Source: Candidatus Marinacidobacterales bacterium
GTDB lineage: Bacteria; Acidobacteriota; Vicinamibacteria; Marinacidobacterales; DATDRI01
Direction: 5' to 3'
DNA length: 64,000 bases
Assembly (NCBI GenBank): GCA_965219415.1
Contig: CBDCNP010000002.1
Coordinates: 3,104,001 to 3,168,000, forward strand
How positions within the stretch are numbered: the stretch's first letter is position 1; each line of letters begins with the position of its first letter. Shown piece by piece: positions 1 through 64,000 of this stretch. A program made the translations under genes and the position numbers. The notes under the pieces were generated by a model that was not told the DNA's origin, did no database searches, and was given only the letters and a program-made list of their open reading frames with translations.

Positions 1-1
1 C

Positions 2-520
2 CTGAGGGATCAAAACATCCAAGTGCGCACCGGCCGGCGAGTCGTCAAGGTCCACCCGGACACGGTTGAGCTCGAGGACGGTTCTCGCGTCAAGAGTGAT
101 TTGACCGTGTGGCTGACCGGCCCGGCAGGCCCCGGGATCTTCGAAGGCTCGAAGCTCGAGCTCGACGGTCGCGGCTTCCTTCTCGTCGACGACGCCCTTC
201 GCTCGTTGAGCGATCCCAATGTGCTTGGCGTCGGCGATTGTGTCACCCTGGCAAACTATCCGGCCACGCCGAAGGCAGGGGTCTTTGCGGTACGAGAAGC
301 GCCGGTGCTTTGGGAGAGCCTTCTTTCCGCGGTCGGCCAGGGAGCCCTGCCTCGCTACCAACCGCAGGAGGGCTTTCTTTCTATCCTCAATACTGCCGAC
401 GGAAAGGCCCTGCTACGATACAAGTCCTACATCACACATAGTTTTCTCGCCTGGTGGCTCAAGGATTGGATCGATCGGCGTTTTGTGGCGAAGTACCAAG
501 GTCTGGTTGGAGCGAACTAG
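2..520 (+). CDS. FAD-dependent pyridine nucleotide-disulfide oxidoreductase of the type found N-terminally fused to SelD (5' partial)
   Basis: Frame is open from the window edge. Motifs VLGVGDC, PKAGVFAVRE and the C-terminal WWLKDWIDRRFV are typical of the NDH-2-like 'Nterm_to_SelD' family. Confidence 0.75.
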   Translation: MRDQNIQVRTGRRVVKVHPDTVELEDGSRVKSDLTVWLTGPAGPGIFEGSKLELDGRGFLLVDDALRSLSDPNVLGVGDCVTLANYPATPKAGVFAVREAPVLWESLLSAVGQGALPRYQPQEGFLSILNTADGKALLRYKSYITHSFLAWWLKDWIDRRFVAKYQGLVGAN

Positions 521-522
521 CT

Positions 523-1221
523 ATGTACTTCCGCCATTCCGACGAAATGTGGCGGAAGTTTCCGCAGCTCGTTCCTGGAGCGCTGGTTATTGCCGGCGTT
601 CACCCCGATGGCGAAGTGAGCCTCGCGCCCTGGTTCGATCGCGCTCGGGAACGCTTGGAGGCCGGTTCAGAGTCCAAGTTGCCCGAGATCGTCGCTTGGC
701 GTCGTGCCTACGCGCAGATGGGAATGAAACCCACTCAGTACCGTTCCGCGGCCGAGGCGCTTTTGCGTCGCTTCCGGACGGAAGACGATTTGCCTCGTCT
801 TCATCCTCTGGTCGATCTTTGTAACGCAGTCTCGCTGGCCTTCGCACTACCGGTCGCGGTTTTCGATCTCGCCAAAGTGGATCGGCATCTCGAAGTGCGT
901 CATTCAAAAGGTGTCGAGCAGTACTTGACCTTCTCCGGCGAAATTGAGACCCCGCCTCAAGGAGAGGTGATCTTCGCCGACGCTTCGAATCAGGCTCACG
1001 CTCGCCGGTGGACGTTTCGCCAGAGCAAGAGATCGGCGGTGGGCCCGGGGACAACGCGGGCGCTCATTGTCGCGGAGGGATTGCATGAGACGGCCTCCCG
1101 GGATGTCGCCGCACTAATGGACGTGCTCGAAGAGGCGCTCACGAAATCTTGGGCGGCTCCGCAACACCGGGTCCTTCTGAGCGCCGAGGCCCCCCGCTTG
1201 GAGCTCGAGACCGATCTCTGA
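523..1221 (+). CDS. Stand-alone B3/4 (PheRS beta editing-like) domain protein
   Basis: Motifs WRRAYAQMGMKPTQYRSAAEALLRR, PLVDLCNAVSL, VFDLAK and RRWTFRQS. ATG at 523 lies 2 nt after the upstream stop. Confidence 0.85.
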   Translation: MYFRHSDEMWRKFPQLVPGALVIAGVHPDGEVSLAPWFDRARERLEAGSESKLPEIVAWRRAYAQMGMKPTQYRSAAEALLRRFRTEDDLPRLHPLVDLCNAVSLAFALPVAVFDLAKVDRHLEVRHSKGVEQYLTFSGEIETPPQGEVIFADASNQAHARRWTFRQSKRSAVGPGTTRALIVAEGLHETASRDVAALMDVLEEALTKSWAAPQHRVLLSAEAPRLELETDL

Positions 1222-1507
1222 TATTAAAAGGAGGAAGCCATGCCAACGGTTCGATTGAGAAACGTGTCCGAGTATCCCGAGAAGATGCAAAAGCGCTTCG
1301 AGGTGGCCAAGGAGTGGTTCAACTATGACTTCGAGTCACCGCCGGCGATGAGCCTGGTGATGGCGTGGGACCCCGGGTTCGGAGCTCCGCATGGCCGCGC
1401 CATGAAGCGCGCCGCGGAACCTGGAGAGTTCACGCGCGCCGAAAAAGAGATGGTGGCGTCCGTCGTTAGCGGCGTGAACGCCTGCGAGTATTGAGTGAAG
1501 GCACATA

Positions 1508-1527
1508 CTGCGGCCGGGAAGCTGCAG
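1508..1527 (+). promoter_or_regulatory. Putative bacterial SECIS hairpin of the AhpD-like gene
   Basis: CTGCGGC-CGGGAA-GCTGCAG forms a 7-bp stem (one G-U pair). G is at the second loop position and the loop starts 20 nt after the UGA. Confidence 0.65.
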
Positions 1528-1901
1528 GGGATGAAGGAAGACGCACTCTGGTATGAAGCGGCGAACACGGTGGGGATCACCAACGCGCCTCAACGTCGTC
1601 ACCGATTCTCTGTCTCCCGACGCCAATACTCATCTTATCGAGCCCATAGATGAAGGGGCCGACGACAAGAGGACCGCCCTGTGTTTCGCGGAGATCCGAG
1701 ATTTTTACCAGAGTGAGGAAGTGCCGCTTCCGTTTCGGATCGCGGCGCATGACCCGGGCTACCTGGGAGATCTTTGGGAGACCGTCCGACATGCATTCAG
1801 CGATAGACGGCTCACCAGACGTCTCAAGGAGGCGCTGGCATTCGCGGTGTCGGTCACGACGACCTCCCGATTCGGCACCGTCTTTCACCTGGCGGAGATG
1901 C

Positions 1902-3336
1902 GAGTCAAGCCCATTCTTAGTTGAAACTCTCCACGGCTCACGTTTAAGCGACCTTCTTCTTCGATACGGTTGATGTCTTCGCCTCGATCTTCAGTTCCCG
2001 CTTGAGAGCTTCGCGAAGCTTGGGAAGATGGCGGTAGCCCACCACCTTCCTCAAGCGCGGTTCGATGTCTACGAGCGCCGTTGCCAACCAGCGCTGGCGT
2101 TGGCTTGAGTTCTTCCAGTGGTCGACCTTCGTGCAGCGTTCCTCGACGAGAGCATTGACGGACTCAAGGCAGTTCGTCGTCTTGAACGAACGGCCCAGCA
2201 CCGCGTGCACGCCGAGTCGATGCAACGTCAGCGTCTCCTCGAGGCCTTCCTCCAGGCTGCCAGCTGCGGATTGGTTCCGCTCTTCTAACTCACCGTGGAG
2301 TTGCTCGAGCGCAGTGAGGGCCTCTTCGTACTCCGGCCTGTTGTAGGCCCACTGGAGCCGCTTGCGCCATGACGCCTGCTCGCCCTTGGACAGGTAGCTC
2401 ACTACGTTTTCACGTTTGTGCCACTGGCAGCGTTGTATCAGGGCCCGCTTACGGAATGCCTTCTTGACTGCCGCTTGGAGACCCTTGCCGCCGTCGATGA
2501 TCACCAGCAGACCCTGGGAGATATCGAGTCCCCGCTCGAGCAGTGAACGCAGGAACGGCGTCAACACCTGCGCGTTCTCCGTGTCCGTCTCCACGAAGCC
2601 CAAGAAGCGTTTTTCCCCGCAAAGCGTGATGCCCAGAGCCACGACCATCGTTGCCTCGGCGAATGTCTTCCCATCCAGAAACAGCGCCACCACATCCTCG
2701 CCGGTCAGATCCCGTTCCTGCATCTCCCGCAGCTTCGCAGCGCTCGCTTGCACGAACCCTCGGGACACCGTTGAGCTCGACAGCCCGATGGCGCCCGGAA
2801 TCGCTTCCGCTGCCGCCTCGTAGTTGCGACAAGAGATTCCGTAGAGAACTCGTTTCAGCAGAAGATCATTCACCTCACCGCCGTGGCTCACCGCCTCGTA
2901 GCAGCGAAGCGGAATCTCTCCTCCCTCGATGCTCCGAACCCGTGGCACACGGATCGGTACCCGCTGGCCGCCAAGCCCTACCGTGCCCGGGTTGCTTCCG
3001 GGACGGCGACCGCGCTCCAGCTCGTCCTTGCGAGAGTATCGCTCTCCCGCCAACGCCTTCACTTCGTCGTCGAGCAACTCGTGAACGTGCATTAGACCAA
3101 GGGGGACCAACCAACGGATCATCTCTACCTTGGCGTCCAGCGCGAGTTCCCCGTAATCCTCGTGCCTCACCATCTCGACCTCACCCAAACGACGCGACTT
3201 CTTGCGTTTCTTGACCGAACGTAGCAGACTTCCCATCTCGGCTCCTTTCTTCGCGGCTTGATTTTGTTTTGTCCAACGCCATCAAACCACGGGGTTTGGA
3301 GCCGTTTCAATTCCCAACTAAGATTGGCACACTTTC
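1902..3336 (-). mobile_element. IS256-family insertion sequence (~1435 bp)
   Basis: Imperfect terminal IRs: GAGTCAAGCCCATTCTTAGTTG at left, and the reverse complement of the right end reads GAAAGTGTGCCAATCTTAGTTG. Flanking 8-bp TSD GGAGATGC (1894-1901) / GCAGATGC (3337-3344), one mismatch. Confidence 0.9.
1944..3236 (-). CDS. IS256 (Mutator-like) DDE transposase
   Basis: Motifs FLDGK, VALGI..G.KRFLG, IIDGGKGL, QRCQWHKRENV and TTNCLES; 430 aa. Confidence 0.93.
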   Translation of the reverse strand: MGSLLRSVKKRKKSRRLGEVEMVRHEDYGELALDAKVEMIRWLVPLGLMHVHELLDDEVKALAGERYSRKDELERGRRPGSNPGTVGLGGQRVPIRVPRVRSIEGGEIPLRCYEAVSHGGEVNDLLLKRVLYGISCRNYEAAAEAIPGAIGLSSSTVSRGFVQASAAKLREMQERDLTGEDVVALFLDGKTFAEATMVVALGITLCGEKRFLGFVETDTENAQVLTPFLRSLLERGLDISQGLLVIIDGGKGLQAAVKKAFRKRALIQRCQWHKRENVVSYLSKGEQASWRKRLQWAYNRPEYEEALTALEQLHGELEERNQSAAGSLEEGLEETLTLHRLGVHAVLGRSFKTTNCLESVNALVEERCTKVDHWKNSSQRQRWLATALVDIEPRLRKVVGYRHLPKLREALKRELKIEAKTSTVSKKKVA

Positions 3337-3514
3337 GCAGATGCGCCGGCTGGGAGTAGGAAACAAGGGAGTCATGGAAGTATTAGGCATGACCCAGATG
3401 TTCTCTAGCTACACGAAGATCGCGGATACCCTTCAGCTGGATCCCGACATGAGTGAGATCGCACCCATCGACCGATCTCCCGTGCCCGATCCAAGCTGAA
3501 TCGAGGAGGGAATC

Positions 3515-4171
3515 ATGAAAAAGTGGTTCATTGGAATCGCCATAGTTGCCGGCGTGGCCGGCCTCGCCGGCTGGGGCTACTATTACGCTCTCGAGAAGGC
3601 ATGGATTCCCTACAACGAGTACGACATCCGTTCAGAGGGCACGCTGAGGGTGGGCGATCTCGCACCCGACTTGGAGCTCGCGAGTGCGGACGGGGGGACT
3701 CAAAAATTATCCGATCTCTTCAAACAAAAGCCGTTGGTTCTCATCTTTGGAAGCTACACCTGACCGCCGTTTCGAGCCAGTTTGGCCGAAGTCGAAGAGC
3801 TGAGAACAAAGTATCGAAACGACGCCGAGTTTGCCATCGTTTACATCAAAGAGGCCCATCCCGGGGACGAGTGGCAAGTAGATAGCAACACCGAGGGGGA
3901 AGTCATCTATAACCAGCCGAATTCCTTCGAGGCCCGGATGGATCTCGCCAAGACTTTCATTGACAAGATGGACGTGAAGACCCCGACGCTGGTCGACGAT
4001 ATCCAGAACACCGCCATGGCTTGCTACGCGGCGTGGCCGGAAAGGCTCTACGTCATCGAGACCGGCGGCACCATTGCCTACAAGGGGGATATGGGACCCT
4101 TCGGATTCAAGCCTGAGAAGGTGGAGAGCTACCTCGAGGAGCGTTTCGCCGGAAGGGGCGCGACAGACTAG
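3515..4171 (+). CDS. Iodothyronine deiodinase-like selenoprotein with N-terminal membrane anchor (Sec at TGA 3761-3763)
   Basis: ORFs 3515-3763 and 3782-4171 are in the same frame across the TGA: KPLVLIFGSYT-U-PPFR. Downstream deiodinase motifs YIKEAHPGDEW, YAAWPERLYVI and GPFGF. RBS GAGGAGG. Confidence 0.9.
3771..3790 (+). promoter_or_regulatory. Putative bacterial SECIS hairpin of the deiodinase-like gene
   Basis: TTCG-A-GCCA-GTT-TGGC-CGAA forms a stem with an A bulge. The apical loop begins with G, 16 nt after the UGA. Confidence 0.65.
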
Positions 4172-4230
4172 CCTCGTTCCAACTTGAACCTGGCCTAAGC
4201 TTCGGTGTTTGATTTCGGCGAAGTCCAAAA

Positions 4231-5300
4231 ATGAAACCCAACCTTGCTCTTCCGCTCCCCGGATCCGGGCAGCAGATTCGGGCTTTGCAACGAGAGCGGA
4301 AGGCCTTGGCCGTCGAGAGCGCGGGGCGGTCTCGTTTCTGGCGGCCGAGACTGACCCATATCGACACCTCGAAGCTGGACGAACCGGAGGAGTGGCGGAA
4401 GATACCGATCCTTGACAAGGAGATGCTTCGCTCCCTTTCCAACGACCAGTTTTACAACGACTTCTGCATTCCGGCTCCCGGTAAGATAGCCGAACACTGG
4501 CGCTCTGGTGGGACAACAGGGAGGCCGCTCTTTTATCTCCGTACGTTCGAAGACATTCGTTACGCGATGGTGGGCTTCGCACGAAGCTTCATGGCGATGA
4601 ACGTGCAGCCCGGTGAAACCGCGCATCTCTCCCTCCCGCTGGGCATCCACCCGGCCGGTCACATGTGGGCCCGGGCCGGCGAGATGATGGGGATCGGCAT
4701 GAACTGGGTCGGATCGGGAGCCGCGGCGCCTTCGGAGCTCCAGCTCGAGCTGATCGCCACTCTGAAGCCCTCGCTTTGGATCGGCATGCCTAGCTACGGC
4801 CTTCACCTAGCCAACCTTGCGGGCGCTCGGGGTCAGAATCTCCGAGACGGGTCGGTCCAAAAAATTCTGTGCACGGCCGAGCCGCTGTCCCGAGCCAAGC
4901 GCGAAAAGCTCGAGCGCGCGTGGGGAGCCGAAGTGTACGACGCTTTCGGCATGACCGAAGTTTCGATGATGGGTGCCGAAGGCGAGGCAGGGGATGGCCT
5001 CCACATGTGGGCCGACCTTGCGTTCATCGAGGTCGTCGATCCCGCTACCAGCGAGCCTGTGCCGGCTGGCGAACCTGGACTCCTGGTGGTCACGTCACTT
5101 TTCACGAACAACACGACACCTTTTCTAAGATGGTGCTCGGGCGACATCGTGGCTTATCGCGAGCAACGCCACGGCGAGGATCCACTCTCGGTTTTTCCCC
5201 TCCTCCGCCATGCTCACCGAACCGCTGGTTTCTTCAAGATTCGTGGCGTCAACATTAACCACTCGGAGCTCGAGGACCTGATGTTCGCCGATTCCGATTC
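4231..5300 (+). CDS. Phenylacetate-CoA ligase (PaaK)-like adenylating enzyme, C-terminal domain apparently truncated
   Basis: Motifs IPILDKEMLR, RSGGTTGRP, TAEPLS, YDAFGMTE, FLRWCSGD and FFKIRGVNI..SELEDL. Similarity ends near 5300 and the frame runs on into the next gene. Confidence 0.75.
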
Positions 5301-5394
5301 TAGACCGGAGACAGTAGCACGGTTACTCTCGGCCCTCCCAAGGCGAGCCGCCCGACTCGTGGTAGTATCGATCTCGGCGTCCTTCCTAAGAACG

Positions 5395-6429
5395 ATGAAG
5401 ACAGCATCTCCACCAACGGCCGAGGACGTAAAAGAACTCGCCCTCGAGCTGGGGGCCGATCTCGTCGGCGTCGCGAGCGCCAAGACACTTAACGCCTTCC
5501 CTCCAGACCCCAAGTATCCGCAGACCCCGGAGCGCGTCTCGCCTTACTGCAAGAGCGTCATCGTCGTCGTGCAACGCATCCCGGTCGGTGCCTTCCGCTG
5601 TAAATCCAATGTGCCGGTTCAGTACTTGGACATGCTCGTGCTCCGGAAGATGGACAAGGTCGCCTACCGGTTGGCCGAGCATTTGGAGCGAGCAGGTTAT
5701 CCGTCCTTTGTTACCGCGGCCCAGGAGACCGACTGGAACTATAAGCGAGCCAGCTACGGGAGGCTGAGCACGCGCCACCTCGGGATCGAAGCGGGACTCG
5801 GTACTTTCGGTCTCGAAGTCAACATTTTGACGCCGGAGTACGGGCCGCGAGTCTACCTCACCGGAATTCTGACCGAGCTCGAGCTCGAGCCCGATGCACC
5901 CATGACCGAGCAGGTGTGTATCGGTGAGTCCTGCAGCCGGTGTCTCTACAGTTGTCCGACCGATGCCATAGGGCATTTCGACATCGACAAACGCGACTGC
6001 GCGAAAGAGGCGCAAGAGTTCGGATTCACCACCATCCTCAAGTATTTCGAGCGTTTCGTGGCGTCGTCCCGGGAGACCAAGGCGGGGATGCTGAAATCGC
6101 GTGACCTGTACGGATTTTGGCAGGGGTTGCTACGGGTAGTCGGATCCTTCGGGGACTGTCCGCGATGCCTCGCCGTCTGCCCGGTCGGAGACGACTACTA
6201 CGCGCATTTGGTCGAGATACAGAAGTTCATTCCCGAAACGACCGACGAAAAGATCACCAAGGCCAAGGGGTTCAAGGCGGCCCGCAAGCGTGGCGATGCC
6301 ATCGAGGGGCTCAACGAATGGAACGCCCGATGGGTGGGACCGGAGGGCTACCAAGGGCTCGTCGCACGGCACCTGAAGAAATTCCGTGAGAAACAAAAGG
6401 CGCTTCTAGCGCGGTCTGCGAAGAGATAG
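5395..6429 (+). CDS. QueG/reductive dehalogenase-like 2x[4Fe-4S] (putatively cobalamin-binding) protein, paralog 1
   Basis: Motifs VKELALELGADLVGVA, EAGLGTFG...LTPEYGPRVYLTGILTEL, CIGESCSRCLYSCP and CPRCLAVCP. Probable own start at ATG 5395, in frame with the PaaK ORF. Confidence 0.75.
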   Translation: MKTASPPTAEDVKELALELGADLVGVASAKTLNAFPPDPKYPQTPERVSPYCKSVIVVVQRIPVGAFRCKSNVPVQYLDMLVLRKMDKVAYRLAEHLERAGYPSFVTAAQETDWNYKRASYGRLSTRHLGIEAGLGTFGLEVNILTPEYGPRVYLTGILTELELEPDAPMTEQVCIGESCSRCLYSCPTDAIGHFDIDKRDCAKEAQEFGFTTILKYFERFVASSRETKAGMLKSRDLYGFWQGLLRVVGSFGDCPRCLAVCPVGDDYYAHLVEIQKFIPETTDEKITKAKGFKAARKRGDAIEGLNEWNARWVGPEGYQGLVARHLKKFREKQKALLARSAKR

Positions 6430-6439
6430 TTCCCGCATT

Positions 6440-7456
6440 ATGATCGAGACTTACCAAGCGCCGCTTACCGCCCAGCAGATCAAGGCAAAGGCACGTGAGC
6501 TCGGCGCCGACTTGGTCGGAATCGCCGACGGCAAGGTGATGGAGGAACACCCTCCCGAACCGAGCGATCCGCGGCGACCCTCCGATATCACCGACTATGA
6601 CGCCGATCGCGTCATCGTCATGGCGAAAAAGTATACGAGCGGCACCTCCCGCATTCTCCCCTGGAACGATCGCCACAAGTACTACAACGACGAGCTGACT
6701 TTAACCATGTTGGAAGAGGCCTCGCTGGAGCTCGTTTACTGGCTCGAGGACAACGGCTATCCGTCGGTCATCATTCCTCCCACCCACGTCGACCCCTGGC
6801 GCTATCAAGACCAGCCGGAGGAACATCAAAAGACGCTACTATCGCTCACCCATGCTGCGGTCGAGGCGGGATTGGGGACCCTCGGCCTAAACCTGCAGCT
6901 GCTTACCCCCGAGTACGGACCGCGGGTGATTCTCACTGCGGTGCTGTGCTCCGTGGACTGCGAAGCAGGCAGTCGCGTCGAAGAAGCGTTATGTCTCGGA
7001 CCCGAGTGTGGGCGGTGTTTGGAAACCTGTCCCGGAGACGTCGTCCAACATTGGAATCGCGATTGGGAAGGCTGTGATCGTTACCGATCACCCCACGGCT
7101 TCGCCCAGCTCACCGACCATCTGGTCAACATCCTGGACCAGACGGACGTCCCCAAGCAAAAAGAGATGATCCGCTCGGAGGAAAGCTTCAACCTCTGGCA
7201 GAGTATTTTGCGAGGGGCCGGCGTCATTACTGGCTGCCGCCGCTGCCAAGACGTCTGCCCGGTGGGAGAAGACTACGCCGCCCTCGAGGATGCACTCGAG
7301 GAGCTCCCGGAGAGCACGCCCGAGAAGAAGCAACGTCTCCTAGAGATGATGAAGGTCGAGAAAAAGGAAATCCCCCCTGGCGGCTACCAAGCCCAGCGCC
7401 GCTGGATCGGGGAGGTTACGTACCGGAAGCCCTGGCCTAAAGCTTTCGACGTTTGA
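6440..7456 (+). CDS. QueG/reductive dehalogenase-like 2x[4Fe-4S] protein, paralog 2
   Basis: Motifs IKAKARELGADLVGIA, HAAVEAGLGTLG...LTPEYGPRVILTAVL, CLGPECGRCLETCP and CRRCQDVCP. Confidence 0.78.
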   Translation: MIETYQAPLTAQQIKAKARELGADLVGIADGKVMEEHPPEPSDPRRPSDITDYDADRVIVMAKKYTSGTSRILPWNDRHKYYNDELTLTMLEEASLELVYWLEDNGYPSVIIPPTHVDPWRYQDQPEEHQKTLLSLTHAAVEAGLGTLGLNLQLLTPEYGPRVILTAVLCSVDCEAGSRVEEALCLGPECGRCLETCPGDVVQHWNRDWEGCDRYRSPHGFAQLTDHLVNILDQTDVPKQKEMIRSEESFNLWQSILRGAGVITGCRRCQDVCPVGEDYAALEDALEELPESTPEKKQRLLEMMKVEKKEIPPGGYQAQRRWIGEVTYRKPWPKAFDV

Positions 7457-7665
7457 GTAACAGGAATTCTCAAGTGGGTTAGGGCGCGCCCACGACAGTG
7501 TCATCCCCTAACTAACCCAGTAGCTAGAGCTTACGGTCATAGGGTTCCGTTGGTCATATTTTATATTCTTTAATTAGCTCTATGAGATAACTATTGCAAA
7601 TAAATTATGAGAATCGCCGAAATTGTGATATTATCGATGCAACAATTAGCCTCAAAGAAGAACTA

Positions 7666-8502
7666 ATGAACTCACAATATCACGCTCCGGCCAAGACACT
7701 GGGACCCCAAGCGGCGGGCCTCGTGGTGGCGTTGTATGAATGTGATCGCCCCGTTTTCACAGTGAAGGAGGCGGCGGACATTACGGGACTAGGTCCAGCC
7801 GCCGCCGCCAGGTTCCTGCACAAGCTCGCGCGACGTGGAATCCTGACCCACTTGGGACGTGGCCTCTACAGGCTCATCCCTTTCGAATTGGGTTCGGCAC
7901 GCGAGTTCCTTGGCAATCCGTTCGTTATCGTGCGTGAGTTCGCGCGGGGCGCCGACTACTACGTCTCCCACGCATCGGCAATGGACATTCATGGCATGCT
8001 CACCCAACCCCAACTCGTCGTGTACGCAACCTCCCCGAAGCAGATTCGGAGTCGGGAGGTGCTGGGCACCGTGTTCCGGCTCGTGCGATGCAAGGCAAAT
8101 CATTTTTTCGGCACGTTCGAGCACTGGGCAGACAAGCAGGAAAAGATCGTCGTGAGCGACCTAGAGCGGACTGTGCTGGACGGCCTGAAGCAGCCACAGT
8201 ACACCGGAGGGATTACCGAGGTCGCCAAGGGGATGTGGATGAGGCGGGATGGTCTCAGCGTTCCCAAACTCGTCGACTACGCGCTCCGGCTCGGAATCGG
8301 CGCAGTCGTTCGCCGCTTGGGTTTTCTGCTCGAGCTCTATGAGCTTGGACCTTCGACGGAGTTGGATCGCCTTCGGGATAAACTGAGCTCGACGTACATG
8401 CTTCTCGACCCGCTGCTTTCTCCGGGAGGCAAGTACTTGTCTCGCTGGCGACTGCGCCTCAATGTAATACCCGAGGAACTTCAAACCGTCGTACGTACGT
8501 GA
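7666..8502 (+). CDS. abiEi: Type IV TA antitoxin, AbiEi-family transcriptional regulator
   Basis: N-terminal wHTH (L..LARRG.LTHLGRGLY), YYVSHASAM..HG, VSDLERTVLDGL and RRLGFLLE. Directly upstream of an AbiEii gene. Confidence 0.8.
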   Translation: MNSQYHAPAKTLGPQAAGLVVALYECDRPVFTVKEAADITGLGPAAAARFLHKLARRGILTHLGRGLYRLIPFELGSAREFLGNPFVIVREFARGADYYVSHASAMDIHGMLTQPQLVVYATSPKQIRSREVLGTVFRLVRCKANHFFGTFEHWADKQEKIVVSDLERTVLDGLKQPQYTGGITEVAKGMWMRRDGLSVPKLVDYALRLGIGAVVRRLGFLLELYELGPSTELDRLRDKLSSTYMLLDPLLSPGGKYLSRWRLRLNVIPEELQTVVRT

Positions 8503-8505
8503 ACT

Positions 8506-9348
8506 ATGATCCACCAGCGCAACCTTTCGCTACTCTCGAACCGTCTCGCGAGGAAAGGTGGACACCGGATTCCCGAACGAGTTCTTGAGCGGGACTATTG
8601 CCTAGCGTGGTTCCTTGTCTCCCTCTCAAAAACACCCCTCCGTAAGTTCCTGGCATTCAAGGGAGGAACGGCCCTGAAGCGCTGCTATTTCGGCGACTAC
8701 AGGTTCTCCGAGGACCTCGATTTTACGCTGCAATCCGAAACGACTTGGGAAGAGATCCGTCGAAATCTTGATCAGGTTCTCGATGAAGTCCGACGCGCCT
8801 CGGCGATCGTCTTCGAGTTCCTAGAGAGGGACGGAAGGAGTCACGAGAATAGCCACACGTTCTACCTTGGCTACGAAGGACCGCTCCCGGCAAGCTCTGG
8901 AAGAAGGGTGAAAGTAGACATCACAATCAAAGAAAGGGGCGTTTTCTCATTAGAAGATCGACCGGTCTTACGAGGATACGATGAATACGAAGACTTGCCG
9001 GACGATAGCCCGATCTTAGTCTACTCCCTCAAGGAAATTGCGACGGAGAAAGTAGTCGCCCTCATAGATCCGGCGCGGAACGAACCTCGCGACTTGTACG
9101 ACATATGGTTTCTGGAAAGCAGCGGCTCCGTCAGAGTCGATGATCTCTTGAGCGCCGTCGAGGAGAAGTTGGACTTTCGCGGGAAGACTCTCACCGACGT
9201 GAAAAGCGTATTCCACACCAAGGAGAGCCGGTACAAGCGGCTCTGGGAAGGACGCCTCTCCGCACAGATGAGGGAGATCCCGGAGTTCGAGAAGGTCTAT
9301 CGCGAGGTGCAACGAGCATTCAGACAGGCGGGCCTATTGGAGAAATAG
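8506..9348 (+). CDS. abiEii: Type IV TA toxin, AbiEii-family nucleotidyltransferase
   Basis: Motifs ERDY, FKGGTALKRCYFGDYRFSEDLDF, EK..AL and PRDLYD. Confidence 0.9.
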   Translation: MIHQRNLSLLSNRLARKGGHRIPERVLERDYCLAWFLVSLSKTPLRKFLAFKGGTALKRCYFGDYRFSEDLDFTLQSETTWEEIRRNLDQVLDEVRRASAIVFEFLERDGRSHENSHTFYLGYEGPLPASSGRRVKVDITIKERGVFSLEDRPVLRGYDEYEDLPDDSPILVYSLKEIATEKVVALIDPARNEPRDLYDIWFLESSGSVRVDDLLSAVEEKLDFRGKTLTDVKSVFHTKESRYKRLWEGRLSAQMREIPEFEKVYREVQRAFRQAGLLEK

Positions 9349-9465
9349 TAGAGGTCATTTTGCGAGAATTCCAAAGAATACACGATTTGATCTGTATCAC
9401 AGTCACTTCCACCCCTTCCGTGGTAGAACTCAACTGCGGGCTTCTCGAGTCCGCAGGGGGTTCCA

Positions 9466-9852
9466 ATGATGAGAATCGATCACGCCTCGGTCCTCTTCCA
9501 GAACTGGACGTCCTCGAAGGGTTTGAGTGAGGTCCAGGAAACCTTTTCGTCGATCGACGAGCTGTTCGACCTTTGTGTTGTTAAGAAGATGTCCCCGGAA
9601 CGGGTCTTCCTGTCGGGTAAGGATGATACGGGTCGCGAACACTTTCTTACGCTACTCTACGGCGCGATGCGCGTTGCACCGGACGATTCGGTCGAACAGG
9701 AAGAGCCCAGCGTCTCGGGTGTGCCGCGGGAACAGAATTCTTCCGCTCCATCGCCCGCTCCCAAGCAACGGTCGTTGACTCAACTAGAGCTAGAGCGGGG
9801 CGGTACTCGATGCCATGAGCAACAGGCGTACACCGGCGAGTCCAACGGATGA
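9466..9852 (+). CDS. Hypothetical protein
   Basis: 128-aa ORF preceded by GGGGG at SD spacing; no recognisable motif. Confidence 0.35.
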   Translation: MMRIDHASVLFQNWTSSKGLSEVQETFSSIDELFDLCVVKKMSPERVFLSGKDDTGREHFLTLLYGAMRVAPDDSVEQEEPSVSGVPREQNSSAPSPAPKQRSLTQLELERGGTRCHEQQAYTGESNG

Positions 9853-10139
9853 AGATCCAAGCTACTTGGGGGACATTCGGGAGCTCTGCCACGAACGGGC
9901 TTGGGATGCGACGGTGAAGCTATCGGATTTGGCCCAATCGCTCAGCAGCTTGGCAGACGGGATCGCCTGGGCACAAAAGGTCCTCGAGTTCCGCGGGAAG
10001 CGGGAGGCCGACGGATCGGAGCCGGCGGAGTTGGCCGCTATTGCTCGAGGACGGGGTTGGGAGACTAGGCCATATGCGGGGGATGCTGGCCGTTTTCGAC
10101 CGGGAGCTCATCACTTTCGCAGGTCGTCTCGCGAAGTAG

Positions 10140-11359
10140 CTATTTCTGTCGGTCCCGCACAATGCCTGCCAGCTCGAGCAGGATTTCTACTGTCGGCGGG
10201 CCCAGCGACGGCCCCACGTTGCTGTTGAATTGGATCGCCACCGCGAATCTGTGATCGGGGAAGTACATCATTTCCGACCGGTAGCCGGGAAAGAATCCTC
10301 CATGTCCGTAGGCGGGGCCGAGCGGAGTCTGCCAAATGAAGACACCGAGGCCGTACTTCAACCCGTCGTCTGCTTCGACACCGTCGAGCATCTCGGGGCA
10401 AGAGCGAGTCGGGGAAGACGTGACCTTCGTAAACGAGCTTTGCCCAGCGCGCGAGGGCCACCGCGGTCGTGGCTAGACCACCTCCGGTCCATTCGAACTG
10501 AGGATTGATGACGAACTCGCCGTCCACGAGCGCTTCGGTCGCCGCGCCCGCCGGGCTGGTCGGGGCCGCCGCCGCCGTTTCTTCTCCATAGCCACGCAGC
10601 GCCGCTTCCATCGACTTTCCGGGGTATCCCTGCGACAGCCGCTCGATGCGTCGCGAGTCCGAGGGGACGATGCCGTCGAGATCGAACGGCTCCAGCACGC
10701 GGCGGCCGAGCTCGGTGTAGTATGAAGAACCGGTAGCCCGTTCGATGACCATACCCAAAAGGATGTAGTTCGTATCGGTTGTAGTAGTAGTTGGTTCCGG
10801 CGGCAGACAGTGCGTTGGAGCCGACCTCGTACTGCACGAGCTCTTCCGGCCGCCAGACGCGCTCCGGATCCCGGAAGAGATCTCGTATGAACTCAGGATG
10901 CACGACGTAGTCGGGGATGCCGGTCGTGTGATTCATGAGCATCCGGACGGTGAGCTCGTCTGCGTTGGGTAGTCCAGCGTACCAAGTCTCGTCCCCGAGC
11001 CACTTCCCGACGGGATCGTCCAGGCCGAGGCGTCCTTCTCCGACAAAGCCTAGTGCCAGGGCGGACACGAAAGTCTTTCCTATGCTCCCGGCGAGCAGCC
11101 GATCGTCGGGCCGCATCGCGGAGCCCCGACTCTGGTCCGATAAGCCGGCCGCCAATCCGTAGGAGCTGCCGTCGGCAAGGGCAACACCGAAGGTAGCCCC
11201 TGGAAAGGAACCGGAGCCATGAAGCTCTTCGAGCTTGGCTTGGAGCGCTTCCCGAAGCCGGTCTGCGTCCGCCTCGGGGCGGCACGATGTTCCGATAACT
11301 ATGAGCGAGATCCCAAGGACGCAAGATCTAAAGACTCGAGTCTTGAGTGTCAGTAACAT
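10140..11359 (-). pseudogene. Serine hydrolase (beta-lactamase/D-aminopeptidase-like) lipoprotein, frameshifted
   Basis: SxxK (GSIGK), LMNHTTG, a YxN-like region and YGHGGFFPGY are spread over three frames, with frameshifts near 10780 and 10395. RBS AGGAG precedes ATG 11359. Confidence 0.75.
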
Positions 11360-11405
11360 TCTCCTCGTCATCATTCTGGTATTCTACATCGTAAGGAGCT
11401 CCCCT

Positions 11406-11894
11406 ATGACGACGGAATGCATGACACTGGACAACTGCCACGAGCACGTTGGCCGGCCCTTTCATTCCAAATGGATCGAGGTGACGCAGGAGCGCATCAA
11501 TGCCTTCGGCATTGCGATCGATGACCCGGATCCGCACCATATCGACCCCGAATGGGCGGCAGAGCATAGCCCATGGGGCAAGACCATCGCCTTTGGTTAC
11601 CTGACCGCATCCCTGACGACGCCCATGCTGTACGACGTGTTCCGCTATCAGATGGACGGCGATCCAATCACTTATGGCTACCCGGCCAGCTATGGTTTCA
11701 ATCGTATGCGGTTGATGGCGCCGGTGCTGGTGGACTCGCGCATTCGCGGCAAGTTCACGCTCAAGGATATTTGCGACAGAGGCGAAGGCAAGACGGTCTA
11801 TACCTTCGATATCGAAGTTCAGATCGAGGGCCAGGATAAACCCGCCATGGTTGCCGAATACCTGCTGATGTGGCTGAAGGAGAGCGGCACCTAA
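11406..11894 (+). CDS. MaoC-family (hotdog-fold) dehydratase
   Basis: Motifs W..VTQERINAF...DDPDPHHIDP.WA..SPWGKTIAFG and YGFNRMR..APV. RBS AAGGAG. Confidence 0.88.
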   Translation: MTTECMTLDNCHEHVGRPFHSKWIEVTQERINAFGIAIDDPDPHHIDPEWAAEHSPWGKTIAFGYLTASLTTPMLYDVFRYQMDGDPITYGYPASYGFNRMRLMAPVLVDSRIRGKFTLKDICDRGEGKTVYTFDIEVQIEGQDKPAMVAEYLLMWLKESGT

Positions 11895-11900
11895 GCAGCC

Positions 11901-13436
11901 ATGAGGACTCCGGAGTTACCCCTGATTAGCGATTACCCGGCGCACTATGCCGCCGAGCGCCCGGATGCCGATGCGCTGGTGATGGGGGAGACGAAGGGCG
12001 AGACGCTCAATTGGCAGCAATTCAAGGATGGGATCGATCGCTGCACCCGAGCGCTCGCGGCCTGCGGCGTGGAGCGTGGCGACCGCGTGGCCATGCTGTC
12101 GGCACCACGCCCGGAGTACCTCATCGTGTATATGGCCACCGCACGTATCGGCGCTATCTGGCAAGGGCTCAACCCGCGCCAGACCTATGCCGAACTGGCC
12201 TACTTGGTGGGAGACTCCCAGCCGAAGGTGCTGCTGGGTGTCGAAGTCTTCGAAGATCGTGACTTCACGGATGATCTCCGTCGCCTCCACCGGGAGACCG
12301 ACGGAATCCGCTCACTCCATTTTATTGGCGAGCACGGCCTGGACGACGTCCTCGCTCTCGGTGCCGAGATCGACGAGGCGGAGCTAGCCCAAGTCCGGGC
12401 GAAAGTTCGCCCGGAGGATCCCTGCCTGGTGGTGTATACCTCCGGCAGCACGGGACGCCCCAAGGGCGCGTTGCTCACTCACCGCAACATCGTCACCACA
12501 ACGCGCATCCAGTGTGAGCATTGGTGGGCCGAGCCTTTCCGCATTCTCAACAACATGCCCATTAGCCACATCGGCGGCGCGGTGCAGTTGTCCTGTCATG
12601 CCATCGTCGCGGGGGGTGCGAGCGTGCTGACCGCCCGTTTCCAGCCCGGCCAGATGGTACTCGCCGCACGCGAGCACAACATCACGGTCATCCACCAAGT
12701 GCCGATGATGTACCAGCGGATCCTGGACACCGCCGAGTTCCGGCAATACGGTCTTCCTAGCATTCAAGTTCTAATCTGGAGCGGGTCACCGTCGCCGATC
12801 GAATGGATCGGTCGCCTACGCGAAATCACACCGAATCTCTTCACGAGTTACGGCGGTACCGAGCTCGGCGGCGAGGCGCTCTATATGCCCGCGGGCGCGG
12901 ATGATGAGGCGCTTTCGCGCTTCGTCGGCCTGCCGCCGGCGGGCTTTGAGCTGCGGCTAGACCGAGAGACCAAAGAGATCCAAGCCCGTTCTCCCGCCAT
13001 CATGCAAGGCTACATGAAGAACCCCGAGGCGATCGCCGAGACCTTTACCGAAGACGGTTGGTTGAAAACCGGCGATTGCGCGGAGATCGACCCCGACACA
13101 GGCTATTGGCGCATCGTCGGGCGCATCAAAGACATATACAAATCGGGCGGCTACAACATCTACCCGCGGGAGATCGAACGTGTGCTGGAAGAACACCCGG
13201 CGGTGGCGGTGGCAGCGGTGTTCGGCGTGCCCGACCCGCTCTACACCGAAAAGGGTGTCGCCTATATTTTGCTAGAAGCCGGCGCGAGCCTGAGCGAAGA
13301 GGAGATCCAGGCCCACTGCCGAGAGCAGCTTGCCAACTACAAAGTGCCCAAGCACTTTTTCATTCGCGACGAGCTGCCCATGCTGCCCATCGGCAAAATT
13401 GACAAGACCGCGTTGAAAAATTTGGAAATTGTGTAA
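11901..13436 (+). CDS. Acyl-CoA synthetase (class I adenylate-forming)
   Basis: Motifs YTSGSTGRPKG, YGGTE, GWLKTGD, GRIKD..KSGG.NIYP.EIE and GKIDK. Confidence 0.92.
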   Translation: MRTPELPLISDYPAHYAAERPDADALVMGETKGETLNWQQFKDGIDRCTRALAACGVERGDRVAMLSAPRPEYLIVYMATARIGAIWQGLNPRQTYAELAYLVGDSQPKVLLGVEVFEDRDFTDDLRRLHRETDGIRSLHFIGEHGLDDVLALGAEIDEAELAQVRAKVRPEDPCLVVYTSGSTGRPKGALLTHRNIVTTTRIQCEHWWAEPFRILNNMPISHIGGAVQLSCHAIVAGGASVLTARFQPGQMVLAAREHNITVIHQVPMMYQRILDTAEFRQYGLPSIQVLIWSGSPSPIEWIGRLREITPNLFTSYGGTELGGEALYMPAGADDEALSRFVGLPPAGFELRLDRETKEIQARSPAIMQGYMKNPEAIAETFTEDGWLKTGDCAEIDPDTGYWRIVGRIKDIYKSGGYNIYPREIERVLEEHPAVAVAAVFGVPDPLYTEKGVAYILLEAGASLSEEEIQAHCREQLANYKVPKHFFIRDELPMLPIGKIDKTALKNLEIV

Positions 13437-13442
13437 TCCTGT

Positions 13443-15080
13443 CTAGTCTCTCGCCTTTTTTCTTTCTGATTCCTGCTCACGCAATTCTACGCGGCGGATC
13501 TTGCCGGTTTGGGTGCGGGGAAGCTCCGTTACGAACTCGACTTCGCGAGGGTACTTGTACGGGGCGAGCTGTTCGCGCACATGGTTCTGGAGCTCCTCGC
13601 TGAGCTCGGCCGCGGCGTCGAAGCCCTTGTTCAGGACAATGAAGGCCTTCACGATGTGCCCGCGAAGCTCATCCGGCGATGCGACCACCGCGGTTTCCGC
13701 GACCGCCGCGTGCTCCATCAAAACGTTCTCCACCTCCGGGCCGGCAACGTTGTAGCCGGAAGTGATAATCAGATCGTCGCCGCGGCATTGGTATTGGAAG
13801 TAACCGTCTGAGTCGCGTCGATAGATGTCCCCGGGCAGGTTCCAGCCTTCGCGGACGTACCCCTTCTGGCGCTCCGGCTTGCCCCAGTACTTACAGCCGG
13901 TGGGTCCGGAAACCGCGAGCATCCCGGCTTCTCCGTCGGGAAGATCCCGCATTTCCTCGTCCACCACTCTTGCCTGATAACCCGGAACGACTTCGCCCGT
14001 CGATCCCGCCCGTGCTCGACCCGGCCTAGAGGAAATGAAGATGTGAAACAACTCGGTGCTCCCGATTCCGTCCAAGAGCTCCATTTCGAACATTTCTTTC
14101 CATTGCTCGAAGGTAACCGCGGGCAGAGTCTCCCCGGCGCTCACCGGGGCGCGAAGGCTAGAGAGGTCGAATCGTTTCTTTGCGTCCTCGACCTGCATCA
14201 TGAGTTTGTACGAAGTGGGTGCACAAAACGCGGCGGTCGCGCGGTAACGGGTGATGGTTTCTAACATCGTCTCGGGCGTGAAGCGCTCGATGAGACATGT
14301 TGCGGCCCCGAACCGGAGCGGATAGACCAACAACCCTCCGAGTCCGAAGGTGAAAGCGAGAGGCGGGTGGCCGGTGAAGATGTCCCCCGGTTCTGGGGCG
14401 AGTACTTCCCGGCCATAAGTGTCCGCGGAAGCGAGCACGTCGCTCGGGAAGTGTACGCAGCCTTTGGGAACACCGGTGCTACCCGATGTGTAGGCGATGA
14501 GCGCCGGCTCGTCCCGACCGATCTCCACCGAGCGCACGGGTTCGAACGCGGCGAGCTCTTCCAAGGCCGGTGAGCCTGATGAGCCCGACGCGCTGTCCCC
14601 CGATACAACAATTTTCTCGACGGTGTCGAGCTGTGATCGCGCTTTCTCCATCTCTTCACGAAGGTCCGAAGAGACCAGGGCGACTTTTACTCGAGAGTCG
14701 TTTGAAACGTATTCCAACTCCCTTGCGCGAAGCAATGGCATGGTCGCCAGCACGACCGCGCCCAGCTTCTGAAGGGCGAACCAAGCGACGACTAACTCGG
14801 GGCGATTGGGGAAGCGAAGGAGAACTCGATCGGTCGGCTCGACGCCTATGCTACGAAGCCCCCCCGCGAGCCGACTGGCTCTCTCGTCGAGCTCCCGGTA
14901 GCTGATGATCTCGTCCCGGTAGTAGATCGCCGGCGTCTCGGCGAGCCCGGAATCCATCGCACGGCGCAGAAGTTCGTCGGCGAGGTTGAGTCGTGACGGA
15001 ATTTCCACCTCGACCCCGTGCGCTCGGCGTGGCGGTATGAGATCCGCCGCGGGAAGATAAGCGGTGAAGTCGAAGGCCAA
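13443..15080 (-). CDS. Benzoate/2-aminobenzoate-CoA ligase family protein
   Basis: Motifs YTSGSTGVPKGCVH, PPLAFTFGLGG, SAGETLP, DGIGSTELFHIFIS, GWNLPGD and PYKYPR. Confidence 0.85.
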   Translation of the reverse strand: MAFDFTAYLPAADLIPPRRAHGVEVEIPSRLNLADELLRRAMDSGLAETPAIYYRDEIISYRELDERASRLAGGLRSIGVEPTDRVLLRFPNRPELVVAWFALQKLGAVVLATMPLLRARELEYVSNDSRVKVALVSSDLREEMEKARSQLDTVEKIVVSGDSASGSSGSPALEELAAFEPVRSVEIGRDEPALIAYTSGSTGVPKGCVHFPSDVLASADTYGREVLAPEPGDIFTGHPPLAFTFGLGGLLVYPLRFGAATCLIERFTPETMLETITRYRATAAFCAPTSYKLMMQVEDAKKRFDLSSLRAPVSAGETLPAVTFEQWKEMFEMELLDGIGSTELFHIFISSRPGRARAGSTGEVVPGYQARVVDEEMRDLPDGEAGMLAVSGPTGCKYWGKPERQKGYVREGWNLPGDIYRRDSDGYFQYQCRGDDLIITSGYNVAGPEVENVLMEHAAVAETAVVASPDELRGHIVKAFIVLNKGFDAAAELSEELQNHVREQLAPYKYPREVEFVTELPRTQTGKIRRVELREQESERKKARD

Positions 15081-15083
15081 AGG

Positions 15084-15611
15084 TTAGGTGGCCCCCCCGT
15101 TGTCAGAAGCCGAGTCTGGTTCGGTCGGCTGTGGCTGCGGTTGTGGTTGAACCGGCGCACCGCCTGCGATCTGGGGCCCCAGGAACGTTTCCAAGATTGC
15201 GAGCACCTGAGGATCGTCTCCGAGATAGAGAACGATGATCCTGCCTTCGCGAAAGAAATGCGGGGTGGCTGGAAAATCGATGGGCTCGCCGTTGATCGTT
15301 CCACCATCTTCGGAGATGGCGGCCGCTACCGCGACTGTGGTGCCGGGTCCGATGAGCTCGAAGACGAGGACGTCCGCGCCTTGGATATTGAAGTGCAGAG
15401 CGGGGACGGGGAGAAAACCAAAAATTTCCTCGAAGCCCAGCTCGACGGCGACGCCGTTGGAGAACAGGACCTCGGCGAAGTCCGCTAAGTCGAAGACCTG
15501 GTCGCCAGGTGACATAACTCGACCCGGGTTGCTAGTATCGCAAGCCGCTAAAGCCAGGTTCAAGATCAGGAGGAAACCAAGCGGGATGAGGACCTTTTTC
15601 ATTGCAGTCAC
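15084..15611 (-). CDS. Hypothetical lipoprotein
   Basis: Signal MKKVLIPLGFLLILNLALAAC with a lipobox Cys, followed by a globular region and a PQ-rich tail. Confidence 0.6.
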   Translation of the reverse strand: MTAMKKVLIPLGFLLILNLALAACDTSNPGRVMSPGDQVFDLADFAEVLFSNGVAVELGFEEIFGFLPVPALHFNIQGADVLVFELIGPGTTVAVAAAISEDGGTINGEPIDFPATPHFFREGRIIVLYLGDDPQVLAILETFLGPQIAGGAPVQPQPQPQPTEPDSASDNGGAT

Positions 15612-15730
15612 CTCGGCACCTATCTTACCCCAACGCTGGGGTGTGCGCCCATGGGGCGTTCATGGTTGGGGGGGCGGGCAACCGCTATGGTACCATGCGG
15701 CCAATCGCTCCCAAACCTGGAGGTGCACCC

Positions 15731-17609
15731 ATGTCCCGTGGAGTGAAGGCCGGTCTTATCTCTTTGTGTCTCTTGGTTTTCGTGGTCCCAACCGCCGGCG
15801 AGGACCTCGCCACGATGGTGACCCGTATGGCCAGGATCGGGTCTTCCTGGTCCCCGAGCTTCTCGCCGGACGGAAGCCGCTTGGCCTTCGTATCCGACCT
15901 GACAGGAGTGCCTCAGGTTTGGACCATCCCTGCCCGGGGCGGCTTTCCGGAGCAGGTGACTTCCTTGGACGATCCGGTCGGAAGCGTTTCGTGGTCCCCG
16001 GAAGGTTCCTGGCTGAGTTTCTCCTTGGCTCCCGGTGGGGGCATGAACGCTCAGGTGTATCTCGTTCGACCAGACGGAACCGGGCTCCGGAGGCTGACCG
16101 ATGGCGGAAGGGAAACCAATTGGCTGGGGGTATGGGCAGATGACGACACCGCGCTCACCCTAGGCTCCAACCGAAGGAGTGGTGAGGCCATCGATGCTTA
16201 TCTCGCCGACATCGCCAGCGGAGCGCTTCGGTTGGTAAGCAAGAACAAGGGGGTCGGCCAGATCACTTCGGTGAGTGAGTCTGGACGCCACGCCGTGCTT
16301 TCGCGATTGGTGAGCCGGGGTGACAACAATCTCTACCTGATTCATTTGCAGGGCGGTCGAGAAGTGCTCTTGACTCCTCATGATCCGCCCGGAACTTTCA
16401 GCGGCAAAATTACCGCAGACGGTCAAACCGTGTACCTTCTTTCGAACAAAGGGCGCGACCTCGCGGCCTTCGCCCGGATACGACTCGGTGACAACGACCG
16501 CCCGGGCCCCATCGAAGTGTTGACGGCACGGAAGGACGCCGAGCTCCAGGACTTCGCTCTCAGCAAAGATGGAAAGGTTGCCGCCTTGTTCTGGAACGTT
16601 GCGGGAAGAAGCGAGTTGTCTTTCTTCGACCTCCGCAAACGGAAATCGAAATCGGGACCGAAGCTGCCCGCTGAGATTGTCAGCAGTTTCGCCTTCTCCC
16701 GAAACCGGGCGCATTTGGCGATGACGATCTCCGGCGCTACGTTGCCGAACGACGTTTGGGTGTATGACCGCAAGGGCGACCGCCTCACCCAAGTGACCCG
16801 CAGCCCTCATCCCGGGGTGGATCTTTCCACGCTAGTGAGCCCCGAGCTGGTCAGTTTCCAGGCACACGATGGCCTGGAGCTGTCGGGGTGGCTCTACCGA
16901 CCCCGGCATGCCAAAGGGGCAGGCGGGGCAGGCCCGATGGTTCTGAGCTTCCACGGTGGCCCGGAGGGACAGGAACGACCGCGGTTCCGCAGTACATACC
17001 AAGCGATTCTGTCACAAGGGATTTCGGTTTTCGCACCGAATGTGCGCGGTTCAGCCGGCTTTGGGAAGCGATTCGTGAACTTGGACAATGGCGCGTTGCG
17101 CTTCAATGGGATTCGAGACATCAAAGCCTGTGTCGACTACGTGATCGATTCCGGCGTGGCCGATCCCGAGCGAATCGGCATCATGGGTGGATCCTATGGC
17201 GGTTATATGACGATGGCTGGACTCGTCGAGTACCCGGAGCTCTTTTCGGCGGGCGCCAACCTATTTGGCGTCGTCAACTTCGAGACCTTTTTCAAACATA
17301 CCGAGCCTTGGATGGCGGCTATCTCCACAATAGAGTATGGCGACCCCCAGACCGAGGCAGACTTGCTTCACCGTCTCTCTCCGATTCACAAGATCGACAA
17401 CGTCGTGGCCCCCACCGTCGTGCTTCATGGTGCCAACGACACGAATGTTCCCGTGGTAGAGGCGGGAGCAGGTCGTTGGCTCGCTGAAGCAGCGGGGCAT
17501 CGCGGTGGAGTACGTCCTCTTTGCCGACGAGGGCCATGGATTTCGGAAAGAGCCGAATCGAATCCGCTCGGCGGTGGAGATCGTTCGCTGGTTCGTGGAG
17601 CACCTTTAA
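15731..17609 (+). CDS. S9 (prolyl oligopeptidase/acylaminoacyl peptidase) family peptidase, frameshift near 17465
   Basis: Signal peptide, PD40-type propeller, HGGPE, GGSYGG and HGAND. DEGHG appears in the shifted frame, which ends WFVEHL-TAA. Confidence 0.85.
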
Positions 17610-17711
17610 GATGGTTTCTTCATCCTTTAATCCCTCGTTCTGGGCGTCAAACTACGCCATGCCGGTATCAATGGAGTCAGACGCCGGGAGAGGGCCGGGG
17701 GGTGAGGGGTT

Positions 17712-18395
17712 CTATCCCTTCACTTTGGCCACGACGAGCGTGACGTCGTCGGCAAGGGGGGCACCGCGAGTGAAGTCACTCAATCCTGAGAGCACTCCCT
17801 CTTTGATGGCGTCCGCGCCTAGGTGCGAGGACCGCGTGACGATCTCCTCCAAGCGCCGGTAGCCGAAGACCTCATCCGATCGATTCATCGCCTCAGTAAT
17901 ACCATCGGTGTAAAAAAGGATGACGTCTCCCCCCTCCAGAGGGACCGTCTTCTCTTCCATTAACCGACTTGTACCATCCCGATGCCGAGTCCGTTTGGAT
18001 TCAACCATGTGGTCTCCCCGGTCGCGGCGTGAAAGTAGAGTGGCAAGTTGTGACCGGCTCGCGCGATGGAGAGTTGCTTTTTCTCGAAGTCCAGAACCCC
18101 GACCAGAGCGGTGATGAAATAGTTGTTTCGCATTCGTTGGGAGAATACGCTGTTCATCTCGACGAGCATTTCCTTGGGACCGGCGTCGGTCTTGCCGAGG
18201 AGCTCGAAGAAGCCCCTGCAGCTTCATGGCGTAAAGCGCCGCGGGCATGCCTTTGCCAGAGACGTCACCGAGGATCAATGTTAGGCGGTCGTCACCGTTC
18301 TGGAAGAAATCGTAATAGTCGCCGCCCACATCTCGGGCGGGCTGAAAATGGCTGGCGATCGCGAGTTGGTCGATACGTGGGCGCTGGTCGGGTTG
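17712..18395 (-). pseudogene. PP2C/SpoIIE-type phosphatase domain (fragment, frameshifted)
   Basis: Motifs PARDVGGDYYDF, GDVSGKGMPAAL, RAGHN, YTDGITEA and DDVTLVV. Joined abruptly to the kinase membrane region near 18395. Confidence 0.75.
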
Positions 18396-20691
18396 AAGAC
18401 TCAACTGGATGGCGGTATGAGAAAGATGTCCGATATGAAGTATCTCATTCCACGAAGGCTGATGAGCTCGGCCGATGGGATTTCCGAAACGGTCGGGCTG
18501 CGGTGCGAAATAGCCCAGTGTCGTGGGAATCCATTGATAGAGCCGCATTTGTAGTATGAAAATCACGCCCAGCAAACAACCCATCAGAATGTGTCGGCCG
18601 ACCAGAGGATCTCGGAAACGCCCGTCCAAGACACGCATCCAGGAGACCATCATTTCCGGCCAGACGCGCCTCACGTAGGGCTCGAGGGCGACGTAGAAGA
18701 GCCAAGCCAGCGCAAATATGAAAAAGCTGCGATAGAGCGCGCCGAAGAGGACATCCACCTCCTTCGACCCCAGGACGTGATGCGCGCCGAAGAACCAATG
18801 GAGCATCACCAGTGAGAACATGTACAAGGCGAGTCGGAACGCCCCACGCCGGTCACCTCGTCCTAAACGCAAGTTCCGGCGAGCGAGCAGGGCTCCTCCC
18901 AGGATGGCGAGCACGTTGGCGCCGATATGCACCACGACCGCCAGAGGTGAAAAGAACTCTGCCGATCGGTCTTCCCGGGGAGCTGGTTGCGGCGAGATCC
19001 ATGCGATCCGGTGTCGTCCAGGGCTCGATAATGCGAAACGCAATCGGTTTGCCGCGATAGGCGGCCGCCTCGACGCGGATCGGAGTGGAGGGAGAGCTAG
19101 GATAGACGCCCCTCCACGCCGCCAGTTCCTCGGCGTAGCTAGCTGGGTTCCACTCAGGTTCTACCGGCTCGAACTCGGCGAGATCGAATCCCGCTTCGCC
19201 AAAGAGGGCACCCCAGTCGGTTTGAGATCCGCTTCGTTTGGCATCATCGAGCTCCGGTGGGACGGTGCTGAACGCTCGGAGCCGGCCCCGTGGATCGAGC
19301 TCGAGGTTGACCATGCCGGAGATCAAAGGAGGAGGATCGTGCGCCGAGGCAAGAAAGCTCGTCAGGCGTTGCGGCACGAGGTCGCGTGGACTCTGTCGGT
19401 ACCAGAAACGGACGAGGCTGGCGTCGACGGCGGACAACCTCTGCCATCGGTCAGGCGACTCGTCGTGCTCGGCCACGTATTCGATGAGGTCCCGCCGGAG
19501 GGTAAAACCATAGCTGCTATCCCGCGCCGTGCCGGAGAAACCAAGATTTCCGATCACGTCGCGCGCCCTTTCCCTCAAAAGCTCGGGAGACTTGGGTAGA
19601 GAAGCGATACCACTTATTTGCGTACTGGGGGTCATCCACACTACCAGGCCGAGCGAGATCACGACACTCGCCAAGTAAGCCCAGGCAACGGCAGGTGGAA
19701 GAGCACCGACGTCACCGGCTTCCGCAACCAGTTCCGGGGACGGCGTCTCGCCCGCGGCGGCCACGGCGAGGGCCGACGGCGGTCTCTTCGCCGGATCCTT
19801 CTCGAGGCAACGAAGGATCACGCGCTCCACCGCGGGGTCGAGATCCTCGACCAGGCTCGAAGGGTTCCTCGGAGTCGTGTCCCTCTGCAGCCGAATCATT
19901 TCCTTGGCAGTGTCCGCAGTGAACGCCCGCTTGCCGGTGAAAAGCTCGTAGAGGACGAGCCCCAAAGAATAGATGTCGCTCTTGATCGACACCTCTTTTG
20001 CCGTCCATTGCTCGGGAGCCATGAACGCGGGCGTTCCGTGGCGAGCATCCACGGGGTCGAGATGTCCGGTCATCGACGCGATCCCGAAATCGGTGAGACG
20101 CACCTTGCCCCGGCCGTCGATCATGACGTTGGAGGGTTTGAGGTCGCGATGCAGCACTCCCTTCTCATGAGCCGCCGCCAAGCCGGCGCAGAGCTCCCGC
20201 GCGATCTCGATCGCCTTGTCACTCGGGAGTCGACCGATGCGCCTCAGCAACGAGCCTAGGTCCTCTCCGTCGATGTACTCCATGGAGAGGAAATGCTGTC
20301 CTTTCACTTGGCCAATGTCGTAGACGCGGCATACGTTGGGGTGCGCCACTTGTCGCGCGAACCGCACCTCACGACGGAAGCGCGCTAGTTTGGTCTCGTC
20401 GTCCTAGATGTCCTCGGGGAGAAACTTTAGGGCGACCGCTTGGCCGAGCTCGAGGTCGTTGGCTCGGTAGATCTCGCCCATGCCGCCTCTGCCTACGCGC
20501 AGTACGATGCGGTACCGTTCGGCTAAAACGTCACCGGGGCTGAACCTTACTCCTTCGGACGTCTTGGCGGACGACAGCGGAGGCCGTGGCTTGGTGACGG
20601 TCGAAGAGAGCTCTTCAAGGGGTTCGCCGCAGTAAGGGCATAGGCGGCTTTCCTCGGTGATTTCCTCCGAGCAGGCTGGGCAGTTCACCAC
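18396..20691 (-). pseudogene. Zinc-ribbon Ser/Thr protein kinase with C-terminal membrane region; in-frame TAG and frameshift; truncated
   Basis: CPAC..CPYC, GRGGMGEIY, VALK, TAG at 20404-20406, HRDLKPSN and DFG. TM helices follow a frameshift near 18985. Confidence 0.8.
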
Positions 20692-20794
20692 TCGTGGATT
20701 CCCAAATGTCGAGATGTTAGTTGGCCCCCGGCACCGAAGCAACTCTATCGCCCTTGCAGACTTACGGAGGGCAGGGTTTAATTCCAGAAGCAAC

Positions 20795-21332
20795 ATGCTG
20801 CACTGGTTGAGGGAATCGCTCTTCGGGTACTTGGTCTTTCTGTTCGTTGGTCTGGGTGATCATCCCCAGTGCACTCGTCTACTTCATCGTCTTCCGACGA
20901 CGGTGGCGCGACCGTCTGATCGGTGCATCGATCACCATCGCCGTCTTGGTGACCAACGCCTATCTCTTTTGGCCCATCTTTACGCTGAACGACGGACCGT
21001 TCTACTCCGAGCCCTATGAAGGAGACGTTTCGGGTTTGGAGCTATTTAGCAAAACGCCCCTCCGCCGATTAGGCGAGACGGTCTACCGCCTGGAAGTCCG
21101 GGTCGGAGACGACAAGAACGTGTTCGTCCTGAGGGATCCCGATGGGACGTTGCGCTGGCAACGAGTACCCGACCATGACGGCCCGCTCGGCAAGATTCGG
21201 CTTAGCAAGCAATACACGCGCCTGGCTTGGTGGGGCGGCTGGACGGTAGCGATCGACCCCGAAAAACAAGAAGGCGGTTCCCTGTACCTCGGCCCACTCG
21301 GGGGATTTCGCTACTTCTACCTAAGCTGGTAG
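20795..21332 (+). CDS. Hypothetical membrane protein (frameshift near 20845)
   Basis: Hydrophobic N-terminal helices continue across frames into ORF 20847-21332. Confidence 0.45.
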
Positions 21333-21364
21333 GGAAGTGCTCAAATTCAGATAGGGGGTGGACC

Positions 21365-21685
21365 ATGATCATCCGCACCTGGGGCGCGGTGACGAGCCCG
21401 GACAAGGAACCCGATTATCTAAGGACGGTGAAAAAGCTCGTGCTCCCTCACCTTCGCAAGGTCCCGGGGTATAGAGGATCGTTTTTCGTGCGACGGCAAA
21501 GCGAAGGTTCATGGCGGTACTTGGTGCTCACCTGCTGGGAGTCGATGGATGCGTTGCTCGCGCTCGCCGGGAGCGAGTCCCGGCGAGCTTTCGTTCCGGC
21601 CGAGATAAGAGCAACCCTGGACGAGTGCGACGAAACGGCGGAGCATTTCGAAGTCGTGATCCAGGATCTCCCGCCGTCGCAATGA
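21365..21685 (+). CDS. ABM (antibiotic biosynthesis monooxygenase)-like dimeric alpha/beta barrel protein
   Basis: MIIRTW.A, VPGYRG, LVLTCWESMDAL.ALAG and HFEV. Confidence 0.75.
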   Translation: MIIRTWGAVTSPDKEPDYLRTVKKLVLPHLRKVPGYRGSFFVRRQSEGSWRYLVLTCWESMDALLALAGSESRRAFVPAEIRATLDECDETAEHFEVVIQDLPPSQ

Positions 21686-21704
21686 TGCGCGTCGTCCTAG
21701 CCTC

Positions 21705-23166
21705 GTGCCTTTCTTGGCGCGTCATGGCCCGCTCGATGAAACGGTAGCGTTGCGACGACTCTCCAACTTGTCCCGCCGCCGCGCCAGTCATTGCATTGTC
21801 GGAATCATCCTGGTTTCCTCGGTGGTCAAGGCGATCTACGCCTGGCGCTACTACGGCTTCTACACCGGCGACGACGTCGAGATCCACGAGATGGTCTTCG
21901 CGACTATCTTTCGGCTGGGACTGGAAAGCCTGGGATATCCGCTCTGCCTTTTACCCGTTGGTCTTTATCTATCCCGCGGTCGCCACCGTTGAGAAGCTAG
22001 GAATCGGCGATACCGCTCTCCTCGTTTTTGTGGGGAGGCTGGTGGTCGTGGCGTTCTCTGGGTTGAACCTTTGGCTGACCTACAAGATCGCGTGCCGGGC
22101 GTTCGAGAGTATTCCCATCGGCGTCTTGGCCGCCCTGTTCCTTGCGATCAATAAGCTACACCTGAGCTTCGCGACGACCGTGTTCCCCAGGACCATCTCC
22201 AGTACGTTTGTTCTACTCGCGGTTTGGTGCCTCTTGATGAGTCCGCCGAGAAAGCACTTCGCGATATGGGCCGGCCTGACAGGCCTGACAGGCCTGACAG
22301 GTTTGTCGCTGGGAGTCGCCGCGGCCATCCGCTATAGCGAGATCCTGTTCATCGTTCCCGGTCTCATCCATCTCGTAATGGACAAGCGCTACCGTGACGG
22401 AGCCGTCTTGGTGGTTAGCTTCGTCTGCTCGCTCTGGCTCATCGTCGAAGTCAGTGACGTTCTCTATTGGGGGGAGCGGTTGGCGAGTCTCGAGAAAATG
22501 ATCCTCTATGCGCTCACCTGGCCCGACACTCTAAGCAGGCAGCCTTTCTATCACTACTTGACCACGTTACCGTCGTGGAGCGACTGGTTGACCTTGGGCC
22601 TGGCGGTGGCCTCTTTGAAGTGGGCGCCGTCACGGATGGCGATGTGGGCGTTCCTTCCCGTGGTCTTGCTGAGTTTCTTATCGCACAAGGAAGCCCGCTA
22701 TCTTCTACCTGCGGTTCCTTTCCTTGCCATGTTGGCGGCGGCTGTATTCTGGCGATTGGCATCGAATGCCAAGGGGACGCGCACCGCGATGGTGGGGGCC
22801 CTGCTGGCAGCCATCTTCGTGCTGGAAGTGAGCTTTCTCCGCTTTCGGAGCTCGGAGGAAGCGGTGGATGCGGCGCGTTATGTCGCAGATAGCACCGACG
22901 GCGGCGTCGTGGTGCAAAGATGGACTTCAGGCGGAAGGCTGTACCTGTGGAGGCTCTCCAGGTTCGAGCGTCTTACCCAGGAGCAGATGGAAGAGCGAGA
23001 ATATTTTCGGACCAGCATCTCGTCGGCGTACGTTTCGTTTGTCATTGCCGAAGCACGGGATGTGGAGCGCCTCGACTACGAGAACGTCCTCAAACAGCTT
23101 GGGTACGCAGAGGTCGCGTTCCCGACGCGCGACCGGCGGGGGTTTTTCAAACTCTACCGCCGGTAG
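21705..23166 (+). CDS. GT-C membrane glycosyltransferase (Alg9/PIG-B-like), frameshift near 21915
   Basis: GDDVEIHEM, W..WDIRSAFYPL, many TM segments and HKEARYLLP. Confidence 0.7.
22273..22299 (+). repeat. Tandem 9-bp repeat (GGCCTGACA)x3 encoding (GLT)3
   Basis: Three exact copies, in frame. Confidence 0.9.
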
Positions 23167-23239
23167 GAAGGCTCACGGGACCATGGCGTTCGGCATAATT
23201 CTTGCGCATTGAATATGTCTAGAGCAGGGAACGTACGCG

Positions 23240-23449
23240 ATGATAAGACGACCGTCCGTCCGGATTCATATAGGACCATTCGAGCTCGTGTTGCTCGTGT
23301 TCCTGGGGGGAGCGCTGCTTTTGAGTCTCCTATGGGGAGCGAAGGCTTCCTGGGATGCAATTACGAATGACCGGGGACAGTGGTACCACTATCTCGCCCT
23401 GGTCGCGATTTGGGGCTTCTTTTTGTACTCCCTTTTGAGCGACGATTGA
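23240..23449 (+). CDS. Small two-TM membrane protein
   Basis: 69 aa with two hydrophobic helices. Confidence 0.5.
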   Translation: MIRRPSVRIHIGPFELVLLVFLGGALLLSLLWGAKASWDAITNDRGQWYHYLALVAIWGFFLYSLLSDD

Positions 23450-23456
23450 TTCGCAA

Positions 23457-23932
23457 TCATCGGATCGCGATCGGCCTCGCCGGCGAGCCGGTGGCTCCCT
23501 TGAAACGAATCGGCGTCAAGACGAAGAGAAACTCGGTGGCGCCGTCCTGAGCCAGCTCTTCGAGGGCCATATTCTCCAAGTTGAAGATTCCGTTCTTGGT
23601 GATGATCTCCTGGTGGATAGGGTAGGCAAGGTTAGGGTCCGGGTTGGGGACGATCTCGGTAGAGCCACCATCGGAGCCGACCATCGAAGGCTTCTGGTCG
23701 ATGACCCACTTGGCGGCTTGGAAGCCGATTCCGGGTATGTCGCCTTGGTTCTTGACCGGATTTTCACGAGCTGGACTGCCTCCAGGATCTTTTCGGGAGT
23801 GATCCAGTTGGATGCGCCGGCCTGATCGCCCTCTCCCCAAATGGGATGTGGCCACCAGGGTTCGGTTTGCGCATCGACCTGGGGCGCTACCAATGTGCCG
23901 ACAAAGAACGCTAGTAACAGCGTCTTCCTCAA
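23457..23932 (-). pseudogene. Cyclase-family (kynurenine formamidase-like) protein with a large internal deletion
   Basis: The N-terminus (signal, WGEGDQAGASNWITPEKILEA.QLVK) is joined near 23761 to the C-terminus (PGIG, VGSD, PIHQ..GIFNLENM, KGATGSP.RPIAI). The central HxGTHxD region is absent. Confidence 0.8.
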
Positions 23933-25236
23933 GGCGTCACCTCCATCATGGTATCCGTCGATCGCCGATCGCGGACGACCTTCCCTCCTTGGATAACGAG
24001 AATCGGTCGCGTAAGCACCTCGATATTCTCGAGAGGATTGCCCGGAACGACGATGAGATCGGCGAGCTTCCCCGCTTCTAAGGTTCCCACGGAATCGGCC
24101 ACGCCGCACGCCATAGCGCCCACGCGGGTCGCCGCCTCGATCGCCTCCTGGTGCGAGTACCCCCACGTCATGAACTGCTCGAGCTCCTGGATGTAGTAGT
24201 TGCCGATCTCGCCTTGACGCCCGCCTTCGACGTCGGTCGCAATCGCCATAGGCACGCCGGCTTGGTGCATCTTCCGGAAACGATCCTCGGCATGCGCGCG
24301 CGTCAGTTGGAAGCGGATATCGGACTCGGTCGGCTCACGCGTCCTGCTCCCGATGCCTCGAATCGTCGGCACGACGATGGTCCCTTGCTCTTTCATCATC
24401 GCGATGACCGCGGCCTGGTTCTTCATGGGGTAAAGATGCTCGATAGTGTCGGCACCCGCCGCCACCGCCCACTCCACCATCATCAACTCCGGATCGGAGT
24501 ACCAGTCGGGCGACACCGGCTTCCCACCTTTTCGCCCACCTGCGTGGACCGCAATCATGGCGCCGAGGCTATGCGTCTCTTCGATGGCGATCTCGATCTC
24601 TTCGCGGGTAAAGGGTGACGTGACTTTGGTGACATCCGCTCCTAGTTTGAAATTCTGACGGATGTGCCGTCGCCACTCTCCGGGGGAGTCCGAGGCAAGG
24701 AGCCACTTCGGTGGCACCATCAGCTCGAACTCGGAGGCGTGCGCTCCGGTCTGTCCCACCACGCCGTTGGCCACGATGAGTCGGGGTCCTTCGATGTAGC
24801 CCTTCGCAAGCGCCTGCTTCAGGCCGATGCCCACGTTGTGCCGCGCCCCGAGATCGCGCATCAGAGTGATACCGGCATCGAGCGCTTGCCGCAGGATCGC
24901 CGACGCGCGAAGTGCGGAGAGAGAATCGTCCTCGAAGTCTCTGGGGCCGGCAAGGTAGAACGCCGGGTGCACGTGAACGTCCGCGAGACCGGGAAGGACG
25001 GTGGCTCCCGATACCTCGATGACGTCCGCACCGGCGGGAATGCGGACTCGATCCTTCGGACCCACCTCGGCGATGCGCTCTCCTTGGATGACGACCGCAT
25101 GGTCGGTGAGTACGCCGGCGCCGGTCGCGTCGATGAGTCGATCGCCGATGATGACGACGGATTGGGTCTCGGAATCCTGCGCCGCGGCGCCAGCGGCGAG
25201 TAGGATCGCGGACAGAAGAAGCTTTGCTGGTTTCAT
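23929..25236 (-). CDS. Secreted metal-dependent amidohydrolase (Xaa-Pro dipeptidase-like)
   Basis: Signal peptide; PGLADVHVH, GITLMRDLG, AVHA, TIEH, ATD and GKLADLIVV. Confidence 0.88.
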   Translation of the reverse strand: MKPAKLLLSAILLAAGAAAQDSETQSVVIIGDRLIDATGAGVLTDHAVVIQGERIAEVGPKDRVRIPAGADVIEVSGATVLPGLADVHVHPAFYLAGPRDFEDDSLSALRASAILRQALDAGITLMRDLGARHNVGIGLKQALAKGYIEGPRLIVANGVVGQTGAHASEFELMVPPKWLLASDSPGEWRRHIRQNFKLGADVTKVTSPFTREEIEIAIEETHSLGAMIAVHAGGRKGGKPVSPDWYSDPELMMVEWAVAAGADTIEHLYPMKNQAAVIAMMKEQGTIVVPTIRGIGSRTREPTESDIRFQLTRAHAEDRFRKMHQAGVPMAIATDVEGGRQGEIGNYYIQELEQFMTWGYSHQEAIEAATRVGAMACGVADSVGTLEAGKLADLIVVPGNPLENIEVLTRPILVIQGGKVVRDRRSTDTMMEVTP

Positions 25237-25302
25237 GGAATCCTCCGATTATTGCCGGAGGATCATATCCCCGTGGGAGACGCTAGAGCAATCTAATAGA
25301 AG

Positions 25303-25726
25303 CTACTTGCCTTGGGCGGTTTTCGTGGGGAGCGGCGTTTGCTCGTTCGATTCTTCCCCTGCGAGGGCACTCGGACGGAAGACGACCCCGAACTCGGGTC
25401 GTTGAAGAATGGTGTAAAGCGTCTTGAGTTGTTCTTCTTCGAGCCGGGAGAATCTGACTCCGTGGACGAAGCCGGAGTTGCTGCCCTCTTGCTGCTTGCT
25501 CCAAACGACCTTCGCCTCGGTCACGAAGGGCTCGAGGTCGCGATCGAAGCTGATTCGTAAGAGCATGGTCGAACCGGCTGCGTAGGAAACGCCGGTGTCG
25601 AAACTGCACCCCGCCTCGGAGATGTCGGTGATCAAACCGAAGGCTTGGCCGTGCTGCCCCTCGTGGATTACCGGGATGGAGTTCTGCGGCACCAGCCGGG
25701 GGAACTTTCGGTTTGCGAGGTATTTA
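25303..25726 (-). pseudogene. PilZ-domain protein (5' end missing)
   Basis: c-di-GMP motifs RKFPR and DISEAG, plus AKVVW and GVRF. Confidence 0.7.
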
Positions 25727-28136
25727 GAAGATCTCCCCACCTTTGGGCGACCACATGGGATGCGATCCACCCTCGGATGAGATTTGCCATTTTCCTCCCG
25801 GGCCAGGAAAGGCTCTGACATAGACCTCTTCTCGGTCGGACTCATTCGAGATGTAAGCCAACCATCGACCGTCCGGCGAGAAGGTCGCTTGATATTCATT
25901 GAACGGCGTCGAGAGAAATATTGTTTCCTCTCCGTCTTCCACGGAAAACACGCCGATGTCGGTTCCAGTTTCTGGTCTCTGCCGTTGAAAAGCGAGAAGG
26001 TTGCCGTCCGGGGACCAAGAAGTCGCGGTGGTGGGGGAACTCGCTGTCTGTGAGTTGTACCGGCTGGCCGCTGCCGTCGGAAGGCACGGAAAAAATGTTC
26101 CACCCACCTTCGCGATCCGAAGAAAAGGTGACCTGCTTTCCGTCGGGTGTCCATATGGGAATGCTGTCGTTGCCTTGCTCGAACGAGAGCCGGGGCATGG
26201 TTTCCCGAGCCAGCTCCAAGACCCAGATGTCGATGCTTTGACCCTCGACCGAGGTTAGGGCGAGTCGTTTACCGTCGGGCGATAGCCGCGGCTCGACGAT
26301 GGTGCGCGACTTCTCTATCAGCGGGCGAGACCCTCCCTGGCGGTCCACCAGCGTTAACGTGACTTCCGGCGCTAGGGCAGCGGCCGCTCCCTCACCGAAA
26401 ACTAGCCCGCCATCTTGGGAGATCGCGAACTGATTTGGCTGCACTTCTTCCACCATGGGAACCGGGGCTCCCGTTACCTCGAGGCTATCAAGGTCGAAGG
26501 GCACCGCGAGCAATTGAGTCCCTTGTGAGTAGAGTAGGTGACCGGTGCGGGCATAACGGCCGCCGGTGGCACCTTCGATCAGAGTGCGTATCTCACCGCT
26601 GTCCCGGTCGAGCGCAGCAACGTTGGCGCTTGTATTGGTAAAGACCGTGAACACCACCCCCTTGCCGCCCGGCAAGATATCCGGCAGGCGGTGAGAGACC
26701 TCACCCTTCTCCTTGTCCAGCTCGGTCAACGGCTCCGGCGTGCCACCCCCGGCCGGCACCATCGATAGACCGAGCCCCCGTGCCACCGTGGTTCCGAAAA
26801 CGATAACGTCATCGTCGCCCCAACTTCCGCCGCACAGGTCCGGGCAGTCGCACAGTGTGACCGGAAGCCCACCATTCACGGATACGCGCTGCAGCTTCCC
26901 ATCCGCCCAGAAGGCGACCCACTGTCCGTCCGAAGAAAAGAACGGCCGAATGGCATTTTCCGTGCCTTGGACTCGTGTGGGCGCGACCTGATCCATCCGG
27001 CGGAGGTAAAGGTGTTGACCGTCCTGACCGAAAGAGACGTATGCGATGTGCGAGCCGTCCGGAGACAGGGCAAGGAGGGTTGGAATCCACCGCTCATTGG
27101 CCGGAAAAGCGACGTCGAAACGCGTCACCTGCTTCGGTGCGGGCGGCGTGCTGAAAAGAGCCCAGCCCAGGATGGCGGCCGCCGCGATACCCACGACGAA
27201 GCTCACTGCGGCCCAGAGGATCCGCTCACGGCCGAGACCACGAGCCGCACCTACTCCCGCCTGCGGGCCGGCCTCGACGATCCACTCGAGCTCCCGCGCC
27301 ACGTCACCGGCGCTCTGCCAGCGTTGGTCGGGATCTTTAGCCAAACATCGCCGGATGACATGTTCCAGCGCCACCGGCGAAAGCGGTGTCACACTGGAGA
27401 CCGGTTCCGGGTTTGCCGACATGATGGCCGAGATCAAGCTCGCTTGGCTCTTGCCCTCGAACGCCTTCTTGCCGGTCACCATCTCGTAGATGACGGCACC
27501 GAGCGCAAAGATGTCGGTTCGCGCGTCGATTTCTCCGCCCTCTAGCTGCTCGGGAGCCATGTATTGGAATGTCCCGAGGATGGTTCCCGCCGCGGTCAGC
27601 GATCTCTGCTCGGTGGGCAAGGCGGAAAGCGTCGACAGCTCCGGAGTCGGCGTGGTGGAGCCGGCGAGCTTGGCCAAGCCGAAGTCTAAAAGCTTCGCCC
27701 CGGTCTTGGTGATCATGATATTGCCGGGCTTCAGATCGCGGTGCACCACGCCGGCGCGGTGCGCCTTTTCCAGGGCGTCGGCGATCTCGGTCGAGTAGGT
27801 CAGCGCTTCATCGAAAGGAAGCGCCCCCTTCTTCAATCGATCGGCCAGGGACTCCCCTTCGATGTGCTCCATGACCAGGAAGTCGGTCTTACCTTCTCGG
27901 CCGATGTCGTGGAGCGTGCAGATATTAGGGTGGTTCAGGCTCGAGACCGCACGGGCTTCGCGCTCGAACCGCTCGCGCAGCTCGGAGCTTCCGGAGAGAT
28001 GGGAAGAAAGGACCTTGATCGCGACGCTGCGATCGAGTCTCGTATCCTTGGCCTTATAGACCTCGCCCATCCCTCCTGCTCCGAGGGAGGACAAAATCTC
28101 GTAGGGACCTAACTTGGTGCTGGGATCAAGGGCCAT
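25724..28136 (-). pseudogene. Ser/Thr kinase with TolB/PD40 propeller; frameshift near 26030; C-terminus truncated
   Basis: LGPYEI...GAGGMGEVY, HRDLKPGN, DFGLAK, GTFQYMAPE, a TM segment and SPDG repeats. Confidence 0.85.
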
Positions 28137-28160
28137 GGGCACGAAGACAATAACCGTCTT

Positions 28161-28395
28161 GTGAGCTTCCGTCATACCAATAGGATGATGGCAGTACCCA
28201 TTGAGGCCGCCGGATCGGCACTCACCCTCGGGAAAGAGATCACGCTTTTCGAAGGAGACTACCGAAAGGCGCCCTTCAGTTTTCAGGAGCTCGTCTATTA
28301 CGATGTGACCCGCGACGGAAAACAGTTCGTGATGTTGAAACCCGTCCAACGTGACGATGACCCTTCCACACTCCACGTAGTCTTGAACTGGCGGC
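28161..28395 (+). pseudogene. Orphan C-terminal fragment of another kinase-PD40 protein
   Basis: MMAVPI...LFEG.Y...YDVTRDGKQFVM...HVVLNW is the same C-terminal signature as in 63006-63300. Confidence 0.6.
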
Positions 28396-28544
28396 AAGCC
28401 GTTGCGATCCGTTATCTGCGGTTGGCCCAATCCGAACTCCGAAGGCGGAAGCGAATCCGGCAAAGGCTTCAGATCCAAGGAAGTCTTTCCCAGCACGAGG
28501 AGCGCCGCGACCCCGGCAACGGCGATGAAACGGCGCCTGCTCAC
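28392..28544 (-). pseudogene. pbpC: N-terminal stub of penicillin-binding protein 1C
   Basis: Overlaps the A2M stop. TM anchor followed by PLP...ITDRNG.P, as at the PBP1c N-terminus; pbpC usually follows a thioester A2M. Confidence 0.55.
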
Positions 28545-31500
28545 TGTGCCTCCTCGACGATGAGCTTCGCGGGGACGCCTTGCCCGAAGACGTCGGGATC
28601 GTACATTTCTTCGGAATGGAGCGGCCCGATGTGAAACTCTCCGGGCGCGATGGCCTGCGCAACATACGAGAGATGGTAGTTACCGGCAGGCAGATACTCC
28701 GAGTAGAAACGGGCCGCGTGGTGACGAAGCTCTTGATGATAGAAGCTCCAACGGGAATACCCGTACGCGCGCCAGTCGCTATAGGTAAACCAATAGGAGC
28801 TCGCCGAGCGCTTGAACTCGCCTTTCTCGGCATCGCCCTCCGATGCGGTCGCAAGGTCCCGATTCACCGGCTCCAAGCCGCCGGGCACCGGATCGTCCAC
28901 CACCACGAAGTTCCGTGGCGCCGGGAAGGGAGATATAGAGATCGACTCGAACCAGTTCTCCGGTCCGAATCCTAATGGGATCTTCGAGAAGCACCCATTC
29001 GCCGTCACGCTCGACGCTGTACTCTCGTCTCACAACCATGCCGGAGTTGATGGGATCTTTCTTGAGCTCGATGGGTGAGTAGAAAAGCCGCGTCGCATAG
29101 TAGAGCCGGCCCGTCCCTTCCCTTTCGATCCGCACCGTGGCACCGCGGCCCGCATCACCGGACTGAATCGGCCGTTCCACTTCGCCAGCCGGATCACGGA
29201 GGTCGGTAAACTCGATCGACGGAAGCTCTTCGTCATCGAAGTACGTACGGATCGTCATCGCCGGTTCGTCTTTTTCGTAGGTTCCGCTGTAGTCGATGAG
29301 GGCGTTCATGCAGAACATGTTGTCCTGCGTGTTCTCCCAGCGATCGCGTCTCTTGCGCTCCTGGGTGATGGAGCGGGTAAGCTTGAAGGCAACGTCTTCC
29401 TCTCTCACCAAAGATGAGAGGACCGCGCAGTTGCTCTTCACCGGCGAATAGAGAATCCGTTGAAAATCGACGTCGATGCTCTCACTGAACGTGAATTTTC
29501 CACCCGATTGATTGGAGTGTGCGAGGATGTCGCTCCTGACCTCGGCTTGCAGTTCGGCATCTGCGCCGAGCTCCACCGAGGCGAGCAGGTAGTGTGCCTT
29601 ACCGAAGAGATCCATCTCCGCGACGTGGCGGCGGTAGCGTTCGATGTCGGAAAGGTTGACCCTGCCTGCGGGGGCCAAAGCGGCCAGAGCCACCGCGCGG
29701 ACGCTCGACGCCATTCCCTTGGTAAAGAAGTCCGGAAACACATCCGTCCGCAGCAAATTGAGGAGATAACCCTGGAGTTTTCCCTCCACACCGGCGGGGA
29801 TAGTGTGACCGCGGTGGCGGAGCCAGTTGAAGGCGAGAGCGGTGTAGGCGCTCAAGTAGGGACTCACGTACTGATCTTGAGGACGATAGTAGACCATGCC
29901 ACCGTTCGGGGCTTGATAGTTGGCGGCGAGTCCAAGCGTGATATCGGGAAGCTCCTGGTGTCCCTCCCACTCCATGTCGTCGGGCAGATAATCTCGCAGG
30001 TGGGCGAAGTGGGAAGCCATGACGCCCTTGGTCAACTTCTGCTCCCAGCAAAAGTACGGGTAGTCGCGCATGTAACGAAACGCACCGTCCACTCCCCCGA
30101 TGACCGACGGGCTTAAGACCACACTCACCCGGCCCACGTCGGTCCGTATCCCTTCCGGGAACAGAATCGACTCGGTGACTTCGTCTCCGATCGTGGTGCC
30201 GTAGTTGGCGGCCGCTTCCAAGGCGGTACGCTTTCTGACCTCGAGCCCGTGCCGAAGGGCGTCGCCGTCTTCGATGTCACCGGCGCGGATGGTGAAGAAG
30301 AGCTCTCCATCATTGATAGTGCGAACCGGGAAGACGATGGGATAGCGCTTGAACGGCTCGGTCTCGATGCGGAGGCCTTCGAGACCGGGGGACTCGGCCG
30401 GGCCCTCGACTTTCGCGTCGATGATTAATGTTCGCTTGAACTCGGTCCGGTTCATGACCGTGAAGCGGGCATCGAAGTGATCGCCTTCGGTCACTTGATT
30501 GGGAAGGGCCGGCCGCAGCTCGGTGGGCTGATTGACGACGAACGTGCCATCCCCCAACCCCATCAGGTCGTTTTTGGTCACGGCGATCGCCAGGACTCGC
30601 CAGCCGGTCAGGTTGTCCGGTGCTTGGAACTCGATTTGAGCCCGACCTTCGCTGTCCGTCCGCACAGAAGGGTTCCAATAGGCCACGAACTTGAAGACCG
30701 ATCGCATGTCGAGACCGGAGGCACCACCCCCTCCTGGGCTCGCGCCCTTCTTTTCGAATTTCTGTATTCCAATCAGCCGCGTCAGGAGGTTGTAGTTTTG
30801 GACATCGAGCTGCTCGAGCTCATAGAAGCCTTGGTAGGGGTCGAAGTAGCGTTTGCCACCTTGAATGAGATCGAAGACCGCCTCATCGAGAACCGCCACC
30901 GCGACCTCGATCGCCGGGGACCCACCGTCGGTCATGACGGCGTGACGCGGGCGGGCCACGAGATCGACTTGCACCGTCTCGCGAGGACGGAACTTTTCGC
31001 GTTTCGGTGTCACGTCGACGACGATCTCTTTGTAAGGGTCACGGACCGGAACACGGACGTAACCCATACGAAAGGCGGGTTTCCCAAGATCCACATCGTC
31101 GTCGCCGAGCGGAGCTTCGACCCGAGGCAAGGTCACGACGGCCGAAAAGTAAAAGCCGGGGAGATGATCGGGGGTTACTTCGAACTCGATGAGCTCGCTG
31201 CTGTTCTCGAGAACCTGGGTCCAGCTTCGCTGCACACCGATGCGCTCGATGGTGAAGAGCGCCTGTGCGCCCGGGAACGGGTTTCTAATGAGGAAACGCG
31301 CGGTGTCACCGACACGATACTCCTCTTTTTCCGGTTCTATGGGCAGGTGGTGTCCCGGTGGGGCCTCCCATAGGACCCGTCCCTTGCCAACGCTCCAACG
31401 TGTCAGCGAGCTCGCATGCTGTCGCCCGAGCGTATCGGTGACTTCCGCGGTGAAGCGATAGAGGCCCGATTTCTCCGGCGCGACCTCACAAGCGAGCGGA

Positions 31501-34183
31501 TCTTCCGTCGAGCTCTCCTCACAGCGTGCCACTTCCACCCAGTTGTGAACGTACTGAGTGAGGTAAGCGTTACCGGCTCCCTTGACGCGAGAGGCCTTGG
31601 TCTCGCGATGCTCGATGCGGATCGTGACGTCCGTTCCTTCGATGACTCGTTCCTTATCGTCGACCACGATTGCAAAGACCTCGCTCGGCTCGCCTTGCTC
31701 GAGTATCCAGTTCGATTGACGGATACCGACGTAGCGATCCCTAGCGGCCCACGTTGCGCCGGCACGTCCGCTCACGTACTTGCCACGATCATCACGGACC
31801 GAGCTCTCGAAGCGTAGACGACCATAGACGATGCGCGAATCGGCGAGCGGCCGGTCTCGAAGAAAAAGCTCGCCGTCTTGGGATCGCTCGGCTTCAGCGC
31901 GGTCGATCGCAGAGAAATCGTAACGCGGCTCTGGGCGTCGGCGTAGGGGCCACCGGCGTGGAGGTTGGCGCTCGTTGTCACCGTGACCGCATCGCCGGGA
32001 TGAAAGAGCTCTCCGTCGATATCGGTCGTCACTCGAAAGGGGGCCGGCGTGAAGTCCGCAACGAGAACCCGCATCGGGTACCACGTGGTGTTGTCGATAA
32101 AATCGGCGGTGAGGCGGAAACTGTACCATCCGACGGCAGCGGTATCGGGGACTCCGAAGTCTCCGGCGAAGTTGCCAAACGAGCTCAGCACGAGGTCTTT
32201 GACTTCATGAACCAGCTTGTCGGTCGGGTCGTAGACCTGAAGGGTGTAGCCCTTGGTTGGAGCGGGAACGAAATTTTCATTACTCTGATCGCGCACGTAG
32301 ATCTTGAACTGGACGGTGTCGCCCACGCGGTAGACACCCTGCGCGGTGGTTCCCCATGTGGCGATGTGCCCAAACCGCCGGCGATAATTAGTCGGGATCC
32401 AGGAGTTATTCGGTCCCTCGGCGCGGGCCATGAAGTCTCCGCTAAGGGGGGTGAGCGCCATTTCACCGTCTTTGTCGACGCGAACGAAAAGCATCGGATC
32501 CGGGGACGGGCCTCCCAACCGACGACCGAGCCCCAATGGAAGAGCTCGAGCTTGGGATCGATTTCCGTGGTTCCATCGAGCACTGCCAAGCCCGTCGCGT
32601 CGGTCGCGGCTTCACTCAAGATTGCAGGCTCCGCGCCGAGCTCTCTCACGATTCCGGAATACAAAGTCACCCGGGCGCCCTCGACGGGGAGACCGCTCTC
32701 GAGATCCGTCACCCAGACCGCGGTGTTTCGATGTCCGACTTTCGAGTGCACCTGGAACGGACTCACGGTAGAGAAAAACCAAGGACGGTCGTTGCTCGTA
32801 GCTGGAGTTCGATTCGATGTTCCCCAGTAGTGCCCCGGACCCGCCGCCAAGCCATTCGCGCACGTCGAGCGGGATCCCGTAGGCAATGTTGCAGACTTCC
32901 GGTAGGGTTTCGCTCACCGTCGACTGCACCACCCCTCCCGGCGTCACGCCGTTGAATCTGGCGCGTACCTCCTCGAGGTTGGTCACCGTGACCGGGACGT
33001 GCGTCTCGACCTCGGTCTCGAGAACCGAAACTGGGTGAGTAAGGACGAAACGTGGCGGACGATCGTCGGTAAGGAAAGTCAGATCGATGTCGGCGGGCAA
33101 GGACCTGCCGAACTCGTCTTTCAAGATCTCCCGCCTCGGCCTTCAGCTTGTACTCGGCCCGCGACTTCAAGGTCCCCGGAAGTTGCACCCGGTACTCTTG
33201 ATCCTTTCGCCGTGGCCGATTGAGTCGGGAGTAGCTATAAACGTTGTCCCACGGATCGAAGTCGTCTCGGCTCCCTGCCAGATCCGGCTCTACTAATAGA
33301 TGATCGCGCAGCACCTCCTTGATGACCGGTGAGGAGAACAGTAAGACGGCGCCTCGCATCGGGTTACAGGCTCGCGCGGTACGCACCAAGGCGCTCGGTG
33401 GAACAAGGATCGATTCCCCATCGTTGTCGCGGCAACGGACTCCCAGGAAGCGATGCTCGGGGAAGGTGAAAAACTCGACGACTGTCTTGGCCTTCTACGC
33501 TCGGCTCGGGTCCCAGCTTGGATTCGAGACCCGGCTCGACCTTCAAATGAACCCGGGTGTTGAGAGGAAGCTCGCGCACCGGTTCCGCGATCCAGTTGTC
33601 AGCGTGGTTCTGGACGCTTGTGGGCGACATCGCAAGAGCGACTCGCTCGCCTCCGGGAAGCTCCAGATACAAATGCTGTCCGAGCGATGCCGCTTCCACC
33701 GGCTGGTTGAGGTTCAGAAAGATCTCCGGAGTGCCCGGACTGTGCCAGGTGCGAAAGTTCGCGTACTGTACCGCGGGACGTTGGGTCGTGAACTCGTGGG
33801 TCTCGTCGGCAGGGAGCCGGCTTCCATCTTGAGCGGTAAGCGTCGGTGCAACGTCGAGTACATACCTTGTTGCCGGCGCCATGTCGTCTTCCCCGAGCTG
33901 GCAAGCGAGAGCCGACGTACTGATCCATCGCCACTCGCACTCGAGTGAAGGCTCGATGGTTATGGGAATCTCACTGGGATCCCGATCCATTCTGCCGATC
34001 GGTACCACCGGGCGGTCGAACTGGAAGACAATCTGTCGGCCGGGTGGGACGTCCTCGCCGGCGGGCGTGACGGAGAGCAGCTCGAGGGGGCCCTGCGCCG
34101 CGCCGACGCCCGGCCCGAACAAAAATTACCAGGACGGCGGCGACACTAATCGCGAGAATCCGAGCCAGAGTGGGAAAGCTCAT
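28541..34183 (-). CDS. Bacterial alpha-2-macroglobulin with thioester motif (multiple frameshifts)
   Basis: About 1880 codons over several frames. Motifs YRVGDTVQFK, PDNLTGWR, YPYFCWEQ (30039-30050), NTQDN, VVDDPVPGGLEPVN and EEMYDP. Confidence 0.88.
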
Positions 34184-34356
34184 GTTTCCAAGAGAAATTA
34201 AGTTGTTTGTGGAACCCTTTCTATTGTAGCACGATCGATGCGATTTCCGGGAGAACACATCCATCCCCGTGCATCTGAAGACACGTTTCGGTTGGATCGT
34301 CTGACAAGCTCACCCTATAGGGCAGTCGGGATTGGAGGGCTTTGGACGGGGTGAAA

Positions 34357-35150
34357 TCAGTGAAAGACGGCAGCCTCGCCTTTTTCGGCGATCGTTGCTT
34401 CCACGTGCTCGACCAAGGCATCGCGCCGCATCGCGATGGCGTCGACCTGTTGCCGCAGCAGCAAACGATCCAGGCGGATCTCGAGGCTCATCGATTCGAT
34501 CTCTTTCATCTTCTGCACCAAGTCGGGGTCGAATCGCATCGGTAGTTTGTCTGGATCTCTGTCGAGCTCCTGTGTGCTCATGAACGCCTGCGAGTGGTCG
34601 ATAAGAACGATGTTCCACTTCCCATCCACCATGAAGTCACGCGAGCTGCGGTGGGCGTTGCTGATGAGACTATCGAAGAGCCTCATGCGGGAGAGCTCCT
34701 TTTCCCATTCCGCCGAATCGGGGACTTGGTCTTGCATATCCTCGTACATTTTGCACCCGTTCACCCAGAGTTGAAGGGATCCCATTTGGCCACCGATTTC
34801 TCGAACGACCGTTGGGTGTACCATTCCTAACTCGAGAAAACGGTCGAGCTTATAGGCGGCGACTTCTGCCTGATAGCTCTCCCAGCCCCACTCCTGGCGG
34901 CCCGCGTTGGATCGGTTTCCAGACCGCATCGATGGTGCGGCCCTCGTCCTTCAGCGTCACCTTTCTGGGTTTGTTCCGCCCGCTACCGAGATCCTTTCAT
35001 GGACACGATCTCGCCGCTCCTCAGGATTTTCTCGTAATCCCGCGGGCTATCGAGCCAGGTCTTGGACGACTCTTGACCAGCCTGAGCAAGCTGAGCGACC
35101 GCCACCAGGCCCAGCAGGGCGAAAAGAATAGGAGGGCTCGGTTTCATCAT
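34357..35150 (-). CDS. Secreted atypical kinase-fold (PI3/4K-, Fam20/HipA-like) protein, frameshifted
   Basis: Signal peptide; EVAAYKLDRFL, PTVVR, GSLQLWV, FDSLISN.HR and LIDHSQAF. Confidence 0.55.
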
Positions 35151-35259
35151 GGCCTGTTCCCTCCAGGAGGACGGGTGCCTGAAAAGAATAATGTGGTAAA
35201 AGCGGAAAAGCAATCCGCTCTTTGACTTTTGAGCGGGCACCGGGCTATTTTCAACTGGC

Positions 35260-36397
35260 ATGTCCGTCACCCGCGGCACACGACTCGGTTCCTACGAAAT
35301 CCTCGACACCATTGGCTCTGGCGGGATGGGCGAAGTCTACCGGGCACGCGACACCAAGCTGGGGCGAGACGTTGCGATCAAAGTTCTCCCCGAAGATCTC
35401 GCGTCGGATCCGGAGCGACTGCGGCGCTTCGAACAGGAAGCCCGGTCTGCCTCGGCGCTCAATCACCCCAACATTATTACCATCTACGATATAGGTGAGG
35501 AAGCCTCCCTCCACTACATCGCGATGGAGCTCGTCGACGGAAAGACGCTGCGGGAGATCCTGTCGGACGGACCGCTCCCCTTCCGCCGACTCCTCGCGTT
35601 AGCCTCCCAGGCAGCGGACGGTCTGGCGAAGGCGCATGCCGCGGGAATCGTCCACCGCGATCTCAAGCCCGAGAATCTAATGGTGACCGAGGATGGCTTC
35701 GTCAAGATCCTGGATTTTGGGACTCGCGAAGCTCGATCCCGAAGCCAAAGAAGCGAATTCGCAAATCGCATGCGAGCCATCGAGCTGGACCCCAGTTCTT
35801 CTCCCGCACGTCACCGATACGCGAACTACTTATGGACGATGAAGCGGCTGGATGAAGCCGCCGAACACCTGGAGAAAGCCCAGGATTTGGATCCCCTCTC
35901 ACTCATGATCGCTGTGGATCGGGCCCGCACACATTACTTCTCCGGGGAATATGACCGGGCCGTCGAGGGATATCAAGAAATCCTCGCCTTGGATCCAAAT
36001 TTCCACCGTGCGCGGACTGTTCGTGGGAATCTCTTACGAGCACCTTGAGATGTATGAGAAAGCGGTTGCGGAGATTGCCACCGTATTTCGGCGTGCGGGC
36101 GCTAACCAGACTGCTTCCGCAATAGAGAAGGCCTACGCCGAATCGGGTGACCTGGGGGCGCTGAGAGCGTGGGCCGATTCATTGAAAGCCGCCCCGCGCG
36201 GTGGTGCGCAACCGACGAGCATCGCGATGATCTACTGTCGCCTGGGAGATAAAGAACGGGCGTTCGAGTTCCTAGAACAAGGCTACCAAGAACGAACGCG
36301 AGGCCTGGTGTACCTTCAGGTAGAACCGCAGTACGATCCGATCCGCAGCGATCCGAGATTCCAGGACATGCTAGCTCGAATGAATTTCCCGAAGTGA
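35260..36397 (+). pseudogene. Ser/Thr kinase-TPR protein with a large internal deletion
   Basis: The kinase N-lobe through DFG is joined near 35770 directly to TPRs (RAIELDP, LDPLS). C-terminal YDPIRSDPRFQ. Several frameshifts. Confidence 0.8.
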
Positions 36398-36419
36398 TAC
36401 CAAGAAAGGAGCAGGGCCA

Positions 36420-36836
36420 GTGATGAAGACATTCCATGTGTTGGGGGCAATTGCCCTTCTGTTCGGACTCGTTTCGTGCCAACCCGCGCAGCAGGCGCAG
36501 CAAGCTGAGCCGGCGGAGCCTCCCATGAAAGAGGAACCCGTCAAGCTATCACCTGCTGAGCAAATGGAGAAAATCAATGCGGCGCTCGACGACACCAAGT
36601 CCGAGCTGGCCAACGCCGGCAAATACAGCTGTTGCACCTTTCCGAGCTGCAATTGGTGCGCTCTCCACGAAGGACAATGTGCCTGCTACCCGAACGTCGA
36701 GGCCAAGAAAGAGGTCTGCCCCGGATGCGGTCTCGGTTGGCACAATGGCAACGGAATGGTGGATGGCTTTACGGCCAAGGATGTGAAATGGAACATCACG
36801 CATGAGCATCCCGCTGAGGGAGGTCACGCCCACTGA
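36420..36836 (+). CDS. Cys/His-rich lipoprotein
   Basis: RBS AAGGAG; lipobox LVSC; CC-x4-C-x2-C-x6-C-x-C-x10-C-x2-C; tail THEHPAEGGHAH. Confidence 0.75.
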   Translation: MMKTFHVLGAIALLFGLVSCQPAQQAQQAEPAEPPMKEEPVKLSPAEQMEKINAALDDTKSELANAGKYSCCTFPSCNWCALHEGQCACYPNVEAKKEVCPGCGLGWHNGNGMVDGFTAKDVKWNITHEHPAEGGHAH

Positions 36837-36847
36837 GGAGGTTAACG

Positions 36848-37483
36848 ATGAAAACCAAAGTGGCAAGTGTATTCGTGGGACTATTGGTCGTGATGGCGAC
36901 CCACCTGGGCGCACGCGCGGAAACGCAGCAGCCACGAGCCAAATCGGTCAAGAAAGATCTTACCGCGGTGGAGCCCGATCCGAACGACACCAAGGTCTTC
37001 CCTCTCTACTCGTGGAATCAACGGCTCCCCGGGACCAAGCGTTTCGAACTGGTCTTCAACGGTAGTGGAGTACTCGACCGAGAGACCGGGTTGGTATGGC
37101 AGCGCTACATCGGTGGGAGTCACGATGGTCTTAATTGGCAGGGTGCGCTGCAGTATTGCTGGCAAGCCCAATCTGGAAAGCGTATGGGATGGCGTCTTCC
37201 TACCGCGGAGGAGTTCACCAGCCTTTTGGAGGTTGGTGGGCGGACCGGTCGAGAACCTCGGCTACCAGCCGGCCACCCGTTCAAGTCCGACAAGGGACAA
37301 AACTTTCGGGGTGGCGGTGTTTTTTGGTCGAGCAGCCGATTCCTGCCCCCCCACGAATCGAGCGTCAGGGAGATCGTGATGCAGTGCGGTACATATGACG
37401 GTTACAACGGCTTTCCGTTCTCCACCGTCAGCACCATGAAGGGCTCGGTGTGGTGCGTACGCGGAAACAACAACTCCAACTAA
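36848..37483 (+). CDS. DUF1566 (Lcl C-terminal-like) secreted protein
   Basis: VLDRETGLVWQR, W.GALQYC, GWRLPT.EE.SL, FWSS and WCVR. Confidence 0.85.
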   Translation: MKTKVASVFVGLLVVMATHLGARAETQQPRAKSVKKDLTAVEPDPNDTKVFPLYSWNQRLPGTKRFELVFNGSGVLDRETGLVWQRYIGGSHDGLNWQGALQYCWQAQSGKRMGWRLPTAEEFTSLLEVGGRTGREPRLPAGHPFKSDKGQNFRGGGVFWSSSRFLPPHESSVREIVMQCGTYDGYNGFPFSTVSTMKGSVWCVRGNNNSN

Positions 37484-37492
37484 GTGATCGCC

Positions 37493-38335
37493 ATGGCAAA
37501 GAACAGAGTAGAAAACAAGGTAAGTCTCGACAACCCGGACATCAGCCAACCGAATCGCAAGAAGATCAAGAACAAAATCTATGAGAAGGTCCTCGCCGGT
37601 TTCCAAGTAGAGCTGGTCAAGCTTCAGAAGTGGATCAAGGACAAGGGCCTCAAGGTCGTCGTGATCTTCGAGGGCCGAGATGCGGCGGGCAAGGGTGGCT
37701 CCATCCGACGCATTACGCAAAGTCTCAATCCGCGCATCTGCCGGGTGGTGGCGCTCGGGACGCCCACCGAGCGAGAGAAAACGCAATGGTACTTCCAACG
37801 CTACGTCGCTCACCTCCCGACCGCGGGAGAGATGGTTCTCTTCGATCGAAGCTGGTACAACCGGGCGGGCGTCGAGCGGGTGATGGGGTTCTGTACCGAG
37901 GAGGAGTATCAAGAGTTCCTCCGTTCCGCACCGGAGTTCGAGCGCATGCTGGTTCGCTCCGGCGTTCAGGTCATCAAGTACTGGTTCTCGGTGAGCGATG
38001 AAGAACAGGAGCGTCGGTTCAAACAGCGCATCAAGGACCCCATTCGCCGCTGGAAGATCAGCGAGATGGACTTGAAATCGCGCGGGAAATGGGTCGAGTA
38101 CTCGATGGCCAAGGACGAGATGTTCAAATACACCGACATCAAGCAAGCGCCCTGGTTCGTCGTGCTTGCGGACGACAAGAAGCGGGCCCGACTCAATGTA
38201 ATCGCTCACTTGCTAGATCAGATTCCCTACAATGAGCTCAAGGACCCCAAGATCAAATTGCCGGATCGCCAGGAGAACGTCGGTTACGTTCGGCCGCCGA
38301 TCACCGAACAGACTTTTGTTCCCGAAGTGTACTAG
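37493..38335 (+). CDS. ppk2: Polyphosphate kinase 2
   Basis: FEGRDAAGKGG, WYFQRY, FDRSWYNRAGVERVMGF and DDKKRARLN. Confidence 0.95.
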   Translation: MAKNRVENKVSLDNPDISQPNRKKIKNKIYEKVLAGFQVELVKLQKWIKDKGLKVVVIFEGRDAAGKGGSIRRITQSLNPRICRVVALGTPTEREKTQWYFQRYVAHLPTAGEMVLFDRSWYNRAGVERVMGFCTEEEYQEFLRSAPEFERMLVRSGVQVIKYWFSVSDEEQERRFKQRIKDPIRRWKISEMDLKSRGKWVEYSMAKDEMFKYTDIKQAPWFVVLADDKKRARLNVIAHLLDQIPYNELKDPKIKLPDRQENVGYVRPPITEQTFVPEVY

Positions 38336-38364
38336 GAAGAAGAGACCATCTTAGAGGAGACCGG

Positions 38365-39005
38365 ATGTCCCAATTGAAAAACTTGCGCACTTCCCTTGTT
38401 CTCGTAGCCCTGCTTGCCGCCACGCCTTCCTTCGCCGGCGACGGCGAAATCACCGGCTTCATCGGAGGACTTCTCGGCGGCGACCTCAACGCGCTTGAAG
38501 CAGGAGATGTCGTGAGCTCGTTCGAGAACGGTCTCGTCTACGGGGTTCGAGGAGGCTGGTACGGACACCCGTTGGCGGTGGAAGGAAGCTTTGCGTACGC
38601 CCCAAGCGGATTGACGGGCGTCGTCGAAGACAACGTCTTCGCCGTGGACACGCGTGTAACGTATCTCGACGCAAACTTTCTCCTCATTATCCTACCCACC
38701 GCAGTCTCGCCCTTCGTGACTGGCGGCGTGGGCCTTCAGAGCTTCGATTTTCAGGGAGACATCGCGCCAGCCGCGCTCTTCAGTGTGGACTTGGTGACGG
38801 TCAACAAGTTCGGCTTTAACTTCGGCGCTGGGGTGAAAGCCAATATCAAGAGGATGACACTGCGACTAGATATCTGCGATCATCTGACGACTTTTACCCA
38901 GGATGACTTCGGCCTGCTCGGGCAGATCGCCGAGATCGCGGGAATCACCTTCGACGAGACGGTTCACAACGTGGAGGTCTCGTTCGGAGGGGGATTCGAT
39001 TCTAG
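38365..39005 (+). CDS. Outer-membrane beta-barrel protein (OmpA-like membrane domain)
   Basis: Signal peptide, amphipathic strands (SPFVTGGVG, FGFNFGAGVK). A 1-nt indel in the G run near 38990 would give the terminal ...GIRF-TAG(39005). Confidence 0.7.
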
Positions 39006-39141
39006 AGCAATCGCGACGCAGATGAGCGGTTCGATGTTCACACCGAAACCGGAACGGTCCCTCAGAAGACTCGAATTCATTTTTCTTTTAGTGTAACAGC
39101 GGTGGAACTTCTGACCAACCTTCGGCGTTATAAGTAGTGTT

Positions 39142-39381
39142 ATGGGAAATCTCGTGAAAGACCTCAAGTACGGCTTGCGGATGTTGCTCGCCCACCCTGG
39201 CTTCTCGGCGCTGGCGGTGCTCTCGTTGGCCCTAGGCATCGGCCTCAATACGACCATCTTCAGTATCGTCAACTCGGTGCTGCTCCGGCCGGCGCCGGTG
39301 GTGAAACCTGACGAGCTCGTCGAGATCTACTCGCGCAGTTCCGAGGGGTTCGAGTATTCAACGACTTCTTACCCCGGGTAA
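39142..39381 (+). pseudogene. ADOP/MacB-type ABC permease, N-terminal stub
   Basis: DLKYGLRML...[29 protein letters not shown]; ends at a junction. Confidence 0.8.
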
Positions 39382-40903
39382 CAAGGGTGGGTTAAAGCTC
39401 ACGCCGCTGACCGACTCTACACCCGGGAGCGAGCCGAGCCGCCGCGACAACTCTTGGAAGTGCGAAATACGCTGGTGGGGTTCGGCAAAGGACTCGCCGC
39501 GAAGTGAACTCCGAGCATTGAGTATCGGCTCGATGTCGAAGCCGGCGTCGAAGCTCTTGAGGTTCCGGAAGCTCTGGATCATCAATCCCGCACCCACCAT
39601 CAGGACCAGCGCGAGGGCGACCTCGGCGACCACGACGCTATTGCCGAATCGACGAGCCCCTCGTGAGAAGGCGGGGCTGCGCCCTCCTTGCTTCAGGGGA
39701 TCGATGAGATCGATTTTGCCGGCTTGCCGAGCCGGCGCCAGACCGAAGGCAATGCCGGTGAGCAGTGATACCCCCACCGTAACCAGCAAAACGGTGGGGT
39801 CGATACCCACGTGCTCGAGAAAGGGCACCGCGCCGGGTGGAACAATTTGCAACAACGGCCGGAGACCCCAAGCCGCGAGCGCCACGCCGATCCCACCACC
39901 GAGGCCGGCCAGCAATACGCTTTCCGTCAAGAGCTGTCGAGCCAACCGCAGGCGGCTTGCCCCGAGCGCGGTACGCAAAGAGATCTCTCGCGAACGCTCC
40001 GAAGCCTTGGCCAAAGTGAGATTCGCCACGTTGGCGCAAGCGATGAGCAGCACGAAACCGACCGCGGCCAGCAGGACCAAGAGCGTCGGCCGGATGCCAC
40101 CGATCACTTCGTCGCGAATGGGCGTGATGCGAACGCCCCAATCGGTGTGCGTCGCCGGGAAGTCCGCCGACAGCCGCTCGGCCACTGTACTCATTCCTGC
40201 CTGGGCTCGAGAGAAGCTGGTCCCGGGCCGGAGACGACCGTAAACCGCGAGACCCCGAGTGCTCCGTTGGTTATCCTGTCCGTCCAGCACCAGCGGGACC
40301 CAGAGATCGGGTTGCACCGCGAAGATATGAACACTAACGAAGTCCTGTGGCATGACACCGACGACGGTGTAGGGCTCGTCATCCAAAAGGATCGTCTCGC
40401 CGGTGACGCCCTCATCCCCGCCGAGTATCCTTTGCCAAAGGGGATAACTGATGATCACCACTCGATCCTTGCCGGCATGCTCCTCTTCCGGCATGAAGAC
40501 ACGACCGAACATGGGCTTCACTCCAAGGAGGTCGAAGTAATTCGAGGTGACCTGATGGGTGAGCGGCACCAAGGGCTCGTCGCGCATAGAAACCCGGAGG
40601 CTGTTGTTGAAGATGGCGGCCAGTTCGGTGAAGGCGGGGTTGGCCTCTCGCCAGGACAAGAAGTTGCCCGGCGAAACGGGGACGCGGTTCGTCCCTCCTC
40701 TCGCCGTGGCGTCTTCCCACAGCATGACGACGTCTTGCTCGTCCTGATAAGGGAGCGAGTGCAGGAGAACACCGTTGACGACACTGAAGATGGCGGTTGG
40801 CACCGATGCCCAGAGCGAGCGACAAGACCGCGGCCCCGGTGAACCATGGACTCCGGGCGAGCGTACGAAGTCCATAACGAAGGTCTTGGACTAAATCCCC
40901 CAT
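39369..40903 (-). pseudogene. ADOP/MacB-type ABC permease, C-terminal part lost, frameshift near 40797
   Basis: [44 protein letters not shown] and EVALALVL. Confidence 0.85.
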
Positions 40904-41064
40904 CTTGTCCCCTTCATCCCGCCATCATCGAAGTCAGGCTCCCGATTCCTCGATTTCGCCATCATGGCACAAGCCTCGGTGGCTCCCAAGTTACGCGACG
41001 ATGCAAGATTGTACGAACCTTGGGTCGCGTGAATACGTAATGGCCCAGTAAGGAACTCGAGCCC

Positions 41065-43490
41065 ATGACGGAACTAACCCGGGACCTTCGCTATGCCTTC
41101 CGACAGCTCATACACCGGCCGACCTTCGCCCTGATCGTCGTTATGACCATCGCCGTGGCCATCGGGGCCAACGCGGCGATCTTTTCGATTGCGGATGCCC
41201 TCATTCTGAGGCCGTTTCCCCTCCCGGAGATCGACCGGCTGGTGCAGCTTTGGGGAACCATCCCCCAGCAGAGCGTGGAACACGACGGAGTCTCGGCCGC
41301 CAATTTCCTGGACTGGAAAACGCAGGCGAGCTCGTTCGAGCGACTAGTGGCCCACGATTGGTGGGAGGTGAACATGACCGGTGCCGAGCAGCCGGAGCGC
41401 GTTCAAGGAACACGGGTCTCTCCGGACTTCCTGGAAACGCTCGGTATCCAGCCGTTCATGGGGCGCACCTTCCTCGCCGACGAGAAGGTTCCCGATTCGC
41501 GGACGGTCTTCTTGAGTCACCGGCTATGATCGAGCCGTTTCGCACTCGATCCCGAGATACTAGGAAAGACTCTGCTCCTGAACGGTGAACACTATGAGGT
41601 CGTCGGGATCGCTCCGCCCGGTTTCCAATACCCCTGGGGCTCCGACCTCTGGGCACCCCTCCATTTCGATCCCGAAGAGGCGGCTCGGCGGGATTGGAAT
41701 AATTTGACCGTCGTCGGCCGCATGAAAGCCGGCGTTTCGGTTCAAGACGCGCAGGGTGAGATGGACTTGATCGCGGCCAGGCTGGGGCGAGAGCACCCGG
41801 AGACGAACTCCGGTCACGGCGTTCGAGCTCAAGGCTGAATCGAGCGGTCATCGATATGGGGACTCCCGCCTTCATCGGCTTATTCCAATCCGCGGTCCTC
41901 TTCGTCCTCCTCATCGCTTGTGTGAACGTTGCCAATCTAGTGCTCGCTCGAGGGGCAGATCGGCAAAAAGAATTGTCCCTGAAGCTCGCTCTCGGGGCCA
42001 GTCGCTTCCGTATCGTCCGCCAGCTCCTCACCGAAAACTTGGTGCTTGCCTCGATCGGTGCCGTCTTGGCCTTGCCGTTGGCCTGGGTCGGGATCGAGCT
42101 CTTGCGTAATGGCCTTCCCGCCCACATCGCAAGATTCGTGACCGGTTGGGAGCGGATCGACCTCGACTGGCGGGTGATGGTCTTTACTGGAGTGGCGGCG
42201 CTCCTTACCACTCTCCTCTTCGGCTTGCTCCCTGCTCTTCAGGCGACTCGACCCGATCTAGCGGTCGCGCTCAAGGAGGGAGGACGTGGCGGCTCGGATG
42301 GCACCGATCGCCAGCGCAGCCGCAGTGCCCTCGTGATCGCCGAGGTTGCGGTTACTCTCATGCTCCTCGTCGCCTCCGGCCTCAGTATCCGCGGCACGGT
42401 TCGATTGCTGGAAGCGGATCAGGGATACCAGCCGAACGGCTTGATGACGATGTACCTGACCTTGACCGAAAAAGAGTACGACGACGACGCGCGATGTATA
42501 CAGTTCTACGAAGACGTGCTGGATGGCGTGCTAGCATTACCGAAGGTCATATCCGTCAACGCCGTAAACACGCTACCCTCTAGTGCGTTTGGTTCATCGA
42601 GAACCGTCGAGATCGAGGGTCAAGCGGTCGCTCGAAACGCCGATCACCCTTGGATCAATTTTCGCGTCATTTCACCAGGCTATTTCGAGACGATGCGCAT
42701 CCCGATCCTCGCCGGGCGGGTCTTCACCGAGCACGATCGCGAGGACGGCCTCCAGGTGGCCATGGTGAGCAAGTCCATGGCGGAGCGCTTTTGGCCCAAC
42801 GCCGATCCCATCGGCAAGCGATTTCGTAACACGAGCTCGGAAGATGCACCGTGGCTGACCGTCGGCGGCGTCGCGGGTCAGGTGACGCACAACTGGTTTA
42901 TGGGGTCGGAGGTGTCGACATTCTACCGACCGCTCGCGCAGAAGCCCCACCGGCGCATGGCGCTGGTCATTCGCACCCAAGGTGAGCCGACCACGATCAC
43001 GCCCGCGGTTCGAACCGTGCTCTCCAAAGTCGATCCTCACCAGCCGATCTATGAAGTCCGCACCATGAAGCGTGTCATCTCCGAGCGTATGATCGGGTTG
43101 AAGTACCTCGCGGTGGTGATGAGCATTTTCGGAGTCCTTGCACTCGTGCTCTCGGCGGTAGGCATCTACGGCTTGATGGCCTACTCGGTCAGCCGCCGCA
43201 CGCATGAGATCGGAATCCGTGTTGCGCTCGGAGCCGGCCGCCGCGATGTGCTCGGTCTCATCGTCCGAAAGGCCGTCAAGATCACACTCCTCGGCGTTGC
43301 CATCGGCCTGCCGCTCGCGTTTGGAGCGGGCCAGGCGATGGTCGCGTCGCTCTTCGGCGTGGTATCCATGGATCCGATGACCTTCGTCGCCTTCGCGCTG
43401 GGCTTGACCGCGATCTCGCTGCTCGCAGGCTACGTACCGGCGCGACGGGCGCTGGAGGTCGATCCCGCCCAGGCGTTACGCGTGGAGTGA
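41065..43490 (+). pseudogene. ADOP duplicated orphan permease with in-frame TGA (41527-41529) and frameshift near 41835
   Basis: Full two-repeat architecture: LLIACVNVANL, SAVGIYGLMAYSVSRRTHEIGIRVALGA and PARRA..VDP.ALR.E. Confidence 0.88.
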
Positions 43491-43618
43491 CAACCAGCGT
43501 CTGAGTTTCCCCTCAAGACGTAGGAGTTTCCCTCCACTATCGCCCGTACTCCCCGACCGTCATTTGGCTAAATGGCTGTCATTGCAGGCGATCTAGCTTG
43601 CGGCCCGAGGGTCATAAC

Positions 43619-43633
43619 TGGCGCGATAGTTGC
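43619..43633 (+). promoter_or_regulatory. Putative sigma-54 (-24/-12) promoter
   Basis: TGGCGC-GATAG-TTGC matches the TGGCAC-N5-TTGC consensus. It is followed by RBS AAAGGAGA and ATG 43664. Confidence 0.6.
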
Positions 43634-43693
43634 CATAGGGATTGAGTGGCTTAAAGGAGAGAAATGAGCTTGAAAGTCAAAGAGCGGTGACGC

Positions 43694-45544
43694 TCAGAAA
43701 CCCATGGCCGAGGTCTCGCGCCGCACGTCGCCGGCGGCAATGAGAACTCCGGTCTCGGGATCCCGATAGGTGATCGTAGGAGAGCAGGCCTGCCAGTTCC
43801 ACCGGCCCCACGACTGCACGTCGTGTCCGCGCCTTCTCAATACCTCAACCGTGTACTCCGGGATTCGACTCTCGAGCTTCAAGACGCCTGGATTCTCGTT
43901 CTGGTCGCTCCCGGTCGATGGGAAGTTGTAGCTTCCGAAGCGGGGTTGGTCGAGGGCCTGCTCGGGCGACAATCCCCAGACCACGACATTCAAGAACACT
44001 TGCAGGAGTGACTGCGCCTGTTGATCGCCGCCGGGCGTGGAAAGCCCCATGAAGGGCTTTCCGTCCTTCATTATTAGGAAGGGGGTATTGGTGTTGCGGG
44101 GCCGTTTTCCCGGTGCGACGACGTTGGCGAGCGCGGGATCGAGATCGAATTGGCCCATGCGGTTGCTGAGCCCAAAGCCCCAACCAGGAACCATAGGGGT
44201 CATCATGTGGCCGTCGCTCTCGGTCATGGAGAAGACGTTCCCCTCGCCATCCATCACGTTCAGGGAAGAGGTGTCGAGAACCAGCGTCGATTCGCCGGCT
44301 ACTCCCGCGAAGCTCCGTGCCGAATCGGTCGCCCGGCCCTCCATCGATTCGGGATCGCCCCATGGGGGCATGTCCTTGAAAGCCTTTCCCATGTCGATGA
44401 GCCTTGCCCGCTCCCGCCCGTAGGCCTTCGAGTAGAGGGCGGTGGGTGTGTCGTTGACGTCAGGGTCCCCCACGTACTTGTAGCTATCGGCCATCGCCAG
44501 GTTAATGACTTGAGAAAGCACATGAATATAGTCGGCGGAGTTGTAACCTAGGGATTCGAGATCGAAGCCCTCGAGCATGTTCAGCATCAAGATGAGCCGC
44601 GGTCCCTGAGACCAGCCGTCGCAGGCGTACACGTCGTAGCCCATGAACGTCGTGTGGAGAGGAGCCATCCACTTTCCTTCGTATCCGGCGAGATCCTGGT
44701 AAGTCAAAATGCCGTCGTTCTCGGCGTAAAACTTCGCTGCGGCGCGCGCCGCGTCACCTTTATAGAAAGCATCTCTCGCCGCACGAATCCCGGTTGACCG
44801 ATCTCCTCCTCGGGCAAGCACTTTCTTTTCGGCCTCGATCATCAATCTCATGACGCGGCCGAGGTCGCGGTTCACCATCAGATCGCCTAAACGCTCGTTG
44901 CCGACGCCACGCGGAAACCAAAACTTCACGTTGTAAGGGTATTTGAGGAGATCTTCCCCCATCCACGTGAGCATCCATTTCTGCATCTTGTAGAGGTGGT
45001 ACCCCTCCTCGGCGATCTTGAGCGCGGGCTCGACCGCCTCGGTAAAGCTGATCGTTCCAAACCGGTCGAGTGCCGCGAGCCAGACATCGACGTCGGCCGG
45101 TATGAGTGCGGTATTGAAATTGTTTTTCCCGACCTCCTGGAAGTACTCGAGCGTTGCCTTCGCCGGGGCGGTGCCGGCCCCCACGCGCGTGATCACCGCG
45201 TCCTCGGAGGCGGTGTAGATAACGAGAGGCGCGACCCCGTTCCATCCAGCGAAACCCATCTTGGTGACCTTGAGAGCCATCGCCGCGGTCACGCCAGCAT
45301 CGAAGGCGTTCCCGCCGCTTCGAAGTGCTTCGATACCGGCCAGCGTCGCCAAGTGGTGTCCAGTGGCAAGAACACCGTGGCTCCCCATGATCCGGGGTCG
45401 CATCGACTCGAAGTTATTTCCATCGTAGACGTGCCCATAGCTGGCGAAAGGCGATACGCGATCCATGGCGGTGGGGTCATTCGATTGAGAAGCGAGGAGC
45501 GATGTGACTCCAAGGAAGACAAAGACCGGCAGAATTCGTTTCAT
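43694..45544 (-). CDS. ggt: Gamma-glutamyltransferase family protein (secreted)
   Basis: GGNAFDAGV, DTSSLNVMD (Thr nucleophile), PGKRPR and TPGGDQQ.Q. Confidence 0.88.
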   Translation of the reverse strand: MKRILPVFVFLGVTSLLASQSNDPTAMDRVSPFASYGHVYDGNNFESMRPRIMGSHGVLATGHHLATLAGIEALRSGGNAFDAGVTAAMALKVTKMGFAGWNGVAPLVIYTASEDAVITRVGAGTAPAKATLEYFQEVGKNNFNTALIPADVDVWLAALDRFGTISFTEAVEPALKIAEEGYHLYKMQKWMLTWMGEDLLKYPYNVKFWFPRGVGNERLGDLMVNRDLGRVMRLMIEAEKKVLARGGDRSTGIRAARDAFYKGDAARAAAKFYAENDGILTYQDLAGYEGKWMAPLHTTFMGYDVYACDGWSQGPRLILMLNMLEGFDLESLGYNSADYIHVLSQVINLAMADSYKYVGDPDVNDTPTALYSKAYGRERARLIDMGKAFKDMPPWGDPESMEGRATDSARSFAGVAGESTLVLDTSSLNVMDGEGNVFSMTESDGHMMTPMVPGWGFGLSNRMGQFDLDPALANVVAPGKRPRNTNTPFLIMKDGKPFMGLSTPGGDQQAQSLLQVFLNVVVWGLSPEQALDQPRFGSYNFPSTGSDQNENPGVLKLESRIPEYTVEVLRRRGHDVQSWGRWNWQACSPTITYRDPETGVLIAAGDVRRETSAMGF

Positions 45545-45556
45545 GTTTTTCTCCGC

Positions 45557-45895
45557 TTAGGAACCCAGGCTGAACTTCTGGCGAAACCGCATCTGCACAC
45601 GAACCTTGACGCCGTCTTTTTCCGCCGGCTCGTATCGCCAATCGGTAATGGCATCGAGTACGGCTTTGTCGAGAACCGGACTCGCAGACTCGACGATGCG
45701 GATGTCGATGGGGATTCCCTCCTCGGTCACGATGAACTCGGCCACGACGCGACCCTGCTGTCTCATCTTGCGCGCCACCGGCGGGTACGAAGGAGGACGA
45801 CCGGAGACTCTCTTCGGGGCCTTGTCGTCTGGCCCGAGCGTGACGAGCTGTCCTTTGGTCGGCGGCGTCACGGCTTCCGGGGCTTGGTTCGCTTG
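45557..45895 (-). pseudogene. TonB C-terminal domain (N-terminus missing)
   Basis: PSYPPVARKMRQQGRVVAEFIV...G, LDKAVLDAI.DWRYEPA..DG..V. Confidence 0.75.
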
Positions 45896-46010
45896 AGTGA
45901 AAAGGTGGTTGGTGGCCCTAGGCTCACCCCCGGCACGTCGGAAAGAATACACCCGCTGCCCCGGACGTTGCAAGCACCGCACGTGGTATGGTCGGCCCGG
46001 AGAGTCGAAA

Positions 46011-47522
46011 ATGAAAAAAACCGCGTGTACAGGAGGAATCTCGTCCGTCCTGCTTCTTGTTCTTGCCACCGGGTTGACCGCTGACCGAGTCCGAGCACAG
46101 GAGCTACCGGACCTTCAAGGACCTCCTTACAGACCGACGAGGCCAATCGCCATCATCGGAGGGCTTTTCATCGATGGCACCGGCCGAACCCCGCAGCACG
46201 ATCAGGCTGTTCTCATTGCGGGCGAACGGATCGATTGGGTTGGCCCCATGGAAGACATCCAGATTCCGGAAGGTGCCGAAGTCATCGATTCGAAAGGCAT
46301 GACCATCATGCCCGGCCTCATCAATGGCAACGCCTATATCCAGCTACGAGCCATATACCCGGCCCCGGCCGCAGACCTCACCCTCGAGGAGTTCCAGGCT
46401 CGTTGGGAGGAGACCTGGTCCACGTGGAAGAAGCGGGCCTTCACCTGGCTGATGCGAGGTGTGACCGGTATCCGGAATACCAGCGGCCCTCTAAGTAAGG
46501 TGCGCGCGTGGAAGCACGCCATCGAGAGGGGAGAGGTCGCGGGGCCTCGCGTCTATTTGGGAGGGACCCTCATATTCAGCGAGCCCCACTTCAAGTTCTG
46601 GACACGAAACACTCCCGACCCAGCCGCCGTCGAATGGATGCGGAACGATTTCGCCTTCACCGTGGTGAGTGACGTGGACAAAGACACCGCCACGCTCGTG
46701 GCAGACGATATCGATTACTGGAAGTTCTACTTCTCGAACGAAACCTGGGACGGCAAGAACGATTTCTCGGACGAAGAAGTGAAGTCAATCATCGATAAAG
46801 CCCACAAGAACGGGATTCGCATCGATGCTCACACTGGCGTTCACATGCGCCGAGCTGTGGAACTGGGTGTCGACACGGTACAACATCCTTTCTCGAGCCG
46901 AGAGCTGGTGGAGTGGGACATTATCCAAAACTTTGCCGACAAGGGTGTTTTCGCTTCGACCTGTCTTGCCAACGCCTTGGTTCGGGCCGGGATGACGGCC
47001 GACCCTCATCGGTTGAACGAGACCCTCTATTCAACGTCCCTCACCGCCGACGAGTATCGAACCCTCATTCGCTACCGTGACCGGATGATTTGGAACAAGA
47101 ATCATCCCGACGAGCCGATGCTACTCATCGGTGATCCCCAGCCCTTTGCCAGTCGCGGCCGGCGCACGTTTCGTGAACAGCAGGCGGGCGTGCGGATAGC
47201 CAAGGAGAACATGCGACGTTTCATCAAGGCAGGAGTGAAGTTTTTCATGGCCACCGACACCGGCGCGTTCCTGAACTTTCAGCAGGACAACCCCGACGTC
47301 AACGAGATGCGATCGATGGTGGAGCTCGGCATGACACCGATGCAGGCGATCCTTTCGGCAACGCGCAACGGCGCCGAAGCGCTGGGCGTACTCGGCGAGG
47401 TGGGGACGCTCGAAGAAGGGAAGCTCGCCGACGTCATCGTGGTGCCCGGCAACCCGCTTCTCGACATGAACGTCATGAAGCGGGTTTACGTGACGATTAA
47501 GGGTGGAGTTCGGTACAAGTGA
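46011..47522 (+). CDS. Secreted amidohydrolase-family protein lacking the HxH motif
   Basis: Signal peptide; G.TIMPGLINGNAY, GVTGIRN, DAHT, ATDTG, GMTPMQAI.SAT and GKLADVIVV. Confidence 0.8.
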   Translation: MKKTACTGGISSVLLLVLATGLTADRVRAQELPDLQGPPYRPTRPIAIIGGLFIDGTGRTPQHDQAVLIAGERIDWVGPMEDIQIPEGAEVIDSKGMTIMPGLINGNAYIQLRAIYPAPAADLTLEEFQARWEETWSTWKKRAFTWLMRGVTGIRNTSGPLSKVRAWKHAIERGEVAGPRVYLGGTLIFSEPHFKFWTRNTPDPAAVEWMRNDFAFTVVSDVDKDTATLVADDIDYWKFYFSNETWDGKNDFSDEEVKSIIDKAHKNGIRIDAHTGVHMRRAVELGVDTVQHPFSSRELVEWDIIQNFADKGVFASTCLANALVRAGMTADPHRLNETLYSTSLTADEYRTLIRYRDRMIWNKNHPDEPMLLIGDPQPFASRGRRTFREQQAGVRIAKENMRRFIKAGVKFFMATDTGAFLNFQQDNPDVNEMRSMVELGMTPMQAILSATRNGAEALGVLGEVGTLEEGKLADVIVVPGNPLLDMNVMKRVYVTIKGGVRYK

Positions 47523-47526
47523 GGAC

Positions 47527-48272
47527 CTAGTGCACAGGCCCCAAGTAGCGATCGAGCCAGTCGAGAGTCTCGCGGATCATCGCGTCTCGCGGAACGAAGT
47601 GTCGGGCCTCATAGAGCGCGTGTCGCTTGTGCTCGGTGGGGGGCCCGAGAGTAACTCGAACAAGGGCTTCTGAGACGTCTCGAGAGGATGCCAGGGGTCA
47701 TACCGGCCATTCAACATCAATACCGGTGCGGTCACGCGCGGAGGGAAATTGATCTGATCGACCATGGGAAGCGCTCGCTCGAACAGGAATCCCCCGCCGT
47801 AGAGCACGCCGGCCTTGATGCGGTCCTCGAGCGCCATCATCGTTGGACCCTTGAGCGCCCCCACGCTGAATCCGTAGTAGGCGACTCTATCGTCGGTATC
47901 AGCGCGTGTCTCGAGATAGTCGATCGAGCGCATCAGATCCTGGACGTTATGAATGACCCATTCTTTGTGGGCGTTCGATTCGTCGACCACATGGCCGAGG
48001 CCGTCCCCGCGCTCAAAGCTACCCGTATAGATGGGGTACATGAGTACTCGGCCACTCCTGATGATGAAATCCCAGAGCTCTCTCCACGATTGAGGCCTCG
48101 CGTCGAAAGAACGCTGCATGAACGCATAGGCCCCGGGGTAAAAAACGACCGTCTGATATGGGGGCTTCACGCTCTGCGGTAGATAGAGGTAGGCAGTCAT
48201 CCGCTCCTCCCCATAGGCGGTATCGAAGGAGACCCTTTGTCTTACCCAATCCCTCTCGTCTTCCTCTTCAAC
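47527..48272 (-). pseudogene. Alpha/beta-hydrolase (dienelactone hydrolase-like) C-terminal domain fragment
   Basis: AYLYLP...PPYQTVVFYPG, GFSVG and LNGRYD. Ends ...DWLDRYLGPVH after a frameshift near 47640. Confidence 0.7.
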
Positions 48273-49769
48273 GGTGAGCGCTCCGACCGGACCGAGGAGC
48301 TCCCAAAGAAACTCCATTCCAGTTGGAATAACACGGCCTTCAGCGTCGGTGCCCCGAGCCCGCACGCGTTTCGTCGCACGACACTCCATCAGAACCCGGG
48401 ACGGGGTGACGCGAACGGATGCCAGGGGACCGGGAGGGAAGAGCTCGGCTACCGGCGTCGAGCTCTCGCCGGCCAATGGCTCGTCAGCGGCCAATCCAGG
48501 CGGTGCCTCGGTTCCTGCTTGGTCTGCCTTTTCGTCGCCCGCGGTTCCTGGTCCGCGTTCTTCATCTTGTTGCGATCGAACCGGAAGCATGGTGTAGCGA
48601 GGCCGCTGGCGGTAGAAGTCTCGAAATGCGCGCTGTAGATCTCGGATCAGTTGTCGATCGAGCTGTTCGGCCCGCTCCCTCTCCCTTGCTTCGAGTAGCT
48701 CCGTGAGTCGGGACTCGACCTCGACCAGTACCTTGGCGAACGCGCCCGCCGCTTCGTCGGGCACGACGCCGCGCCGGCTGCCGGGGGCCACGCGAAGCGC
48801 GGGAAAGTCCACGAGCCCCGTCAAGCGACTGTCCGTCCAAGGAGCGTGATCGAGTCCAAGCGGTGCAAGCTCGTCGAACCCCTCCGCGACCAAAGTGCCG
48901 GCTGTGTACAGAGCGACTCCTCGCGGCTCGGGGCCGTTCTTTTCCTCTACTGTGAGATAGATCTCCATCTGGATGGGAGGATAGTCCTCTACCGGCAGCG
49001 GTCCGAGTCCCGCCAGACGTTCGCCGAGGAAGCGAGGTGGTTTCATGTTGATGGACTTTCGAGCCCGACCGCGAGCCATCCGATCGTCCACGACCAGATC
49101 GACGCCTCGCTCCAGTAGCTGCCCGCGCAGTTCGGAAGCCAAGTAGTCCGCGGCCCGCCGAGCGACCAAGCTGCTCATCGCCTCTCGGTGAAGCCCTACC
49201 ACCACCACTTCTGTCGAGCGCTCCTCGAAAGCCAATTTGTCCCTCAGCGGTTCAATGACGTACTGGGGCCGGTCCCGATACAGGATCAAGCGACGGGGTT
49301 TGTGACCGCGCAAGGAACTGCGTATCTCGAGCATCTCGCCCAAGCTCCAAAACCCGAGTAGTCCGATGCCATACTGCCCCTGGGTCATGAGCTCGAGTCG
49401 TTGCTGCGGAGACAGGGATTGCTTTCGACTGTGGCCGATGTGGGTGGCGATGTAACGCAGGGCATCGGGACGGTCCATCTCGGGGATAACGCCCTCGCCG
49501 TCGTCGAGAATCTTGAGACAAGGCACGCCCTTCTCCCGCAGGCGCGTGACATGAACCGAGCGGGCCCCGGCGTCCAGGCTATTTTGGACGAGCTCGGCGA
49601 GCGCCTTTCTGGGATCGGGTTGGCTGAGCGCTAGCCAGCGGATGAGCCCAAAGGGGTCGTGGACTCGGAGGCGTCCCTTCTCGACGTCTCGTCCAGTCTT
49701 GGCGCGACGTCTACTACGTCGCCGTGCAGATGATTTCGAAAGGCCTTCGGAAGAACTTGACACGCGCAA
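48273..49769 (-). CDS. GHKL (Hsp90/MORC-like HATPase_c) ATPase, truncated at a junction
   Basis: Bergerat-fold motifs ELVQNSLDA, DDGEG, GHSRK and GQYGIG. Confidence 0.7.
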
Positions 49770-49850
49770 ACATTAACACATGCTAGTCGGAACGCTGGGG
49801 GTGTGAACTCCGTCGGGACAGGGAGGGGGGGCCGTCTCATCTGGTGTACA

Positions 49851-49878
49851 TTGTAATACACTATAGAATGTGTATAAT
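49851..49878 (+). promoter_or_regulatory. Sigma-70 promoter with overlapping inverted-repeat operator for vapBC
   Basis: TTGTAA-N16-TATAAT, with the inverted repeat ATACAC-N8-GTGTAT at 49856-49875. Confidence 0.6.
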
Positions 49879-49897
49879 GGAGGTAACGGTGGTGAGC

Positions 49898-50104
49898 ATG
49901 CGCACCAACATCGAGCTCGACGACGATCTGATCGAGGAGGCCCGGCGGCTGACCGGCATCAAGACCAAGCGGGAGCTCGTCCAGGAAGCGCTCATAACGC
50001 TCATCGAACATCGAAAGCGTAAGAACCTGCTCGATCTCGCGGGCAAGATCGAGTTCGCACCCGGGTATGACTACCAGGCCCTTCGTCGCGAGAGGAAGAG
50101 ATGA
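49898..50104 (+). CDS. vapB: VapB-family antitoxin
   Basis: MRTNIELDDDLIEEARRLTGIKTKRELVQEAL; overlaps the vapC start (ATGA). Confidence 0.9.
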   Translation: MRTNIELDDDLIEEARRLTGIKTKRELVQEALITLIEHRKRKNLLDLAGKIEFAPGYDYQALRRERKR

Positions 50105-50502
50105 TCGTCGTGGACTCGTCCGTTCTCGTGGACTTCTTTCGCGGACGGCCAACCGCGGCGGTGAAACGGCTCCATCAAGTGGAGAAAGACGACATCCCTT
50201 TTTACCTGCCCGTGATCTGTTGCCAAGAGCTGTTGCAGGGCGCCAAAGACATGCGGGAGTGGAAACTTCTTGAAACTTACCTTGGTAGCCAGCGAATGCT
50301 AGCTCCGGGCGATCCCTGGACGACTCATCGCGGGGCGGCGCGCATCTTTTTCGACTGTCGTCGGAAAGGGATAACCGTACGAAGCTCTATCGATTGTCTT
50401 ATCGCGCAGCTGGCGCTCGAGCATGACGCTACGCTGCTTCACGATGATGACGACTTCGAGCGGATCCGAAAGGTGAGGCGGTTGAGGACGCAGCGGAATT
50501 AG
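50101..50502 (+). CDS. vapC: VapC PIN-domain toxin
   Basis: MIVVDSSVLVDFFRG, QELLQG, SIDCLIA and LLHDD.DF. Confidence 0.92.
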   Translation: MIVVDSSVLVDFFRGRPTAAVKRLHQVEKDDIPFYLPVICCQELLQGAKDMREWKLLETYLGSQRMLAPGDPWTTHRGAARIFFDCRRKGITVRSSIDCLIAQLALEHDATLLHDDDDFERIRKVRRLRTQRN

Positions 50503-50515
50503 TCGCACTTTCACT

Positions 50516-52033
50516 TCAGATCGGCGGCGGCTGCCACCCTCCCAACTCCTTCTCCAAGAACTGGGCCGTGGCCAGCACCGTGTCCTCCCGCCAGGGACGG
50601 CCGACAACTTGGACTCCGATGGGCAAGCCCTCAGGTGAAGTCCCGGCGCGAACCACCGCGGCGGGCCAACCGGTGATGTTGAATACCGAGGTATAGGTAT
50701 CCGGCACGAAACCGTCGACCGAGAGGGACCGCGCCACCATTTCATCCAACGCGCCGTGAAGGAACGCGGGGAATGGAGCGACCGGGCAGACGATCAGGTC
50801 GTAGTGCTCCATGAATCGCAACATCTCGCCTCGAAACTTCTGGCGTGCGATGAGCTTTTCGCCGGCTTCGCGAAGCGATAATGTGGAATTCCGTCCGCCC
50901 TCGACCTGTAACTGGATCGGCGGCGAGAGTCGTTCGGTGCCCGCCTTTTCGATCGAGCGGGCTAGCGACGCCCCTCCGTCCGAGTACCCGCTCAGGTCAC
51001 GCAATCGGTCGAGCGCTTCCGGACGTCGCTCCTCGACTTTCACGCCCTTCCCCGACAGGGATTCGACGGCGCGCGTGACTGCCACTTTGGTCGCAGGCGT
51101 AGGGGGGAAAGAGGACAGCACACCATCTTCTTGGTAATAAGCCGCGCGCAATTGTCGTAAATCGATCGCCGCCGGGTCGGGGAGCGGCACGGGGATCACG
51201 TCGGGATCTTGCCCATCCGCACCCGAGATGATGGGCAACGCGAGGATCAAGTCTTCGACGTATCTGGCAATGGGCCCAATGGTGGTTTCGTACGAGGCCA
51301 GCCCCGCATCGAACGAGATAAAGTGTCCGGTCCGGGGTACCCGTCCGTTGGTAGGTTTCAGTCCCGCGATGCCGCAGAAATGAGACGGCCATCGAATGCT
51401 ACCGCCGGTGTCGCTCCCCAGATCTAACGGTGAACCGGCAGCCGCCACGATCGCTGCCGCGCCCCCACTACTTCCACCGGGGCTACGAGAAAGGTCGTAG
51501 GGATTGCTGGTCTTCCCGTACACCAGGTTGTCGGTTTCACCCCAGTGAGTAAACTCGGGAGTGTTTGTCTTCCCCAACAGGATGGCTCCCGCGTCCCTCA
51601 TGCGCGCCACTACCGTGGCGTCGGACGGCGGGACATAGTTTCTTCTTCCCGAGGTGCCTGCGGTACTGATCACTCCGGTGGTGTCTAGCGAATCCTTCAG
51701 CGTCATCGGCACGCCGTGCAGCGGACCCCTTATCTCTCCACGCGCCAAATCGGCGTCCGCTCGTCGCGCTTCATCGAGAGCTCGGTCAGGCACGAGCTGT
51801 ACGACCGCGTTCAGCTTGGTGTTGACCTCTTCAATGCGATCCAGGTATGCCCGGACAACCTCCACCGAAGAGACTTGTTTCGTTCTGATCGCGTTGGCCA
51901 ACGACGAGGCGGAGGAATGGATCAGGGGGTCACGAAGGGAAACCGGAGACCAGGCCGAGGCCAGAGGCAAGACCGCGGCGCTTCCGAGGAGAGAGAGCAT
52001 CTCTCGCCGGGAGAGAGTGTTTTTTTCGAACAA
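50516..52033 (-). CDS. Amidase-signature enzyme with a Tat-like signal
   Basis: SRREML; GPLHGVP..LKD, GKTNTPE, GGSSGG and GSDTGGSIR. Confidence 0.9.
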   Translation of the reverse strand: MFEKNTLSRREMLSLLGSAAVLPLASAWSPVSLRDPLIHSSASSLANAIRTKQVSSVEVVRAYLDRIEEVNTKLNAVVQLVPDRALDEARRADADLARGEIRGPLHGVPMTLKDSLDTTGVISTAGTSGRRNYVPPSDATVVARMRDAGAILLGKTNTPEFTHWGETDNLVYGKTSNPYDLSRSPGGSSGGAAAIVAAAGSPLDLGSDTGGSIRWPSHFCGIAGLKPTNGRVPRTGHFISFDAGLASYETTIGPIARYVEDLILALPIISGADGQDPDVIPVPLPDPAAIDLRQLRAAYYQEDGVLSSFPPTPATKVAVTRAVESLSGKGVKVEERRPEALDRLRDLSGYSDGGASLARSIEKAGTERLSPPIQLQVEGGRNSTLSLREAGEKLIARQKFRGEMLRFMEHYDLIVCPVAPFPAFLHGALDEMVARSLSVDGFVPDTYTSVFNITGWPAAVVRAGTSPEGLPIGVQVVGRPWREDTVLATAQFLEKELGGWQPPPI

Positions 52034-52035
52034 GT

Positions 52036-52770
52036 CTATATCCCCCAGGCGCCGCTCACCTGGACATTCGCCCCATTGATATACCGGGCGTCGTCCGAGA
52101 GAAGATAACGGACCAAGCCCACCACGTCCCCAGGCTTACCGATGTATCCTGCCGGAATCTTCTTGGCCATGGACTCGAGCTCCTCGGGCGGGGCGCTTCC
52201 GGAGTCGATGAACCCGGGCGAGATCGCGTTGACGGTAATGCCGTGAGGGGCGAGCAGGCGCGCCAAAGACCGAGTGAAGATGAGCACCCCCACTTTGGAA
52301 ATGTAGTGCGCCGTCAGATGCGGTTGCGCTAGGAGGCGGTCGGCGTTGGCCATGCTGAAGCTGATAATCCGTCCCCACTTGCGCTCTTTCATGCCCGCGG
52401 CCACGGCACGACCGAGATAGAACAACGGGTGCAAGTTATTATCGAACATCGAGTGCCAGTCCTCGATACTCACTTCCAACAAGTTCTTTCGCTGGTACGG
52501 GCCGGCGCCGTTGACGAGCGCGTCGATGCGTCCCCATTCATGTTCGACCTGGCGCACGATACCCTCGGCGGCCGCAGGATCGGATACATCACATTGTGCT
52601 TCTAGCGCACGGCCTCCATTCTTTTCGATCTGCGCCTTGGTCTCCTCCGCTTCTTTCGCGCTGGTCCGGTAGCAGATCGCTACCGACCACCCCTGGGTGG
52701 CCAGGTCCAAGGCGACGGCCTGTCCGATTCCGCGCGCGCCACCAGTGATCAATGCAACTCGCTCGCTCAT
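52036..52770 (-). CDS. Short-chain dehydrogenase/reductase
   Basis: TGGARGIG, YISK (YxxxK-like) and VNAISPG. Confidence 0.9.
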   Translation of the reverse strand: MSERVALITGGARGIGQAVALDLATQGWSVAICYRTSAKEAEETKAQIEKNGGRALEAQCDVSDPAAAEGIVRQVEHEWGRIDALVNGAGPYQRKNLLEVSIEDWHSMFDNNLHPLFYLGRAVAAGMKERKWGRIISFSMANADRLLAQPHLTAHYISKVGVLIFTRSLARLLAPHGITVNAISPGFIDSGSAPPEELESMAKKIPAGYIGKPGDVVGLVRYLLSDDARYINGANVQVSGAWGI

Positions 52771-52825
52771 GGCCGGAGTTTAACATCCCGACGTCGTCTT
52801 GCGCGGGGTGGGGTGAGGCGTCACA

Positions 52826-55800
52826 ATGTGCCCTCCTGTGAACGAAAAACGACGATTCTCTAAGGTCATGGCGGCTAACCGCGGGGAGATCGCCATCCGC
52901 ATCTTCCGCGCGTGTACGGAGCTCGGGATCCGAACGCTCGCCATCTACGCTCACGCCGATCAACTCTCCATTCATCGCTATAAAGCGGACGAGGCATTTC
53001 CCGTCGGTTCGCCCGACCAGCCGGTAGGGGCCTACCTGGATCAGGAGGCCATTCTCGATATTGCCCTCGCCCATGAAGTGGACGCGATCCATCCCGGATA
53101 CGGTTTTCTGGCGGAGAATGCGGAGTTCGCCGGCCGATGTGCCGATGCCAGAGTCGTTTTCATCGGACCGCGGCCGGAGGTCTTGGAGGCTTTCGGTAGC
53201 AAGACCTCGGCACGCCGGCTCGCCAAGGAGGCCGGGGTTCAGGTTGTGCCGGGAACCGAAGAGCCCTTGACCTCGACCGAGCAGGTGCGAGCCTTCGCCT
53301 CGGAGCACGGCTACCCCATTCTTCTCAAAGCATCTTTCGGCGGAGGCGGTCGAGGGATGCGCATCGTGCGCTCGAACGAAGAGGTGGATCAGGCTTTCGA
53401 GCAGGCGCGCAGCGAGGCGAAGGCGGCTTTCGGTCGCGAGGACGTTTACTGCGAGAAGCTTCTCGAGCAAGTGAAACACATCGAGGTCCAGGTCCTCGCC
53501 GACGAGCACGGCCAGTGCGTCCACTTGTTCGAACGCGACTGTTCCGTGCAGCGCCGCCACCAGAAAGTCGTCGAGTTCGCACCTGCGATTTCTATCGGCG
53601 ACCAGGTGCGCTCGGAGCTCTACCAGGCGGCACTTCGCATCGCCACCACCGCGGGCTACAACAATGCGGGCACGGTCGAATTCCTCGTCGACGACCAAGG
53701 CTACTATTTCATCGAGGTCAATCCACGGATCCAGGTCGAGCACACCGTGACCGAGTGCATCACCGGACGCGACCTCGTTCAAGCGCAGATTCGAGTCGCT
53801 GAGGGTTTTCGATTGCGAGACCCCGAGATAGGGATCTCGAGTCAGGCTGCCATCACGAAGAACGGCTACGCGGTGCAATGCCGGCTCACCGCCGAGGATC
53901 CGCAGGCGGAGTTTGCACCGAGCACCGGGAAGATCCGCGCCTATCGCGCCGCGGAAGGTTTTGGTATTCGGCTCGACGACGGGACCGCCGGAGCGGGTAC
54001 GATCATTTCGAGCTACTACGACAGCCTCATCGTCAAGGTAACCGCCACCGCTCTCGACTTCAAAGGCGCGCGTGCCAAGTTGCTACGTTCTCTTCGCGAA
54101 TTTCGGATTCGGGGAGTCAAGACCAACACACGATTCTTGGAAAACGTGATTTCTCACCCTCGATTCGTCATTGGAGATGTAGACACCCGGTTCATCGATG
54201 AAACGCCGGAGCTCTTCGAGTTTCCGCCGGGGCGTGACCGGGGCACCAAGCTCTTGAGAGCGCTCGCGGACGCGGTTGTGAATGGACCGCCAGGTGCGAA
54301 AGGCCCTCTGAAACGACCGACACCTCTCTTTCTCCCTCAAGTGCCGGTGCTCGAACCCGACCAGTTGCGGAAGGCGCCCGAAGACGGAGAGGCGATGGCT
54401 GCCTTTCGAGACAAGGGTCCGGAAGGCTTGGCGAGCTGGCTTCGAGAGGAATCGCGTCTCTGGGTAACCGACACCACGTTTCGAGACGCGCATCAGTCGC
54501 TCCTATCGACCCGTGTTCGCACTGCGGATATGGAAGCCATCGCGCCGGTTACCGCCCGCATCGCGAGCAATCTCTTTAGTGTCGAAATGTGGGGAGGGGC
54601 GACCTTCGACGTCGCCTATCGTTTCCTGAACGAAGACCCTTGGGAGCGACTAAGCCGTTTGCGGACGGCGATGCCCAACATGCTTTTCCAAATGCTGCTC
54701 CGGGGCGCGAACGCCGTCGGCTACACGAACTATCCCGATAGCGTCATCCGACGCTTCGTTCACTGTGCCGCCGAGGCGGGGATCGATATCTTCCGCATCT
54801 TCGATGCACTCAACTGGGTCCCGAATATGACGTTGGCCATCGAAGAGGTGGCGAAAGCGGGCAAGGTAGCCGAAGCCGCTATCTGTTACACCGGCGACAT
54901 CTCCGATCCGAGTCGCAAGAAATACGATCTTGACTACTACGTGGGCCTTGCCAAAGAACTTACCGAGCGCGGAGCGCACATACTCGCCATCAAAGACATG
55001 GCGGGACTTCTCAAACCCGCGGCGGCGCGCCGGCTCATCCCCGCCCTTCGCGAGGAGACCGGGCTTCCTGTCCATCTCCACACCCACGATACGAGTGGCA
55101 ACGGTGTCGCGACCTATCTCATGGCGAGCGAAGCCGGTGTCGATGCTATCGATTGCGCCCTCGCGAGCATGTCGGGACTCACCAGCCAGCCGTCCTTGAA
55201 CGCCGTTTGCTCTGCCCTCGCCACCAATGAGAGGCGGCCGGCTCTCGATCCGGACGCGATGAATCGACTCGACCTCTATTGGGAACGGGTCCGCAACCTC
55301 TATTACTGCTTCGAGTCCGGTCTCAAGGCTAGCACCGCGGAGGTCTACCATCATGAAATTCCCGGTGGCCAGTACTCGAACCTGCTTCGGCGCGCCGACC
55401 AGCTCGGTCTCGGCGAGCGCTGGGGAGAGCTCAAAGAGAAGTACTGTGAGGTCAATCTCCTCCTCGGCGACATTATTAAGGTAACGCCGACGTCGAAGGT
55501 GGTGGCCGACTTCGCGATGTTTCTGGTTCAGAACGAGCTGACCGCGGAGGAAGCCATATCCCAGGCCAGCCGCTTGGATTTTCCTCAATCGGTAGTGGAC
55601 TTCCTCGCCGGCAGCCTTGGCCAGCCCTATGGCGGGTTCCCGGAGCGCGTGCAGAAAGCAATCCTGAAGGGGCGCCCGGCGATCACCGATCGCGCCGGCG
55701 AGCACTTGGAGCCCCACGATTTCGATGCCGCGAAGAAGCGACTACAAGAGCGGTTGGGGCGTGAGCCGACCGAAAAAGCGCTCTTGAGCGATGCGCTCTA

Positions 55801-56305
55801 CCCAAACGTGTTCGAAGATTACCTAAAGCACAACGACACGTTTGGCGATCCGTCCATTCTTCCGACTCCCGCCTTCCTCTACGGGCTGCAAGTGGGTGAA
55901 GAGGTCAGCGTGGACATCGAGCGGGGAAAGACCTTGATCGTCAAGCTCGTTGCGATCGGAGGCTCGACCGCCGACGGACGCCGCATGGTGTACTTCGAGC
56001 TCAACGGTCAGCCCCGTGAAGTCGTTGTGCGCGACCTGAGCGTGGCGATCTCCGAAGAGGCTGCGCCGATGGCCGATCCCTCGGATCCGCTCGACGTCGG
56101 TGCCAGCATGCCCGGCAAGGTGCTTCGTGTCCTCTGCAAGGTTGGAGATGCGGTCGAGCTCGGTGATGGTCTGCTGGTCCTCGAAGCCATGAAGATGGAG
56201 ACGTCGGTCACCGCCCCCAACGCGGGTATCGTCGAACGCATCGATGTGGAGATCGGTGAGGATACGAAGGCCGGTCAGAGGGTAGCCCGGCTGCGCACCG
56301 ACTAA
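52826..56305 (+). CDS. pyc: Pyruvate carboxylase
   Basis: ANRGEIAIR, RDCSVQRRHQK, DTTFRDAHQSL, HLHTHDT, HEIPGGQYSNL and the biotin site EAMKME. Confidence 0.97.
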   Translation: MCPPVNEKRRFSKVMAANRGEIAIRIFRACTELGIRTLAIYAHADQLSIHRYKADEAFPVGSPDQPVGAYLDQEAILDIALAHEVDAIHPGYGFLAENAEFAGRCADARVVFIGPRPEVLEAFGSKTSARRLAKEAGVQVVPGTEEPLTSTEQVRAFASEHGYPILLKASFGGGGRGMRIVRSNEEVDQAFEQARSEAKAAFGREDVYCEKLLEQVKHIEVQVLADEHGQCVHLFERDCSVQRRHQKVVEFAPAISIGDQVRSELYQAALRIATTAGYNNAGTVEFLVDDQGYYFIEVNPRIQVEHTVTECITGRDLVQAQIRVAEGFRLRDPEIGISSQAAITKNGYAVQCRLTAEDPQAEFAPSTGKIRAYRAAEGFGIRLDDGTAGAGTIISSYYDSLIVKVTATALDFKGARAKLLRSLREFRIRGVKTNTRFLENVISHPRFVIGDVDTRFIDETPELFEFPPGRDRGTKLLRALADAVVNGPPGAKGPLKRPTPLFLPQVPVLEPDQLRKAPEDGEAMAAFRDKGPEGLASWLREESRLWVTDTTFRDAHQSLLSTRVRTADMEAIAPVTARIASNLFSVEMWGGATFDVAYRFLNEDPWERLSRLRTAMPNMLFQMLLRGANAVGYTNYPDSVIRRFVHCAAEAGIDIFRIFDALNWVPNMTLAIEEVAKAGKVAEAAICYTGDISDPSRKKYDLDYYVGLAKELTERGAHILAIKDMAGLLKPAAARRLIPALREETGLPVHLHTHDTSGNGVATYLMASEAGVDAIDCALASMSGLTSQPSLNAVCSALATNERRPALDPDAMNRLDLYWERVRNLYYCFESGLKASTAEVYHHEIPGGQYSNLLRRADQLGLGERWGELKEKYCEVNLLLGDIIKVTPTSKVVADFAMFLVQNELTAEEAISQASRLDFPQSVVDFLAGSLGQPYGGFPERVQKAILKGRPAITDRAGEHLEPHDFDAAKKRLQERLGREPTEKALLSDALYPNVFEDYLKHNDTFGDPSILPTPAFLYGLQVGEEVSVDIERGKTLIVKLVAIGGSTADGRRMVYFELNGQPREVVVRDLSVAISEEAAPMADPSDPLDVGASMPGKVLRVLCKVGDAVELGDGLLVLEAMKMETSVTAPNAGIVERIDVEIGEDTKAGQRVARLRTD

Positions 56306-56307
56306 GA

Positions 56308-57729
56308 CTATTTTCGATAGTCGAGCGGCGGTTTTCGATCGCCTACCAGCGGTTCGTACTTGAAATCGGGCCCCTGAGCCTGCTGAAGCTCCCGCACCGC
56401 CTTCTCCACGATCGATGGATCTTCGAAAATATCGACTGCGGTCATCGCCAGCGTCTTCGCCGCGACCGCCATCCCTTTGAGACCGATGCTCGTCCCGCCT
56501 GAGGCGACGGCCTGCCAGCTGTGGGACGGTGTTCCGGGTACCCAAGTCGCTGCATAGAACTGCGCGTAGGGTACGACCCAGCTGACATCCGCAACGTCTG
56601 AGGAGGCGGACGCCATCGACGGTTTCCATGGCAGAACCTCTGACTGGGAGCCGATGGGTTTGGGCTTGGCAAGCGTCTTCTGTATTTTCTCCGCGAAGGC
56701 AGTCTCTTCTTCGGTGTAGACCACTCCCGCGGAGGCGCGCAGATTCTTGTCGAGGAGTCGGTGCACCGTCTCGTTCGGGTTCACCGCGTAGATGCCGTGG
56801 ATGATCTCGTACTCCATGCGGGTGCCTGTACCGAGGGCCGCTCCCTCGGCAGCCTGGTGAACCCTTTCCCAAATCCCCCGCAAAGCTTCTATATCGGGAT
56901 GACGTGTGTAGTAATAGACCTCAGCGAAATCAGGCACGACATTCGGTGCCTCGCCGCCACGAGTGATGATGTAGTGAATGCGGGCCGTCGAGTCGACGTG
57001 CTCGCGCATCAGATTGATCATGTAGTTCATCGATTCGACGGCATCGAGGGCCGATCGGCCTTGTTCGGGAGCCCCCGCGGCGTGAGCCGAGCGGCCATAG
57101 AATCGGAACTTGGTGGAGATATTGGCGAGCGAGGTGACGGGGCTGGCATCGTTACGATCTCCGGCGTGCCAGGCAATGGAGATGTCGACGTCTTCGAAGA
57201 GTCCTTCACGGACCATGTAGACCTTGCCCGCTCCACCTTCTTCTGCCGGTGTGCCGTAGAGTCGGATGGTCCCGCTAGTACCGGACTTCTGTAGCCACTC
57301 TTTGACTGCGATAGCAGCGGCCGTCGAAGCGGTTCCGAAGAGATGATGTCCACACGCATGCCCGGCCTGGCCGGCGGCGGCCTTCCGCTCGGTGGTCACC
57401 TGTTGCGACAGACCCGGCAGGGCATCGTACTCGGCCAAGATCGCGATCACCGGTTTCCCATCACCCCAGCTCGCGGTGAAGGCGGTGGGCATGCCGGCGA
57501 CGCCCGCCTGCACGTCGAAGCCGGCGGCCTGAAGCTGTGATTGCAGAAGCGCAGAGGATTTCTCCTCTTGGTAGCCGACTTCTGCGAACTCCCAAATGTT
57601 CATCGCCACTTTCGCGAAATCGCCTTGACTACCGTCGAGGAAGCTCGTGACTTGATCCTTGGCTTCCTCGGCCCCGGCTTGTCCGGAGAGGACGATCGTC
57701 AAGAGAGTAACTATTGTTCTGGTTGTCAT
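56308..57729 (-). CDS. M20 amidohydrolase (AbgB-like p-aminobenzoyl-glutamate hydrolase)
   Basis: EYDALPGLSQ, GHACGHHLFG, GTPAEEGG.GKV, GRSALDAVE and HSWQ. Confidence 0.88.
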   Translation of the reverse strand: MTTRTIVTLLTIVLSGQAGAEEAKDQVTSFLDGSQGDFAKVAMNIWEFAEVGYQEEKSSALLQSQLQAAGFDVQAGVAGMPTAFTASWGDGKPVIAILAEYDALPGLSQQVTTERKAAAGQAGHACGHHLFGTASTAAAIAVKEWLQKSGTSGTIRLYGTPAEEGGAGKVYMVREGLFEDVDISIAWHAGDRNDASPVTSLANISTKFRFYGRSAHAAGAPEQGRSALDAVESMNYMINLMREHVDSTARIHYIITRGGEAPNVVPDFAEVYYYTRHPDIEALRGIWERVHQAAEGAALGTGTRMEYEIIHGIYAVNPNETVHRLLDKNLRASAGVVYTEEETAFAEKIQKTLAKPKPIGSQSEVLPWKPSMASASSDVADVSWVVPYAQFYAATWVPGTPSHSWQAVASGGTSIGLKGMAVAAKTLAMTAVDIFEDPSIVEKAVRELQQAQGPDFKYEPLVGDRKPPLDYRK

Positions 57730-59045
57730 TTTTGTCTCCTTGAAAGCACATGCCAGAGAAGCCCGCCGCCGAGCAGTGCGAGCCCCGAAAGCCACACCGA
57801 CCGATCCACCCAGAAAGCGAGGAAAAGACACGCGGCAAGACCACCCCAAGCGAATGCTCGTGGGTAGAGGCGTTCACTCGGCGGAAGCGCCAGCGCCGAG
57901 GCATTCGTGATCGCGTAGTAAATCAGAACGGTGAACGCACTGAAAGACCAAGTGGTTTTGACGTCTCCGATGGCAACGAGACCAGTAATGATGAGACCGA
58001 CCACAGCCACCGCGAAATAGGGCGTCGTTCGAGACTCGTTCAGGGTAGCGACCGCTTGTGGCATGTCCCCCCGACGGCCCATGGCGAGGAGAACACGTGA
58101 GAGTCCGAGTATGAGATTCAAGAGAACGCCGAGCATGGCGGTCATGGCCCCGATGGCAACGATGAGAGGCAGGCCGGGCACACGGAAACTCTCGGCAACG
58201 ATCTCGAGTGGCGCCGCCTTGCCGATGGTGGCGGCCGCCAACGCCTCGGCTCCCCCGGCTCCTACCGCGACGATTCCCACCGCTACATAGAGCGCAGCCG
58301 ATAGGACGAGCGTGATGACGATGGCGCGCGGGATAGTGCGACGAGGGTTGCGCACTTCCTCTCCCAGCGTCGCGATGCGCCCATATCCAGTGAACGCCAC
58401 GAACATGAGAGCGGAGGCTTCGAGAAAACCGGGCCACCCGGCTAGCGTGTCTCGCGGGAGGAAGGGCAGAAGATTCTCGGTTCCGGTGCGCATCAGATGC
58501 ACGACTCCGATTAGAACGAAAAGACCAAGCGCGAACCATGTCAGCGAGGCAATGAGAATATTCGTCCAGTTCGCTCGCCGGATTCCCGTGAGAACGATCG
58601 CAGTCAAGACCAGCGTCGTCACTGCCGCGATGAGAACGAGCGATCCACCGCTGTCCGCCCCGAGTGCATGGAGAAGATAGCCTGAAAAGCCGAGCGCCGC
58701 GGTAGCGGCGGAGGCAGACTTGGCGCAAAGAAACATCCACCCCGCGGAAAACCCGAGCCACGGTTTCAGGAAGCGATAGCCGTACTCGTAGGTCCCGCCA
58801 CTGACCGGATGACTGGCCGCTAGCTGAGCGCTCGAAAGCGCGTTACAGGTTGCGACCAGGGCAGCCAAAGGGATCGCCAGAATGACGGAACCGCCGCTCA
58901 CACCGGCGGCAATGCCGATACTGACGAAGACCCCGGTGCCCACGATGGAGCCGAGCCCCATCATCACCGCCGAGGCGACCCCGAGCTCTCGATGTAGCTG
59001 TCCGGATTTCGCGTCCGCCATTTCGGCTGCCATCTCGTCTGCCAT
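57726..59045 (-). CDS. APC-family amino acid permease
   Basis: GLGSIVGTGVF, P.SGGTYEYG and FVAFTGYGRIATLGEEV.NP.RTIPRA. Confidence 0.9.
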   Translation of the reverse strand: MADEMAAEMADAKSGQLHRELGVASAVMMGLGSIVGTGVFVSIGIAAGVSGGSVILAIPLAALVATCNALSSAQLAASHPVSGGTYEYGYRFLKPWLGFSAGWMFLCAKSASAATAALGFSGYLLHALGADSGGSLVLIAAVTTLVLTAIVLTGIRRANWTNILIASLTWFALGLFVLIGVVHLMRTGTENLLPFLPRDTLAGWPGFLEASALMFVAFTGYGRIATLGEEVRNPRRTIPRAIVITLVLSAALYVAVGIVAVGAGGAEALAAATIGKAAPLEIVAESFRVPGLPLIVAIGAMTAMLGVLLNLILGLSRVLLAMGRRGDMPQAVATLNESRTTPYFAVAVVGLIITGLVAIGDVKTTWSFSAFTVLIYYAITNASALALPPSERLYPRAFAWGGLAACLFLAFWVDRSVWLSGLALLGGGLLWHVLSRRQK

Positions 59046-59129
59046 TTCGTTTCGATACTTCAACAAACGTTTCGCGTCCGCAAGTGCTCCGTTTGTGAAA
59101 TGGCGAGATGAATGGTAGACGAGTGGGCC

Positions 59130-61094
59130 ATGGAGACCAAACCGGGCTTGCCGCCCGAAGCGTACGAAGAGATCCCCGGCGATCAGTATCCGCCGTACGT
59201 TCCCCCGAGCCAGTCGCCGCCCGAGTTCACGGTCCGGTCAATGGTTCTCGGTGCGCTCTTCGGAATTCTTTTCGGTGCCGCGAACACCTATCTCGGACTC
59301 CGCGTGGGACTCACTATCTCGACGTCGATCCCGGTGGCGGTGATGACGGTCCTCGCCTTCGCCGTGCTTCCCAAGAGGGCCGACAAGCAGACCAGCATCC
59401 TCGAAGCGAACATGAGCCAGACCATCGGCTCCGCGTCGTCCTCTCTGGCTTCGGGGCTCATCTTCACCATCCCGGCGCTTTTTCTTTGGGGGATCGTCCC
59501 CGGCCTTCCCAAGATGACGGTGATCGCCCTTGCCGGTGGACTTCTCGGCGTGCTCTTCATGGTGCCGTTGCGCCGGTACCTGATGCGCGGCGAGCACGGC
59601 AAGCTTCCGTACCCCGAGGGAACCGCGTGCGGAGAGGTGTTGGTGGCCAGCGAGATCGGGGGCGCGAAAGCGAGAGAAGTATTTCTCGGCCTCGGGATCG
59701 GCGCCGTCTATCGTCTGTTGCAGGGGGCCTTGAGACTTTGGCACGGAGAGCTCTCGTTGAGGTTGCCCCTTTTACCCAAGGCCGAGGTCGCCCTCGAAAC
59801 GTCTCCCGCACTTCTCGGTGTCGGGTTCATCCTTGGGCCGCGCATCGCCAACGTGATGGTAGGAGGCTCCATACTCTCTTGGGTCATTCTGATCCCTGCC
59901 ATTGCGTGGATCGGTAACGATTGGACCACGCCCCTCTACCCCGAGTCGGAAGCTCTCGTGCGCGACATGTCGCCATCGACGCTTTGGACCCGTTACATTC
60001 GATACGTGGGGGCAGGCGCAGTGGCGATGGGCGGCATCATTACATTAGTGCGCGCCGTACCCACGATGGTGTCCGCCTTCAAGGTGGGCTTCGAACAACT
60101 TCGCCGACGCGTGTCCTCGACAACCGGCGACGACACGGAACGTACCGACCGCGATCTTTCGATGAAGTGGGTCATCCTCGGGGTCACGACCGTGATTCTC
60201 TTCCTCGCGCTAGTCCCGCACGTTCTCGGGTTTCTCGAGAGTGCCGGATTGAGACTGGTCGCCGCTGCGATGGTGGCTATCTTCGCGTTCTTCTTCGTGA
60301 CCGTTTCCTCCCGCATCGTGGGCTTGGTCGGCGTGACCAGCAACCCGACTTCCGGAATGACCATCGCGACGCTCCTCGGCACGAGTGGGCTCTTTCTCGC
60401 TTTCGGCTGGACCGACCTACAGGGTCAGGCGGCTGCCCTCACCGTCGGAACCGTCGTCGCCGTAGCGGCTTCGATCGCCGGCGATACGAGCCAGGACCTC
60501 AAAACTGGATTTCTACTGGGCGCCACGCCCGCGCGTCAACAAAAAGGCGAGCTCATCGGAGTTCTCACTTGCGCCTTCTTCGTGGCTCTTACGTTGACCG
60601 TTCTGTCCGAGGCCTATGGCTTCGGCACACGCGAACTTCCCGCTCCGCAGGCCAACATGATGAAGATCGTCATCGAGGGCGTGCTCGGTCAGGATCTTCC
60701 GTGGCTCTTGGTGGGTATCGGCGCGGTCATCGCGATCCTCGCCGAGCTCGCCGGCCTTCCGTCGCTCGCGTTCGCCGTGGGCATCTACTTGCCGCTCGCA
60801 ACCATGTCGCCCGTCTTCGTGGGTGGGCTCCTTCGTTGGATGTCGGAGAAAAGAGCTCGCGACGAGAGCGATCGCCGAGAACGGAGAGAGCGAGGGATCT
60901 TGTTCGGTTCCGGCCTCGTGGGCGGAGAAGGGTTGTTGGGGGTCGGCATTGCTGCGTACGCCGTCTTGACGACCCGCGCACCAGCAGGCATCGGCTCCGA
61001 CTGGGCGGGAGCACTCGCTCCTTGGGTGCCCATCCTGCCGTTTGGTTTTCTTGTTTGGATGTTGTGGCGCGCCGCTCAGGCTCGTTCGTCATGA
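59130..61094 (+). CDS. OPT-family oligopeptide transporter
   Basis: YLGLRVGLTISTSIP, LPYPEGTAC, SNPTSGMTIAT, DTSQDLKTG.LLGATP and PAPQA. Confidence 0.93.
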   Translation: METKPGLPPEAYEEIPGDQYPPYVPPSQSPPEFTVRSMVLGALFGILFGAANTYLGLRVGLTISTSIPVAVMTVLAFAVLPKRADKQTSILEANMSQTIGSASSSLASGLIFTIPALFLWGIVPGLPKMTVIALAGGLLGVLFMVPLRRYLMRGEHGKLPYPEGTACGEVLVASEIGGAKAREVFLGLGIGAVYRLLQGALRLWHGELSLRLPLLPKAEVALETSPALLGVGFILGPRIANVMVGGSILSWVILIPAIAWIGNDWTTPLYPESEALVRDMSPSTLWTRYIRYVGAGAVAMGGIITLVRAVPTMVSAFKVGFEQLRRRVSSTTGDDTERTDRDLSMKWVILGVTTVILFLALVPHVLGFLESAGLRLVAAAMVAIFAFFFVTVSSRIVGLVGVTSNPTSGMTIATLLGTSGLFLAFGWTDLQGQAAALTVGTVVAVAASIAGDTSQDLKTGFLLGATPARQQKGELIGVLTCAFFVALTLTVLSEAYGFGTRELPAPQANMMKIVIEGVLGQDLPWLLVGIGAVIAILAELAGLPSLAFAVGIYLPLATMSPVFVGGLLRWMSEKRARDESDRRERRERGILFGSGLVGGEGLLGVGIAAYAVLTTRAPAGIGSDWAGALAPWVPILPFGFLVWMLWRAAQARSS

Positions 61095-62173
61095 AGATAA
61101 CGAAAGTCAAAGCCATTGGGCTCGAATGTCCCATCGAGGGTTGGTTTCTCCCCACCCGGACCTATGTGCTGGTCGAGATCACAACCGATGAAGGCATCAC
61201 CGGCATCGGACAGTGTGGAACGGTGGGCCATCCCGAGATCGCGAGAATCGTAGACAAGCGAATCGCGCCGCTCTTGATAGGCGAAGACCCCTTCGACCGC
61301 CCTCGCATCTGGGCCAAGCTATGGGATGATCCGAGAGTCGTTCTTTCTTGGGGACACAAAGGCGCCGAGGCCTACGCGCTCAGCGGTATCGACATCGCGC
61401 TTTGGGACATCGAAGGGAAAGCCTGTGGGCAACCGATCCACAAACTCCTCGGCGCTTCACGCAGCAAGATCCGCGCGTACTCGAGTCACGGCGATCCGGA
61501 CAAAGTTGAACATTACAAGAGCCAAGGGTTCACCGCCTACAAGTTCGGCGAATGGCACGGTGAGCCCGGCGACTTGAAGCAAATTGATCGGATGGTAGCG
61601 AAGCTGAGACGGGCCATTGGAGACGAGGCAGCCCTCTTGTTCGACGGCTTCCAGCGATACGATCTGGCCAAGGCCGTAAGAGTCGCCAGAGTCTTGGAAG
61701 AGTACGATGCGTTCTTCTTCGAGGAGCCCGTCCTGTCCTACGACTTCGATAGCATGGCGGCGCTCGCCGGGCGGACCACCGTTCCTCTCGCGGCCGGTGA
61801 ACATCAGTTCACGGTTCGGGAGGCTTCCGATCTAATCCTGAAGGCAGGGATTCAGTACGTGCAACCCGAGATCACAGACTGTGGCGGCATCACCGAGGCC
61901 ATGAAGATCGCTGCCGTCGCCGAGTCGCGCGGTGTGAAGCTCTGTCCCCACTGCGGCGACAGCCCGGTGGATGTGGCGTCGATGCTCCAAGTCGTCGGTG
62001 CCGCACCGAATGCGATCTTCGGCGAATGGCAGGCGGCTCTCGATTATCCGATGCGCTGGGAGCTTCTAAAGGAACCCATCAAAGTAAGCTCCGACGGTTT
62101 CATCGACATACCCACCGGCCCGGGATTGGGCATCGAGCTCGATCCGAAAGTCGTCGAAAAGTACCGCTGGTAG
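61091..62173 (+). CDS. Mandelate racemase/muconate lactonizing enzyme (enolase superfamily)
   Basis: TDEGITGIG, SGIDIALWDI.GK, FFEEP, AAGE, GGITE and P.GPGLGIE. ATGA overlap with the OPT gene. Confidence 0.9.
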   Translation: MKITKVKAIGLECPIEGWFLPTRTYVLVEITTDEGITGIGQCGTVGHPEIARIVDKRIAPLLIGEDPFDRPRIWAKLWDDPRVVLSWGHKGAEAYALSGIDIALWDIEGKACGQPIHKLLGASRSKIRAYSSHGDPDKVEHYKSQGFTAYKFGEWHGEPGDLKQIDRMVAKLRRAIGDEAALLFDGFQRYDLAKAVRVARVLEEYDAFFFEEPVLSYDFDSMAALAGRTTVPLAAGEHQFTVREASDLILKAGIQYVQPEITDCGGITEAMKIAAVAESRGVKLCPHCGDSPVDVASMLQVVGAAPNAIFGEWQAALDYPMRWELLKEPIKVSSDGFIDIPTGPGLGIELDPKVVEKYRW

Positions 62174-62244
62174 AGTGTCATCCGGCCAGGGACGACTCCC
62201 CAGCTTTTTTCGTCTCTTTCCTAGAGGGCAGGGATTTGGTGAAC

Positions 62245-62265
62245 ATACGATATCTATCGTATAAT
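62245..62265 (+). promoter_or_regulatory. Palindromic operator overlapping the -10 box of a TA operon
   Basis: Perfect inverted repeat ATACGATA-TC-TATCGTAT, with TATAAT at 62260-62265. Confidence 0.65.
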
Positions 62266-62271
62266 AATCAT

Positions 62272-62589
62272 ATGCCCAAGAAAGCAATTTCTGTGACTCT
62301 ATCCCAGGAGAATCTCCTGTGGCTTCGGGCGCAAGCCGGCGCACGTGGCAAAAGGAGTGTCAGTGAGACCTTGGATCAACTACTGGAACAGGCAAGAACG
62401 GGGCAGACTGTGAAGTCGGCATCTCAGTCGGTTAGGGGTTTGATCCGCATCGCCCCTTCCGATCAAGAGCTTCGAGAGGCGGACCGTGAGATAAGGGCTC
62501 AATTCCGTCGCTCCCTCGAGTCGTTCGACACCGGGGCAGATGTGAGACGGCGACCGAGACGGCGACAGAAGACGAAAAGGAAAGGGTGA
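62272..62589 (+). CDS. Putative RHH-type antitoxin
   Basis: MPKKAISVTLSQENLLWL...SVSETLDQLL fits an RHH pattern; lies upstream of a PIN toxin. Confidence 0.7.
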   Translation: MPKKAISVTLSQENLLWLRAQAGARGKRSVSETLDQLLEQARTGQTVKSASQSVRGLIRIAPSDQELREADREIRAQFRRSLESFDTGADVRRRPRRRQKTKRKG

Positions 62590-62595
62590 GGCTTC

Positions 62596-63000
62596 TTGCC
62601 ATCGGCCGCCGTTCTCGACACTCATGCCCTAGTTTTCCATGCGGCGGGCGGCGGGCGGCTTGGCAGGCGGGCGGCGGCTCACTTTGAAGCGTGCGAAGTG
62701 CACCAGGCCATCGCATACGTCCCAGCAGCCGTTCTTTGGGAGTTGTCGGGGCTGGTGCGCCGCGGACGCGTTCGGTTCGGTATCTCGGTAAGAGAATTCT
62801 GCAGTAAGCTTTTCAGCAACCCTGCCTACCAAGCTCTCGATCTGACCCCGGAGCAGGTGTTCATCTCGGATGAGATTCGGCCCAACGAAGATCCGTTCGA
62901 CGCCCTGGTTTGCGCCGCCGCCCTGTCACTTGATCTGCCCTTGATCACTCGCGATCGAGACATTGAACGATCTCGCGTGGTCGAGACGTTGTGGGACTAA
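62596..63000 (+). CDS. vapC: PIN-domain (VapC-like) toxin
   Basis: VLDTHAL, LWEL, DPFDALV.AAA and LITRD. Confidence 0.88.
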   Translation: MPSAAVLDTHALVFHAAGGGRLGRRAAAHFEACEVHQAIAYVPAAVLWELSGLVRRGRVRFGISVREFCSKLFSNPAYQALDLTPEQVFISDEIRPNEDPFDALVCAAALSLDLPLITRDRDIERSRVVETLWD

Positions 63001-63005
63001 CGCGC

Positions 63006-64000
63006 TCACTCCGTCGGTACGAGCCGCTTCAGCTTTTCAAACCAGTTGAGCACGACATTAATCTGAAACGGCTCGGCGTCGTCTTCCTCACCCAAATCGA
63101 CCATGAGGAAACGTCGGCCGTCTCGTGAGACGTCGTAGTTCGGTGGACCGACCCGCGTCGAGTCGAAGCGGCCCTTAAAAAGAACGCGCGGCTGGCCGAG
63201 CCTGAGATCGGGTGAGAGCTCGACGACGTCCACGACGAGAAACTCGTCGCCTCGACAGTAGAAGAGCTCGTTGCCGTTCGGGGACCATAGCGGCTCCGTC
63301 CCCCCGCCCGTGGAGACGGAATCCTTCCGGCATGGTCCGAGTGGTACGCGAGCCGTTCTCCGTCCGGCGTCCACGCGGACACGTATTGGGTTCCCTCGAA
63401 CGTGAAACGCATGGAGCTGCGTCGTTCGAGATCGAAGAGCCAAATGTCTCGGTCTTCCGTTTGCCGAGAGGCGGCGATCTGCTTTCCGTTGGGAGAAAGT
63501 CTGGGGTAGAGATAGTCGCCCGTGGTTTCCGTGATAATTTCCATCCGGCCGCTGCGATCGACCCATACGAGTCGTCCAAGATCCCGTCGACCACCGGCAT
63601 GGGGTCGTCGGAAGTCCCCAAACGCGTGAGGTCGAATCGCATGGCGAACAAGGTACTTGCCTGGATGTAGACCAGGTGTCCGGTCGGGAGATAACGAGCA
63701 TTCGAACCGTCGAAGAGGATACGGTGTTGTCCTGTTTCGATTGAGGCTACGGCGACCTTGGGTTGGTCATTCGTCTCGACGGTGAACACGACGTTCTCGC
63801 CATCGGGGAGGACTGGAGGAAGTGTATGACCTTGCTCGCCCGTTTCCGGCGAAGGAACCGTGATCGCCTTCGCGGTGCCATCCTCGGCCGAGAAACGCAA
63901 CAGCCTCGACGATTTTTGGCCTACGACAATCATGCCCCTGGGTCCCCAGCTCGCTCCGGAGGTGAGCGGCACCCCACTCACTTGAAGCGGCACACCCGCC
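63006..64000 (-). pseudogene. C-terminal PD40 propeller of a Ser/Thr kinase (5' partial; frameshifts and internal deletions)
   Basis: LPDG..VVFT, YLPTGHLVY, PRLSPNG, VSTGGGTEPLWSPNG.ELFY, YDVSRDGRRFLMV and NVVLNWFE.LKRL. Confidence 0.8.

Follow-up and report, generated by a model that had tools for sequence, protein, structure and literature searches.

The question raised by this locus is whether genes for two selenoproteins, a flavoprotein, a B3/4-domain protein, a PaaK-like ligase and twin QueG/RdhA-like proteins, lying together in a marine Candidatus Marinacidobacterales (Acidobacteriota), form one pathway for halogenated aromatic compounds. The genome is a MAG with an estimated contamination of 8.45%, and positions are given in the window, the whole 64,000-nucleotide stretch of DNA that was analyzed. 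Profile searches upheld the families named in the original prediction (TIGR03169-type, B3_4, CMD, deiodinase, PaaK-like and QueG/RdhA-like), and all are present. However, its seven intact, tightly spaced and co-oriented genes were not recovered as such: an IS256 element lies on the opposite strand, the AhpD-like gene is broken and the ligase is fused to a QueG-like gene. The region is probably a genus-specific, operon-like mosaic in which known selenoprotein redox genes stand beside a decaying copy of a twin/ligase cassette. Gene identities, lesions, junctions and distribution were observed directly, while the enzymatic functions are all ones that we infer. The mosaic would be built from units that are inherited separately outside the genus. 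The machinery for selenocysteine, on which the original prediction depended, was found as a full set (selA, selB, selD and tRNA-Sec), selD itself containing an in-frame TGA, and the genome has one cobalamin riboswitch.

The first unit would be a stand-alone paralogue of the SelD-fused flavoprotein domain; its translation would be coupled to that of a solo B3/4 domain. A profile match identified 2-520 (plus strand) as the last 172 codons of a TIGR03169-type flavoprotein in the FAD/NAD(P)H disulfide-oxidoreductase family; the gene starts 605 bases upstream of the window (L011:13396) and ends at 520. The whole protein matched TIGR03169 over the full length of the model (positions 2-365) with 304.9 bits, and PF07992 with 103.4 bits. 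Relatives at the level of the order carry the homologue fused to SelD, as the N-terminal half of the protein; the true fusion of one of them (L274) scored 381.2 bits for TIGR03169 and 248.8 bits for selD. In contrast, the flavoprotein of the locus stands alone, falls 5 bits below the TIGR03169 cut-off of 310 and is 35-44% identical to the fused forms, while the studied genome encodes SelD, itself a selenoprotein, in a separate gene 780 kb away. The solo B3/4-domain protein (523-1221, plus strand; PF03483 83.2 bits, cut-off 29.3) has its start codon 2 bases past the flavoprotein stop, and its dN/dS was 0.17 relative to the same-genus genome G001.

The second unit would be a two-domain AhpD-like C-x-x-U selenoprotein, for which the predicted family and C-E-Y-U motif held but an intact gene did not. 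In the studied genome the gene is in three pieces. The 5' two thirds of this two-CMD-domain gene (1240-1902, plus strand; PF02627 34.7 bits, TIGR00778 40.4 bits) contain the Sec codon TGA at 1492-1494, and the last 50-odd codons (3339-3499, plus strand; dN/dS 0.04) match residues 210-270 of the G001 protein. Alignment with both sister genomes showed one additional base at about 1586-1588 that shifts the frame (+1). An IS256-family insertion sequence of 1436 bp (1903-3338, minus strand; NF033543 208.9 bits; transposase ORF 3236-1944) lies inside the gene; its terminal inverted repeats are imperfect, a 7-bp target duplication borders it at 1896-1902 and 3339-3345, and the genome contains 41 matches, or at least 40 copies. 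Because the broken pieces still show dN/dS values of 0.03-0.14, the inactivation is recent, and the gene appears to have been knocked out by a still polymorphic IS256 insertion plus the frameshift. An intact orthologue of 270 residues is present at L035:10459-11268, and a paralogue with TGA and 36% identity lies elsewhere in the studied genome. The locus family shares with AhpD-like/CMD selenoproteins the CMD core and the C-x-x-U that replaces the C-x-x-C of AhpD (PF02627, TIGR00778; PMC1088965, PMC13188914). However, it is two-domain with 270 residues, its window copy is a pseudogene, and the protein failed the AhpD subfamily model TIGR00777 with 16.3 bits against 191.95. A candidate bacterial SECIS hairpin (1508-1527, plus strand) with a 7-bp stem and a 6-nt G-rich loop lies 16 nt past the U of the UGA, and was not significant on its own (z = -1.05). 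The gene is rare in the Acidobacteriota sample (3/301 genomes), and the C-x-Y-TGA motif was seen in all 80 of 80 metagenomic AhpD-like loci. Contigs of a sponge metatranscriptome match a flank of the locus at 193-341 and the IS256 element.

The third unit would be a deiodinase-family selenoprotein that is anchored in the membrane and has a peroxiredoxin-like fold. The thioredoxin/peroxiredoxin-fold protein of 218 residues (3515-4171, plus strand) exceeded the cut-offs of both PF00837 (127.8 bits) and PF00578 (AhpC-TSA, 37.2 bits). Its match to mouse Dio3 (4tr3) had an E-value of 2.4e-28, with an identity of about 40% across 160 residues of the catalytic domain, and the active-site region, where the Sec codon TGA at 3761-3763 falls within FGSYT-U-PPF, is strikingly near that of animal deiodinases. 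Among 301 Acidobacteriota genomes, 43 of 46 matches have the in-frame TGA (40/43 when three unpublished genomes are left out). By these counts, the in-frame TGAs of the AhpD-like and deiodinase-like genes are more than chance. A candidate SECIS hairpin with the apical loop GUU is located at 3768-3794 (plus strand); in 14/20 homologues the lowest-energy fold contains a hairpin of 5 bp or more that begins 8-19 nt past the UGA, and stem sequences vary between lineages. A hydrophobic N-terminal anchor (residues 4-26) and a positive N-terminus suggest that the domain may face the periplasm. Prokaryotic deiodinase-like selenoproteins (PF00837) were first described in the Sargasso Sea metagenome (PMC1088965); the accounts consulted (PMC1088965, PMC13188914) assign no function to any bacterial member, and their authors expect a redox role rather than thyroid-hormone deiodination. 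Bacterial deiodinase-like and AhpD-like selenoproteins have been taken as redox proteins, and co-location of Prx-like and AhpD-like genes has been noted (PMC1088965, PMC13188914). The locus member resembles the Sargasso Sea proteins in its PF00837 family, the Sec in FGS-x-T-U-PPF and the hairpin past the UGA (PMC1088965), but it scored under the NF038285 cut-off (189.7 bits against 250, over the C-terminal half of the model only), and there was no conserved neighbor in 20 Acidobacteriota loci.

The fourth unit would comprise both subunits of a QueG/RdhA-fold iron-sulfur, probably corrinoid, reductase. Subunit 1 (QueG-like 1; 5395-6429, plus strand) has 344 residues, counting from the 5395 ATG, and shares 94% identity with the G001 protein (dN/dS 0.055); its cysteines are invariant. 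Subunit 2 (QueG-like 2; 6440-7456, plus strand), with 338 residues, is 34-35% identical to subunit 1 and has eight invariant cysteines. All top Foldseek matches of its AlphaFold2 model (pLDDT 90.7) were NpRdhA, PceA, the RDH complex and QueG (E 2.5e-7, TM 0.47). These enzymes (PceA 4uqu, RDH complex 8q4h, NpRdhA 4ras, QueG 5d08/5d6s) are the best and sole strong structural matches of the twin (Foldseek probability 1.00, E 2.5e-7 to 2e-5), and share with it the conserved G-L-G...G-x-N...G-P-R core and two 4Fe-4S motifs. However, the TM-score reaches only about 0.47, sequence similarity is confined to about 70 residues, the twin has neither a twin-arginine signal nor the C-terminal tRNA-binding part of QueG, and two paralogous genes encode its subunits. 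The predicted relation to QueG/RdhA proteins is borne out by Foldseek, while membership among dehalogenases is not: the TIGR02486 scores were 40.1 (subunit 1) and 25.1 bits, where 160.35 is required, and no dehalogenase membership test was passed. TIGR00276 (QueG) scores were also far under the cut-off (55.4 bits for subunit 1), and a profile search found no match to PF13486 or PF08331 in the twin.

Upstream of the twin, the predicted PaaK-like ligase is present as a segment (4231-5394, plus strand; NF041878 136.5 bits against a cut-off of 700, TIGR02155 111.4 bits against 646.3) but not as an intact enzyme. About 352 homologous codons are followed by some 35 codons without a homologue; the C-terminal subdomain, corresponding to the last 75 or so residues of intact homologues, is missing, and the remnant continues in frame into QueG-like 1 as a single 732-codon ORF (4231-6429). 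The junction suspected near 5300 is real. The remnant would be a truncated, presumably dead fragment fused to subunit 1. The segment 4169-5418 is missing from the syntenic same-genus genomes G001 and G002, as is IS256. G001 had no ligase match above 29% identity, and the sole close ligase homologue of G002 is 30 kb distant with a stop before residue 40 or so. Across the genus, represented by three genomes, the ligase is either decayed or missing.

The distribution of these genes outside the genus was assessed by tblastn with the locus proteins, a search that would miss very distant partner analogues. In 52 of 56 twin loci the order was QueG-like 1, QueG-like 2 and PaaK-like ligase, so the ligase-twin link is real and the three genes form a widespread, uncharacterized cassette, on which a literature search found no publication. 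The locus twin is 65-78% identical to the subunits in Alphaproteobacteria, Burkholderiales and Rokubacteria MAGs, with which it has the RdhA/QueG fold and eight invariant cysteines in common. In the locus, however, the ligase is upstream rather than downstream, truncated and fused to subunit 1; it is displaced or not found in the sister genomes; and the pair directly follows selenoprotein genes, an arrangement confined to this genus. The co-occurrence anticipated for the remaining genes failed outside the genus. The flavoprotein, B3/4, AhpD-like and deiodinase-like genes were within 9 kb of the twin in 0/56 loci, other locus genes were within 8 kb of deiodinase-like genes in 0/20 loci, where no neighbor family recurred in more than three, and none was beside AhpD-like genes in 77 loci. 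Likewise, no locus gene was found within 9 kb of the flavoprotein orthologue of a sister genus (67% identity), whose neighbors are unrelated; the B3/4 test covered 1.5 kb per side of distant homologues only. Within the genus, the six-gene arrangement is kept in G001, G002 and metagenome contig L153. All six genes are intact in G001, with gaps of at most 18 bases and a deiodinase-like stop that overlaps the QueG-like 1 start, and all are under purifying selection (dN/dS 0.03-0.17). Given this packing, selection and retention, co-transcription and some functional coupling may hold within the genus.

The possibility was considered that the IS256 element, the ligase/QueG-like fusion and the frameshift are assembly artefacts, as might be suspected in a MAG with this contamination and many identical IS copies, and a contig of run X7 indeed differs at this last site and lacks the frameshift. 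Nevertheless, this is extremely improbable. Contigs from runs X1 and X2 align to 1-1880/1928 and 3312/3339-7600 without a difference, and a contig from a third study, X7, covers 3530-7592; the source sample may itself be X1 or X2, so that only X7 is surely independent. All three bridge both ligase junctions, which are thereby reproduced, and the continuity questioned across 4200-5400 is confirmed. Moreover, an X1 contig crosses from unique sequence into the left IS256 end, of which it covers 26 bases, and the IS-free joint (1895 to 3339) in X2 and X7 shows the exact 7-base duplication that real transposition predicts. Both IS-free and frameshift-free alleles thus occur among public contigs.

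The central proposal was a single selenium and cobalamin pathway in which halogenated aryl acids, such as iodo- or bromo-tyrosine derivatives, are converted to CoA esters and dehalogenated by two chemistries, with the AhpD-like protein and the flavoprotein supplying electrons. The conserved deiodinase-family active site, the fold of the twin, the ligase linkage kept elsewhere, the packing in G001, and the Sec machinery and riboswitch are consistent with it, and the sponge metatranscriptome matches would have a setting in sponges, which abound in brominated tyrosine derivatives (PMC12203066). It is nonetheless highly unlikely. The selenoprotein genes never accompany the twin in the loci examined outside the genus, the ligase is truncated, displaced or undetected in each of the three genus genomes, the AhpD-like gene is broken here, the twin falls under both family cut-offs, and the putatively periplasmic deiodinase-like domain would be apart from its cytoplasmic partners. 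Somewhat less improbable, although still doubtful, is a genus-specific operon without halogen chemistry, in which the flavoprotein and both selenoproteins form a low-potential thiol/selenol electron relay for the twin, replacing its reductant in other bacteria. The six coupled genes under purifying selection, and a conserved cassette without a dedicated reductase gene, argue for it. Known RdhA/QueG enzymes, however, receive electrons from ferredoxin/flavodoxin-type or fused reductase modules and are not known to use a thiol donor. Furthermore, the population copes with losing the AhpD-like gene, and the linkage, seen in one lineage only, counts as a single evolutionary event.

Under the preferred reading of a genus-specific mosaic, a halo-aromatic pathway shared by the selenoproteins and the twin is not indicated, and the locus is poor evidence for a new dehalogenation pathway because the grouping is genus-restricted and partly broken here. 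For the selenoproteins, a role in thiol/selenol redox chemistry is most likely, on the model of an AhpD-to-peroxiredoxin-type relay; by comparison with Lpd-AhpD-AhpC, this relay is possibly fed by the flavoprotein. As substrate of the twin, an organic acid activated with CoA or AMP is the most probable candidate. Among relatives of the twin, natural fusions of subunit 1 to subunit 2 occur.

The window belongs to an 8.05-Mb genome of three contigs. Genes were called by listing open reading frames, translating them with TGA read as selenocysteine (Sec) and scanning the products with Pfam and NCBIfam profiles. The locus opens with a TIGR03169-type flavoprotein gene, which starts 605 bases 5' of the window and ends at 520, followed by a gene for a solo B3/4-domain protein (523-1221; PF03483, 83.2 bits) and an AhpD/CMD-like gene that starts at 1240 and has the TGA of its C-E-Y-U motif at 1492-1494. 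An IS256-family transposase is encoded on the minus strand (3236..1944; NF033543, 208.9 bits versus a cut-off of 150). Beyond it lie a deiodinase-family gene at 3515-4171, with the active site FGSYT-U-PPF and its TGA at 3761-3763, and two QueG/RdhA-like proteins (the twin), of which the second has its own gene at 6440-7456. The original prediction described seven genes here; the families that it named are present, but it did not mention the IS256 transposase, and both the AhpD-like gene and the PaaK-like ligase are broken. Moreover, the ligase and the first QueG-like protein, taken for separate genes, are encoded by a single open reading frame of 732 codons (4231-6429), the first half PaaK-like and the second half QueG/RdhA-like. 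When the named families were searched for by profile, PF00837, CMD (PF02627) and B3_4 scored over their cut-offs, but TIGR03169 (narrowly), QueG and RdhA fell under theirs.

The reading of two of these genes as selenoproteins presupposed Sec machinery, and the genome has it: selA, selB, selD (with its own in-frame TGA) and a tRNA-Sec at 69.7 bits. One cobalamin riboswitch was found in the genome. An Rfam search of window positions 1-9500 at E <= 0.1 gave no match, and promoter and terminator scans gave a signal no better than shuffle level.

The possibility was considered that the locus is one functional unit. Linkage was tested from each anchor, with the locus's own proteins as queries in all neighbourhood tests. 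Among 61 relatives searched, close matches to the twin were found only in the genome under study (G000) and two sister genomes of the same genus (G001 and G002). When one genome per species was scanned, 58 twin loci were obtained; 56 are outside the genus, mostly in Alphaproteobacteria, Burkholderiales and Rokubacteria MAGs, with identities of 62-75%. In none of these 56 does a flavoprotein, B3/4, AhpD-like or deiodinase-like gene lie within 9 kb of the twin. Other locus genes were likewise absent near the deiodinase-like gene (0/20 loci, 8 kb each side), where no neighbour family recurred in more than 3 of the 20, and beside the AhpD-like gene in all 77 loci outside the genus. The B3/4 anchor, for which all homologues are distant, gave 0/29 loci within 1.5 kb each side, and no other locus gene lies within 9 kb of the flavoprotein's orthologue in a sister genus (G003; 67% identity). 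A conserved seven-gene operon, as originally predicted, was thus not found in unrelated genomes. Three AhpD-like loci on metagenome contigs (L153-L155) do carry other locus genes in the order of G001; they are at least 93% identical and so belong to the same lineage. The full juxtaposition is restricted to the genus (G001, G002 and L153-L155), and the results from the separate anchors indicate that it was a single genus-level event. The six genes of G001 are all intact and lie no more than 18 bases apart, and the stop of the deiodinase-like gene overlaps the GTG start of QueG-like 1. All six genes are under purifying selection (dN/dS 0.03-0.17). Judged from sequence, the arrangement within the genus does look like an operon.

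The flavoprotein missed the TIGR03169 cut-off narrowly (304.9 versus 310 bits) with a full-length alignment. In order-level relatives its homologue forms the N-terminal half of a fusion with SelD, as verified for one such locus (L274). Most relatives in two neighbouring families have this flavoprotein-SelD fusion, of 750-900 residues, and in the genus of G000 the flavoprotein stands alone, with SelD as a separate selenoprotein.

The AhpD-like protein passes the CMD profiles (PF02627, 34.7 bits versus 23; TIGR00778, 40.4 versus 27.8) but not that of the true AhpD subfamily, TIGR00777 (16.3 bits versus 191.95). In G001 the gene is intact: its 270 codons include a single Sec codon and encode two CMD-like halves. 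In the window the reading frame is in three pieces. The frame is shifted by +1 through one additional base at about 1586-1588, and an IS256-family element at 1903-3338 splits the second half. This element is 1436 bp long and carries all the marks of its family: a transposase over the cut-off, imperfect terminal inverted repeats (29 nt at 72%), a 7-base target duplication and multiple copies (41 matches across the genome). It is absent from both G001 and G002, with which the locus is shared at 86-88% DNA identity. Contigs from two public sequencing runs, X2 and X7, have an IS-free joint from 1895 to 3339 with a 7-base overlap, corresponding to the empty site plus the target duplication, and the X7 contig also lacks the additional base at 1588. 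Both lesions are therefore recent and polymorphic. The dN/dS of the broken pieces against G001 (0.03-0.14) is compatible with a recent inactivation. Of 125 metagenomic relatives found, 80 were kept, and the C-x-Y-TGA motif is present in all 80. Elsewhere in the genome (G000:C3:3644692-3645432, L292) there is a 36%-identical paralogue of the two-domain AhpD-like selenoprotein with an in-frame TGA, which may substitute for the disrupted copy. In 50 of the 77 soil and sediment metagenome loci (L156-L232), a multihaem cytochrome c gene lies convergent and 3' of an AhpD-like gene of about 70% identity, for example at L159:7753-8994.

The deiodinase-like protein scored 127.8 bits against PF00837 (gathering threshold 27) and matched mouse Dio3 (4tr3, E 2.4e-28) and Dio2 (9h48, E 7.8e-21). 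It carries the F-G-S-x-T-U-P-P-F active-site motif with a Sec codon. It also passes the AhpC-TSA profile (37.2 bits versus a cut-off of 26) and fails NF038285 (189.7 bits versus 250), of which only model positions 177-338 of 347 were aligned. Homologues at E <= 1e-10 were found in 44 of 301 sampled Acidobacteriota genomes, and 43 of the 46 matches have the in-frame TGA (40/43 when three unpublished genomes are left out). The 40 bases from the UGA were folded singly for each of 20 homologues; by our own count, 14 of them have a lowest-energy fold in which a hairpin of 5 bp or more starts 8-19 nt past the UGA, and the stem sequences vary between lineages. Single-hairpin z-scores span -3.6 to +0.75, so that individual hairpins are weak evidence. 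RNAalifold found no consensus pairs in 15 ungapped post-UGA segments because the hairpins lie in different registers. The AhpD-like and deiodinase-like selenoproteins are real and both belong to known families, which were reported as prokaryotic selenoproteins in 2005 (PMC1088965) and are included in a 2026 review (PMC13188914). In these two sources a general redox role is expected for the deiodinase-like proteins of bacteria. Our literature search found no papers of functional work on bacterial deiodinases. Bacterial selenoproteins of the deiodinase family are common among Acidobacteriota, and since they combine an animal-like active site with no conserved neighbour, they are a clean target for biochemistry.

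The twin fails both of the families after which it was named: RdhA (TIGR02486, 40.1 and 25.1 bits versus 160.35; no PF13486 match) and QueG (TIGR00276, 55.4 and 38.4 bits versus 200; no match to PF08331, DUF1730). A profile built from relatives of subunit 2 (QueG-like 2) matches PceA-type RdhA (8q4h, E 4e-9), QueG (5d08, 1e-7) and NpRdhA (3e-4), with only some 70 residues matched, those that surround the conserved core and first cluster motif. A first AlphaFold2 model from a shallow alignment (pLDDT 54.8) was excluded from the fold search. The subunit-2 model from a diverse alignment reached pLDDT 90.7, and its Foldseek ranks 1-46 are exclusively RdhA or QueG (probability 1.00, TM about 0.47), followed, with weaker matches, by the B12 chaperones CblC/MMACHC. 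Eight cysteines are invariant across 45 sequences. The predicted fold, shared with RdhA and QueG, and the two 4Fe-4S cysteine motifs place the twin in the RdhA/QueG structural superfamily, and the fold likeness together with the CblC/MMACHC matches points to a putative bound corrinoid. Natural fusions of subunits 1 and 2 exist (P0121 and P0122, 48-54% identical to the corresponding halves). A complex of the two subunits was predicted with an ipSAE of 0.58, the highest of 3 controls reaching 0.00; the runs share at least 87% of their contacts and the partner pLDDT is at least 87. The mark was reached by 58/80 solved complexes and 2/110 mismatches, but scores of 0.60 or less came from only 7 of the 80 solved complexes and from both mismatches, so the prediction lends the complex weak support. 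A second tandem pair of QueG/RdhA-like paralogues, related much more distantly, lies at G000:C1:1352786-1354645 (L291:1287-3145), where an in-frame TGA reported by the search falls outside the probable coding part. Six proteins of 760-794 residues (P0208, P0235, P0237, P0238, P0247 and P0270) join a twin-related QueG/RdhA-like N-terminal part to further Fe-S domains, and one of them matches the QueG DUF1730; this set is another undescribed architecture of the RdhA/QueG superfamily.

Outside the genus, the twin is accompanied by a PaaK-like ligase. The order subunit 1, subunit 2, ligase occurs in 52 of the 56 loci, and 3 of the 4 exceptions are cut off by the end of a contig. At 14-20 of the 56, the trio is accompanied by genes of Liv-type ABC transporters. 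This cassette is widespread and highly conserved, with about 70% identity across phyla, and our literature search found no description of it. Whereas the ligase elsewhere is intact and last, G000 has a ligase remnant ahead of subunits 1 and 2. The remnant fails the PaaK profiles (TIGR02155, 111.4 versus 646.3 bits; NF041878, 136.5 versus 700), and its homology stops at about residue 352. The final 75 or so residues of intact relatives, ending K-A-P-R-F, are missing, and the C-terminal subdomain of the adenylate-forming fold is absent. A tblastn extension of an intact ligase over 5295-5535 was read as a gapped overrun into the QueG-like N-terminus, not as a diverged ligase C-terminus. The segment 4169-5418 is absent from G001 and G002. 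G002 has a ligase copy of 72% identity at a distance of 30 kb, interrupted by a stop before about residue 40, and G001 has nothing above 29% identity. Thus the ligase is decaying in the genus, C-terminally truncated in G000 and stop-bearing in G002. The G000 locus is a natural experiment, in which the twin is kept under strong purifying selection while the ligase decays.

The continuity of the sequence across 4200-5400, on which the original prediction had been cautious, is supported by contigs from three runs that span the ligase/QueG-like junctions. Those of X1 and X2 match 1-1880/1928 and 3312/3339-7600 without any difference. The X7 contig, from a third study, covers 3530-7592, so the junctions are not assembly artefacts. 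Because the source sample may be X1 or X2, only X7 is certain to be independent. The X7 contig, at depth 4.4, also has one base inserted at 3854, within the deiodinase-like gene, and one base deleted at 4849, within the ligase remnant; these may be assembly errors or more decay in a different strain. The genus may be sponge-associated. Run X19, from a sponge metatranscriptome, reached only 8 of the 30 bins, most of them in the IS, and so says nothing on expression of the locus.

The best-supported reading is that the locus is a lineage-specific mosaic of four parts. The first is the selenoprotein redox genes, for which the most parsimonious guess is a relay of the AhpD-to-peroxiredoxin type; the AhpC-TSA match and the co-location of Prx-like proteins with AhpD-like ones noted in the review (PMC13188914) are consistent with it. 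The others are a stand-alone paralogue of the SelD-type flavoprotein, a B3/4 domain and a degenerating copy of the twin-reductase cassette. All enzymatic functions in the locus are putative. As originally read, the locus was a pathway without precedent; the evidence instead is of a lineage-specific juxtaposition, and an integrated halo-aromatic pathway finds no support in the comparisons between genomes. A narrower version confined to the genus would have the Sec deiodinase homologue and the two-subunit B12-type reductase, in one translationally coupled operon with a Sec-AhpD/flavoprotein relay, remove bromine or iodine from natural products derived from tyrosine. We consider this very improbable; if true, it would be the first cooperation of animal-type and bacterial-type reductive dehalogenation chemistries. 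The mosaic reading carries a caution against inferring function from one gene order.

The flanks of the locus were also inspected. Our literature search found nothing under the name 'Marinacidobacterales'. Immediately 3' of the locus, at 7594-9348, are genes for an AbiEi-like antitoxin (PF13338, 32.3 bits) and an AbiEii nucleotidyltransferase toxin (PF08843, 123 bits), and the DNA at this site differs in G001. On the left flank, 2.7-0.7 kb before the window (L011:11492-13309), an IS6-family transposase (NF033587, 212.7 bits) adjoins a DAO-family FAD oxidoreductase in a region full of mobile elements. The oxidoreductase is missing its first 60-100 residues in G000 and is full length in G001.

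Follow-up and report, generated by a model that had tools for sequence, protein, structure and literature searches.

A membrane-anchored acidobacterial relative of the thyroid-hormone deiodinases with an in-frame TGA that is almost certainly read as selenocysteine

Introduction

Does a TGA inside an acidobacterial reading frame end a short protein, or is it read as selenocysteine (Sec, U) in a relative of the animal enzymes that deiodinate thyroid hormone, and what would such a protein act on? The question is raised by one locus in the window, by which we mean the whole 64,000-nucleotide stretch of Candidatus Marinacidobacterales DNA analysed here (features lie on the forward strand unless stated otherwise). 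The ORF table splits this locus into two pieces in a common frame, 3515..3763 (82 aa, starting with ATG) and 3782..4171 (129 aa, starting with TTG). An initial annotation had read them as a single gene for a deiodinase-like selenoprotein with a membrane anchor, in a context that would suggest its substrate. It had also noted that such bacterial proteins had been predicted before, and this is correct: a prokaryotic selenoprotein family called 'deiodinase-like protein' is described in Zhang, Fomenko and Gladyshev 2005 (Genome Biol 6:R37, PMC1088965) and also appears in PMC2398784, PMC9312934 and PMC13188914. Reviews that treat the family give its substrate as not known, and thyroid hormone is not expected in bacteria (PMC1088965). 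Our analysis leads us to conclude that the internal TGA of 3515-4171 almost certainly encodes Sec in a membrane-anchored relative of the thyroid-hormone deiodinases.

Results

A single frame spans the TGA

When the TGA at 3761-3763 is read through as Sec, translation yields 218 residues (3515-4171, 218 codons followed by a TAG stop at 4169-4171), with U83 inside the motif FGSYT-U-PPF. The two ORF pieces are therefore one frame, as had been proposed. A Shine-Dalgarno sequence, GAGGAGG, can be read at 3503-3509, 5 nt upstream of the ATG. A promoter scan of 3200-4300, of a kind that is uninformative in Acidobacteriota, returned 0 sigma-70-like sites for 0.6 expected. The product scores 127.8 bits (E 5.2e-37) on the Pfam family T4_deiodinase (PF00837), whose cut-off is 27, and is the only match to this family in the source genome.

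The TGA is not a sequencing error, since the codon is unchanged in contigs from four runs belonging to four studies; the search for another codon at this site, one of the checks named at the outset, thus found no difference. Nor is it a general sense codon, because 19 of the 33 ORFs of at least 300 aa in the window end in TGA, which is the commonest ordinary stop there. This rules out an alternative genetic code.

The TGA is conserved and the Sec machinery is present

Relatives yielded 17 strong homologue loci, and each of these has U in the same motif. In a sample of 401 Acidobacteriota genomes, every genome with a strong match carries the in-frame TGA (41 of 41; with the unpublished genomes G083, G107 and G209 left out, 38 of 38); about one sampled species in ten has the deiodinase-like gene, with the TGA every time. 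We examined 45 loci and confirmed the motif around the TGA in 44. The 45 include the loci L067, L076 and L077 from unpublished genomes, which also form part of a 41-sequence alignment (A1) and were left out of both the 34-sequence alignment (A2) and the 37-sequence hairpin analysis. In A2, column 83 holds U or C in all 34 homologues (32 U, 2 C), which answers the second check named beforehand, whether homologues have Cys or Sec there. The two Cys forms, P0035 and P0068, are both JGI gene calls. Conservation continues 3′ of the TGA through to the end of the domain.

The source genome encodes SelA (475.8 bits), a SelB wing domain within a 660-aa frame, a tRNA-SeC with anticodon tca, and SelD (328.3 bits), the last with an in-frame TGA of its own (Sec-type selD). 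The whole set expected for SelB-dependent recoding, selA, selB, selC and selD, is hence present. These observations bear directly on the opposite explanation, that the TGA is a true stop and the locus consists of two unrelated small ORFs or of a dead gene. Gene callers do split the family, 116 of the best 120 database matches being C-terminal pieces of 119-156 aa cut at the Sec codon, and an insertion sequence lies directly upstream. Termination at this position, however, would break a thioredoxin fold apart at the active site, whereas both halves and the TGA are conserved in more than 40 genomes; other homologues have Cys at the TGA column, the genome holds the full Sec machinery, and a conserved hairpin stands behind the codon. 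We consider a true stop barely credible. As gene callers cut the family at the Sec codon, annotations of Acidobacteriota under-report it.

A SECIS-like hairpin follows the codon

The initial annotation had placed a SECIS-like hairpin with a G in its loop 16 nt after the TGA. We find it within the coding sequence at 3768-3794 (core 3770-3791, bulged A at 3775, loop GUU at 3780-3782); when the closing A-U pair is opened, the loop is AGUUU (3779-3783) and starts 16 nt past the A of the TGA, in agreement with that description. The hairpin folds at −11.3 kcal/mol. Across 162 other 34-nt windows of the same gene, taken as controls, the mean is −5.8, and 4.9% of them fold as stably. Taken alone, the 76-nt fold of 3755-3830 is not significant (z −1.45, with 19 of 200 shuffles folding equally well), and an Rfam scan of 3650-3950 with E up to 10 matched no family.

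RNAalifold gave no consensus pairs on the ungapped alignment A1, because the register of the stem differs between clades. We therefore folded each sequence separately and compared it with control windows from its own gene. Over 37 distinct homologue sequences the hairpin averages −11.73 kcal/mol, compared with −7.45 in the control windows, and it is more stable than the mean of its own gene in 34 sequences and no more stable than that mean in three. The stems vary by lineage (for example GCC/GGC, CCGGGCC/GGCCCGG, GCGGGA/UCCCGC, GAAGAUC/GAUCUUC, and GCGCUC/GAGCGC with a GGUC loop) while the position is constant: the loop starts 16-19 nt past the UGA in 32 of 37 sequences, and all 37 loops contain a G. 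The structure of a bacterial SECIS, a stem-loop directly 3′ of the UGA with a small G-containing loop, is thus found over the 37 sequences.

The product has a deiodinase fold and active site

The best PDB sequence matches are mouse Dio3 (4tr3, E 2.4e-28) and mouse Dio2 (9h48, E 7.8e-21). Residues 45-209 (3647-4141), a thioredoxin-fold catalytic domain with a deiodinase-type insertion, align continuously, but for one gap of 3 residues, to the catalytic core of Dio3. Column 83 falls on the Sec-to-Cys active-site residue of both structures, so the TGA does occupy the Sec position of the deiodinase motif. The AF2 model (mean pLDDT 91.5) would likewise place the product closest to these enzymes, which rank first in Foldseek (target TM 0.81 for 4tr3 and 0.83 for 9h48).

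Around the Sec, none of the 34 sequences departs from T82, U/C83, P84, P85 and F86. The residues E113-A114-H115 (3851-3859) align with the EAH motif of Dio3, that is, Glu200 and His202 in the numbering of PMC11592359, from which we also take the roles of the relay residues as given there. In the 34-sequence alignment Y110, E113, H115 and W120 are also invariant, and S80 nearly so. Five of the six relay residues of Dio3 (Ser167, Thr169, Tyr197, Glu200, His202 and His219) are consequently kept, as S80, T82, Y110, E113 and H115. Pro135 occupies the position of His219, where bacterial members of the family almost always have Pro. Both the EAH..D.W and the ERLYVI motif, previously reported as intact, are present and align with mouse Dio3 and Dio2. 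The basic residue that clamps the thyronine carboxylate (Arg275 in Dio3, Lys241 in Dio2) is Met here and M, I, L, V, P, T, A or S in homologues; judged from sequence, its loss would argue against thyronine as the substrate, but not against membership of the family.

The main alternative on function grants the same gene and the same Sec, and takes the product not for a dehalogenase but for a peroxidase or thiol-redox protein of the envelope, similar to peroxiredoxins, TlpA or ResA. The protein also exceeds the Pfam cut-offs of AhpC-TSA (37.2 bits) and Redoxin (31.1 bits); behind Dio3 and Dio2, its next fold neighbours in Foldseek are ResA, DsbE, Etrx and Bcp proteins; and the absence of Arg275 would suit such a role. 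Yet the deiodinase-specific insertion and the EAH relay, invariant in all 34 sequences, are hallmarks of deiodinases rather than of peroxiredoxins or TlpA; there is no CxxC and no family-wide resolving Cys in the alignment, and the Sec has been retained in every one of the 41 Acidobacteriota matches. We regard the peroxidase or thiol-redox explanation as a serious possibility, although we would not expect it to prove correct.

An N-terminal anchor, probably with the domain outside

Residues 4-22 (3524-3580), behind the N-terminal MKK, form a hydrophobic anchor or signal segment with a mean Kyte-Doolittle value of 1.61, and residues 2-36 are modelled as a helix by AF2. Of the 34 aligned homologues, 30 have a comparable segment, 29 of them with a Lys/Arg-rich flank before the helix, and the Cys-form homologue P0068 has an apparently cleavable signal peptide. 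Because of this flank and of the signal-peptide-like P0068, we predict that the thioredoxin-fold domain probably faces the periplasm. The catalytic domains of Dio1 and Dio2 face the cytosol. The proposal that the anchor mirrors the topology of the animal enzymes thus stands for the single N-terminal helix, but not for its orientation, which the flanking charges and P0068 predict to be outward.

The TGA, the hairpin and the anchor of 3515-4171 are not due to chance, since all three recur in homologues. We are highly confident in the joint claim that 3515-4171 is one gene, that its UGA is recoded to Sec, and that its product belongs to the iodothyronine-deiodinase family PF00837.

Neighbouring genes do not indicate the substrate

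Upstream of the deiodinase-like gene, a CMD-family gene is split by an insertion sequence. Its 5′ part (1553-1902) matches the front of an intact 186-aa ORF at L033, a locus of the source genus, where the ORF scores 25.7 bits on PF02627 (CMD); its 3′ part (3336-3499) ends 15 nt 5′ of the deiodinase-like ATG. The insertion sequence (1903-3335, reverse strand) carries a Mutator-family transposase (PF00872, ORF 1944-3236) and inverted repeats at 1911-1939 and 3299-3327. It is absent from L033 and from L034, a second locus of the source genus, and has about 35 near-identical, near-full-length copies in the source genome. Because it cuts this CMD-like operon partner, 180 nt 5′ of the deiodinase-like ATG, expression of the deiodinase-like gene in the source strain may be altered.

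Downstream lies a PaaK-like adenylating-enzyme segment (4231-5421; NF041878 and TIGR02155 match residues 14-357), which has no stop of its own, is in frame with the next gene and is missing at this site in L033 and L034. It is followed by two QueG/RdhA-superfamily Fe-S proteins. The first (5422-6429, with an internal ATG at 5422 and homology to relatives from 5419) scores 55.4 bits on TIGR00276 and 40.1 on TIGR02486, both below the cut-offs, and the second (6440-7456) scores 38.4 bits on TIGR00276 and matches QueG (5d08, E 3.4e-5) and PceA (4uqu, E 2e-4). Neither is QueG itself, as the true QueG is encoded elsewhere in the genome (375 bits). A protein-atlas look-up of the two returned only clusters named 'hypothetical' or 'epoxyqueuosine reductase family'.

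Such an arrangement could mean that in the source genus the selenoprotein and the two Fe-S proteins, perhaps with the CMD-like protein, are an operon acting on a shared substrate. At L033 and L034 four co-directional genes indeed follow one another, with the CMD-like gene separated by 14-19 nt from the deiodinase-like gene, then about 30 nt to the first Fe-S paralogue and about 10 nt to the second, and the RdhA family, to which the weak TIGR02486 matches point, includes reductive dehalogenases. Among 61 relatives, however, just 3 have the pair, and these belong to a single genus; across the phylum it is present in 6 of 401 genomes. Outside the genus, QueG/RdhA-like genes adjoin the deiodinase-like gene in none of 19 wide loci and in none of 28 further narrow Acidobacteriota loci; in the three genomes there that have both (G293, G388 and G405) the distances between them are 1.47 Mb, 0.29 Mb and 0.28 Mb, so that they are unlinked in every case, and no deiodinase-like or CMD-like gene occurs at any of 10 loci that surround the paralogues elsewhere. 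The paralogues also lack an N-terminal signal by eye, in contrast to the selenoprotein with its predicted outward orientation. A shared-substrate operon is accordingly very unlikely, and the two QueG/RdhA-like genes are a module separate from the selenoprotein gene. The suggestion that the context reveals the substrate fails for the same reason, namely that these genes adjoin the deiodinase-like gene in the source genus only.

More generally, the neighbours of homologues vary between lineages and have no universal theme, and the genomes compared are partly close kin, so we rejected context as a guide to function. An amidohydrolase adjoins the homologue at L042, L043, L051 and L053 (and lies about 2 kb off at L048), an OCD/mu-crystallin protein at L043, L051 and L053, and an aldehyde dehydrogenase at L042, L043 and L051. 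Sortilin/BNR proteins adjoin it at L046, L048 and L055, with weaker matches at L060 and L066, and a sulfatase at L046, L055, L056 and L069. No conserved dehalogenation-related neighbour was found among the loci compared. MsrB (L038) and MsrA (L049) adjoin homologues and could be taken to favour a thiol-redox function, but by eye neither of these Msr neighbours has an obvious signal peptide, so they probably sit in a different compartment from the selenoprotein. This leaves an Etrx-like role of feeding MsrA or MsrB unsupported.

Discussion

Because the component parts are present and conserved, we infer that the UGA at 3761-3763 would be decoded as Sec by SelB and Sec-tRNA(Sec), recruited through the 3′ hairpin, which begins 5-7 nt past the UGA and has its loop 16-17 nt downstream. 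The N-terminal helix would then hold the product in the cytoplasmic membrane. Sec83 is expected at the N-terminus of helix alpha1, beside the putative relay Ser80, Thr82, Tyr110, Glu113 and His115, where it may act as the nucleophile of a reductive cycle with one selenol. Attack of its selenolate on an electrophilic substrate atom would give an Se-X or Se-OH intermediate, which a thiol would then reduce back.

As substrates we tentatively prefer, by inference only, halogenated aromatic small molecules undergoing deiodinase-type reductive dehalogenation, a choice in which our confidence is short of even. Thyroid hormone itself is an unlikely substrate. The replacement of His219 by Pro135, that of clamp residue Arg275 by Met, and the lack of a conserved dehalogenation-related neighbour are features that count against a dehalogenase. 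A general redox role was proposed by the authors who described the family (PMC1088965), as the peroxidase or thiol-redox explanation would have it.

Dehalogenation, our preferred reading, can be extended to the whole group: the acidobacterial U-P-P-F selenoproteins would be Se-dependent reductive dehalogenases on the outer face of the cytoplasmic membrane and the bacterial forerunners of thyroid-hormone deiodination chemistry, with the gene of the marine source genus having later joined an operon of CMD-like and QueG/RdhA-like genes. We hold this extension to be improbable as a whole. If it were true, these proteins would strip I, Br or Cl from natural halogenated phenolics and would constitute a third bacterial route of reductive dehalogenation, independent of B12 and flavin.

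The product of 3515-4171 is a further member of the 2005 family and nothing new in kind. With that family it shares PF00837, an in-frame UGA at the active site, Cys homologues, and a bacterial SECIS directly 3′ of the UGA with a G in its small apical loop. It differs from the family as entered in tables of 2022 and 2026 reviews, which list UxxC, whereas our protein has U-P-P-F and no Cys at +3; animal deiodinases have no Cys at +3 of the Sec either. A UPYC subfamily in the relatives at L024 and L025 scores 35-39 bits on PF00837, compared with 127.8 for the product studied here.

The vertebrate deiodinases Dio1-3 (4TR3/4TR4 for Dio3, 9H48 for Dio2) share with it the fold and the Dio insertion (target TM 0.81-0.83, 29-35% identity), the motif FGS-x-T-U-PPF, the Ser/Thr/Tyr/Glu/His relay, the conserved Trp and the single N-terminal membrane helix. 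Unlike them, it has a bacterial-type SECIS inside its ORF, Pro135 and Met in place of His219 and of the Arg275 (Dio2 Lys241) clamp, a predicted outward orientation, and Tyr instead of the Cys that adjoins the Sec (SCTU). With almost all of the catalytic machinery of the animal enzymes retained, it offers a tractable model for the origin of Se-based dehalogenation, or of its peroxiredoxin-like precursor. The locus is valuable as a clean example with good support, and it cautions against reading the substrate from its neighbours.

ResA, TlpA, DsbE, Etrx and Bcp-type peroxiredoxins share the thioredoxin fold and provide the next-best fold matches, with sequence matches of E 1e-5 or weaker. These families have a membrane or lipoprotein anchor and an outward-facing domain. 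In contrast to the product of 3515-4171, they use a CxxC or a peroxidatic Cys and lack both the Dio insertion and the EAH relay. Finally, our protein aligns with the C-terminal 162 profile positions of the NCBIfam model NF038285 ('deiodinase_rel', a hypothetical equivalog of 347 positions), with E 9.4e-56. The score of 189.7 bits lies below the 250-bit cut-off and only profile positions 177-338 are matched; the first 176 have no counterpart, and the architecture of our protein is hence shorter.

A deiodinase-like gene probably read through an in-frame TGA

The region 3515-4171 (+) is, on well-supported grounds, a real selenoprotein gene and a member of the known bacterial deiodinase-like family. 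The ORF table divides it into two plus-strand pieces, 3515..3763 (82 aa) and 3782..4171 (129 aa), which share one frame and are interrupted solely by the TGA at 3761-3763. With this codon read as U the product has 218 residues, MKKWFIGIAIVAGVAGLAGWGYYY...FGSYT-U-PPF...YIKEAHPGDEW...WPERLYVI..., and terminates at a TAG (4169-4171). A Shine-Dalgarno sequence, GAGGAGG, is read 5 nt upstream of the ATG on the same strand. The initial annotation, which had joined both pieces in a single frame across the TGA with the deiodinase motifs in the translation, was correct in its coordinates and motifs.

Residues 19-209 of the 218 match the Pfam family T4_deiodinase (PF00837) with an E value of 5.2e-37 and 127.8 bits, a score far above those of AhpC-TSA (37.2 bits) and Redoxin (31.1 bits). 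By sequence, the top solved structures are mouse Dio3 (4tr3, E 2.4e-28) and Dio2 (9h48, E 7.8e-21), and in both alignments the TGA column is Sec in the native enzyme and Cys in the crystallised mutant. An AlphaFold2 model built with 34 homologues as input (mean pLDDT 91.5) again retrieved these two structures first in Foldseek (target TM 0.81 for 4tr3 and 0.83 for 9h48), followed by ResA, DsbE, Etrx and Bcp proteins. Only the C-terminal half of the NCBIfam profile NF038285 ('deiodinase_rel') aligns, at 189.7 bits and under its 250-bit cut-off, so the protein has a shorter architecture than this profile. No second PF00837 gene was found in the window's genome.

Probable selenocysteine at the TGA codon

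The window's genome (8.05 Mb in 3 contigs, 59% G+C) has a complete Sec gene set: SelA (475.8 bits), a SelB wing domain inside a 660-aa frame, a tRNA-SeC with anticodon tca, and SelD (328.3 bits; G000:C3:3889655-3890587, locus L084). The selD gene carries its own in-frame TGA, and selenophosphate synthetase is therefore probably a selenoprotein too. TGA is not a general sense codon, since 19 of the 33 window ORFs of at least 300 aa terminate at it.

A search of 61 related genomes gave 17 strong homologue loci, and in every one of them this motif carries U. Among 401 evenly sampled Acidobacteriota genomes, 41 gave matches at E 1e-20 or better, every one with an in-frame TGA (38 of 38 without the unpublished genomes G083, G107 and G209). 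The motif column was confirmed in 44 of the 45 loci examined, a check that covered the 41-genome match list up to its last 11 entries; the exception, L073, did not fit the search pattern. In an alignment of 34 sequences without the unpublished genomes, the U83 column is U or C throughout and conservation carries on C-terminal of it. Invariant are T82, U83 (U or C), P84, P85, F86, R87, Y110, E113, A114, H115, W120, N125, R141, D161, W174, P175, R177, K190, G194 and P195. The Cys forms are two JGI gene calls, P0035 and P0068 (211 and 208 aa), with 47-49% identity to the window protein. Codon 3761-3763 is unchanged in contigs from 4 sequencing runs of 4 studies, one or two of which may be the source of the assembly. 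The observations that the initial annotation had named as counting against selenocysteine, a homologue residue other than Cys or Sec, or reads with TGC, TGT or TGG, were looked for and neither was found.

Many weaker thioredoxin-fold matches with a single in-frame TGA occur in the window's genome and its relatives (for example G000:C3:4094711-4094932, and the UPYC subfamily at L023-L025), which suggests a rich selenoproteome in the order Marinacidobacterales. Matches to the homologues of three genomes (L018, L020 and L021, of G014, G010 and G042) are broken into two or three segments that lie in different frames, as is the match to G034's second copy (L055); these are either frameshifts, that is, decay, or assembly errors.

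A SECIS-like hairpin downstream of the TGA

In the most favourable local fold, 3768-3774 pair with 3787-3794 and 3776-3779 with 3783-3786; A 3775 bulges out and 3780-3782 form a GUU loop. Opening the A-U pair that closes this loop enlarges it to AGUUU, which then starts 16 nt after the UGA, the distance originally proposed. The apical stem lies 12 nt from the UGA, compared with about 11 nt to the upper stem in E. coli fdhF. The hairpin has an energy of -11.3 kcal/mol against an average of -5.8 over 162 further windows of 34 nt from this gene, 4.9% of which are as stable, and a 76-nt fold around the TGA region gives z -1.45. Alone, the window's hairpin is a modest signal; the comparative evidence is stronger.

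Among 37 distinct sequences, the mean hairpin energy was -11.73 kcal/mol against -7.45 for controls, and 34 hairpins exceeded the mean stability of the gene that carries them, the other three being L019, L056 and L069 (paired test, p 2.5e-9, a value that overstates the case because the sequences are kin). The loop contains a G in all 37, reads GGU in 14, and starts 16-19 nt past the UGA in 32. The stems are built by lineage from different bases encoding different amino acids: GCC/GGC over UUUCG/CGAA, CGCGCC/GGCGCG, CCGGGCC/GGCCCGG, GCGCUC/GAGCGC with a GGUC loop, GCGGGA/UCCCGC, GAGGU/ACCUC and GAAGAUC/GAUCUUC. This layout is the one that PMC1088965 gives for the bacterial SECIS: an apical loop that is small, contains a guanosine and comes directly after the UGA. 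Against it stand three results: RNAalifold gave no consensus structure when run without gaps, as clades differ by 1-3 nt in register; the hairpin region matched no Rfam family; and the hairpins of L019, L056 and L069 do not exceed the mean stability of their genes.

Relation to the known family

A 2005 study of Sargasso Sea sequences (PMC1088965) described bacterial deiodinase-like selenoproteins that carry bacterial SECIS elements; it counted 4 with Sec and 6 homologues with Cys. A GOS recount lists 22 and 21, respectively (PMC2398784). In the tables of reviews of 2022 and 2026 the family appears without a function (PMC9312934, PMC13188914), and searches of the open-access literature yielded no biochemical work on any of its bacterial members. 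PMC3205185 rules out a Dictyostelium homologue as the DIF dechlorinase. NCBI already applies the name 'deiodinase-like protein' to P0121, 47% identical to the window protein. Judged against the UxxC motif of those review tables, the only nuance is that the window protein is of the animal-like U-P-P-F type. The UPYC subfamily of the relatives matches PF00837 marginally (35-39 bits).

Active site and proposed chemistry

According to the 2024 Dio2 structure paper (PMC11592359), protons are relayed by one Ser, Thr, Tyr and Glu each and by two His (Ser167, Thr169, Tyr197, Glu200, His202 and His219 in Dio3 numbering). The paper also describes a conserved Trp and, separately, a basic clamp (Dio3 Arg275, Dio2 Lys241) that grips the thyronine carboxylate. 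The window protein keeps S80, T82, Y110, E113, H115 and W120, which are invariant or nearly so in the bacterial family. At the position of Dio3 His219 stands Pro135, nearly invariant across the bacterial set, and the clamp residue is Met (M, I, L, V, P, T, A or S in relatives). The 34-sequence alignment holds no family-wide conserved Cys, each clade having its own (Cys170 in the window's clade), and no Cys at +3 from U83.

With somewhat less than even confidence, we propose a deiodinase-type dehalogenation of some non-thyronine halogenated aromatic compound, since the relay specific to Dio enzymes is kept and Sec is strictly used. In a one-selenol cycle, the Sec83 selenolate would attack an electrophilic atom and a thiol would then resolve the resulting intermediate, Se-X or Se-OH. 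Nearly as likely is a role in peroxide or thiol redox chemistry instead of dehalogenation, in keeping with the peroxiredoxin-like fold, the absence of any dehalogenation context and the redox function that the discoverers suggested (PMC1088965).

Membrane anchor and orientation

Residues 4-22 are hydrophobic and preceded by MKK. A similar N-terminal segment is present in 30 of the 34 aligned homologues; the other four have script-chosen start codons and may be cut short. The pre-helix flank has a net charge of at least +2 in 29 of these 30 and is more positive than the post-helix flank in 26. By the positive-inside rule, such flanks would keep the N-terminus on the cytoplasmic side of the membrane, with the catalytic domain on its outer side. 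The N-terminus of the Cys form P0068 resembles an ordinary cleavable signal peptide (...STIHA/QD...), which also points to an extracytoplasmic catalytic domain. In Dio1 and Dio2 that domain lies on the cytosolic side. The topology had been said to mirror that of the animal enzymes; because the domain is predicted to lie outside, the likeness holds for one N-terminal helix and stops there.

Locus layout and neighbours

The nearest named relatives are two MAGs of 'Candidatus Marinacidobacterales bacterium' (L033, L034), whose proteins are 89-90% identical; G001 and G002 show the same arrangement, may be the same two genomes, and are counted as two in total. In L033 and L034 a B3/4-domain gene, a CMD-family gene (186 aa; PF02627, 25.7 bits), the deiodinase-like gene and two tandem QueG/RdhA-superfamily Fe-S proteins follow each other with gaps of 10-32 nt. 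The window departs from this layout at three places. First, the CMD-like gene is split by an insertion sequence (1903-3335, about 1.42 kb; terminal inverted repeats 1911-1939 and 3299-3327) whose transposase is of the Mutator family (IS256-like). About 35 near-identical (99.5-100%), near-full-length copies are spread over the three contigs of the genome, and the insertion is polymorphic in nature, since metagenome contigs of runs X1, X5 and X10 carry an uninterrupted junction at 3339. Second, a 1.25-kb stretch absent from the relatives' layout (4169-5418) encodes a PaaK-like adenylating segment (4231-5421) whose C-terminal domain is missing or diverged; same-genus relatives have no such segment at the corresponding site. 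The segment reads in frame and without a stop into the first QueG-like gene, which has its own ATG at 5422, giving an ORF of 732 aa (4231-6429). G002 has a 72%-identical PaaK-like homologue, itself with an in-frame TGA, about 31 kb from its deiodinase locus. Third, an AbiEi antitoxin/AbiEii toxin pair (7594-9348) directly follows the second QueG-like gene, a position that is taken in L033 by a gene of the metalloenzyme/sulfatase superfamily.

The initial annotation held that this context suggests a substrate, a view not borne out by the identity, rarity and non-adjacency of the Fe-S partners. The context does not reveal the substrate, we think, because of six points on these proteins (5422..6429 and 6440..7456, +). 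They are neither QueG, the true QueG being encoded elsewhere in the genome (375 bits), nor typical RdhA, scoring 40 and 25 bits against an RDH cut-off of 160, with no N-terminal signal seen by eye. Such paralogues occur in 3 of 61 relatives, all of the window's genus, and in 6 of the 401 sampled Acidobacteriota genomes, as tandem arrays of two or three genes (window 5422-7456; L107-L116). No QueG/RdhA-like gene adjoins the deiodinase-like gene at any of 19 wide loci from other genera or within 1.5 kb on either side at 28 loci of the phylum sample (25 without unpublished genomes). In G293, G388 and G405 both genes are present but separated by 1.47, 0.29 and 0.28 Mb, respectively. None of 10 paralogue loci elsewhere has a deiodinase-like or CMD-like gene; a PaaK-like gene adjoins the paralogues in 2 of 5 other genomes (L109, L112).

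The lineages examined share no neighbour theme across all homologue loci; amidohydrolase, OCD/mu-crystallin, aldehyde dehydrogenase, sortilin/BNR, sulfatase, and MsrA or MsrB genes are found. In one family of relatives (L043, L051, L053, and L042) the deiodinase-like gene is flanked by an amidohydrolase gene on one side and an ornithine cyclodeaminase/mu-crystallin gene on the other. Thyroid hormone is a ligand of mammalian mu-crystallin; the mu-crystallin-type neighbour at L043, L051 and L053 is probably a coincidence among close kin.
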